A DNA stretch of 63,926 bases, the filler included, from Olpidium bornovanus S191 (Eukaryota > Fungi > Olpidiomycota), in the NCBI GenBank assembly GCA_017911155.1. It is 28 parts of 28 records of this genome, joined end to end, with 100 filler letters (N's around TTAATTAATTAA, not from the genome) between each part and the next. Parts side by side here need not be neighbours in the genome. Positions count along the whole stretch, not along the records: positions 62,799 to 63,926 come from JAEFCI010002713.1; 27 more parts are not named here. One strand, given 5' to 3'. The notes below the pieces were generated by a model. It saw nothing but the letters and a program-made list of their open reading frames with translations, did no database searches and was not told the DNA's origin. The position numbers were made by a program, and so were the translations under genes. Positions 1 through 63,926 of the stretch are shown piece by piece (the stretch's first letter is position 1; every line of letters begins with the position of its first letter).

Positions 1-10100: not shown

Positions 10101-11772
10101 TCGTAAACTGACAGACGCCTCGAAAATCAGAGGCAGGTTCGGCTGTGCGCAGAGGGAAGGGGATCTTGGGGTGGGAAGGCCCCGACACGGCGGCGCCAGC
10201 GGCGTACATATAAAAGAGACCGTCGACACTGTTGGCTGCTCTCGAGACGGAGTCGGGCGCGCTTCAAGGCCACCACCCGGTAACGGCGGTCGCGGGCGCG
10301 CCCTGCCTGTACGGCGCGGACATCGCGTGCGTCGACGAGTTCATCCGACGGCATCACACCGCCGGAAGCGCTGCAGCCCAGGCGCTGCACGGCGTCGGCA
10401 ACGCGCGGCACTCCCCGCCGCGCCCGTCGGCCCCGCCGCGCCGCCAACGTCGGACCGCAAAACGGGTGACATCCGGCCATGCAGCATCGCGGACGCTCAC
10501 GTCGCCGACATTCATCAGACAAGAAGTAGATTGTCGGCCGGCGCCAACGCCGGGCGCCGGGCGATGCGCGCGCCCGTCGTGAGACGCATCGTCGCGGGGC
10601 GCACGCGCCGCCGCGACGGGATCTACAACGTCTTGCGCTTGGTTTGATCCCGAAGGCGCGGGCGGGCGGGGCTCGCAGTGTCGTGAAGGAAAAGGGGATG
10701 CCGACCGCCGGGGGTTCGAAGTTCCAAAAACTTCGGAGCGGAAATCCAAAATTCACGGACAGGATTCAAACGTGCAGGAATGATAGCTAGGGTAGATATT
10801 TTTTGCCCCCCCCCCTTTTCTTTACGCGTGCCGACCCCGCGCGTCGCAAGCCCCCCCCCCCCCCCCCAAAAAAAAAAAAAAAACCCCCCAGCGAAAGCGC
10901 GCCGGTTGTCCGCCTCGCCGTTCCCCAGCGCGCCACTCCGCCTAAAGAAATGTATTGAACTTCTATGACATGTTGCAGGAAAGGAGAANNNNNNNNNNNN
11001 NNNNNNNNNNNNNNNNNNNNNNNNNNNNNNNNTTAATTAATTAANNNNNNNNNNNNNNNNNNNNNNNNNNNNNNNNNNNNNNNNNNNNCGTCGCGGCCAA
11101 CCGGGCAATTGTTCTGACGACGGAGAAACTACACCGCAGGAGGAAATCCGCAGAGGGCGGCCACAAGGTTTCTTGAACGTATAATGCGCAACCTCGTTTC
11201 GATGGCGGGGTGTTTCCCGCTGGGCCGGAAGTCCCTTTCGACGAAACTCTCGTTCTCCTGACAACGACCCGTGCGCGTTCAGAAAAATTGTTTGTTTCGG
11301 CAACGGTTTCAGGACATGCTGCGCAAGAAAGGTGGTGCGCTGTGTAGAACACCCCGCTTCCGTTCCGTAAGATTCCGCTCGCCGCAGATTTGAACCTCAG
11401 CAGCGCACTGTTGCTTTCGCCCGGACCGCTCCGCATGGCGGTCCTCTGCGAATGAAAGGGCAGCCTATATCGCATCACCTGCCGTATCACGCAGTCCGTA
11501 TCCTCCCGTATTTCGGTGTATCATAACTTTTCCCACGCCGCTTGGCGGGCAGGAGCGTGGCGGGCCGTTCCACGTTGCCCTGTCGAAATTTGTGCCGACA
11601 GTCTTTCTCCGCGTTCCATGAAACATTCTTTCACGTGCCGCCCCAACAAGGAAAAAAAAAAAAAAAAACCAAAAACCAAAAAGAGAAGCCACCGCCCCGC
11701 ACCTGCGGCTGAAACGAGCGGATCTGGTCCTGCGCACCCGCCGAATTTTTGTTATTATGCAAGAGTGGTAGA

Positions 11773-11809
<37 letters not shown>

Positions 11810-13549
11810 GGGGGGGGGGGTGGGGGGGGGGGGGGGGGGGGGGGGAGGGGGAAGGGCGGGCGCTGCCAGGGCGGGTGTTTGCAAGGGCGGCGGGAGGTGG
11901 GGGATTTTTCGTCTTGGGCCCAAACCGGAGGAGGGCGACGGACCGAGAGAGCGGCGCCCCGCCCACGCGTGAACACGCCACTCAAGCAGGCTTCGACGCG
12001 CCTCCCCGCGGCCCCGCCGGGACTCTCTCCCTGAAGCAGCAGGCGGCTGCGCCATGGACGGCCTGCGCTGCTGCCTCGTCCTCCGCCCGCACGCCCCGTG
12101 CCTGCGCCGCGCGCTGCCTCTGCGGCTTCCGCCGCGCACCCAGCAGCTGCCGAAGCCGCAGCAGCAGCAGCAGCAGCCGCACCACCACCACCAGCACCGC
12201 CGCCGGCTTCACCAACGACTCTCCGCCACAGCCGCACGACCACATTTCCCTCCGCCGTTGCGGCCTCCTGCAGCGCGAAGGGGCGTTGATGCCGCTGGGG
12301 CGCCTGCCGGAGCCGGTCCGCCGCCGGCGGCGCGTTCGCTCCTCGGCCGGCCTGCCGGCGGCATCGACGCGTCGGCGTCTGGGCCGTGCTTTCCGCTTAC
12401 CGCGGTCACGCGCCGCGGAACCGCCGTCACGGGGGACCAATGGCACCGGGAAAGGAACCAACCGGACCCCCGCCGGCCCGAAATGCCGCGATTTGGACTG
12501 CCAGCGCGGCGTTTTCTCACTCGTTCTGCTGCCGTGCCGCCGCTACCGCTGCCGCCAGAAGACGAGGAGGCGGAGGCGGAGGCGGTGCTGAGGATGCGGA
12601 AGGGAACGACGAAAGGTGGCGTTCGATCCGTTGACGCCGACGTCGCCTTTAACCGCCCAAACACGGTCTTTTTCCCCCTTTTATTCCCCCCCCTTGGTCG
12701 ATGTCCTCTGACCTGCGTGTTCTTATTGTTCCAGAGGACGTGGAGAAACGGCGAGAAAGTGTGATGTCCGGGTGCGAGGTTTGACCCTTCTCGGTTTTGT
12801 GAGGGAAAACGCAGAGCGGTTCTTCCCCTGGACGACTGACCCGCTTGGGCAATTCCCGCAGTTCTGCACACGTCATCCTCTACGCGATCGGCAGGTTCGT
12901 TTCTGCGGTTCCCACTGCTGAGGCGCCTTTGCCTTACGGGACAAATGCGACATCCAACCAACGGCGCGCCTCCGTGTTTTTGATCTTCCGTCGGTCTGCA
13001 GCAATTTGCTCGTCGCGGCCGCTAAAGCCGCCGCCGCTTACACCACAGGAAGTTCAGCTATTCTTGCAGAGTGAGCTCTGTTCTCATTGTCGCCTGGCGC
13101 CGGGAGAGTTCGTGAAAACGACCCGCGATGCGGGGAAAGCGTTTGGAAATGTTAAAGAATACGGGAGCGTGCCAAAACCGCTTGCAGGGTATTCCACTCG
13201 CTTGCAGACGCGTGCAACGAAGCATTCATTCTTTGGGGAATCCGGGCCTCGAAGAAACCGGCCGACCTCAACCATCCCTATGGGTTTCAAAGAGAGCGGT
13301 ATGCGTGGGCGCTTGGTAAGATGTTCCGAAATAATTTCGGCAGAGGGCCGAAGCAATTTTCCGGTGCCGGGAGTCTGATTTATTTTTGGTCCATAGTTAG
13401 CGGCTGTGGAGTGTTCTTCTTGGGCTGCGGTGTATCGATGTACCATGGCNNNNNNNNNNNNNNNNNNNNNNNNNNNNNNNNNNNNNNNNNNNNTTAATTA
13501 ATTAANNNNNNNNNNNNNNNNNNNNNNNNNNNNNNNNNNNNNNNNNNNN

Positions 13550-13575
13550 CCCCCCCCCCCCCCCCCCCCCCCCCC

Positions 13576-13641
<66 letters not shown>
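13550..13641. repeat. Poly-C tract at contig start
   Basis: About 90 nt of almost pure C; length unreliable. Confidence 0.9.
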
Positions 13642-13642
<1 letters not shown>

Positions 13643-13802
13643 TTCCCGTTTCCTTCTCCCCGCGCGTGCACGTCGAAAAGGCAGCCGGTGGCGTGAAGAG
13701 CCGGCGGCCGGTTTTTCCCGCCCGCGCGCCACACGCCGCATTACCCTGACCCGCTTCTCGGTTTCCTCGCGGCCGGGTCTCGCCGTGCGCTTCGGCGACC
13801 GC

Positions 13803-13835
<33 letters not shown>

Positions 13836-13838
<3 letters not shown>

Positions 13839-14852
13839 CAAGGCCGCTTCCAGGTTTGCCCCGTTCAAGCCGCGGGCGGCTCCCAGAAAACAGCCGGGAC
13901 CTTCCAAAGCGGCGCCGCCCCCCGACGAGGTAGTCGGCCAGAACCGCTCGTCCTTCGGTGAAGAGGCGAGCGTGCCGACGCAGGCGCCGCCGTCACCCGA
14001 GCCGACAGTGGTCTCCGCCCCGAATCCTGCGCCGGCACCTTTGCCACCGCCGAAGGGCAACACGATCCCTATCCCGGGGTCTTCTTTGGGAGCTACTGGA
14101 GGGCCGGCCGCGGCCGCGGAAGAACCGGAAGACGCCGCCGAGCCGGTCTCGGGCGACGAGGGCCAGGACAACACGGCGGCGGAGGGAAACCAACGGAAAA
14201 AACGACGCACCGGAGATGGGACCCAGCGGCGAGGCGGCGGCCCGAAGCTGCTGGACAACTTCGAGGACTACGACGCTCAGCTGGGAAGAGACGTTTCTGG
14301 GAAGAGCCTGAAGGACTTCTGCAAGGTGGCCTACGCGCACGGAAAGCCCATGAAGGCGTGGTACGAGAAGCAGAAGGCGCTGGCCGCGGAGTCGAAGAAG
14401 AAGCGAGCCGAGGAGAAGCAGAGACGTGAGGTTGCCAGGGCAGCCCTCCTCAAGAAGCGCGACGGATCGCCTACGTCGTCGGCGTCCGGGGAGGCCGCGC
14501 CATCACCTGCGGCCCCGGACGAAGCGTCTGACGGAGAAAATGCGGAGTCGGGAACGGAGGACGCGCCCGCGCGGCCGGTCGCTCCGCCAAAGCTTAATCA
14601 GTACGTCTTCTTCCGTGGGGTCCGTCTGCGAACAGCGTCGGAACCCGCGCCTCTTGCGCGTCGAACCTGCGGACCGATGGTCCCCGATTGGAGGTTAACA
14701 TTCTGCAACTCAGCGCTGCCCCGCAGCTCCGCATGGTAAACGGCGTGTGGATTTTTGACACCGACACGCTCCGCGTGTCACACCGCGCGATACACGACGA
14801 GCAGCCCGAGCCGATGGAGGTGACGGAGGAGAGCGCGTCGACGCAGATGGTC
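13836..14852 (+). CDS. BDP1: TFIIIB component B'' (Bdp1), N-terminal part, partial
   Basis: KAASRFAPFKPRAAPRK at the N-terminus, SGKSLKDFCK, and after an intron AAPQLRMVNGVWIFDTDTLRV...EPMEVTEESASTQMV, the conserved fungal Bdp1 segment preceding the SANT/Myb domain. The contig ends before that domain. Confidence 0.75.
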
Positions 14853-14972
14853 NNNNNNNNNNNNNNNNNNNNNNNNNNNNNNNNNNNNNNNNNNNNTTAA
14901 TTAATTAANNNNNNNNNNNNNNNNNNNNNNNNNNNNNNNNNNNNNNNNNNNNGTATAAGAAAACCAAAAACA

Positions 14973-15809
14973 CTAAAAATTTTGAGGGATGCTCGCTAAG
15001 AGTGACGGAATCGAAGACACCCACCCTGGCGTCCCGACGGTCCACATGATGATGATCTGTACGGAAGCGGGGTTTTAGAGACACCCCCCTCCGACCGCAA
15101 GCATAGAAAGAAACAGTATCCCTAAGGCAAAGGTTTTTTTTTCCCAGATACCTGATCTCCCGGTACGCGCTGGCTGTTCTGAGGCTGCGTAATGGCGGCG
15201 ATGGTTGCCTCCACCGTGGGATCGGCGAAAGCATCGTATGTGATTTTGAAGGAGTCGGACACCGCCGTGCTGTTGTCTGGGTAGCCGACTTGAATTCTGC
15301 AATTTTTGGAAAGCCGAAGAGATAAACGAGAGCGTTCGATGGAGAGGTGCATCACAACAGACGGCAAATCCCGGCGCTTCGGCTTACCGGTACTTGTCCG
15401 TATTGATGTTGTTCGGGAGCGTCCAGTTGTACTTCTGCATTTTCGGCAGTGCCGTGCCGATCTTCCGGCAGAACGTCGAGTTTTCGTACAGGAGGTCGAT
15501 GTTGAGTTTCCTCCCTCTGCGAATTCGACGCGGGCGAAGCGACGCACGGGAAAGTCAAACCGCGGACCGTCGAAATGACCCAGGGCCGGGCATTCGGACG
15601 GTTTGGCCCCCTCACCCAGGCGCCTCCAGTTCCCACGAGATGTCGATCCAGCTGGACGGCGACCGGTAGTCGACCCCGTTTTTTCCGCCGGAAACGCTCC
15701 GGATGGTGGCAGAGACGCTGTCGTCGTTCATGGGGTCTTGGGCGGCGGCGATGGTTCCAAACAGGAGGGTCACCGCTAACGCGGAGAGGACCCGGACGAC
15801 CTTGGCCAT
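14973..15809 (-). CDS. Secreted Kre9/Knh1-like (Ser/Thr-rich GPI-anchored family type) protein, 4 exons
   Basis: Signal peptide MAKVVRVLSALAVTLLFGTIAAAQ, then IDISWELEAP / KLNIDLLYENSTFCRKIGTALPKMQKYNWTLPNNINTDKY / RIQVGYPDNSTAVSDSFKI, the Ig-like pattern of this family. Canonical GTGAG/GTAAG/GTATC...CAG introns. The last exon is less certain. Confidence 0.65.
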
Positions 15810-17469
15810 GGCTGCGAGCTGGGGGGCTCGTCGGTTTTTCGTGTGCGGTTCGCAGGCAGAATTTTCGCCAGCTGCTTCCGTACTTCTGTTTAATCTTTCG
15901 GTTGCGGTCTCTCCGGGCGGGTTGACGGCGGCCTTTTGGACGTGCCGGGTCCGTCCTCCCGCGCGGGCGCCGCCTGCGTCGTAGATCGAGTCCCCGGGGT
16001 TCCCCGTTCCGGTGTTTTGCCGCGCGCCGATTGGCCCGTCGCGGCGGAAAGGCGGCGGATCCCCTGGAAACGACAGAAAGCGATCCGAGCCGGGAACGTC
16101 GGAAAACGCCTCCCCTTAACGCCGCCGCAGATGCGCCTTTTCGTCCTCTCCCCGACCCCGCGCGCGGCTTTCGCAGTGACCCCCGATAATGCCGTCGCAG
16201 GTGTCCACGCTCCCCTCCGTTCCGCGAATCCGAAACGTGAAAAAAAAAAAACGGTCCCGCCGTGAGTGGTGTGGAAGCTTGCGAGAAGTCTCCATCGTGC
16301 AAGCTGCGCGATTTCCCACTTCCGCAGGCGGGCCCGCGCGCGCGACGCGACACGCGAAACTCATAAAGAAAATTCCACCAAAAGAAACCGCGGAGAGGCG
16401 AGGATGGCGTGAGCTGTGGAGCTCCATCGGAGAGCGCTGTTTCAGACCACGCGACACATTTCTTCAGAAGCCATCGGGAGTCCAGGCTGCACGGCATTGG
16501 CACCGCCTTCGGGTTTGTTCCAAGGGGATCACGTAACGTAACGGGCTTAGAGGGCGTGCGGTCATGATTTATAAAGACAGAGATTTCCTCGGGCCACTTG
16601 GTCGTCTGCATACGACGACAACCGGTCGTTCGGCAGTTCCCAGCGCTGCTACCAGCAGCCGTCGCGGAGGAGCGAGTCCTGCCGGGGCGGTTTACTAAGA
16701 ACACACTGACAGCTCCGTCTTCGAAGGGCACTTCAGAGTCTTTTCCGAGGTTTCCTATCGACCTCGTAGAGTGTCACCGTGGAGTCTTGAAGCAAGTGCC
16801 TTAAGATATCCCTCCCGCTCTTCCTCTCTTTCTATTCGACAAAAGTAGTTCGACAGCACCGGGCGCTGTCACTCTATCGAGAAGGTTGCCCAAGGTCTGC
16901 CGCGGGTGAACGCGCTGGCGCAAAACATTCAAGGATAGAACGTCAGAAAGAGGCAAGCACGCATCTCCGAGACCATGCCCTTAGCGCCGAATAATGGTGG
17001 AGAAGGCCGACAGCTTTTCAGGTCCCGCGCGCTGGTTGGGCACTAACAGCATCGATCGGGGGTAAAAAAAAAANNNNNNNNNNNNNNNNNNNNNNNNNNN
17101 NNNNNNNNNNNNNNNNNTTAATTAATTAANNNNNNNNNNNNNNNNNNNNNNNNNNNNNNNNNNNNNNNNNNNNAAATCCCGTTCGGAATTTTAGAGCCAG
17201 CGCCACGGTGCGAACAATGACATCACTCAACAGAGGGGAGCGCTGCGAAAAGCGGCGGATATCGATATAGAATAGAGTAGATATCGATATCATGATAGGT
17301 CTCGGGTGTATAAAAGAAGCAGCAATCTATCGCATTCTGTTGCCGCCTTTCGGAATTCCCGTTCCGAATCCTCCTAACGTGAATCATCAGTATGATGTGC
17401 AGTGTAAGGAGCCTGTGAAAACAGGTCAACGTCATGCCGGGGGGGCGTTAACTTATTTTGATAGGATAC

Positions 17470-17790
17470 CAGGTCACGCCAAAATCGCCAAGTCACGTGA
17501 CCAATCGTTCGCCATAAATGTGGGTATTTTGAGTCTGCGTTTTTTCGCGTTTTCCTGGTTTTATGCAGTTTTCAAAAAAATTTCATCTCTTTTTTTCTCG
17601 AACATTTTTGCTATGAATTATAATAAATGCGAAACTCACTGTACTCAAATACTCAATTTTCAGGAAGTATATAAAAACAGCATAAATCGCTATAAAAAAG
17701 TACTAAATTAAGCATAAATTTTATACAATTTGAGACTAATATGAGTCATTGAGCTTTAGTAGTGACATAGTTTTGGCACGTGACTAAGTA
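17470..17790. mobile_element. AT-rich MITE-like/foldback element
   Basis: Left GTCACGCCAAAA..AAGTCACGTGACC versus right TTTTGGCACGTGACT (inverted). Internal inverted pair TTATGCAGTTTT / AAAACAGCATAAA. Sharp drop in GC relative to the flanks. Confidence 0.45.
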
Positions 17791-17979
17791 GTTGGATTGG
17801 TAGTCAGACTTACAGCAGCCGCATAGTCCGTCATTGTTAGAATGCATATAGTCAATGCGTGTCATAGTTAGTGGACTATGACACGCGCGCCGCGATGGCG
17901 GCGGAGAGCGCCGCCAGAAGGGGCGCCGAGATGGCGCCGCGCGCCGCGGCGCCGGCGCAGAGAGCGCCGAGATGGCATT

Positions 17980-18460
17980 GACCATGCAGATGGCGGCGAT
18001 GCAGATGCCGCGTTTGACAGAAGACGACGGCGTAGCCGCCGTCGAAAGCGCTAGTGAGCGCGGTTCCGTCAGCGATGGAACCGGAAACTAACCGGACGTG
18101 ACAATGGTTGCTCAGGGTACAGAGTCTAACCCTAACTTCGACGTTTCCGACGTTCCTCCGATTAGGATGGACGACGAGATTGTGCGAGAGGCGCAGAAGA
18201 AGTTGGAGGCAACTCGCCTCCTGTTCCAGCAGTAGCCGGCAGAAGAGGCTCCACAGCCCGTCGCAGCATCATCTCGGTGTGCGATCTTTGCGAGGGGATT
18301 CCGCGATGTGCTGCCACAAGTACACAAGTTTAAGAAGCCTTTCAATCTTTAAAACGAAGGCGGACGGCTATCACATGCACTGCATTCACTCGGACAATGC
18401 GTACGGCCGTCCCGCCGATGACCTCGCCGTGATTGAAGTGAGCGCGGCGCCGTGTTAAGT
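17980..18460 (+). pseudogene. Decayed ORF, possibly transposon-derived (gag-like)
   Basis: Protein-like reading MDDEIVREAQKKLEATRLLFQQ*PAEE...KTKADGYHMHCIHSDNAYGRPADDLAVIEV, broken by TAA/TAG stops and a frameshift, preceded by GC-rich short repeats at 17880-18000. Confidence 0.3.
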
Positions 18461-18761
18461 GGGTGGCTCGTCGCCGCAGGTGTATCGCACTAGAGCACGT
18501 ACCTTTCCCTCATGGCAAGGGCGCCTTTTCCGTACGACGGGGAAGGAATGCTGCACGGGCCGGGGAGCGGTCGTAAAGAATAAAACACCTGGATTGGCGG
18601 TCACTTCGCGCTAGCCCGTTGCGGAAACCCGACGAGACCAGCGAACACTGGAACGGGAGAGGGGCGGGGGTGGTCCGCCGGAAAAGAAAGGAAGAGAAAA
18701 AAAAAAAAAAAAAAAAAAATCGCCAAGGTCGACGACAACCGCCCTCCTCCCTCTTCCCGAC

Positions 18762-19769
18762 ATGACAAACCTGGTGCCATCCGAGCTGAAGGTGCGGGAG
18801 GAGGTGGAAGGAAGAGTGTGGGAGAGAGACAGGCGAGGGACAGCGGGAGAGGGCAAGGGGAAAAGGGCGTACACTGACAGATCGAAGCCGGTCGCCAGCG
18901 GGTTTGGCAACTCGGGCGCATGCGACGAATGTGCCGACGTTTCTGACCGCCTCGGCGTCTCTGTCGCGGGCCTGCCCCTGCCTTGCGCGCTTTTCCCAGG
19001 TCGTGGAGCTCCGCACGGAACTCCAGAAGCGCGGGCTGCTGACCAAGGGCCTGAAGTCGGAACTCGTTGCCCGGCTGGACCAGGCGATGGCGGAGGAGTT
19101 GGCTCAGGTGGCCGAGAACGCGGAACGGGCCGGAGAAGAGGAGGAGGAGGAGGAGGAGGAGCGGCAGCGGCAGCAACAAGAGTTCTGGAAGGCTCACGAA
19201 GGCCGCGACCGCGTCGACGGCGGGCCGATCTCCGCCGGCGAGTTCCGGGAGGGCGATCCCCGCAACGTCGCGTACGACGATCCCAAGCCGCCGCACGATG
19301 AACCCCGCGACCACGACCGGCGCCGGCAGCGCGCCGACTGCGACGACCGCGCCAGGAACGAGAGATCCGGAGACGCGCGCGCCGAGGAGCCCGACGCGCC
19401 GGAGCGGTTCTACGGCCGCAGCGGCCGGGAGGGCGGCGACAGGCGGCGCGAGGATCCGGACGACGCCGAGCGGGCCCGCGAGCGCGGCGATTCGGAGCGG
19501 GAGGAGCGCAGGAGACACGGCAGGCGTGCCGGCGGAGCAGAAGATTATGATAGGAGGGCCCGCGCGTCAACCCGCCGTCGCGACGAGGCCGACGATTTAG
19601 AGAGGAGAAACCGCGGCGAAGTCGGCGGCTACGCGACCGGTCGCGAGGGCCACCGCGGTGAGCGAAATCTTGATCCGCCTGCGACGTTGGCAGATTCCCT
19701 TCAGCTCTTGTCGCGCAGTGCCAGCGGGTCCATCTCGGTTTTCTCGGCGGGGAGGGGTGGGGGAGGGGG

Positions 19770-19817
<48 letters not shown>

Positions 19818-20008
19818 CTTGGGGAGTTAGGGGCTTTTGAGGGCTGCTCAAGCATATCGTTGTTATCCAATCTGTATACGGGATTTCCAAATCCTCATCT
19901 GTCTAACCGTGCTGCGCCTGTCGCCAGTTTCCGGAAGGGATCGAAGGTACGATAATCAGGCAGAAAGTTTCCTGAATCAGTTTGGAGAGCGCTCGCTCGA
20001 GGACAATG
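18762..20008 (+). CDS. SAP-domain nuclear protein with acidic and Arg/Asp-rich region (Acinus/SAF-like), partial
   Basis: Exon 18762-18791 (MTNLVPSELK), intron GTGCGG...CCCAG, and exon from 19000 (VVELRTELQKRGLLTKGLKSELVARLDQAM) together form a SAP motif. Long E- and RD-rich tract follows; donor GTGAGC near 19658; a probable further exon near 19945-20008. Confidence 0.75.
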
Positions 20009-21651
20009 GTATGCCTCCAGTCCGGAGAGCTCTCTTGGCCTCGTGGGAATTCCGGTGTTGTCTGCCGCCTGAGCGCCTCCGCGCTTCCCTCATGNNNNNN
20101 NNNNNNNNNNNNNNNNNNNNNNNNNNNNNNNNNNNNNNTTAATTAATTAANNNNNNNNNNNNNNNNNNNNNNNNNNNNNNNNNNNNNNNNNNNNCGGGCC
20201 AATGACAAAATCGCAGAACCGCCCGGGAGCTAAACGATAAAAGCCGCACAAGGCCGCATACCCGAGCTTGGGTCGACCGTCATCATTCAATTCTGCGGGA
20301 ACGTCTCGCACCATGCAAACCCGCGGCCGTCAGTATTAATGGCTGTGAGACCTCGCATCTCCGGAAGCGAAGGGGGCCCAGGTTCGCGGAGAGCCCGCTG
20401 CGTTACAGGCGATGTGGGCACGCTGTCGGAAGGACACACTTGAACAGGAAAGAAAAAACACTAAAAGAAAAAAAGAAAACAGAAGATACACGCGTACTGA
20501 GAGTGATCCCTTGCGGTTAACGAAGCTATAGCTTGTTATGGTCACCGTTGCGTGCTGGAATAGGTGTGCTGCGGAAAAGTTGGTGGCGCGGGTGTGATTG
20601 AGAATGTTCGACGGTTGTATTTGTTCCGTTTATGTTTCTCTTGCTAATTATCTGTTCGAAAAATCAGCTGTGGTTGCTCGCCACCCGAACGTCAATGTGC
20701 CCTCAAGCCTCTTACCTGTTCCTGAGCAGCAGGCGGACAGTCCTGCCGCTTTTTTTGGCTGACTCTGGACAAGGTTTACTGCATACGGGAGAAAACCAGG
20801 GGTGCGGCGAAATACGGGATTCGGGAGTTTAACTCTGACGGGCACATTGTTTCAATGGTCTCTTGGGGCCAAAGCCGTGGCGCACAACCAGGAACTACAC
20901 TGCCAGCGCTTAACCTTTGGCCCCTCCGCCGGCCAATGGCGTTGTGGGGAAAGCCGGATATCTTGTTTGATGCTTGAGCACAAAAAGAATTGGGGCCAAG
21001 TTTTTCAATGGCGCCATTTGATGCGTAAACGTGATAGAGTACCGTCTTATGAAACTATGGTGTTAAACCAAGGCTACCTATCGGTAGCTGTGAGGTAGTC
21101 GTTGTCAGAATCATCAAGTATCGCGCGTCAGGTTAAAATTTACGAACATCGTCTAGTAAAGTTGCAGAACTTGGGAAACGAACAGTGGAGCAGCGAGCTC
21201 GGTTTTTCGGTGGGCCACACAGTTTCCTCTGGCCTGGAGGTGTGCGGCCCCACGGCGCCGCGGCGTCCGCTGCGGGAGCGCAAAATCCAGGCCGCCTGTC
21301 TCGCGCGGGGGAGAAGGGACCGTTTCGCCGCGTGGCCGAATCACCTCGGCCGTAAAATATAGTAATGACGTACGAGGCAGAGCGGCGGCGGCGGCGGCGG
21401 CGGCGGCGTGTGCGGGTTGGGTGGGGGGGGGGCGGCGGCGGAAAACGGGCGCCGCCCTGCGGTCTCCGCTCCGCAGCAGGGTCCGCACGGCCCCCGTTTC
21501 CCGCCCGTTTCCTCTTCCTCTCTCGCCCGCCCGCCTCTTCGGGAAGGCGCACGTCCGCGCGGGGGAAGGGGCGGGCGGGGGGAGATCACCGCGAACCGGC
21601 CCCGCTCAGCCTCACCCCCGCCACCACGCCACGCGTCAAACGAGAACAACG

Positions 21652-21768
<117 letters not shown>

Positions 21769-21868
21769 NNNNNNNNNNNNNNNNNNNNNNNNNNNNNNNN
21801 NNNNNNNNNNNNTTAATTAATTAANNNNNNNNNNNNNNNNNNNNNNNNNNNNNNNNNNNNNNNNNNNN

Positions 21869-24800
21869 CATGTATTCCTCGTTTTCCAGCACGTTGATCG
21901 GGACGCCCTCGCCGTCGGCGTGAAAGTAGAGCTTGAGCATCTAACGGGTATGACCAGCGAGGAAGGGGATTTCGTTAGGCTCCGGCGCACGAAACAGGCG
22001 ACCTTCGGGCGGAGGAGGCAAAAGCGGAATAATACAGCGAGAGCGAGGAAGGGACAACGGAGAAAAAGGGACGAGAGAGCGATAAGGGAAAATGAACGAC
22101 GTGACAAGTGCACGCAGATCACCTCGACTGACTTCCCGACGAGAAACACCTCGGCGGGATCGACGCGCCTCGAAATTTTGGTCTCCGCTAGAAGCAGTTC
22201 CACTCTCGCCGCCAATGCGCCAACGAGCTCCCGCCAGAGACCGGTGATCACGTTCAGCGCAAGGGCCGGGTGCAGGCTTTCGTGCAGGGTCGCGAGGTTG
22301 CCGTCCAGGAAGTCCAGGAGCGGGTGCAGTGCTTCGTCGCAGTCGGCGTCGGAGATGGCGAAGCCCTTCGGAGCAAATAAACCGGCCGATGACGGAGATG
22401 GGGAAGCCGCCGACTGCGACCGCGCGGCGCTGGAAGGGAGTAACGCCGGGTTCCTCGACGCATACTTCTTCAGCGGCCGCGTCAGAGTCTCTCGGCTCAT
22501 GAGGTCGCGCGTTCGTGACGAGATCTGGTGATAAACGGAAGACCAATTTCGACGCCGGTTGAGCGCGAACCCGCTCGCGTGCCGCTGCTATTCGACACCG
22601 AGAGCCGGCGGAAAAAAAAAAAAAAAAAAAAAAAAAAACTTCACCCCCTTTCTCGTACCCTCTCGACCATGACCCTGCACAAGTCGTTCCTGGTGTTGCT
22701 GAGTACGCGAGACGCCTTGCCAAACCAGAACCGAACGTCGTCCCTCTCGCCCTTGGCACACACCCTGAGGAGAATACGCCCTTGCGGTTTCAGATCACAC
22801 CACACCTCCTGCGGCAACATATCCAAGAAATCGGCAGCGTCCAGCGTGACGGTAGAGCTCCCGCAGTCATCATCGGTAGTAAACGTATCCCTGTCGTATA
22901 CAGCAATATGGAGGATGGCGCAGGCAGCGAAAGATACCTCAAAGGTCTCCTCCCACCGCGGGTTCAATGTGCCAGATATTACCCGCGTTTGTCCAACTAT
23001 CCGGCTGCTGCTGGCAACCTCATCCGTGCTGAACGCCCGCGTGGAAAGCGCGGGCAAGCTGGAGAATTCCTGCCTCCGCGGTTCTGGTCCCATTTTAAGG
23101 ATCACATAAGGATCCGAAAGCCCATTGCGGTCGCAGGCCTTGAGGTTTTCGGCATGCACTACCTTGATGGTGTACCCTCGTTCTCCCTGTACTTCTCGCT
23201 CATTGCCAGCGCCCGAAGAGATCACGCCCATTTTTGAAAGCCAGTCGCCTGCCCCCGCAACACAGCCGGCATCGAGACGATTATACAGCTCGTCGAGTCT
23301 CGCTCGCGCCGCCTCGAGGTTATTCACTTTCACATACGCTTCTCGCGGGAACAGATCGCCCACCACAGTCCCCGGTTCCTCCTGTCGCCGGTCGGCAGTT
23401 GCGTTCTTTTTGAACCACTTCACCCGCCGGTTGGGATCCAGCGGGCGCTGATGTTGCGCACGCACGTCCTCATGAAACAACCGCGAGAGCGTCTCGGAGT
23501 AGTTTTCAATCGCGGTCTGAATGACCTTCCAGAACCGAGTAAAAATTCTCACCCGCTGCGCGTCATCCGGCCAATAAACCTGTTTAAGGATCTGCAGCTC
23601 CTCGCTGACAAACGTGAACAAGTCCACCGGAGAGGACGAGTGGTACACGTCCGCCAAGATTGCCTGAAACTGGGGGCGGCGCTGTTACACAAGAGACTTC
23701 TCGCAAAAGTACAGGGGGAAGGAATGTAACACTCCACCACACCTTGTCCTGCCGTATGGCAGAAGCCACCCACACGGGTGTCTTCTTTTCGGTGCGCTCA
23801 AGCCAAGCCTCGATATGCGGTATGAACCATGAGTGTAGGTCGACGCTTTTCCCGGAACCGCCCTCTTCCAGTGCCTGCGGCGTGTCGAGGTCCGGCCGTT
23901 TGTACAGACATTGCTGTCTAAGCAGGTCCATCTTGCAAACTCTGTGGTAGAGACCAAAAGCATCCTTCGTTCCGAGGGACGACTCCTCGTCGCTCGCGGA
24001 GATAAAAACGGAGAAGAAATTATCCAGCTCCTGTCCGAAGAACTCGACATAGGTCGCGGCCAACGTGGTTGGGATGTTCACGTCCCTTTGACGTATCACG
24101 CAAAGCGGCCGCTTGGGTAATCTCACCGTAACGAGGAAAATCGCCCGCCGAGGAGAAATGAAACCCTTACCTCATAAGCGGGACTGGGAAACGCTTCATC
24201 AAATCCTGAAGATCTCTGTTGATGGCGTCGGCCAAAATATTCAACCGGGGCACATCCACGAAGAGGGCATCTACTTTGTTTCCTGCGGCCGACCCAGCTG
24301 ACGCCCGAGATACATCTTCTCCTCGAGTCAAAGAAATTTCTCGATCGCTAAGTTCCCTGTAGCGGACAGCGGCCAGCTCGCGTACAGCGCCGTTGACGAT
24401 TCTCGCACGAAAGGCTTTCCGCTTGCATCGGTCTTCAAACGCGCCAGGCCCGCCGACCTTGCGGTCGTTCCATACGGGGTGCTCGTACACCCGCTCGATC
24501 AACGTGGCTAGCGGCTGATAGCAGTCCAGACCAACCTTCTCCCCGTCAGAAGGGTTCCCTAGCTGGTCCAGAGAGGCCAACAGTTCGTCCACAAGGAGCT
24601 TCTCCATCGCCGCCATCGTCTCGGCAAGGTAATCGCAGTATTGCCGCGGCCAATCGTCGGTGGGGCTCGTCTTCGTTGCTTTCTCCACATTGTTGAATGC
24701 CTGACACACCTCGTCAACGTGCAGCAACCTCGCCTTGGCCTTCGTCACCGTCGCTTCAAGTATCGCCACCGCCCGATGTTCGCTTGGTATTCTCCACCAA

Positions 24801-24986
24801 ATAGCCACCTCATTGAGCAGCGCTTTTGATTGTGGAGATAGCGAACTTTTCCCGTCGCCGTTGCCCCCCGTGTTCGCCAAATCGTACTGTAGGCAGACGT
24901 CCACCAGCCTTCTGTACTTTATCAGATGATTGTTGGGAATGAATATGAAGCTGTCTTGCGATACTGTGAAGGAATTCTGTAACATG
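21869..24986 (-). CDS. MUN/C2-domain protein (fungal Unc13-like, Git1/YOR296W type), multi-exon, partial
   Basis: Helical MUN-type blocks (WWRIP..RAVAILE, LHSWFIPHIEAWLERTEKKTPVWVASAIRQDK, HSSSPVDLFTFV, KVNNLEAARARLDELY). C2 domain YTIKVVHAENLKACDRNGLSDPYV...TLNPRWEETF...VYDRD...CDLKPQGRILLRV, then RFWFGKASRVL. Several GT-AG introns. Confidence 0.85.
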
Positions 24987-25085
24987 NNNNNNNNNNNNNN
25001 NNNNNNNNNNNNNNNNNNNNNNNNNNNNNNTTAATTAATTAANNNNNNNNNNNNNNNNNNNNNNNNNNNNNNNNNNNNNNNNNNN

Positions 25086-26277
25086 NCTCGCGGAATTCGA
25101 CATCCCTGACGGCGAGATTCCTCGGTCGGGCGGACCGAGCCCGTTGTCGGCGCTCGTTCTACCGGAATTCCTTTCCTTCTCGTCCAGCCCGCCCTCGAGG
25201 ATGCATGGCGCGGACAATGTGACGGCCCAAGCATCAGAGATGGTGGGTGCAGGTCTCCTAGGCTCCGTCGTCCCAAGGATACGCTCGCGGACGCCGGAAC
25301 CGGATCCTGTTCCGTTGCTCTCCGGAGAAGCGGCCACCATTGACCCCGTTAACGACGCCGGCGCCGGCGACTGTGAGTGGTCACCGAGGGCGCGGCGGTA
25401 CATAACTAGATGCCTCACGAGCTTTCTGATCAACACGTGGTCGTAGTACCGGTACGCCTCTTCCTTCTTCCATTCATCCTTGCCCATAAACGCGTCCAAC
25501 GCGAGTGCGACGGCTTTCCATTCGGAGTATGATTTCGTTTGGCGCAGCTGCATTCGCAGACGGAACTTCCTTCCGCGCCTTGACGCGGCGCAGAAAGTCA
25601 CAATACAGTCCCTCGTGCGGCAGCATAGGAAGAGGGAGCGACGTACCAAAGACAAAAGTACTCATAGAGGTTCACGGTCTGCCGCACCACCACGTAGACC
25701 AGAAGCTCGAAGCCGACGATGCATAAGATGCAGAGCTAAAGCCCCAGTGATGACCGGGATTAACTCTCAAATACTGGCGCAGAACGCGGGCGTTCCGGAA
25801 AAACAGGCAGCTCACCAATACAGGCAACCACAGTATGCGGTAGCTCCATCCTTCGTGGCGGTGGACGCGCTTCCTTCTTCGGCCGACGGGAGCTCCCGCT
25901 GCGCCGTTCGCCGCCGTTTGCTGCTTCTTCCCGCCACCGCCGGAGTATGCAGGGTCGCGACTAAGGCTCGCCCGGCGCGGTGGGGTTCCGCTGCTGCCGT
26001 GGCGCACGTTGGCCTTTAGGCTTCTCCCGAGGGATCGGGAGGTCTCTTTCTTCGGCACGGAGGCGAACGAGTAGGCCGAGGGCGACGTGCCGAGTGGCAA
26101 GCGGGGGCTGCAGTTCCCGCTGTTTTCCGCGTGGTGGTAGTGGTACAGCAGCGACGCGTCAGTGTGCTCGATGGCCTCCCTGAACGCGGCGAGCCCATCA
26201 ACATCCAGGGGCGGCTCGCGCTCCAACTCCGAGGCGATCGCCTGCTGCAGCGAGGAAAGCAGCTCCGCTTCGGTCAT
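25086..26277 (-). CDS. Patatin-like phospholipase/TAG lipase (DUF3336-type N-terminal region), partial
   Basis: YRILWLPV membrane segment and RLRMQLRQTKSYSEWKAVALALDAFMGKDEWKKEEAYRYYDHVLIRKLVRHL, typical of fungal Tgl3/4-like patatin proteins. The catalytic domain lies beyond the contig end. Confidence 0.8.
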
Positions 26278-26487
26278 CGCTCCGGGCAGGCGGGTGGGGG
26301 GGGGGGCGCGTGCTGGAGTTTGGGACTACTCCGGAAAGGACCGCCCACCGTCTCCGCGCTCTTTCGCGGCGGTTCCGCCGGCCTGCACCAGGGGAGGCCG
26401 CTCTTTCTCTCTGCGAGGTTGGCAAGCCCGCGGGGGGAATTCCGCGCGCGCAGCCGGCGGTCGGCGGAGGCGCTGCGAGGCACCAGA

Positions 26488-26528
26488 TCTCTTTCTCTCT
26501 CTGTCTCCCGTCTCTCACTCTCACTCTC

Positions 26529-26604
<76 letters not shown>

Positions 26605-26655
26605 CCCCCTCTCTCTCTCTCTCTCTCTCTTTTTTTCTCTCTCTCTGTCTCTCTC
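26488..26655. repeat. (CT)n microsatellite
   Basis: Directly visible, upstream of the patatin-like gene. Confidence 0.95.
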
Positions 26656-26755
26656 NNNNNNNNNNNNNNNNNNNNNNNNNNNNNNNNNNNNNNNNNNNNT
26701 TAATTAATTAANNNNNNNNNNNNNNNNNNNNNNNNNNNNNNNNNNNNNNNNNNNN

Positions 26756-27050
26756 CATGTTCTGCACCAGCCGCCAATCGAAGTTGTTGTCATTGAGCAG
26801 GATTAATGGGTCACCTCTGGTGACGGTGACCTGGCCATCGAGCGTGGCTGCGAAGGTGTTGTAGCATACCCGAAAGTGAAGTCGATGTTTTCGTCCGGGA
26901 CCGCCGACGCCGACGAGGCACAGGACAGTTACTCCAGGTCTCCTGCCGACAGCTCATTGCTCTCAGCAGCGGCGGCGTCCGCAGCTTCCTCTTCCTTTGT
27001 CTCCCGCCGCCGAGCCGCTGCTACTGCCGCTCCCCTTCGCCGATACTACG
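26756..27050 (-). pseudogene. Decayed fragment of a Tea4/Bud14-type SH3 polarity protein
   Basis: LE*LSCASSASAVPDENIDFTFGYA [1-nt frameshift near 26862] NTFAATLDGQVTVTRGDPLILLNDNNFDWRLVQNM, compared with the family pattern DEDIDFEFVYALHTFVATVEGQ...GD...LLDDSNSYWWLV. In-frame TAA at 26929-26931. Confidence 0.75.
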
Positions 27051-27883
27051 GTCAGATCAACATTCCGCTTCATCGTTGCGGCAGAGAGCGGGGAAGAACG
27101 CTTTTTCTTAGGGTTTGCGGGGCGAAGAACAAAAAAAAAAAAACCAAGGAGGGTTCACGTTGAACCCCCCGGCATTGGCACCTCCGGCAATTGGCACAAT
27201 TGGCACTCCCGCACTGATAATTACGTTTTCTGTTTCCGGCCTCGGCCGGCGACAGAGAACAGTATCTGCAAACGACTATGGGAAACACGTTGTCTGCCTA
27301 TGCCTGGAAAGCTTTACCCCTTTACGGAATGAAGAGGTGAACGCACCTCTCGGCTGACAAACGGTGCAGACCTTCGCGGTCGCCGCGCGGTGGCCTTCAC
27401 GTGGGCGCAGTAGCTCACCGCGAGCGATAAAGTTTCCAAGATCGAACTCGTCTCCGGGAGGGAAGAGAGGGAAGCGGGGGAAGGCCGGAAGCGAGGCTGA
27501 GGCAACAAGCGAGGCCAAACTGCAGGCCGCAACCGGCAACCCGTTCGCTCACTCCGATGAACCCGGCGAACTGTGCCTGACAGCAGGGGGGTTTCCAGAT
27601 GGTAAAGGGTGGATATTATTGCAGTCTACGTCCTTCGGGGATAAACAAATAAGAATAGGTAAACAAAACACGGCGAATTCGCACGCTCAAATGTGCGAGT
27701 AAAATAGACGAAATTACCTGCCGAGTTTCGGTGGCGATTAATATTAGGCGTCCAGGCCCTCCGCTTTTCCGATCTGGGAGAAAGAAAGAGACGGAAAACG
27801 GGAAAAGTCAGTAAGCGGACAGTGGAAGTCAAGAAACAATGGAGCCCAGGCGCGATCGAGCGCAGAGATGCCGGCAAACAAAC

Positions 27884-28186
27884 CATCAGGAGACCGACAA
27901 TCAGGCCAAATAAACGTAGGACGCTAGAAAAAATTTCGATGACCAAAATCTTGACGAAGAGTTGCGGGTCCTGGGCGTCCGCCAGGGCAACGGTGCTTCT
28001 AGTATTGCCGACAGCGATCACAGGTTGCAGGTGCCTACGGTGAGGCCGCCCAAGAAGATTGCGAAGGTGGTGAAGAAGTTTTTGGCGACGAAGGTCATCT
28101 TGCCTGAGTTGCTGTTGCCCATCTTGGACGAGAAGACAAAGGCCATGATGACGCCATAGATGGCGACAACCTCGCAGAAAATGATG
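27884..28186 (-). pseudogene. VMA16: Decayed exon of V-ATPase c'' proteolipid
   Basis: [21 protein letters not shown]...[10 protein letters not shown] [frameshifting deletion at the ICG position] [45 protein letters not shown]. Radical substitutions (W>L, G>R twice). Flanked by CAG and GTTTGT splice-like sites. Confidence 0.85.
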
Positions 28187-28510
28187 CTGATTGGAACGAG
28201 CGCCGCGGTGTCAATAAGTCGCCGGTGGTAAATCAATTCTGTGGATCGTTGTCCTTGGAGAATANNNNNNNNNNNNNNNNNNNNNNNNNNNNNNNNNNNN
28301 NNNNNNNNTTAATTAATTAANNNNNNNNNNNNNNNNNNNNNNNNNNNNNNNNNNNNNNNNNNNNCATGCTTAACGACATCCTCGCCACAATCAACGGGCA
28401 AGTTATTTTCGCCGCCTTAGAGGGCGCCGGTCACCCAGGAATCGGCGATCTTTTGCTGATGTTTTTTTTTTTGCCCCCGCATTTTCTGATCTTTCACACA
28501 TTTTTTGCAG

Positions 28511-29869
28511 GCTCGGGAAGCCTGCACTTCCGCCGCAGCCTGCCGTTCCCCCCACTGTACCCGCGCACGCGAGTGCCCCTTACCGTCCCGACATGCCGGC
28601 TCCCGTAGCACCCTACCGTCCGGTTCCACCTGGGCCGAGCGCGCCGTACCGTCCGGAGATGCCGTTGGTCCCGGCCTCTGCCGACGTGGCCCACACCGGG
28701 TTTTCATCGTACATCACCCAATCCGGCGGCAGGCCCCGGCAGCAGCAGGAGCAGCAGCCGATCGGAGCCGCGGCACAGGTATCGCAAACTGTCGGCAACG
28801 GTCAAGCTTACGCTCTGGCTTCGATGACCGCAGGCCTGGTTCCGCCGCCGCCCGATCCCTCTTCCGTCGGGCACCACCCGTCGTCGTACAGCCGGTTGCC
28901 GCTCGCGGGGCCGCAGGCGCCGTACAATTCGGGGGAGTACCATTCCCAATTGTTGAATTTGCAGGGCTCCTACCGTCAGCAGCCGCCGATGCACAAGGGC
29001 GGCTCGCCGAACCAGCAGAGTTTCTCGTCCGGACAGCAGCGCGCGGCGGCGGCACCTTATGGCCCCCAGGCCGATTTGCCCAGGCCGTTGGAGCTCTCGT
29101 TACAACAACAACAACAACAACAACAGCAGGGCCCATACGGGCAAAACGCGGGTAACGTGGCTCAGAACTCCGTGCAGCTCCTGGCCCACAATCACGGGCA
29201 GTCCGGCGTCTACAAGCATCAACCCGAGGCGTACGGACACTCGGCACCGTCGCAGGCGCCGTCCGGGTACGGCGGCCACGCGGTGCACGGTTACGGCGCC
29301 GGCCAGGCCCCGCACCGACAGCCTCCTCCCGGCGGCGTGCAGCAGGTCGGATACCGCCGGCCCTCCCCGCAGGCGCCGCAGCAGCCGCAGGCGGCGGCGA
29401 CGGACACGGGGTCGCAGAAAATCTTCGGTCAGCAACAGCAGCAGCAGCAGCAGCAGTATGTCCCGCAGAGCGCGCCGTACGGCGCCGCGCAGCAGAACGC
29501 GTTAAACGACAGCCAGGCCGCGGCGCGCGCGTTCGGCGGCCAGGCGGCGCAGGCGTCGCCCAACGTCGACGGCCCGTACGGGCGTTACGGCCAGGGCCCC
29601 CAGGGCAATCCGCCGTACGGGCAGAGCCCGTATCCCCAGCAGCCCCGGGGCGTGCCGGGTCCGGGTCCGGGGGCGCGCGGGCCGGGACGCGGAGAAGGAG
29701 GAGGAGGAGTAGGTGGTGGTGGAGGGGGGGGATGGACCAGGGGCGGCAGCGGCGGCGCGCAGGCCGCCAAGTCTGCCGGTCAGCACCACCAGCACCATCC
29801 GCACCACGGTCACGGTCACGGTCACGCCCACCTCTCGCGGCGGGGGACCACCCTCCACGGCACGGCCGG
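28511..29869 (+). CDS. Pro/Gln/Gly/Tyr-rich low-complexity protein region, partial
   Basis: An open frame of over 430 codons with poly-Q runs and repeated PYG/APYRP units, preceded by a TTTTGCAG acceptor. No globular domain recognised. Confidence 0.65.
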
Positions 29870-30109
29870 NNNNNNNNNNNNNNNNNNNNNNNNNNNNNNN
29901 NNNNNNNNNNNNNTTAATTAATTAANNNNNNNNNNNNNNNNNNNNNNNNNNNNNNNNNNNNNNNNNNNNCCGTTGGGTGTTGGGTCAAAGAACGGGCGGG
30001 TTCTGCGTCGGGTCAGCGGCGAACCGTCTGACTGGCGAGAAAAACGGCCGCCGTTGCTTAACCGGCGAGCCCTCCTGCTCCACATCCATGTCGGCGACGG
30101 TGCTGCCAA

Positions 30110-30385
30110 GGACGGGCTCCTCATCGCCATCCTCGCCGCACGCTTCACATGTCCGGCACGCGGAACACGACCAGTAAGTAGTACGAGGCAATCTGGCCAT
30201 GCATCCGACAGCTCATTTGCAGACAGGCCTAATGGGCCGTTTGATGGCACACTTCACGCGTTACCACGTACCAAGCCGACTTTTCTGCCACTTCTTCTGG
30301 GATCGGCCCAATGACTGTGGGGCGCATGGGCGCCGGCCCACTCTTCCGGGAGCGGGATGGTCTGCTCGCACTCAACGCAGGCCGT
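30110..30385 (-). pseudogene. Decayed double PHD finger (DPF/MOZ-type) fragment
   Basis: CVEC...EVCHQTAH*ACLQM..[frameshift]..YWSCSACRTCEACGEDGDEE follows the pattern C..C...H..CL...W.C..C..C..C...gdE. In-frame TAG near 30229-30231. Confidence 0.55.
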
Positions 30386-30809
30386 GGCTGCGGCAGTCGG
30401 GGGGGGGGGGGCCAAGGGGCCACCCGCACCAAGCGAGGTCGGTGGGGCCGCAAGCGGCACATGGAGCTTGGGCAGTGGCCGCTTGATGCCGGCCGGTGGG
30501 TTCAAACGTCCTGGCAGAATTCGCTGCGCATCCTCCGGTGGGATGAACCGACCACGGTCATCGCTAGCGATGGGTCAGCCGAGGAGGGGGGGGGGGGTCA
30601 GCGATGTTGAATTCGGGTTCGAAGGAGCTGTATTCCGCCGGTTTGCCCGGTTTTATTGGGAGGATTCCAGGGGTGAATTCAGGGGCGTGATGTGCGCAGT
30701 GCATCTCGTTCTCCCCCTTTCCCAACACCCCGCCTCACTGGGCACATCTATCTAACTATCTGAATGACTGGCCATGGCCACTGTCTAAAATGTCCATCTA
30801 CCTTCATTC

Positions 30810-32286
30810 TTATGTAACTTTCTTGAGTCCGGACGGTTTCTCGTTTGCATCTTTGACACACATTCTGAGCCTTTCTCGAAGTCCCGTAAATTTGACACGG
30901 TCCAACGGTTTTGTACAGATGTCTGCGACGTTCTCGGCTGAACTGACCCGCATGATGGCGATGGTGCCATCTGCGGCGCACCTTCTAAGATGATGGTACC
31001 TGATGCCTATGTGCTTGGAGCGTTTGGATGCCTTGACGTCTGCTGCAAGCTCGGCAGCCCCGGAATTTGTCGATGAAGGGCGTAGTTGGCGCTTTGGCCA
31101 CTCTGTCATCCATGCTCTTGAATATTGATCTCAGCCACACGACCTCGTGTGCCGCTGCTGATCCTGCAACAAACTCTGCTTCACACGATGATGTGGCTAC
31201 GTGTACTGTGGAAAGGCAAGTTGCGCTTTCGTGACAACGCAGTCAGGTCCTTGGTCAAAGGAAGTCACAGGGTGAAAGCGTTGTATTCAGGTCAGAGAGA
31301 TAATTAATTTATATTTATTATTTATAGAATTAGTTAATATTATCTAATTTATACTTTATATAGTATATCTATTATTTATACTATTTATATTATATATACT
31401 ATTTATAATTATTAAATCTATTTAATCTAATACTAGTAATACTAGAATAATAGGTTGGTAGACCTGACCTGGTGTTATCTACACAGGTTCTGTCTAGGAT
31501 ATACGTACCAGGTATATAATTATAGCTGATTACTAATTACATTACTCTCACACTAAAGTACGTAAAGTACAGAAGAGTCAAGTCGAAAAGAAGTTCGATG
31601 AGGCAGTACACAGGCGGGGAGGAGGGGTGCTATTTATGCAGAGAGGCGACACGCCGGCGCGCCGCCGTCTGCCTTTCCTGCGCCACTTGCGAAGTACGCG
31701 ACGTCGTCTTTCCCGTAGGCTCCACGCGGACCCGCGCGCCCTCGCTGGTTTCTGCGCGGCGTCCCTGGCCGTGCTCGTGGGCACCGCGCGGACGCGCGGT
31801 CTTGGTTGGCCTCGGGTACTCTTATGCGTCCTCGTCAGGAGGACGTTGACCTTGCGGGGGACCCGCGGGCGGGGTTGACGGTTTTGGGGGGGAGTTGGTT
31901 GTGGCGTCCCCGGGGGGGGGCTAGGGGGAAAAGGGGAAAGCCCCGAGCACCCGAAGAATTAATCCCTGACGAGCGTGGGTTCTCTCCGCATGGCCCCCGG
32001 CGGGTTGCGGGATGTTCGCCCCGACGGGCCGCCGAGCGCGGCGCATCACACTACGCACTTTTGGCGTGCCGATCTCCAGGAGATTGGTTCTCCTTGATAC
32101 ATGGCCACAAATCCCGTCGTTGACGCTCAGGTCTATCGGCAGCCGGCTCAGTCGGAGTCCGTGAACATGACAAGGTCTGTCTCGCATTTCCAACTGTTGT
32201 ATCTGATTCCGGCTTGCATCGAGCCTCGTAGGTAACATAGGATTCGTTTGACTGCTGCCCAGTGTCTTGCGAACGGTTTCGCGCAG
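30810..32286 (-). mobile_element. Degenerate Ty1/Copia RT C-terminus and RNase H, split by a nested insertion
   Basis: 32286-32056 reads HWAAVKRILCYLRGS..GIRY..FTDSD*AGCR*T*ASTTGFV..GEPISWRSARQKCV. 31196-30810 reads ATSSCEAEFVA..EVVWLRSIF..IDNSGAAELA..KRSKHIGIRYHHLR..ENVADICTKPLDRVKF. The two halves join exactly once the insertion is removed. Confidence 0.92.
31202..32050. mobile_element. Solo LTR-like insertion (849 bp, TG...CA) with 5-bp target-site duplication CTACG
   Basis: CTACG at 31197-31201 and 32051-32055. The insertion starts TGTAC and ends TCACA. Removing it with one TSD copy restores K-C-V-A-T-S-S in the Copia RNase H. Confidence 0.85.
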
Positions 32287-32576
32287 NNNNNNNNNNNNNN
32301 NNNNNNNNNNNNNNNNNNNNNNNNNNNNNNTTAATTAATTAANNNNNNNNNNNNNNNNNNNNNNNNNNNNNNNNNNNNNNNNNNNNACGCTAGGAGGCGG
32401 GATTTTTTGTTTCTCTTTAAAGCACGCCCTGACCGGTTGGCTTACCGCTCGACCGTACTTCTTTTTTTCTTTGTTTTTTTTTTTTTTTTCCCCGGCCCTT
32501 TTTTTTGCGTTTTTCCCCCGTTTTTTTTTTTTCCGGGGCGCCGGGGGGGTTTGGGTTTTTTTTTTTTTCCCCCCCC

Positions 32577-32607
<31 letters not shown>

Positions 32608-32719
32608 CCCCGGGCGGGTAGACCAAAATAAAGGCCCGTCAGAAACGAAAGAAAGAAAAACCCGTCCCCTCCGCCCATCCCCTTGTCCCCGTTGTCGTCC
32701 GCGCGGGGACCGTCGAGGG

Positions 32720-32975
32720 ATAAGAAAAAACCGCTCCGGATTCGGGGAGCCCACGCGGCGATCACCTCTCCTGTACTCCGCGACGGCCGCGCGGGCGGCG
32801 GTCCTCGGCGCCGCGTCCGGTCCCGACGAGCCGCCGCCGGCGGCGGCGGTGGCGGAAGCGTTCTGCTTTCCAGGGGGAGCGGGCGGCCGCAACACCTGCT
32901 CCAGGCACTCCCGCAGGCTCGCGTCGAGGTCGCGCAAAAGGCCCAGCAGGGCGTCGGCTTGCTGCTCTCCGTCCA
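32720..32975 (-). CDS. Hypothetical protein, first exon
   Basis: MDGEQQADALLGLLRDLDASLRECLEQVL..., an amphipathic helix after a poly-A leader, followed by a possible GTGATC donor. Family not recognised. Confidence 0.4.
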
Positions 32976-33566
32976 TTTTTTTTTTTTTTTTTTTTTTCCC
33001 TCGCCGCGAGGGCCACGGCGGAGCACAGGTCACCACACCCGCTTTTCCCCTTTCGGGCGAAGGGGGCCGGTGGTCACGTGCCAACGCCGTTTTCGCTTAA
33101 ATTCCGCATTTTGCCCGTTCCCAAGCCACGCTTCCCCCTTTCTCCCCGCCCAAAAAAGAACCCCTTTAAACCTCTTATCCCGGGCTCCCATGCCGCGGGC
33201 GCGCCACTAACCCAGTTGAATCGCGGAGATTGCGCTCCAGCTGACGCAACATCTGAATTGGCCGTTGGGTCAGATTTTAAGCATTGTTGGGATTTCTTAG
33301 CAGCCTGGAGGGATGTTGCTGCCAATTAGTTACATGTGCTCCTGGGTCCCGAGCGGAAAACTGACTGCCAGAAGGCGGCTATGGAACCAACATGTTTTGC
33401 GGGATATATCGGCGGCCGAACGGAATGCAATTGGGGTTTGATTTGACTGTAAACGCAACCGCTACTCTGCTCAGGTCCCCATACCCTACCCCACCTCGCT
33501 CGGGCGCGCGGACATCGCGAAGACGGCCCGACTGCAAAACGTGAAACGTGAAACTCTTCCTTTTTT

Positions 33567-33598
<32 letters not shown>

Positions 33599-33599
33599 G

Positions 33600-34472
33600 T
33601 CACGGTTCCCCGATGATGGCCTTCAGTGCGGCAAAGTCCTCGTCCGAAAGCGCGGGCGCCGACTCCAGCTCAAGGTCTTCCTTCATGTGGGTTCTCGACG
33701 TGGTACCGTTGAGAGGCACGATGCCTAGCATTTGGACAAACTTGAACCAGACGCCTTCAGGGGTCAGGCCAGTTCGGGCGGCCACGCGCCGGAGCTCGTG
33801 GGAAGCGAGGGCCGCCCTGTTGCCGGTGAGGGTCCAGAAGCTTTGATAGGTGATGCCGTTGCAGCGGCAGAAGGCGCGGACCTCCCTGTCCCACCCGGTG
33901 TCGGGGTAGAAGCGGTTCTGCAGGACGGCGGGCTTGACGCGGGCGGCGGCGTGCAGCTCGCGCAGCTCGCGCAGGTCGTAGCAGTTGCTCAGGCCGACGC
34001 GGAGGACGCGGCCGCGGTCGACCTCCAGCTCCAGGGCGCGCCACGCCTGCATGGTGAGGGCGTGGGTGCGCAGCGGCGAGTGCAGCAGGACGGCGTCCAG
34101 GTAGGAAGTCTTGAGGTTCGAGAGAGACTTTGCGACCGACTGGTGCACCTGCGCGTCGACGGGGGCCTCCGGGTCGTACGGCAGCGGCTTCGAGGGGTCT
34201 TGGCCGTCGAGGGACGTGAACTTGGTCTGCAGGTACAGGGAGTCCCTCGGGACGGCGCCGGCGCCGGCGGGGGTGTCCCCCCGCGACAGCGCCTCCAGGG
34301 CGTCGCCGACGAGGTGCTCCTGGTAGTGTTTTGGCTGGCAGGCGGGGTCAATGCCCCGGAAGCCGGCCCTGACCGCTTCGACGACCAGCGCGGAGGTGGC
34401 CTGCCCCTTCCACGCCGTGCCGTAAATCATGGCGGGCATGTCCCTGCCGCGGCGAGAGACGGCGCCGGCCAT
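33600..34472 (-). CDS. Aldo-keto reductase, single exon, apparently complete
   Basis: MPAMIYGTAWKG...GFRGIDPACQPKHYQEHLVG...LYLQTKF...YLDAVLLHSP...VGLSN...LQNRF...YQSFWTL...PLNGTTSRTHMKED. Tetrad D/Y/K/H present. The start may be at 34439. Confidence 0.92.
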   Translation of the reverse strand: MAGAVSRRGRDMPAMIYGTAWKGQATSALVVEAVRAGFRGIDPACQPKHYQEHLVGDALEALSRGDTPAGAGAVPRDSLYLQTKFTSLDGQDPSKPLPYDPEAPVDAQVHQSVAKSLSNLKTSYLDAVLLHSPLRTHALTMQAWRALELEVDRGRVLRVGLSNCYDLRELRELHAAARVKPAVLQNRFYPDTGWDREVRAFCRCNGITYQSFWTLTGNRAALASHELRRVAARTGLTPEGVWFKFVQMLGIVPLNGTTSRTHMKEDLELESAPALSDEDFAALKAIIGEP

Positions 34473-34959
34473 GACAAAATCGCCAAAGTCGAAGGCGTAG
34501 ACGATATACGCGGTTCCTTAATCTTTTTTTTTTTTCTCTCTTTTTTTTTTCCCCACACGCCTCGTTCGTCCTAGTCTCCGCGCTCCTCAGATCAGATATT
34601 ATGGTGGCATTTTCTTGGCAACAGGGGATATGGATACCAATGTGGCCTCTCACACCTATGCGGATCTCAGTGGCAATCGTGTCCAGTGTTCAGAACAATC
34701 CCCGGAAGTTGGCTGAGGGCAGAGGTATGTCCAATGGCCGCGTCATTGGCGGGCGNNNNNNNNNNNNNNNNNNNNNNNNNNNNNNNNNNNNNNNNNNNNT
34801 TAATTAATTAANNNNNNNNNNNNNNNNNNNNNNNNNNNNNNNNNNNNNNNNNNNNCATGAAAATCTGTCGACGCGCGGCAGGGTGTGGCGCGGAAGGGAA
34901 ACGGGAGCCGATCATATTCAATCCAATAGCTTTTAAATCGGCGAAACCCTAAGCAAAAG

Positions 34960-36210
34960 GAAAAAAAGAATCGGTACGTACACAGGATTACTTTTTTCGA
35001 CGGCGAGAGCCCGCGCTTGGTGCGGTAGTCGACCCATTCTCCGGTCAGACTGTAAACGGACTGAGTACTATTCTCCCCGGTCTCGGCGGGGACTGCGGCG
35101 AAGCCGTGAGCGTTCCGTGCCTTCGTGGACTCTCGCTCGGGGGCCAGAAGTTCCTCCCTCCGGACGTCGATCCGCACGAACGTGATGCGTACGCGCGGAG
35201 GAACGGGCTGGTAGAGGAAGCTGACGTGGAGCCAGGCGTAATAGGCAAGAATTTTATTCAAGCTTGAGCCGCGTCGACACGGCCGCTTCCTCCGTGTCCA
35301 CGCCCCGAGATGTTTCAGTGCCGTCTCACCTAGTCTGAAGCCGTATCCGCGGAATAGTCATGTCTGCCCTGAGTGCAGGGCCCCGTCGGTGGGCGATGCG
35401 AAGTACGCACGTTTCGCGTAGTATTTTATGTTAGAAGGGATGGGAAAGAAAAGAAAAGAAACAAAAAACCCGGCGTGTTAAGGCGACGGCATCTTCAGTG
35501 TTCGCCCACCGTTGAAACGTTGACTTGGCTATGGCCATGAGAACATAAAAATATAAGGGCCAAGTGTCCCAGGGCGGCTTCCTGGTCAACAGCGCATAAC
35601 ATGCCGCGTTAACCTGGCCGCCGGTGACCTTGAGTAGGTACGCGGCCTCGCCGGCCCCCCAGACCAGCGAACTGACGGCCGAGTGCACAAGCTCAGTTAC
35701 GCCGAAAGAATGGGGGTCGCGGAAGATCAAGGACCAATCCGGAAACTTCAAGGCTCCCGGCGCGGCACACTGGCACTGTGCGTTCTGGTCGTCGCGACTT
35801 CCCGGTCCGGCTCTCGTGGAGACCTGCTGAGGTGCGGCCATCGCGGTGCCGCCACCGCCGAAACCACCGGAAACGCCGAGCGCAACAACTTCGGGCCTCG
35901 TTGGCGCCGGAATCCATGGTTCGCGGAGTGCGAGCGGAGGGGGTTGCGACTGCAGGCAGCGCTCCGTTCTTCGCCCGGTCCTCTGCCGGGGTGGCGCGCT
36001 CATCGCGAGCACGGGCTGCAAGGTTCCCAGTCGCCCGGGGGCCCGTGTGCCGACTTGCTTGCTTCCGCGCAGCCCGCGGCCAACGGCGGGACGGGGAAGG
36101 TCCCGTCTCTCCGCTCGCCTTAACGACGCGAGCGCGGGGGTGCCAGAGGGCGTGCGATGGGAGTTATGATGACGACGACGACTACGACGAACCCGCCCTG
36201 CCCCGCCCAC
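34960..36210 (-). CDS. Hypothetical multi-exon protein, partial
   Basis: Coding-like blocks (FPDWSLIFRDPHSFGVTELVHSAV...WPLYFYVLMAIAK; KILAYYAWLHVSFLYQPVPPRVRITFVRIDV) separated by homopolymer-rich introns. Family not recognised. Confidence 0.5.
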
Positions 36211-36341
36211 ACGCGGCGGAGGGGGCGACTGAGAGCGGGGGNNNNNNNNNNNNNNNNNNNNNNNNNNNNNNNNNNNNNNNNNNNNTTAATTAATTAANNN
36301 NNNNNNNNNNNNNNNNNNNNNNNNNNNNNNNNNNNNNNNNN

Positions 36342-36378
<37 letters not shown>

Positions 36379-36399
36379 CCTCGCGCGCCTCGGGACTCA

Positions 36400-36900
36400 G
36401 TCAACCGCAAGCTCCACACGTATCGGTCAAATCTTGCGTGGGAAGCCGGTGATATCTCATCGGCGAAAAAAGTCCCGCCTTTCTCGGTGTGAAATCCTTG
36501 TGCCGCTGCCCGAATTTCAGCCGGGGGAAACTCGGCTTGCCATTTGCGCCTCCCAACACGCAAGGCTGCCTGTCGTGAAACTGTCTTTGCCCGCTCCAAA
36601 TCGCTGCGGCCGTGGCCTGCCTCAATCCAGCCGCGATGGAAACACCTCGTGTTTTCGTTACGCTTTCCGTGTCGACGGCGGGGCACCGTGGCGTCGTCGT
36701 CATCATAAATCGTCGGGGAAAACGGAACGTAGTTTTGGTTTGGTGAGGGCAAGGCGCAAATTCACCTTTGAGCGCACTACGGGGAGGGAAGACGTGACGT
36801 ACCCGGTGCGGGTTGCAGGTGCGGTTGCCGGTGCGCTCGGGAAATGCGCTGCGATGCGGCGCATCGAAGAGCGCATCGGCGCATCAAGGAGCCGCATAAT
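36400..36900 (-). CDS. Hypothetical protein divergent from LEA1, possibly mitochondrial, partial
   Basis: Arg/Ser/Ala-rich leader MRLLDAPMRSSMRRIAAHF and a coding-like block AAQGFHTEKGGTFFADEISPASHARFDR. Exon structure uncertain. Confidence 0.3.
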
Positions 36901-37265
36901 GCAAAAACCTTTTCCTTTTGACACGGTAACTTTTCGTTTCGCGGGTTGCCTGGGGGGGGGGGGGGGGGGGGGGGGGGGCGGGGGGGGGGGGGGGGGGGGG
37001 GGGGGGCATGTCAGAGGGCGGCCGCAATGAAAAAAAAAAATAATGATGACGCCAAAAAAAAAAAAAACTAAAAAAAGAATTAAAAAAAAAATCCCGTTGG
37101 GGCCGTTGACGTTACGTAGTTGGGGACACAAAAAAAGGGGAGGGAAAAAATAATCTTCCCTTCGGCTTTCCTCCCCCGCCCCCGCCCACACTCCCTCCCC
37201 TCTCGTCTGCGCCCGGTCCCGGAGGAGAACGAAGGACGCGCAAAAAACCCGCCCGCGTGACGGCC

Positions 37266-38205
37266 ATGAAAATAACCGCGGACCTCATCCAGAACTCGCC
37301 GTCGTTCATCAACGCGGTGAAAGACAGGGAGCTGGACCTGCGCGGGAACAAGATAAACCAAATCGAGAACCTCGGCGCGACGAAGGTGAGCGGGTTCCCC
37401 CCCCCCCCCCCCCCCATGCGCCGGCTCCGGCGCCCTTTTGTCCTTCGTTCGCCCGCTCCCCAGGTTGCCGGGAGGCCGCGCGCCTTTTCGTCGTGACCGA
37501 CGCCGTCCCCATCCTGTGCCCATTCTGCCCGCCCAGGGGCAAACCTCAACTCGTCCCGTCCCGGGCTGCTTCGGCTTTTCCCCTCCCGCGGCGACTGCAC
37601 GTGGCCGGCAACGCCAACGTACTGCTTGTCTCGGAAAGAAAAGACGCGGTTTTCGCTTCCTTGCTGGCTGCTGCTGCGTGCTAAAAGACGTTGCGGGGCC
37701 CGGATTCCCCTAGGATCTAAATGACTGCATAGATTTTTCCGACAACGACCTCCACTTTTTGGGCAACTTCCCGCTGCTGCCGCGGCTTCACGTCATACTT
37801 GCCAGCAACAACCGGATACAGAAGCTGGACGCTTCCTTAGGAGATTTCTTGCCAAATCTCACTGCCTTGGTGCTGACGAACAACAGTATCGCAGAGCTCG
37901 AGGATCTCACTGCGCTCAGGTCACTATCGAAGCTCGTCCACCTCAGTCTCCTGGACAACCCTGTCTCGAAAAAGCCGCACTACCGCGAGTGGGTAACCTA
38001 CAATTTGCCGAAGCTGAGAGTTCTGGACTTCCAGAAAATTGGGGACAAGGTAGGGCCAGTGACTCTTTGCCGGGAGACGATTTTTTCAGCGTCGTCTGAA
38101 GAGGAGGCAGAGCCTGCAGTGCAAGCGGTGTCCAGCGCGGCGGGGGCCGCTGCGGGCGGTCATACAACGCCGCGCTGCATTTTGGCCAGGGACGAGGTTC
38201 GCATG
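37266..38205 (+). CDS. LEA1: U2 snRNP protein A' (LRR), partial
   Basis: Exon 37266-37385 MKITADLIQNSPSFINAVKDRELDLRGNKINQIENLGATK; intron GTGAGC...TAG; exon 37714-38049 DLNDCIDFSDNDLHFLGNFPLLPRL...NNRI...LTNNSI...LLDNPVSKKPHYREWV...LRVLDFQKI. Confidence 0.96.
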
Positions 38206-39141
38206 GNNNNNNNNNNNNNNNNNNNNNNNNNNNNNNNNNNNNNNNNNNNNTTAATTAATTAANNNNNNNNNNNNNNNNNNNNNNNNNNNNNNNNNNNNNN
38301 NNNNNNCAAACGCAATGGGCCACCGTCACGTGCCTGTGCCTGCGGCCTGCGGGTTCTCTGCGGGGAACGATCCGTAACGGAGACCTAATTCTTTTCAGGA
38401 CCGACCGGGAGGGCACGAAAGCCCATGAAGAACAGGCCTCAATAAGACTTGCAACGGGGAGTAAAAGCACGTAAAAAAAAAAAAAAAAAGAAAAAAAAAA
38501 AAAAAAAAGCCACCCTTCCCCTTGCTTCGCCAAGAGCACGTACAGCCCTCGTCCTCCTTGAATGGAGCGAGTTCGTCCATTAGCCTTTGAACGACGCGTG
38601 ACGCTTGGCGTTGTTCACCACCTCCCTACAACAGATTTCTGATTTTTTTGCGCGTGAGGGCGAACACGGGGGAAGCGTGTTCCGCCGGTGGTTTTTGCCC
38701 TTCCCGCTCGACGGGAGGAGCCAACGGGGCTCCTGACGGTAGTCGGCCGGCCAGGTCTGCACGTGAAAGCGCGCGAGAGGCTCTTGGCCGATCGGCGAGG
38801 CGCGTGCGAGGAGAGATTGCTCGGCAACCTGCTCTGCCTGTTTAATAAAGACCTCGTAATTGGAGGTCGGGGGAGGCGTGGGGGAGCACCGTCACCGTTT
38901 CAATTTTTGGTTGCGTTTAACTTAATGACAACTACGTGAAGAACACGGAATTCCATCAAAGACTGGGGGCACAAGAGCCCACCCCCGCCGGGCCCACCCA
39001 TATCCCGTTCACGTAACATCTGAAGGGCCCTGCGCAAACACTGTCCCCCTCCCCGGCAAATAAAAACAAAAGTCGCGGCGGTGCCGCTGACGCCGGCTGG
39101 ATCCGGAACGTCACCCGACTGCGGCGATATCTGTACGTATC

Positions 39142-39420
39142 CTAGCTAAAACCTACCACTTTCCAAATAAGTCCAGTGTCAAAGGGAATACCGGGGTTCT
39201 CACCGACAACCATGGAAACGATTCGGAAACGATTATCTTTGATTATTCTTTTTTGTCCTGCCGGATCGGGAATAATTAGATCAAGCGTGAGCAGTGATCG
39301 TAGGAGGAACGGAATGCCGGGGACCGAAGGGAAGTCAGAGACATGCGCCGTTTGACCACGACCTCCGGCACCTCGGGGGCCTGACGGCCAATCTCGAAAC
39401 AAACGCATCCAGACTCGCAT
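39142..39420 (-). CDS. Short orphan ORF
   Basis: Protein-like composition (DLIIPDPAGQKRIIKDNRFRIVSMVVGENPGIPFDTGLIWKVVGFS); no recognisable family. Confidence 0.25.
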   Translation of the reverse strand: MRVWMRLFRDWPSGPRGAGGRGQTAHVSDFPSVPGIPFLLRSLLTLDLIIPDPAGQKRIIKDNRFRIVSMVVGENPGIPFDTGLIWKVVGFS

Positions 39421-39562
39421 TCTTATCTTTTGCTCACACGGGGCTCCCTGCCGTTACCCTGCNNNNNNNNNNNNNNNNNNNNNNNNNNNNNNNNNNNNNN
39501 NNNNNNTTAATTAATTAANNNNNNNNNNNNNNNNNNNNNNNNNNNNNNNNNNNNNNNNNNNN

Positions 39563-40645
39563 ATTGGTGGAGGTTGCGGGTGCGGAGGCTGACGACGTGG
39601 AACCCGACGACGAAAGAATGACAGGGCCGGTTGTCGCGTGGAACGAAGCCCGCTGGGGGCAGTGGCAGAAGCGATCCGGCGGGTTGTTGAGGAGGCGGAG
39701 GTGGAACCGGAAGCTAGCGGAACGACGGCACTTCTGGTTGCAGATGCGGGGGCGTGACTGGCGCGAGGCTGTGACCGTGTGACGCGGTCCGTAGGAGGAG
39801 GGGCACTCTTGGTTCCGCCACCTCCCTCTGGATTGTCATCGTCGTCGCGCGAAACGTCCCGCCAAACATCTGAGAAGAGGAAGTTTCGTGAACGGGTTTG
39901 ACCCTGATCAACTCGGGACATATCAATAGGAGGATCCTCCCGTGCGACAGCGAGCCGGCGGAGGAAATTATAGGACTCGGCACTTTGGCAGAGCTCGGAA
40001 AACCAGGAATTCCAAGCGTGGGGAGAGATGGCTGCCGGAGCATCGTCGGGGAGTTCGGCGTCTGGTTGTGGCGGGGAAACCAGGCGCATGAGAACGCGGA
40101 CTTGAATATAACTGTTATCGGCGACGGGGGCGGGACGCAAATCATAGTCGCGATCCTCAGGGCCACCAGGACCACAGTATTGCGTGTCTGACGGCAGGAA
40201 CAGGAACTCCAGGTCGCGGGGATCCGCGGTCAGCCAAAAGGTGGCTGGCCAATTCATGACCTGAAGAAACGCCTCGATCATGGAACGGCGAAGTCTGCAA
40301 GGAATCAAACGCGAGGTTATTTGCCAAAGAAGGGTGGCATTACGAAGGAAAGATTGGGACTAACTGGAGAAGGGCAACGCATGCTTCGGTGCTTCCGTCC
40401 TCGTGGACGGCGCGAAACCTCCACGCGTAATGGATAAAGCAAATCATGCGTCCGCGTAAAGTGCATTGACGTTCCGGTGTTGGGCGATCGGCGACACACG
40501 CAGCCGCGGCAGCAAGCAAGCTGCGGGAATCGCGCAACCGGTGCGCCCAGAAAGCCGTGTAGATCCGACGGGTGTTGGCGTCGAGACGTCTCCCGGTGAA
40601 CGGGACCGGGGCGGGCGCAGGAGCAGCGGACGCAGAGGACGACAT
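39563..40645 (-). CDS. Orphan two-exon protein, partial
   Basis: ORF 40645-40340 joins ORF 40308-39511 through a 49-nt GTAATG...TTGCAG intron, giving VPIFPSLRRSMIEAFLQVMNWPATFW. Ser/Thr/Arg-rich tail. Confidence 0.5.
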
Positions 40646-41095
40646 CGTGGCTGGGTGGACGGGTGGACGCGAGGGAAACTAAAGCGGTGCGGTAACGGCG
40701 TGGGGCGAGTGGCGTTGGTGGAGCCAAATCCGACTCGTTAGAAACCAAAAGAGCTGTCGGCCACGTGATACACCGTGACTGCCGAAACAAGCTCTTCAGT
40801 CCCAGGGGGGCGGCTGTTATGAAGCGAGACACTCAAGGCGATTACCGATAAAAGATTGGGCTGAACGTGAGGCTGCGGAAGAAGAAGGATTACGCGTTGT
40901 GACTCGAGACGCGTATGGTTCCCCCTCAAAGAATTTTCTTCTCCCGCCCCGCCCTCCAAAAATNNNNNNNNNNNNNNNNNNNNNNNNNNNNNNNNNNNNN
41001 NNNNNNNTTAATTAATTAANNNNNNNNNNNNNNNNNNNNNNNNNNNNNNNNNNNNNNNNNNNNATGGTCACGCCCCCCCCCCCCCCCCCCCCCCA

Positions 41096-41135
<40 letters not shown>

Positions 41136-41249
41136 CCCCCCCCCCCCAACTCTCTTCCTCCCTCGAACGAGCCAGGCGAAATACACCCATTTTTGCCTTC
41201 CGTCTTTTGTGTTTTTTTTTGACTCGGCGGTTTTATGGACAAAAAAAAA

Positions 41250-44200
41250 ACTGCAGGACCGCCGACGAGGATGTGCTTGATCGCCTGAGCACTGCGACGG
41301 CCGAAAGCGGCGGCCTGGCGACACTGTTTGCCCGCGCCTTTGGAGCCGCGCTCTCCCCGACGTCGCTGCGCGAACCGGATTTTCAGGTGAAAAAAAAAGA
41401 AATGGAACTCTTGCTTTTTGGCGAAGGTGTAGGAGGAAATGCAACGGATAAAAACGCTTCTGTCCGAAGCCGATGCGTCATACCTCACGCTTCGAGTCTA
41501 TGGACGTCCCACTCGAGATTTTATGTTCAAGCCGTTCTTTTCGCTTAACTACGCCCGAACGAAAAAAAAAAACAAACAAACAAATAAACGATCTTTGCAG
41601 ACGTCGCTCAATCTCCTGCGGAGCCTGTTGCGCATGACGGCCGACGGCGACGTCCTGCGGCGGGCCCTGCCGGCGAGCTTGTTGAACGAATCGGCGGACG
41701 ATCGCGTCGGCGGCGGCGGGGGCAAAAGCGTCGACGAGGGGATCCTCCGACGCAACCGGCTCACGTTGCTCGGCGGTGAGTCCGGCCGGGCGGAGTTGAC
41801 GCAGGCCGTCTGCAGCCTCCTGCGGGCCGGGTACCTTTCCTCGACGGCGACGACGCCGGCGGCGGCGGCACGGTCCTCCGAGTCGCCTAGAGAACGTGTT
41901 GGGGAGGCGTGTCTCGACGTCCTCCTCGCGTGGGCGATTTGCGAGCTGCCGTTTCCGTCCGAGGGATCGCCGCCGTCGCGTCCGAACGGCGTCGTTCCGG
42001 GAAGAGGGCAGGGCTGCCTGCTCGCCGGGTGCACGGACGTCGACAGAAGGTGTGGGGTTTTTTATTTTTTAATTATTTTTTTGTTGGTTTGCGACCGTTT
42101 TTGTGGTCGCGAAGGGACAAAAAAAAGTAAAAAGAAGGAAAGAAAGAAAACAAAACATTATTTTTTCGCTTTCCAGATCTTTGCCTGACCTGCTGTCGAG
42201 AATTCTGATCCGGTTCCTCGATTCGGCGGCGGCACCGGTGGCGTTTTTCAAGCTCCTGCAGCTGTACAGGGCTGTGGAGGCGGCTTCGCCGGAAAAGGAA
42301 GCCGACGGCCGTGCGCCGGGCGTGCCGGAAGAGGTTCTTCGACTGTTATGCCGGCTGCCGCCGAGCCGTAGGGACGGAGACAGCGGGGACGGTTCCGGCG
42401 GCCCGAACCGGCCGTGCGACGCCGTGCTCGTGAAGCGACGCCTTGCGGCCGCTCCGCTGTGCCCCCGCGTCGTCGACCGCCTCGAGGAGGGCGCTGCCGC
42501 GAAGCTCGTGGAAAGTTTCCGGCGGATCGTGCGGTTTTCGGCGTTCACGTAGGTAAATTACGGCGACATTAAAAAAAAATTAAAATACGCGGGCCCCAAG
42601 GGTGAATTTTTTTTTTTTCTTCCTCTCTTTTTTTCTCCTTTGCCCCTGACCCCTGGTATTCGCCTTTTGCTGAAAGTCGCCCTGTTTCCTCCACGCGGAG
42701 GCACTTGCAGATCTCGCGACGTCTGGTTTTTGAAACGCTTGAATACACTCACGTATCTGGCGGAAGATCTGTTTTTCGTTGTTGGGATGATCCGAACAAA
42801 AGTGCGTACAAAGTAACCGGTGGGTGGTTGGGGGCGGGAGGTGGAGGGGGGTTTTCCTGAACGAGGGAGGGCTGCCAATACGCCCCTCTGCTCACCCGAA
42901 ATCTCACGTACGTATCGAACGTGTCCGGGGGCCGGTCTTTAGCATCTTCGGCTCGTTCCCGCGCAGTCGCGAGATGACGCGGAACACGCGCCGGAGGGCG
43001 AACAAGGAAACATGCCCGACGAGCAGATTGTCTACGCGAACATTCCGCCGCAGCTGCGGGAGCTGGTTTACGACACCGAGGCCGCGCTGACCACTCATTT
43101 CATGGACGCGCGGCACGTTCCGAAGCTCGTGCGGCTCGCTTTGCACGCGGTTGGGCTGCCGGAAAGAGAGCCTGACGGCGATGCCGTTTGGCTCAGCATG
43201 GTGCACCACCTGGGAGCTGACCTGGACGCGCTGGACCCGCGCGGCGAAAGTTCGGCCGAGGAAGCTCACGCCGGCGGCGAGGAAGCCCGCGGGCCGTCGT
43301 TTCCGCGCGTCGAAGGGATGCGGGCGATGTACGTTTGTTTGCACTTCGCGCTCCGCGTCTTCGAAAAACACATCGCGTTCGCCGCGGCATGCAGCCCGTG
43401 CCCACGTTTGACCCGGACGCCGTCTTCCGGCGCGCGGCTGCTGCCGCTAGCGCCGCGGGGGGCGAAGTCGAGCGAAAGAGACGCGGCCGCTCCGCAATTG
43501 ATCGTGCGCGCAGTGGTGGTCCTTCTGGGGCTGCTGTGCTTTTGGGACCTGCGGAGCTGGCCGTCGGACGGCGACAGGCGCCTGGTTGTGCTGTTTCGCG
43601 CCGAACTGCTCCGCTTGTTCGACCGGACCGTCCGGCTGCAGCGCGGGCCTTCCGGCCGCGCATGGACGCTGGTGGCCGCGCTGGCCGCGTTCGCGGACGG
43701 GTGCTGCTCGCCGACGCCCGGACGAGGCGGCGACGCGGGAGACTTCGCGACGGGCCCGCGGCGGTCCCCGTGCGCGTGCACATTCATCAGGCTTCTGGAC
43801 TTGATCCTGCGCGAGCTGGAGGCCACCGCGATACGTCGAACTGCTGCCGACGAGCGGCTCGCGCGCCGCGGACAGGCAAAAATTTCCTCCGGCTGGCGGC
43901 GGCCGAAAAGCGCACGGTGTCGCGGGTCAGAAGTGCCGGAAGAGGACGACGGTAAAAGAAAACTAATTACCCGCGGGTTGATAAACGAACCTTTTTGAGA
44001 GCGGAGGTCGGGAGTGGTGGGGGAGGGGGGGGGGGGGGGGGGGGAGGGGGGGGGGGGGGAAGGGAAAAAGGGAAGGGGCGTGTACGCTAAAAATCTTCGT
44101 GGGGGGGATACCTGTTGTTTTTGCCCAGATTTTCTACCGGACATCGAATCCGAACTGGAAAAAATACACCGGCATGTGACGGCTGCCCGCCTTCCTGTTG

Positions 44201-44790
44201 GACGCCTCGGTGGGGATCCGACGCGGGAGCACCTGGAATCTGCGCTGGCCCGCGCGCTGGAGAAGATCCGCGCCGCGGCGGCGGCCCAGGCGCAGCCGGG
44301 ACCGCCGGCGTCCCTCCCTCCCGCGGCACCCGACGCGACGGGAGGAAGTCCGGCGTCGCCGTCGTCGGCGAGCGGGTTGGCCGGCGTCGCCCCGGCTTGC
44401 GATCCTCCGGCTTCCGCGAGGTCCCAGCTGGCTCCGGTCCGGCACTGCGGCCGCCGCCTCCGACACGCCAGCCCGCCGCCGCCGTCGAGACACGAGATCG
44501 CGCGGGGGCGAGATCCGGCGGTCGAACTGGAATCGCAGATAAAAGGCGGCGGCGGCGGCGCCCGGACCGGCAGCACGCAGATTTACCGGTCGCTCCCGGA
44601 GCTCGTCGCGGCGTCCAAGCCGGAGCCCCGCGCCGCCGCCGCCGCCGCCGCCGCGAACACAGGGCAGCCGCCGGCGGAAAAGCTCGCCGCGAGACCGAAG
44701 CCGCCGTACCGCCGGCAGCAGTTCGCCCGGCCGGACATGATGCTGACCAGGTACCTGCCTCCCATCGGCGCCGAAGCAGACGGGCGGTGA
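41250..44790 (+). CDS. Large multi-exon helical (ARM/HEAT-like) hypothetical protein
   Basis: Successive Leu/Ala-rich amphipathic blocks in ORFs 41439, 42103, 43012 and 44014, separated by poly-A/T introns, ending MMLTRYLPPIGAEADGR*. Family not recognised; could be more than one gene. Confidence 0.55.
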
Positions 44791-44956
44791 GGAGATTTCC
44801 TTTTCTATATATTTTATCTGTTTATTTTATTTTTTTTTGGCTGGCTTTTGAGCGCGNNNNNNNNNNNNNNNNNNNNNNNNNNNNNNNNNNNNNNNNNNNN
44901 TTAATTAATTAANNNNNNNNNNNNNNNNNNNNNNNNNNNNNNNNNNNNNNNNNNNN

Positions 44957-45901
44957 CAATCAACGACCCGCAGCCCGAAGTTCGCCAATCTTGCTTTGCG
45001 CTATTGGGTGACCTGGCCGTTGGATGTTTCGAGCATATCCGGCCCTACGTCCCGGAACTGCTGCCACGGTTGACGGAGGAGATCGACGTGAATTTCCAGT
45101 TCGTCTCAGTATGCAACAATGCCGCCTGGGCGGCGGGTGAGATCGCACTCAAGTACGGCGCCGAGACGCGGCCGTACGTCCAGCCCATGCTTGAGCGACT
45201 GGTGCCGCTGCTGGTGTACAACGAGGCGCACGGCATCACCGGGAAGGCCGGCGGCAGCCGCGCTGACGCGGACGACGATGACGAACGGGGCCGTAAGGAA
45301 TCCGGCGTGCCGCCGATGCTGGCGGAAAACTGCGCAATCACGACAGGTCGCCTCGGCCTGGTTTGCACGAACCTGGTTGCGCCTCACCTGGAGAGCTTTG
45401 TTGCGAGCTGGTGTGTAGCTTTTGCGCATTAAAGCAGGCGCCGGGTCTAAACAAGAGTCTAATTACGTCTTTGGGCACCGTTGCGTAAAACCAGGTGCAA
45501 AGCTCTGCGCAGCATCGCGGACAATGACGAGAAAGATTCGGCTTTTAGGGGACTTTGCGAGATGATACAGGCCAACCCGAACGGCGTCGTCCAGCATTTT
45601 GCGTACTTTTGCGACGCCGTTTCGAACTGGAACGCCCCTTCTCCCGAGTTGACCGAGAAATTTCGGACGGTACGTCGCGGATTGCTGCTATACGATGCGA
45701 CCTCGGCGAAGCAGCCGCGTGATTTTGTGCGCGGCTCGCGCTTCCTGCAGATTTGGTCCTCAACGCCTCGCCGCCGATGCTGTTACGTCCCTCCAGATAC
45801 TTACGGGGTTCAAGCAGCTCATGGGAGCGAACTGGCAGTCCTACGTCGCCCACCTACCGCCAGTAGTTGGGCAACGGCTCCGGGAACGGTACCAACTCTA
45901 A
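44957..45901 (+). CDS. KAP104: Transportin-1 / importin beta-2, C-terminal exons
   Basis: EVRQSCFALLGDLA...SVCNNAAWAAGEIA...LAENCAITTGRLGLVC..VAPHL..F...W / CKALRSIADNDEKDSAFRGLCEMIQANP..V..HF..FCDAV..W / ILTGFKQLMGANW...RLRERYQL*. Confidence 0.96.
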
Positions 45902-46431
45902 AAACGAGTTACCGAGAGCACGGGTGTTACCAATTTTCCCGGGTCGGTTTTTCCGCTTATGTTCAAGCCATTCGCCGGTTCGATGATATAACTGCAGACA
46001 CACAGCCGTTTCCCGATACCCGGGTCGTAAAAGAAAAGTATCAGATATTTAGAGTCAGGTGTAACAAACTTCTTTGCAAACAGTGGGTCCGGTGCTGGCC
46101 GGTCGTCGCCACCCTGCATAACAAAAAACAGACGTTAAAGGTAAGTCGGTTTCGCGTTTTTCGTCCTGGATCATAGGCGATCCAGACCCGAAACGGGAAA
46201 CCTTAAAGAGCGTGCGCAGCCCTCGATCTTTCATTATTCCTGCATTGTTTTACTTGTGTCGGACGGGACGTGAGTTTCTGGTTGAAAAAGCGTAGTCGCC
46301 TACTCCTTTCTCCCCCTGTAGCGCTCCCATGNNNNNNNNNNNNNNNNNNNNNNNNNNNNNNNNNNNNNNNNNNNNTTAATTAATTAANNNNNNNNNNNNN
46401 NNNNNNNNNNNNNNNNNNNNNNNNNNNNNNN

Positions 46432-48666
46432 CATGCCGCCAGATTTGGACACGTATGCCACGGAACCGGGGCGGTAGAGCTTGCTGGAGACGATGTTATC
46501 CATCATACCACCGGTGTTGCCGACCTTGAAGCAACCGGGCTTGATCCCTCCGACTGTCGCCGGACCGATGATCAGTACGCCCTTGGCTTTGGCGGCGGCG
46601 ATGATCTGCCTGGCTCGCCGCTCGGGGACTCCCTCGGCAATGATGGCGATGGACCGGATCTTGTCGCCGTGAGCCAGCATCTCCATCGTCGATTCGTAGA
46701 CGGACCGGCAAGAGGCGAAGTTGACGACGCAGTCGACCTCCGGGAACTTGGCAAGAGCATCGTCGATGGTGGTGAACACCGGGAGAAGCGTCTCCTGGGT
46801 GCCCCAGTAGAACTTCTGGACGTGGGCACCTCCAAACGGATAAATCATGGCGGCGACAGAGGGCGTTTTGCGCTTGCAAATAAAGTCAAAATCCAGCATT
46901 CCCTGCACCGCCCTCGGCTGCATCCCGTAGACGAGCGCACGGGTGTTCTCGGTGAAAGGGGCGTACCAAGGGTGAGCCTTGGCGAAGCCGTTCTCGGAAG
47001 GGAAGTAGGCCATCGAGCCGTTCGCTTCGCCGGCGGAGCCGCCGTTCGCGACAGGGGAGCCGTTGGCAGCAGGCGAGCCGTTCGCCACTGGGGAAAGCTT
47101 CGGTTTCGAGACTATGTCCAAGTCGGCCGTGATGCGCTCCTGTTCGGCAGCTAGCGATCCATTGGCCTTGGCTTGCGAAAACGGGGCGAGAGCAAGGGGC
47201 ACGATGGCCGTCACGTGGGTCTCGGGGCCAAAGACGTGGATGGGAACCCCCATAGACTCCCCGAGCTGGCGCATCAGCGACAGGCCTTCCTGGTAGTTCG
47301 GTCCGCCGCGACGCACGTAGACCTGGACGTTGTGCGCCTGGAGGGGGCGCTGGTATTGCTTCAGGGCGCGCACGATGCCCTTGAAAGTCGCGGCAACGTT
47401 CGTGAAGTTCGCGATTCCTCCGCCGATCAGCAGGACCTTGCCGTCGGGGTGCGGAGTCGGCGACCGCGTCATCAGGTCGAGGATGGTCTTTGCGTACTCG
47501 TACGTCTGCGTCTCGGAGGGAGCCCCGGAATACTCGCCGTAGTTCGCCAACTCGTGAGCGTAGCCGAGCGCGGCGATCGCGTCACTGTACACGACGCTGG
47601 CGCCGCCGCCGGCAACCATGGTCCAGATGCGCCCGTTCTTGTTCAGCACGGTGAGCTTGAGGCTCGCTCCCGTCTTGGCGTCCAGGCTGGCGATGTACGC
47701 CTCCTCCTTCGTCAAGTCCCGACCGAAAGGCGGGGGGAACTCCATCGGCGGTCCGACGTCGACCATGGGAGCGCCGGCACCAGATGCGGCCGTCCGCGCG
47801 TCGACGCTGTTGGAGGCTTGGAACGCGGCGGAAAGACAACGAGCGATTGCCCATTTCGGTCCGGACTCGAACTCCGCCGTCTGGTCGAGCTTCGCAGCCA
47901 GGTCGAGGTACACGACACGCGGCAAGTCGTCTTGGGAAACAGGCTCTAGGACGACCAGCGGGTTGATCTCGAGGTAAGTAAAATGTAGGTCCACGTAAAC
48001 GTTGTAGAGCCGCTTGATGAAATCGGCCAAGGCGCGCTGCTTCCGAACGTCCGAAATGGACCGAAGCAAACCGGCACGCAGCTTCTCGTCCGAGGGGAAC
48101 GGCCCGGTGACGGGGACGGTGATCCTGTCAGCCTTTGCGTCGACGTCGCCGACGTCGATGCCGCCCTCGTGCGTGAAAAGAATTGTGTCCTCGTTGCGCT
48201 CGGAGTGGATGCACACGTAGTGCTCCGTGTCGGCCCCGTGCGGCACAAACGGCTCGACGATGAAAGCCTTTAGAACGCCGCTGACCCCGTCGACGGTCAC
48301 GTCCTTTCCGGCGCGCTCGACGATCCAGCGCTGAACCTCCTTCCAGGAGGCGTTGAGTAGCAAAAGGCCGCCCTTTCCGCGCCGCTTGATAAGCTGGTCA
48401 GGTTTCGCGACCAGCTTGCAGGTGAGCAGCCACGGGTGCAGAGCTTCCAACCGGGCAAATTCCTGAGCCAGGGCGATGCCGACGGCGTCTGCGGCGCATG
48501 CGCCAACGACAGCTTCGAGGTTGACAGACGCGACCCTCGGAGCAGGGGGGACGAAGCATTCGCCTTCACTGGTGGCAGCGGCATCCGGAAACACGGCAGG
48601 CGACTTGAGGAGCCAGTGGGCGAGCAGGAGCTTCCCGTCGTATTCCCTGATAGACTTGGCCGACAT
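46432..48666 (-). CDS. ACL1: ATP-citrate lyase, single-chain (fused) form, partial, intronless in this stretch
   Basis: MSAKSIREYDGK, LVAKPDQLIKRRGKGGL, YLEINPLV, DLAAKLDQTAEF, GRIWTMVAGGGASVVY, ANYGEYSGAP, GGGIANFTNVA, a linker, then GMQPRAVQGMLDFD...GPATVGGIKPGCFKVGNTGGM. Confidence 0.98.
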
Positions 48667-49237
48667 TCTCGCAACTGTGAAGTGGGAGAAAAGAGGTACG
48701 CGAGAGAAACGGGAGGTCAGCGACCGTCGGCATGGGGAGCTGATGGGAACGGGAAAAACACGGCACGCCGGGGAGGCGGGAGGGATTGGTCGGCGACGGC
48801 CCACAACAGGACAAAGAGCGAATTGGCGCGCCCCGCGGATCTCCTCGCGGCCGAGCGCAGCGTGCGCGCTTACCTCTGCGTTAGAAGGAGGCAAACAACG
48901 AGCGCGACGGAAAGTGGTTGCGGGACGGACGTGTCGGGCGCGGGAGGGGGGGAGGAGGGAGTGGGGGCGGTTCAACGGCGGGGCGGGCTGCTATATATCT
49001 CACTGTCTCTCCGTCCCTGTCTCTCTCTTTTTTTTTTTTTTTTTTTCCCTGAACGCCTCGTTTTCTCTCTCTCTTTTTCACCCGGAACGGGAAGCCGCCG
49101 CCTCTGAAGACGACGGCGCGAGCGGGAAGCCCGAGCGGCGCGGACGGGACCGGAGGGAGATAGGTGGTGTGGGGACGTATCAGTGAGCACGGCGGCCCGG
49201 GCCGTGTTGGGGGGAAAGCGGGAAAGCGGCGGCGGGC

Positions 49238-49306
<69 letters not shown>

Positions 49307-49389
49307 GGGNNNNNNNNNNNNNNNNNNNNNNNNNNNNNNNNNNNNNNNNNNNNTTAATTAATTAANNNNNNNNNNNNNNNNNNNNNNNN

Positions 49390-49750
49390 NNNNNNNNNNN
49401 NNNNNNNNNGAGAGCGGCTCCGTCACAGGAGCGGAGCGCCGCCGTCACCGCGGCTCGTCGCCCCCGCTCCGCGAGCGCTGCCGTCACCCGTTCATCGTCC
49501 CGCCGCCGCACGCCGTTTCCGCTCGCCGCCCATCGGAGAGCGCCGCCGTTCATCGCCGGTGCCGCGTCGCCGCCGTCGCGCGTCACCGAGAGCGCCGTCA
49601 TCACCGCGGCGTGCTTCACCGTCACCGAGAGCGCCTCCGTCACCGCGGGGTTTCTCGTCGCCGCTCCTCGCTTCGTCACCGCCGCGCCGCGCTCATCGCG
49701 GCCGTCCCCGTGGAGCGCTCCCCGCACCGATAGCGCCTCCGTTACCGCGG
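49390..49750. repeat. GC-rich degenerate tandem repeat (GAGAGCGCC..GTCACCG units)
   Basis: GTCACCG(A/C)GAGCGCC-like units recur many times; a GTGAGT donor follows at ~49756. Confidence 0.7.
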
Positions 49751-50058
49751 CCTGGTGAGTAGCTTCACGCTTGCTCCTGCTTCGTCTTGTCTCCTAGCTC
49801 TCGCCGGCTCCACACCGTCAGCTAAACTGCTGCTTTCTTGAACAAGGCCTTTTCCGGAGCGACGCGGTCACGTTTCCCGTCTGCCTCAGTTGACCCTTCA
49901 CCGTACATTCTTTGCTTTCCTCGCTCCTTCAAAGGTATTGCCGCATCCTTTTCACCCTGTTTGCCAGCTCTTCAGCGAGCGAGGTACGTCTTGTTCTGAC
50001 TGACGCTTTCGTCTGCTGCCTTACTGCCACGTAACCGGCGTCCTGCTCGTTTGCAGGG

Positions 50059-50547
50059 ATGGCACTCACTGCTGAGGTAGCCCTCCAGAAGCTCGAAGCC
50101 GTCGAAGCAGACATCCAGAAGCTCACGGCTAGAAACTTCGAGCTGCTTGACAAGGATGAGAAGGAACTCACCCGTCGTGAGAAGGCTGAGCTTGACCGCT
50201 ATGACAAACTGCTCCGAGACAAACACTACTGGCAAGCAGAAATGAGCAAGGCGTCCGGTCTGAACCTGAAAACGTTTTGCCAGGAGCGGTACAAGGAGTT
50301 GTCAGTTGAAGCCTCGTGTCGCAAGTACCTCGATGCCCTCGCCCAAAAACTTGCCAACTTCTATGCATTCGATTGGGCACATCGCCAAGCCCCCACCATT
50401 GGCGACATTTTGAGGGCGAAGGATGGCATGGAGGGCGAAGACTGGCACTACAACACCAATTCCAATACACACACTGTTCTGGAACCCGACGGCTTCCAGA
50501 GGGTGGTTAGAAAAGGCACGCCACTCCTCGATATACCTCTCCCACAA
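50059..50547 (+). CDS. Orphan protein with N-terminal coiled coil, possibly Crinkler/REase-associated, partial
   Basis: A TTTGCAG acceptor precedes the ATG. Helical header ALQKLEAVEADIQKL..KEKELTRREKAELDRYDKLLRDKHYWQ, then YLDALAQKLANFYAFD..APTIGDILRAKDG. The family assignment is from recollection only. Confidence 0.5.
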
Positions 50548-50734
50548 NNNNNNNNNNNNNNNNNNNNNNNNNNNNNNNNNNNNNNNNNNNNTTAATTAAT
50601 TAANNNNNNNNNNNNNNNNNNNNNNNNNNNNNNNNNNNNNNNNNNNNAGGGCGGTGGGGGGGGGGGGGGGGGGGGGGAGGGGGGGGGGGGGTGGGGGGGG
50701 AAAAAGGGGGGGGGGGGGGGGAAAGAAATTTTTT

Positions 50735-51060
50735 GATCGGCGGATCTCGTACCCACGACCTCCCCGGCGGCGGGCCCCTGCCACGGCCTTGCGTGAGCCT
50801 CTGTCCCCGCCGGCTGCTGCAGAGGCGGGGCCTGCGGCGGCGGCGGCGGTGGCGGCGGCGACGGCGATGCGGGCCGGACGACGGGGCCTGAACCAGGGGC
50901 TGCGGCGTTCGGCTGCTGAGACGGGCCACCGGCGGCCCACGGGACCGCGTCCGCGGGCTTTGCAGACGCGGCGGGCGGGCGGGCTGGCTGGTGAAGAAGC
51001 GGGACTTCTGTCGGCATGGATCCGAGCGAGCGGGAGGCTTGGCTGGCGCGGATTTCGCCG
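50735..51060 (-). CDS. Pro/Ala-rich exon of an unknown gene
   Basis: Open low-complexity frame ending at a GTACGA donor near 50750; no domain. Confidence 0.3.
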
Positions 51061-51244
51061 CTCGTCGGAGGCAAGAGGAGAGGGTGGTCGGGGTTTTTTC
51101 CGGGGCGGGGCGGGGCTGAAAAAAAGAAAATAAGGCAGAAAAAAAAAACGGCTAACTGTTGGAAAACGGAGCCTGTCCGTGTTCTGTTTGGTGCTTATTG
51201 TGCTTATTGTGCTCTGTGAGTAAATCGGCTCTTCTTATATCCCT

Positions 51245-51400
51245 CCATGGCCCCCTCCATGGCTCTCTCCTTGGCTCCCATGGCCCCACGGCGGTGCGCC
51301 ATGGACGAGAGGGTTCCCGTGGCGCCATGGCGGAAGGGGTCCCCGTGGTGCCATGGCGGAAGGGGTCCCCGTGGCGCCATGGCGGAGGGTGTCCCCGTGG
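51245..51400. repeat. 26-bp minisatellite (CCGTGGCGCCATGGCGGAAGGGGTCC) with seven CCATGG sites
   Basis: About 3.5 good copies at 51317-51400 plus degenerate upstream copies. Confidence 0.9.
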
Positions 51401-51459
51401 CCGCCGCCCAGAAGGCTCAACTTCTGACGCCCCGCCTCCACAGCCTCTCGTTCCCGCCT

Positions 51460-52829
51460 CCGATGTCCGACTGGGAGGACTACCTTGCTTGGCGCCTTAA
51501 CGCGAAAGCCTTGCTGCACGCTGAGAACTGCGCATCTGACCACGACCGACAGGGAGACCGCTGAGCAGGTCCCCCTCAACACAAACATGGCAAAGCGCAA
51601 CGAAACTCTTTCCCAAGGACGCGTCATCAGCGCCGCCGGCTTTCCCCGGCCAGCGGCGCACACGGGCGTCGCTTCGACGCCTCTATCCGTGTCCGTCTTC
51701 TCTTATCCTCCAGGATGGCCGAGCCACGCCGCTTTGGCTCGTTCCTGTGTTCGCACCAGAAGGATGCGTCCCAGGCCGTCCGTCATCTTCAGCAAGAATC
51801 AGCACCCTACGAAGGCCCCCGGAGGGCGAAAAGGTGCTCGCCAGAGTTTCTCTTCATGGTGGTCCCGCCTATGGTTATCTTCACTGTTTCGCATGTTTCG
51901 TGGAATCTGAAACCAATCCCAGTTCCTCGCATGCATTTTTCCAAGTTGCTTGAACTTCTCCAAAATCGCCTTAAGGAGCAGGTCATTGAACAGGAAAACG
52001 GCCCGCACGCCGACCGATGATTTACCGTCCCGAAGAAAGATGGGAAGCCACACTTTATTCGGCATTTGCAACTTGCAATAAAGTAATGATCCGTGACCCC
52101 GGTGTTGGCTCTCTCCGGGAGGAGTATTGTGAAGAATCTGCGGGACAATCGATTTATTCGATGGGTAATCTCTTCTCCGGTAATGATCAATTTCAGCTTG
52201 AGCGTGCCAGCCGAGATATAACGGCGAGGACTCCTCTTGGACTCATGCGGATGACCGTAGTCTCGATTGGCGGGACAAATAGCGTCAACCATCTCTCGAC
52301 TGCTATGAGTTGTGTTCTAAACGATTTATTCCGTGTGTTACTCGACCATTCATTGATAACATACCTTTTTGCGGTTGTGCAACAACTGATGCCGATGAGT
52401 ATTATTTGTCCCAGCATCCGACGATTCTTAGCTGATTGCATAAACGTCATCGATCAAGTGCTTGCGTGACTTTAGGAGGTTGGACTTATGTTATTTGCGG
52501 AGAAGTTGGAGTTTGGATTGAAATGTGTGGATATTGTTGGCTTCCTCTGCTCGTGCGAAGGGCGCAGTCCGGAACGCAAGAAAGTTGATAGCATTTGTGA
52601 CATAACTCCATGTTCTGGCGTTGTGGAAATAAAAACCCGACCCGGCCGTATCAACGGCGGAGGCGCGCTGGGGTAGGGGCGGGATCAAGTGAAGGCTCGG
52701 CGACCCTCATGTCACTCCGGGGAGAAAGTATACTCTCTGAACTTCTGAGTCACTTCTCCAATTGGTAATAGTTATCAGAGAGTGCCAGGTGACGACGATG
52801 AGTGCTCCACAGCCGGGGGGGGGAGTGTC
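51460..52829 (+). mobile_element. Degenerate, internally deleted Ty3/Gypsy retrotransposon
   Basis: WNLKPIPVPRMHFSKLLELLQNRL..GPHADR*FTVPKKDGK..NKVMIRD..TPLGLMRMTVVSIGGTNSV..IRRFL..KLEFGL..IVGFLC..GRSPERKKVDSI (fungal Gypsy RT with stops and frameshifts). It jumps to an integrase-tail-like GRDQVKA, then a polypurine tract (52815-52825) followed by TGTC at the contig end. Confidence 0.85.
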
Positions 52830-53811
52830 NNNNNNNNNNNNNNNNNNNNNNNNNNNNNNNNNNNNNNNNNNNNTTAATTAATTAANNNNNNNNNNNNNNN
52901 NNNNNNNNNNNNNNNNNNNNNNNNNNNNNCATGCAATCAGATTCAACAGCATCAAATAATGAGGAAAGCTGATGTTTATTTACTCACATAAGGGCATATG
53001 TAGAGGTTATAGACAATGCACAGCCTCCCGTTCGATCCCCCCAAATGAAAAGGCATCATCTTCGCGAGATTGTCGTGGATCTTGGCAATAGGCAAAGCAA
53101 AGGGTTCTTCTTTGCCGCCCTCTCCACTGCGGGTAGACCCAGCATCAGAAAAGGTATCCTTCAAGTAGGCCTTGCCACGCGTGCAAAGTTATCCGCGTAG
53201 TGAGTTCAGCAATTGGGTTCCTTTTAACGTACCCCCCGCTGGGACGGATTGAACCTACCATCCACTATAAACAACATGCGCACGCCTTCCCAATCATCTG
53301 AAAAAGGAGGAGGAAACGGTGATATTCGGCAAGGTGAAATCATTGCTTAGTGTCACTTCCCCGTCGCCCAAGCCCACCAAAGGCTTAGCCATCATAGACT
53401 GTCAGGAGTGACATTTTTTTGAAAAACCAGTGCCGAGGCTCGTTTGTGTTGGGAACCCGATGAAGTACACCACAACGTCGTAAACACTAAAGCTCAGCAA
53501 TGGGGTCAACAGGGGGTAGCACACGAGACACCAGCGACGATCGGATTTCTTGTAATCCGGAGGGCGATCGTACAGTTTCTATAATGCATAGGACACACCG
53601 GCAAGGGACGAGAGTGACGGCAAAGTTGATGCGCAGCAAAGTTTGGAGAACGCTCCAAAATGCCAGCGTCACGAGGACGAAGGAGAACTGTCGGCCGCGT
53701 TCATCGTCTTGACATGCACGTTCGCCGATTCGAAGCCACGGCACGCAAGACCATGGCACAGATGGCGGGGTTGAAAAGGCAGCAAAGTACGCCTGAAAGT
53801 AGGCGTTTTGC

Positions 53812-54890
53812 GTGCCGATCGAGCTAGGTCCAAACGTTGGACCTAGGCGTCAAACGCCTCATGGGGCAAGCCGCGGTCATATGGCAAAGCCATTCGAAAA
53901 CCCGCGCGGCAGCCCGTCACGATGGAGATATTGGGAAGACCTTAAAAGTGCCTTCATTACCGCATACTACCCACAAGAGCACCTCCAGGCAGCGACAGTA
54001 AAGCTGATGGAGGTGACTCAGCAAGGTTGCGGGAACGACCTCAAGAAGTACATCGAGACTTACACCATGTTATATATGGAGCTCCCGGCACCCCGCGACA
54101 AGCAGACATGGGCCATTAAGTTCCACATGGGGCTCCCAACCGACGTACGCCGCAGCGCCATGCAAATGGTGCCTGCGCTGAGCAGTCTCGCGGACATCCA
54201 AAAAGCAGCAAGACGTGGCCTCCCCGTGACAGGCGGAGCATGCAAGAAGGTGACAACCGCACCCGTCAACGGTGCCGGAGCTGTCGGAGAGGCGAATAAG
54301 AAGAACGTCAAATGCTTCACATATGGCCCGCGAATGCCGGTCGCCTTGAAAGAAAAAGAAGGATGCCCCGCCAAGAAAAACGCGGACGAGAAGAAGGTCA
54401 AGGATGAGAAAAATGACAAAGAGGAGAAAATTAAGCACCATGTTCATGCCGCATGCGCCGCGTGAGTCATCAAGACCGACGATACCGCAGCACCGGCCCA
54501 CCACCCTACCTCCGCCACAAGGCAAGAATCACCTTAGACAGCGGAGCCACCAGGCATACGGTACCTGACGCCAGCTGGTTCTCGACCTCGCAACCCACCA
54601 ACGCAAAGGTCTGGACAGCTTGGAAAGCGAACGAGCCGGTTATCGCAGCGGGTACCGTCGACATCATCACCGACTCAGGAAACCGTCTGACGATGATGGA
54701 TACCCTACATACGCCAACCTTCCGCATGGCCCTTTTCTCCATCCCTGCGGCAACGTTTAATGGAATAGATGTCCCTTTTTAAGCGAACGGTCGCACGTTC
54801 ATCTACGAGATCAGCTGATAGTCTCCGTCGACAGCCCCAGAAAACGCTCTCATGATGCATGGTTGCACGAAATCTCTGCGTGCCAGATAG
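53812..54890 (+). mobile_element. LTR-retrotransposon relic: Gypsy-type capsid gag followed by Copia-type protease
   Basis: YWEDLKSAFITAYYP..ATVKLMEVTQ..LKKYIETY..F..GLPTDVR (Retrotrans_gag pattern), decayed knuckle KNVKCFTYG, then ITLDSGATRHTV..WF..V.TA..VIAAGTVDI..DTLHTPTFRMALFSI (Copia protease pattern). Confidence 0.8.
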
Positions 54891-55816
54891 TTTCATGTGC
54901 GGTCAAACCGCACTATAACGAACAGGCTTCTTTGTTCTGCGCGCAGCGCGTTCGGAATAATAAAGCTTGTTTTCCAGCTCTCAATTTTCTGAATCTGAAC
55001 TCGGGTTCTAGGTATGCATTTCAGGTTCTGGGTTTTGGGGTTTTATTTTTATATAGATGCGGCCCCGGCGGTCAACGCCAGAGTGCGGGGCGCAATGTGT
55101 TTTCTGGCAGCGTGTGATCTTCGTAGTTCCGCGGCTGCACGGCCGCCGTTGGGACAGCAGTGAGCATTGCGGCAAGCCGGGAAGTCCCGCAGGCAGGTGC
55201 AGCCTTTTTCTGCGGGCCCTGCGACTCCATCAACGCCGCTAGGGCAGACGCCGGAGGCTTACGCACTTAACGTTGCGCATCGCAGCGAGGAGTCCGAAAG
55301 TCAATGTAACGGCGACGTCGCTCCCCGTGCAGCGCTTACGCTAAGGCTGCTGGCGGGGTGTTTTCCGTCGCAATTCGTGGTATTGCCAAGGCGACCGCTG
55401 GCGGCGCACCCCTTTCTGCGGGTGTCCTTGTGTTCCTCGTGAGCAGCACGGTGGGTAGCCGGTCCGCGATTCGTCTTCTTCGCAGCAGCCACAAAGGAAA
55501 AAGAATTAGGCTGGAAAGGTATGCGTCCCGTGTGCAAAGTTTTCCGTCTTCGGACCCACGCACCCCGGCGGCGCTGCGCGGCGGTAAAACGCTGCGGGGG
55601 CCTCCGGAAATGGCGGCGGATTTGCAGAGGATGACGTGACCTACAACTCGGCTGACGCGACCCAGCGAAGTCTCGGTGATCGGCCCCGCAGTTACTGTCG
55701 GTTGAACGCAGCATGNNNNNNNNNNNNNNNNNNNNNNNNNNNNNNNNNNNNNNNNNNNNTTAATTAATTAANNNNNNNNNNNNNNNNNNNNNNNNNNNNN
55801 NNNNNNNNNNNNNNNA

Positions 55817-56170
55817 CCATGGTCAACGCGTGGCATTCACGAGGTCACCGTTGCGGCCCCTTGTCTGCCGCCGCGGCCACCTTGGCCGCCTGCGCGGTTT
55901 ACGCGGCCACCTCCATGGTTCAAGCAGCCACCGTTGTGGCCGCCTCTGCCGCCTCTGTAGCTCACGCGGCCACCTCCGCGGCCCCCCCTTGGCCGCTTCC
56001 ATGGTCACGCGGCCGCCGTCGCGGCCCCTTGTCCGCCGGGGCGGCCACCTTGGCCGCGTCCATGGTCACGCGGCACCTTCTTCGGAAGGAGGTCTCGGAG
56101 GTCTCGGAGGAAAAAAGGTCTCGGAGGAAGGAGGTCTCGGAGGTCTCGGAGGAAAAGTCTCGGAGGAGGG
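55817..56170. repeat. GC-rich compound minisatellite (GCGGCCACCTTGGCCGC..TCCATGGTCACG units, then GGAGGTCTCGGA units)
   Basis: Repeating units directly visible; they produce spurious overlapping ORFs. Confidence 0.8.
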
Positions 56171-56399
56171 AGAGGTTCTGCCCGCGTGGCCCGCCGAGGC
56201 GGTTCTGGGGAAGCGTCCGTGTGGCGTCATCCCCCTTTTTTTTTTTTTTTTTTTTCTTCCGGCGCAAAACGCCGCCCGGCGGAAAAATCGCCTCCCGGCG
56301 TTGGCAGAAAAATCGCCGCCCGGCGCCGGCGGAAAACCGCCGTCCAGCGGAAAAACGCCGCCTGGCGCAAAAGCGCTGCTTGCGTTGGGCTGCAGGCAA

Positions 56400-57830
56400 T
56401 GGCGACTTCTTCTTCTTAATTGTGACGACGCGGCCGAACGAACAGCACAGTTTGACGGGTTTGACGCCGCGATGGCCGTCGGCAGGGGAGCGGTGAGTGT
56501 CGTCGTTACGTGGGGCGACAGCGGCAGCGGCGTTTCGCCTTTACGGCGTCGACGACGCGGCGAGGGCATCGTCAGCGGCTCGATTAAAGGGTGTGTTTGA
56601 CGGCAAAAGCAAAGGAGCAAACAAAAACGAAAGCACGGTGAACAATAACAAGCTCAAAAACAAACGCGACGGCAGAAGCTGGGCGGCTAAAAGTCGGCGC
56701 GACGGGCGGGCACCGAGGTGCCGTGACGGCGCGGCGGCGGCGCGGCAGAGCAGCGCGGCGGGGGGCGGCGCGGCGGAGGGCTGCCGGAAGGATGCCGAAT
56801 GCCACGGCGGTGCGGTAGAACGAAGGAGTTGGTCAGCGTTGGGAGAGTGGTCGAAGGGAGTTTTTCCTCGGATTCCCCACTTTGTAGTGGGACGTCGAGG
56901 AGTCGTGGTCTATTCGGGTATGCCCGAAGGCCGACTGGCTATAAACGTACAGGTCACGTGCCAGTCGAGCGAACACTACACAATCCTTGCTCGTCGTCAA
57001 AGGAATTTGTATACCATCACAAGTCTGAATGAGGAAGCTGAGGAAGCAAATGCTATCAAGTTGGTGAAAGGATCACTCAAGCAATGGCATTGTTGGCTGG
57101 GCCATCCTGGATCATCGACTTTGGCTGGAATGCAGAGGACAGGTGCAGTTCTGGGAATGGAGAAAACGTCCAGGAGAGAGCATCAAGGAGAAGAGCGTTG
57201 CCAGTGGTGCCAACAAGCAAAACAAACAAGAGAAGCATTCTCAAAGGAACGTAGAGACAGAGAAAACCAGCAAGTCCTTTTGGTTGTTTCTTCTGATCTG
57301 TGTGGACCATTGACCGCTGCCAGGGATGGATCTCGTTACTCTGTGACATACACCGATGAGGCTTCTAATTACACTGTTCTTGTCAATCTCAAAAGCAATG
57401 CAGACACCCTCAAGTCATTTAAGGATGTGCTTGCTTGGATGAAGCGTGCTGCAGGACAGAAGCTCAAAGGTCTCAGATCAGATGGTGGAGGCGAATACAC
57501 CTCTATCACATTCAAGAAGCTCTTCAGGGAACAGGGGATTGATTATTTCATCACAGCCCCATCAACACATCAAGACAATGGGGGGGGCGGAAAGGAAGAA
57601 CAGGAGTATCCTGGAAACAATGAGAGCTATTAGTCTGCAAGCAGGAACGCCTAAGAATCTCTGGATTTTGGCTGCCAAGACAGTTGTGTACCTCAGGAAC
57701 AGGAGAGGATTTCCAAAAACTCCTTATGCGCGCTTTCTGGGATGCAAGCCAAACATCTCAAACCTGAAACCTTTCGGTTGCAAGGCTTGGGTGCATGTTC
57801 CAAGGACAAGCGATCAAAACTTCAAAGTGT
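56400..57830 (+). mobile_element. Degenerate Ty1/Copia element: gag remnant, GAG-pre-integrase and integrase
   Basis: RNLYTI..LKQWHCWLGHPG..CQWCQQAKQTREAF..VSSDLCGPL..RYSVTYTDEASNY..LRSDGGGEY..QDNG[fs]AERKNRSILETMR..LWILAAKTVVYLRNR..TPY..KPNISNLKPFGCKAWVHVP. D,D,E residues recognisable; one frameshift in a G run near 57585. Confidence 0.92.
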
Positions 57831-58283
57831 TCTTGTTGGTTTTGAAGTTGGGACCTCTGCGGGACGAGGGGGACCTCTCCGGGACAAGGGGGACCCCCCG
57901 CGGGACGAGGGGGACCCCCACGGGATGAGGGGGACCCCCGCAACGTGGGCCACCCCCTAGGGCGCCAACCAGCCCCACGAGTGTGGGGACCCGCCCCCCC
58001 CCAATGTGGCCCACCCCCCTAGAGTGCCAACCAGCCCCACGAGTGTGGGGACCCCGCCCCAATGTGCGCCCTTTACCTTGTCTGCACCGGGTGTGGCACC
58101 ACACCCGGTTGAGCCACACCCGGGTTGACACACCCGGTTGAGCCACACACGGGTTGGGCCACACATGGGCTGGATTATCCCCACGGCTCCAAGGACAACG
58201 GTTACTGGGAGCAAAGGGTATAAATAGACACCATTGCCCAGATGTTGGCTGTTAGAATTATCGGATCCACACAACCACACTAC
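57828..58283 (+). repeat. Possible LTR containing three GC-rich tandem arrays and a TATA box
   Basis: Begins TGTTGG where integrase similarity stops. Arrays: GGGACGAGGGGGACCC (x4-5), CCAACCAGCCCCACGAGTGTGGGGACC (x2), CACACCCGGTTGA (x4). GGGTATAAATAG near 58216. Confidence 0.45.
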
Positions 58284-58398
58284 NNNNNNNNNNNNNNNNN
58301 NNNNNNNNNNNNNNNNNNNNNNNNNNNTTAATTAATTAANNNNNNNNNNNNNNNNNNNNNNNNNNNNNNNNNNNNNNNNNNNNTTTTTCTTTGTTTTT

Positions 58399-58438
<40 letters not shown>

Positions 58439-58471
58439 GCGGACAATCGACCGCGTGAACCCCCCGCCGGA

Positions 58472-61400
58472 TTAGTCCCTCACAGTCATCGTTTTCGAAA
58501 TCTTGGTGAACAGGTTCAAAAGGCCGTCCACCGTTATTGTCGGCTGCGCTTGCTTCATAAATCTTTTCAGGAACCCCCCCTCCGTCGCCGTCACCCCACT
58601 CAACGACTGGCTTTCCACGATTCCCGGAATAATCATCTTCACCAGCCGCTTCTTGATCTCCTGCAACCAGATGTGGTATATTTCCTGAAGGAGAGCCTTC
58701 AAGTCGGCCTCGATCTTCTGGGCTACCCGATCCGTCGCGGTTTTGTCCGCCGCCTCCTGCCTAGGGTATGGAGGGGACTGGTGCGGCTTGTCGTGCTTGC
58801 GCTCCGCGGTTCGGACTATGGCGTACAGCTCACGAGTGTTGGACAACCAGAAAGCGCACGTGTAGTCGTCACCGGCTTTTGACTGCGAGGGCGTGTCAGC
58901 GGCGACCACATTCGGTAAACCGAAATGAATTTACACGGTTCCCCGCTTTTTGCTTTTTCATTGCGGTTTACCAAAGTTTCCTCCTGTATCGTGCTGACGA
59001 CGACCGCCATCAACGACTGCAGTGGGCCGTTCAGCTGGTACTTCCGCATTTGCGTTGTGCAGAGGCCAATCAAGTGCGCCGGGAACAGAATATCCCGTCG
59101 ATGCGTGCGGTTTTGCGTACTCGGCAGTGGTACCAGGAGATTCCGAACGAGGGAATCCACGATTTCATCCACCAGGGCAGGATCGTTGAGTGCCTTGATG
59201 AGGGCCTGCGCCTGAAGGAATGTGCAAAGTCAGCGCGGGGTCGGGGAAGTGCAGAGCGGCGGCGGCTTGCAGATCACCTCACGTGCCTTACGATTGTCCT
59301 CTGCGTCATTGATGGCGATCGCGAGCGGCAAACCGGGTGACCTGAGACGGCGGGTGGGGATCGCCTTGCGGTAATGATCGTGCGCGGGCGCTGCGTTGGC
59401 GGCAGGCGGAGGCAGCCGTATGATTTCTCCGACAGCGCCCTCCGCAGAGTCCCGGCCCGTCGCCGCGTCAGCCGGCTGCGGACGTTTGGTGATCCGCGCT
59501 GTTTTGCTTGCCTCTTTAAAGGACCGTTCGGCAGAGCTGTGACGCCGGTTGGGGCGATGTTCCGGGTCGTCGACAGCCTTTTGCGGAAGGTGCGCCAAGT
59601 CGTCAATTGACGGCCTGCTGGAAATCTCCACATTCTTGCTGCCAAGGAGGGGTCCCGCGCCGTTGTGAGAACCAAGTTCGACCAGCGGGACGGCCGCCGT
59701 TGTGCCGCGGTTGGTTGTGACGGCCAAGGGTTTCGCCGGCTGGACATTCGGCTGTTCGTTTTCCCGCTGGATGGCGGCAACCGCGGCCGCGTCCGGCGTG
59801 GGCAGTCTCCATTCGGGCGGCGCGGCCGGCGCCGCGGATCTGAGGGGCGATGTGGCCCGAGATCTTACGGGGGAAAACCTCCTGCTGGCCAGCTCTTCGC
59901 GCAGCCGGTGAATCTCCTGAGTCAACTTGGTGATCTCGGCGTCTTTCGCCGAGATCTGCTCGTCCTTTGCAGGCAGCTGCTCGCTGAGAGACCAGACCTT
60001 GCCCTGCAGAGCTCTCTTCTCGGCAACGGCCGCGCCGAGTTCGGCCCTGAACCCGGCGGTCGCCGCGGCAAGGCGCTCGGCGGCCCTTTGCGCGTTTCTC
60101 TGGTTGCTCTCGGCCTGCTTTTTGAACTCGCTGCACGACGCCTCCAGCTCCCTGAGGTTCGCGTGCAGCTCGCTGTTCTCGCGTTCCTGCTTCTGCAGGC
60201 TCTGGGTGAGCTCGAAAACCTTGTTCTCGAGCGCGTACGACACCTCCTTGAGGTGGCTGGCCGACCTGGCCTCCGCCCGGAGTTCGGCGAGCTCTCGCCT
60301 GGCGTACTTGCGCCTGACGCAGGACTGCGCAAAAACGACGGCACGCCGGTAGGCAACGTAGCGGGAGCGGGCGTGCCTAAAGTCGAAGCGCGTCCGTTAC
60401 CGTTCCGCGTGTGGGGAAGACGACGCGTATTCAACTTTCCGCCAGGTCCGGGGCCACCTCGCGTTTCTCCGCCCAACCGGCACGCATCCGCAACGCAAGA
60501 ACACAGCCGGGTTGTGGCGGAGGGGCGGACCGACGGCGGAAAATTGGGAATTTCGACGAACGCCCCCGACGATTCGTGCCTCTCTCTCTCTCTCTCTCTC
60601 TCTTACCCCGCCTCCCCCACTCACCATTTGCGGTACGCTGCTTGGATCCGGACGGCGGCGAGCGTTCGCCGGGCGTCGGCATACTTCTTGCGCGCGCGGC
60701 GCCCGCGGACGGCTGACGGCGTTTGCGGCGCGCGGAGATCATTTTTCGGGGGGCGCGGCGGAGAGGGCGAACGTCAGGGGGGCCAGGGTGAGATTGGAAC
60801 GGGAGCGCGCGCGGGCGGAAAATAAAAAAATAATCAAAAATCGGAATTTTGTTTTCTTTTTTTTTGATTGAAAAAGGAAATTCGGCGCGCGCTCCTTTCC
60901 CCCCCAACCCCCCGGGTCGACGCCCCACCTGCCTGCAGCTTGATTATGCGCGTCCGCAGCAGCAGGTATGCTCTGCTCTTGACGTGCGCGCGCCAGCGGC
61001 TCTGCAAGGTCGCCGCGGCCTTATCTTCTCTCAGCCCGCGCAGGACGCGCTGAGCGATCTTCCTGCGCGCGGCTGCAAGAGAGAGAGTGAGAGTGAGAGT
61101 GAGAGAGAGGGGAAACGGGGGAGCAGATTGCCGGCGGGTTATCCGAGAGTTCCTTCCCCGCTTTTCTCTCTCTTTCGCTCTCTCTTTCTTTTCTCTCGCT
61201 CAGGCCGGGGAGGGAAGGGGGGACGGGGGAATGTTCGTCCCCGTTCGGACAAGCGCGCGCGCACGCGCGCAAACTCACCCGTCTGCACAAGCACGCAGGC
61301 GCGCCGGAGGCGGCGGTAGCGGTTCTGGGCCACCATCCGCCGGGCGGATTTCTGGATGAGCGTCGTGTACCTGTTGAGGGTTTCCGACCGCTTCCTTTCT

Positions 61401-62660
61401 AGATACGCCAGCTGAAAATTAGACCCGAGCGACGATCAACATTCTTTGGAAAGACTGACGCCGGAAAGGGGGACGAGAGAGGGAAAAGGCGGTGGGTGGG
61501 AGGGCGGCGGAGAGGCGGGCGCGCGAAACGGAACCGGCTCAATCCGGTTCCGGAAATAGGCACAGTGGGGCCCTGGGGTTCGCTCGCACTGCAGGAAACG
61601 GACTTCCCGAACACAACCGGCTCACCTGACCGGACCGAAAAAACACCTTCGTCAGGCCGACCTGATAGTTGTCTTCGACGCTGATGACGCTCTTCAGGAT
61701 CGCCTGGCAAAGCAGTTTCGGGTCTGACGTCCACTGGCTGCTGTGGACGAGGAGGTAGTAACGATCGACAAACTCCGCGAAGGTCCACCGCGAGGGGTAC
61801 CCGGCGCAGGAGATGCGGATGGTCTCGAGAACTCCGCAGGCCCTCAGCTGGTTCAGGACAGTCGGCGCGCTGAAGCCCCAGGGCTCTTTGGTATCGTTGG
61901 GCTTGATGCAGCGGATGTAATGGACGTTCGTGCTTTTGATCCTGTCCATCAAAGATATGAGCGAAGACTTGAACACCAACCCCAGCGTCGGTTTCCTGCC
62001 CGCGGGCCGCTCGCCTGTTCCCGCTCGAAGGCGAGATCCTGTCGAGGCGGACGAAGGGGGCTGCGGCATAGATAATTGGGGGGGAGGGGGGAAAATAAAA
62101 AGAAAAGTGGAGAGGGAAAATTGGACGGGAGGGAGGGTTTGACCGGGGGGGATTCGCAATTAAAAAAAGCGGCTCATTCGGGTGCGCGGCCTGATGGCAC
62201 CTGCTCGCCGGCGGAAGTTCCCGAATCCTCACCGGTTCCTCATCGCCTCTGAGGACCTCTCTCACAAACCGAAAATCGCTCCCCTGTAACACGGCCATCA
62301 GCTCGTCGGGAACGGTGTCCTTGTTCTTGTCGATGAACCCTTCCGCCTCGTACGTGACCTCGCAGGCGTAGTGGCGGATGGTGAAGGCGGAGTTCGAGAA
62401 ACGCGGCTTGGCGAAGATGTTCTTGTGTTTCGGCGTATCAAACTGCCTGAAGAGCTTGTCCGCGACCCCCTGGTCCGAGCCCGACGGCAGCCGCGACTCC
62501 TCGTCGAGAAGCGGGAGGATGCCCAGCTTGCCCTCTATCATCTCGATCGTCGGCGTGTTGTCGCTGTAATTTATGAACCTCCACTGGATCTGTTCTTCGA
62601 CGTAAAGCTGCTGCTCCAGCTTGAAAACGTGCTCAGCAAACTTTCGGCGAGGGCCCGCGA
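58472..62660 (-). CDS. MYO2: Class V myosin (motor C-terminal half, IQ motifs, coiled coil, globular tail), multi-exon, partial
   Basis: LGILPLLDEESRLPSGSD, FAKPRFSNSAFTIRHYACEVTY, KPTLGLVFKSSL..HYIRCIKPN..VLNQLRACGVLETIRISCAGYPSRWTF..YQVGLTKVFFRSGQ; IQ repeats; SYALENKVFELTQSL; tail LFPAHLI, AFWLSNTRELY, IYHIWLQEIKKRL. Confidence 0.97.
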
Positions 62661-62665
62661 CCGGT

Positions 62666-62698
<33 letters not shown>

Positions 62699-63209
62699 NN
62701 NNNNNNNNNNNNNNNNNNNNNNNNNNNNNNNNNNNNNNNNNNTTAATTAATTAANNNNNNNNNNNNNNNNNNNNNNNNNNNNNNNNNNNNNNNNNNNNCC
62801 CGCGCCCGCCGACGCCGGGAGCGACACCGCCAGCGGAGAGACCAGCGTGAGCGACGGAGGCGGCGAGCACGGCAAGCACGGCAAGGAGAGAGAGGGAAGA
62901 GGGGAGGCCGACGGGGGACGGGGGGAACCGAGAGAGTTCATAACTTCCAATAGCAAAGCCTATGAATACCAAACAGTGGTGCAGCGGCCTCCAAGAGTGT
63001 TGTACTGCAACGAAAAACCAACAACGTGTGCTGTTCATTTGCGCTCATTTTTGCCTGGCGACCAGCGTCCATCGGCTACCTGGGTGAAGCCGCTGACAAC
63101 AAGTGAAACCAACCGCGCTCTTGCCTCATCCACTCTATTCTTGTAGAAGCAGTACTTTCTTTCCTATTTATCCGCCCATTCCCCCTGAGCCCGTAAGTTC
63201 GGAGTACAC

Positions 63210-63926
63210 TCCGCCGTTAACGGGGCCGGTTCCCACAGTCGACGGCAGGCGGGATTTACAACGATCCGCGGTTCGCATTCGAGACACGGTATCGCGAAAA
63301 ACGTCACGGCAGCAGTGGTCCGCTGCCCCGCTTATGACGAGCACAAACATAGATTTCGACTCCCGAGCTAGCCTCGCTGAAAGGCCGAAGGCCCCACGGA
63401 ACAAAAGAAAAAAGCAAGATTCGCGAACGTTGAAGGAATCAAGGAAAATGATTGAACTTGACAGCGGCCCGCTTCCCGCTCGAAAATAGCGCGAATCTCT
63501 TTCCAAACGTCTGTGTCCAAGCAGTCGATAACGTGCGATCCGATGTTCCTCACCGGATCGTACGATCTGACCAGTTACCTGTAGTACGGCCAGAAGGATA
63601 TCGAGTCGACGTCGATCTCCAGGGTGATCAACTCGGGAGAACGGACCACGAGAGCGAACTGCGTCGTGGTGATAGCGTCCGCGGGCTTTAATCAGCAAGA
63701 CGCCATCATCATGAACAGGGCTTCTGTTTTGCGGGGACTGTTCACGTCAACGAAGGTCAAAAAATACAAGACAACTTTTCACACGGGATCCGACGCGATC
63801 GTGCTCGGAGCCGTGTACGACGACTTGGACAGGGACGAGAACGGGTTTGTCAAACCGTTTCAAACCGTGAGGAAGGGGGACGTGCTGTTCGCGCTCCACA
63901 GTCACGACAGAATAAACCGGGTCCGG
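63210..63926 (+). pseudogene. rpb2: Virus-type DNA-directed RNA polymerase second-largest subunit fragment, disrupted, runs off the window
   Basis: LTAARFPLENSANL[fs at ~63500]FQTSVSKQSI..YL*YGQKDIEST..ANCVVVIASAGFNQQDAIIMNRASVLRGLF..DENGFVKPFQTVRKGDVLF aligns with the Rpb2 region NTYQSAMGKQAM..YYPQKPL..NAIVAI..GYNQEDSVIMN..IDRGLF..DDDGLI..V..EDVII but is far more diverged than any fungal Pol I/II/III subunit. Upstream RRQ..FET..HGIAKNV resembles the fork-loop region. In-frame TAG at ~63582. Confidence 0.85.

Follow-up and report, generated by a model that had tools for sequence, protein, structure and literature searches.

Giant-virus "fossils" and active infections have both been described in zoosporic fungi (PMC13533422), and many fungal genomes carry viral pseudogenes (PMC13348850). 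The described systems that come closest to the locus reported here are these "viral fossils" or GEVEs of the Nucleocytoviricota in fungi and protists (PMC13533422, PMC13348850), the Mycodnaviridae (PMC13533422), and the cytoplasmic killer plasmids of yeasts, which are reported to use a protein-primed PolB and have a reduced transcription apparatus thought to be derived from Nucleocytoviricota (PMC13348850). The window analyzed in this study is the whole stretch of 63,926 nt, and its last piece (62799-63926, 1128 nt) ends with a broken, 5'-truncated fragment of an Rpb2 gene, which occupies the final 456 nt (63471-63926, plus strand). Judging from sequence comparison, this fragment is probably a dead Rpb2/beta remnant of a large DNA virus, which would belong to a distinct clade characterized by an unusually short Rpb2 (about 890-1090 aa). 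Its likeness to the Nucleocytoviricota fossils would lie in being a decayed copy of a hallmark gene of large DNA viruses, and its relatives carry replication and transcription genes of the NCLDV type, with no capsid gene seen. As for the Mycodnaviridae, the only link to the short-Rpb2 clade is the shared host group, the zoosporic fungi. No match between the lineage and a name from the literature was established among egoviruses, mriyaviruses, Mycodnaviridae and killer plasmids.

Translated in the frame that starts at 62799, the piece gives clear Rpb2 sequence towards its 3' end, and the motifs quoted in the initial annotation lie in this same frame. The downstream open stretch alone matched the Pfam family PF00562 (RNA_pol_Rpb2_6) with 42.7 bits and an E-value of 5.4e-11 over profile positions 49-158 of 373, the curated cut-off of this family being 23.4 bits. 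In an intact enzyme, the start of Rpb2 domain 6 is the beginning of the hybrid-binding domain, which lines the active centre and provides an acidic motif near metal B; it is this part of the protein, with the metal-B motif region included, that the fragment encodes. The downstream open stretch was also compared exhaustively with 1.84 billion (1.84e9) representative proteins by phmmer. The best hit, at an E-value well outside what chance would give, was P0001, a protein of 985 aa (56% identity, E 8.6e-32, 125 bits); scores then dropped steeply to P0002 (960 aa) and P0003 (984 aa), each at 44% identity, an E-value of about 2e-18 and 82 bits. The identification of the gene as Rpb2 is thus borne out by the reading frame, the Pfam match and the phmmer search alike.

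The fragment corresponds to residues 557-711 of the 985 residues of P0001 and to positions 550-693 of the 970 positions of a family profile built from 13 relatives. Its 3' end coincides with the edge of the piece, and the remainder of the gene lies beyond that edge. When P0001 was used as the tblastn query, a single alignment in a single frame was obtained (window 63471-63923, 53.5% identity over 155 aa), and blastn against the gene of P0001 on its contig, L001, gave 68.7% identity over 294 nt. The closest known proteins are P0001 and, with it, P0102, P0003 and P0002; over the shared region, P0001 resembles the fragment with 53-56% identity at the amino acid level and 69% at the nucleotide level. 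The two align colinearly and without gaps, at comparable GC content (56% for the piece; 59% and 61% for the nearest kin L001 and L003, respectively).

In principle the fragment could come from a polymerase of the host itself, as a diverged paralogue of Pol I, II, III or plant-type IV/V, or it could be an archaeal Rpo2, and among solved structures its best matches were indeed archaeal Rpo2 (35 bits) and, at about 28-29 bits, Pol IV/V and Pol II (27.8 bits for Pol II), which favors such an origin weakly. With the cellular and archaeal proteins represented by 2waq_B (Sulfolobus Rpo2) and 1i3q_B (yeast Rpb2) it shares the domain 6 fold family and the active-centre motif region; however, these proteins reach only 24-35 bits against the fragment, and the proteins of the short-Rpb2 clade are 100-300 aa shorter. 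No Pol I or Pol III chain among the solved structures appeared at E <= 1. In the phmmer search, the 125 bits and 56% identity to P0001 stand against at most 48 bits for any Rpb2 outside the short-Rpb2 clade, and all cellular Rpb2 proteins had E-values of at least 1e-7. In addition, the clade of P0001 contains none of the cellular sequences sampled, with 97-100% bootstrap support, and P0001 itself is about equidistant from archaeal Rpo2, Pol II, Pol III and Pol I (290-206 bits). A cellular or archaeal origin is therefore considered very improbable, and the earlier proposal that the gene is virus-like rather than a host Pol I, II or III subunit was supported both by the score of P0001 and by the exclusion of cellular Rpb2 from its clade. 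The subunits of ASFV and poxviruses scored only about 13 bits against the fragment.

The source contig of the piece was not recovered from the JGI metagenomes, GTDB genomes or IMG/VR. A peptide-pattern search of IMG/VR revealed no relative, and in the JGI metagenomes only relatives with at most 45% identity were found (at most 37% across the full length of the stretch). No exact 39-mer of the piece was matched in GTDB genomes or IMG/VR, and neither the downstream stretch nor the longest open stretch upstream had a hit in a word-indexed search of proteins, which covered a length range without full-length Rpb2. Neighbour-joining trees of the fragment were computed from the open stretches as they stand, unjoined. 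With 114 columns only, the fragment grouped with P0001 at 67% bootstrap, within a 7-member subgroup at 74% and within a 14-member clade at 54%; in a broader set of 165 sequences, the short fragment grouped at 44% with P0001 and at 65% with a five-member group that includes P0001, P0002, P0093 and P0102. Such moderate values are no surprise given the small number of columns, and we regard the gap in the phmmer scores as the stronger argument. By sequence similarity, the fragment is closest to the short-Rpb2 clade by a clear margin over other Rpb2.

The clade itself was delimited with complete proteins. In a neighbour-joining tree of 165 full-length Rpb2 sequences (1040 columns, 100 bootstraps), 17 sequences formed one clade at 97-100%, without any cellular, archaeal or bacterial Rpb2, and the only giant-virus MAG (GVMAG) sequences inside it are those of L009 and L077. 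The Rpb2 proteins of this clade are 891-1094 aa long, are encoded in all 17 cases by single uninterrupted ORFs, and lack clear Rpb2 domains 1, 2 and 5 according to Pfam. P0001 scored 290 bits against archaeal Rpo2, 265 against Pol II, 247 against Pol III and 206 against Pol I, and is farther from ASFV (147 bits) and vaccinia (124 bits); the Rpb2 proteins of other giant-virus MAGs in IMG/VR show 25-32% identity to it. Features shared within the clade include an Rpb1 that is split into an N part of 610-695 aa and a C part of 331-543 aa, a recurring UDG-TFIIS-Rpb2 neighbourhood, a small PolB, a D5-type helicase, a SNF2/ResIII helicase and a capping enzyme. They were observed on the contigs L001, L002, L003, L007, L009, L077, L115 and L119, whose GC content ranges from 24% to 61%. 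The contigs of the clade form a coherent, unnamed, virus-like group, which contains no named virus and is barely represented in IMG/VR. Clade members occur in the sequencing runs SRR32520636, SRR31514749, ERR6807722, ERR6807726, SRR23867098, SRR15204649, SRR15204654 and SRR15204656.

Unlike the complete P0001 ORF, which lies beside Rpb1 and SNF2 helicase genes, the fragment is truncated, contains a stop codon and has no viral neighbour. The breaks in the copy were mapped by running the family profile on all open stretches that the piece contains across its six frames. Two of them scored and no others, the downstream one with an E-value of 3e-37 and the adjoining upstream one with 1.7e-9. Both are in the same frame and sit on neighbouring positions of the family profile, so the stop between them occupies exactly one profile position; it is the only in-frame stop inside the Rpb2-homologous region. 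No other-frame open stretch among the six frames scored as Rpb2 against Pfam, PDB or the family profile. Taken together, the family-profile and tblastn results indicate that the breaks within the homologous region amount to one in-frame stop, with no supported frameshift. The initial annotation had proposed a frameshift together with an internal TAG, and of these the in-frame stop was recovered while the frameshift was not. By-eye resemblances just upstream of the homologous region, which might have pointed to a frameshift, are not colinear with the relatives. The ORF track misses the gene also because its open stretch continues past the end of the piece, and ORFs of this kind are never listed.

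Homology begins abruptly at about 63471, that is, at the first residues of domain 6 (around residue 557 of 985), so the previously proposed start at 63210 was placed too early, although the gene does continue to the end of the piece. About 55% of the gene is missing upstream of this point. A whole gene would put some 220 more codons on the piece, among which the well conserved domains 3 and 4 would be expected, yet no Rpb2 homology was detected there in any frame at the protein or DNA level (tblastn, family profile and blastn). There is also no in-frame start codon between the preceding stop and the onset of homology, which makes a naturally split gene unlikely. A fork-loop-like segment had been described at about 63189-63368, but it matched neither Pfam nor PDB nor the family profile. 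The argument for a viral polymerase drawn from very short spacing between this segment and the SKQ motif falls with it; the gene is truncated at this place, not compact.

We compared the two open stretches, aligned separately and never joined, with nine intact relatives. Seventeen positions do not vary among the nine, which by definition keep all of them; the fragment retains 13 and has lost the other four, one of them within the active-centre motif GxNQEDA. This loss bears on the reading of GFNQxDA as a viral hallmark. The nine intact relatives carry the invariant motif of the cellular enzymes and the fragment departs from it at one position, so GFNQxDA is a private change of the fragment and not a viral signature. 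An uninterrupted ORF over domains 3, 4, 6 and 7 with an invariant active-centre motif is not present in the fragment. From the in-frame stop, the missing 5' part and the four changes at otherwise invariant sites together, we conclude that the copy is non-functional and cannot make the protein, and in this respect the earlier description of the gene as pseudogenised was upheld.

The 672 nt in front of the fragment (62799-63470; no strand assigned) could be related neither to Rpb2 nor to any other sequence in the searches. They had no match in Pfam, PDB or Rfam, none to 119 related loci by blastn or tblastx, and none to the UDG, TFIIS and Rpb1 genes that neighbour Rpb2 in the relatives. No homologue of the longest upstream open stretch was found, no recognisable host gene is present on the 1128-nt piece, and scans of the piece with Rfam and for inverted repeats, promoters and terminators yielded nothing of note. 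At the very beginning of the piece (62799-62925) lies a GC-rich (71%), purine-rich stretch of low complexity with short tandem repeats of 7 and 9 nt, which looks non-coding. Candidates for the nature of this upstream DNA are host or intergenic sequence, an inserted element and an intron. The abrupt 5' limit of homology could reflect a chimera formed at this point, or an intron that exceeds the roughly 690 nt available upstream.

A pyrimidine-rich run ending in AG is found at the 5' boundary of homology. The fragment could be an exon of an intron-containing gene, either captured by a host or belonging to a nuclear virus with spliceosomal introns, with the upstream 672 nt or more as the intron, and intron-rich large DNA viruses are described (PMC12768974). 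Against this, each of the 17 members of the clade that were examined has its Rpb2 in one unbroken ORF, and invariant positions have been lost. Moreover, the in-frame stop falls inside a stretch that aligns gaplessly to the relatives, and for this reason it cannot be spliced out. We therefore judge the exon to be improbable, and a viral relic remains the preferred explanation.

L001 (JGI metagenome contig Ga0226660_0723153) is 17.6 kb long with 59% GC, gene-dense and intronless. On it, P0001 is flanked by the 695-aa N-terminal part of Rpb1 and a SNF2/ResIII helicase of 965 aa, and genes for UDG and a D5-type primase-helicase are close by. L002 encodes TFIIS, a PolB of roughly 800 aa and a protein that combines LysM, chitin-binding and GH18 domains; L003 carries dUTPase, a D5-type helicase and Rpb1; and L115 carries TFIIS and UDG. 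L007 encodes a capping enzyme with N7-methyltransferase, PolB, UDG, TFIIS, a D5-type helicase, a SNF2 helicase and an Rpb1 split into 657 and 331 aa, and the IMG/VR contigs L009 and L077 contain a split Rpb1, PolB, UDG and a DUF5757 helicase. The Nucleocytoviricota hallmarks on these contigs are therefore PolB, D5-type helicase, Rpb1, Rpb2 and TFIIS, accompanied by SNF2 helicase and capping enzyme. The full contigs of L007 (27.9 kb), L077 (51.7 kb) and Gaertneriomyces JADGJR010000046.1 also encode unannotated proteins of 450-850 aa. Genes for a capsid, a packaging ATPase or VLTF3 did not turn up in the parts of the relatives' contigs that were read, so the Nucleocytoviricota-like assignment is based on replication and transcription genes only.

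Measured against such contigs, the piece has a similar composition to its nearest viral kin. It is also only 1128 nt long, with a single stop and no supported frameshift, and relatives with intact ORFs occur in several samples. These facts would suit a live virus that was sequenced alongside, or else a virus integrated in intact form. The stop would then be an error of sequencing or assembly, or a variant present in a minority, and the DNA further upstream would be an assembly chimera; the single stop could indeed be such an error. However, the relatives are gene-dense and have a neighbour gene within about 150 nt of Rpb2, whereas the fragment is preceded by 672 nt without coding signal or homology. 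Furthermore, the fragment departs from the relatives at four of the 17 invariant positions, including one within the active-centre motif, and an essential gene truncated at the start of domain 6 and devoid of a start codon is incompatible with function. A live or intact virus is accordingly unlikely, and all three alternatives, namely the live virus with artefacts, the exon behind a long intron and the cellular paralogue, are less likely than a viral relic.

With regard to the host of such a relic, the only named members of the short-Rpb2 clade are two chytrid proteins, KAJ3393376.1 from Lobulomyces angularis and KAJ3177359.1 from Gaertneriomyces sp. JEL0708. The neighbour-joining tree of 165 full-length Rpb2 places the pair inside the clade with 100% bootstrap, and their best matches are each other, followed by the P0001-type proteins. 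In Lobulomyces angularis (L118, JADHYX010000069.1), the intact Rpb2 is a lone intronless ORF at 6283-9504 among host-like neighbours, several of which span more than their coding length, implying introns as in host genes. In Gaertneriomyces sp. JEL0708 (L119, JADGJR010000046.1), the intact Rpb2 ORF at 10001-13285 lies in a virus-like block with the C-terminal part of Rpb1, the RNR small subunit, a D5-type helicase and a ResIII helicase. Both chytrid proteins resemble the fragment in their tie to the short-Rpb2 clade and show that the lineage does leave copies in assemblies of zoosporic fungi, but unlike the fragment they are intact (1073-1094 aa), with about 40-47% identity over the first 57-63 residues of the fragment. 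Given these chytrid members of the clade and the viral fossils documented in fungi, an endogenous remnant is a reasonable interpretation, and it is plausible by analogy that the fragment is linked to a host genome. According to this model, the remnant would be an endogenous viral element that a large DNA virus of the short-Rpb2 clade left in the chromosome of its eukaryotic host, and this host may have been a zoosporic fungus or some other microbial eukaryote.

The comparison with the yeast killer plasmids was made by description. The PolB proteins of the relatives are of the PF03104+PF00136 type, in contrast to the protein-primed PolB reported for the plasmids (PMC13348850), and the relatives, unlike the plasmids, encode a stand-alone Rpb2 beside separate Rpb1 genes. 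On the side of likeness, the LysM, chitin-binding and GH18 chitinase domains encoded on L002 recall the chitinase subunit of the killer-plasmid toxin (PMC13348850). The gene in question (L002 9146-11800) encodes a protein of 884 aa, on a contig with 24% GC.

The fragment appears to be an ordinary viral relic, a familiar kind of feature, that comes from an under-described virus lineage. Its value would lie in being a pointer to the well-supported short-Rpb2 clade, and the lineage is the part worth following. The fragment would also be a record, dated by its decay, of contact between the source organism and this virus lineage, and gives reason to search the same assembly for further genes of the lineage. 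More speculatively, and with some doubt on our part, the fragment might mark the host association of an undescribed, deep-branching lineage of large DNA viruses that infect zoosporic fungi or related microbial eukaryotes and repeatedly leave copies in their genomes. Such a lineage would have a minimised transcription apparatus, with an Rpb2 of about 890-1090 aa, an Rpb1 in two genes, and UDG, TFIIS, capping enzyme, SNF2 helicase and a small PolB as neighbours, and it could be near the viral source of the transcription genes of fungal killer plasmids.

Two further observations were made on the piece and on the contig of P0001. An antisense ORF of 176 aa at 63168-63698 (minus strand) straddles the point at which the unrelated upstream DNA gives way to the Rpb2 fragment; Pfam returned no match for this ORF, which probably arises from base composition. 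L001 has no terminal inverted repeats, whose presence would have been a sign of a complete linear genome. It does contain an inverted repeat of 42 nt (2258-2299 and 12866-12907, 79% complementary), the arms of which are 10.6 kb apart and enclose the block of D5-type helicase, UDG, Rpb1, Rpb2 and SNF2 helicase.
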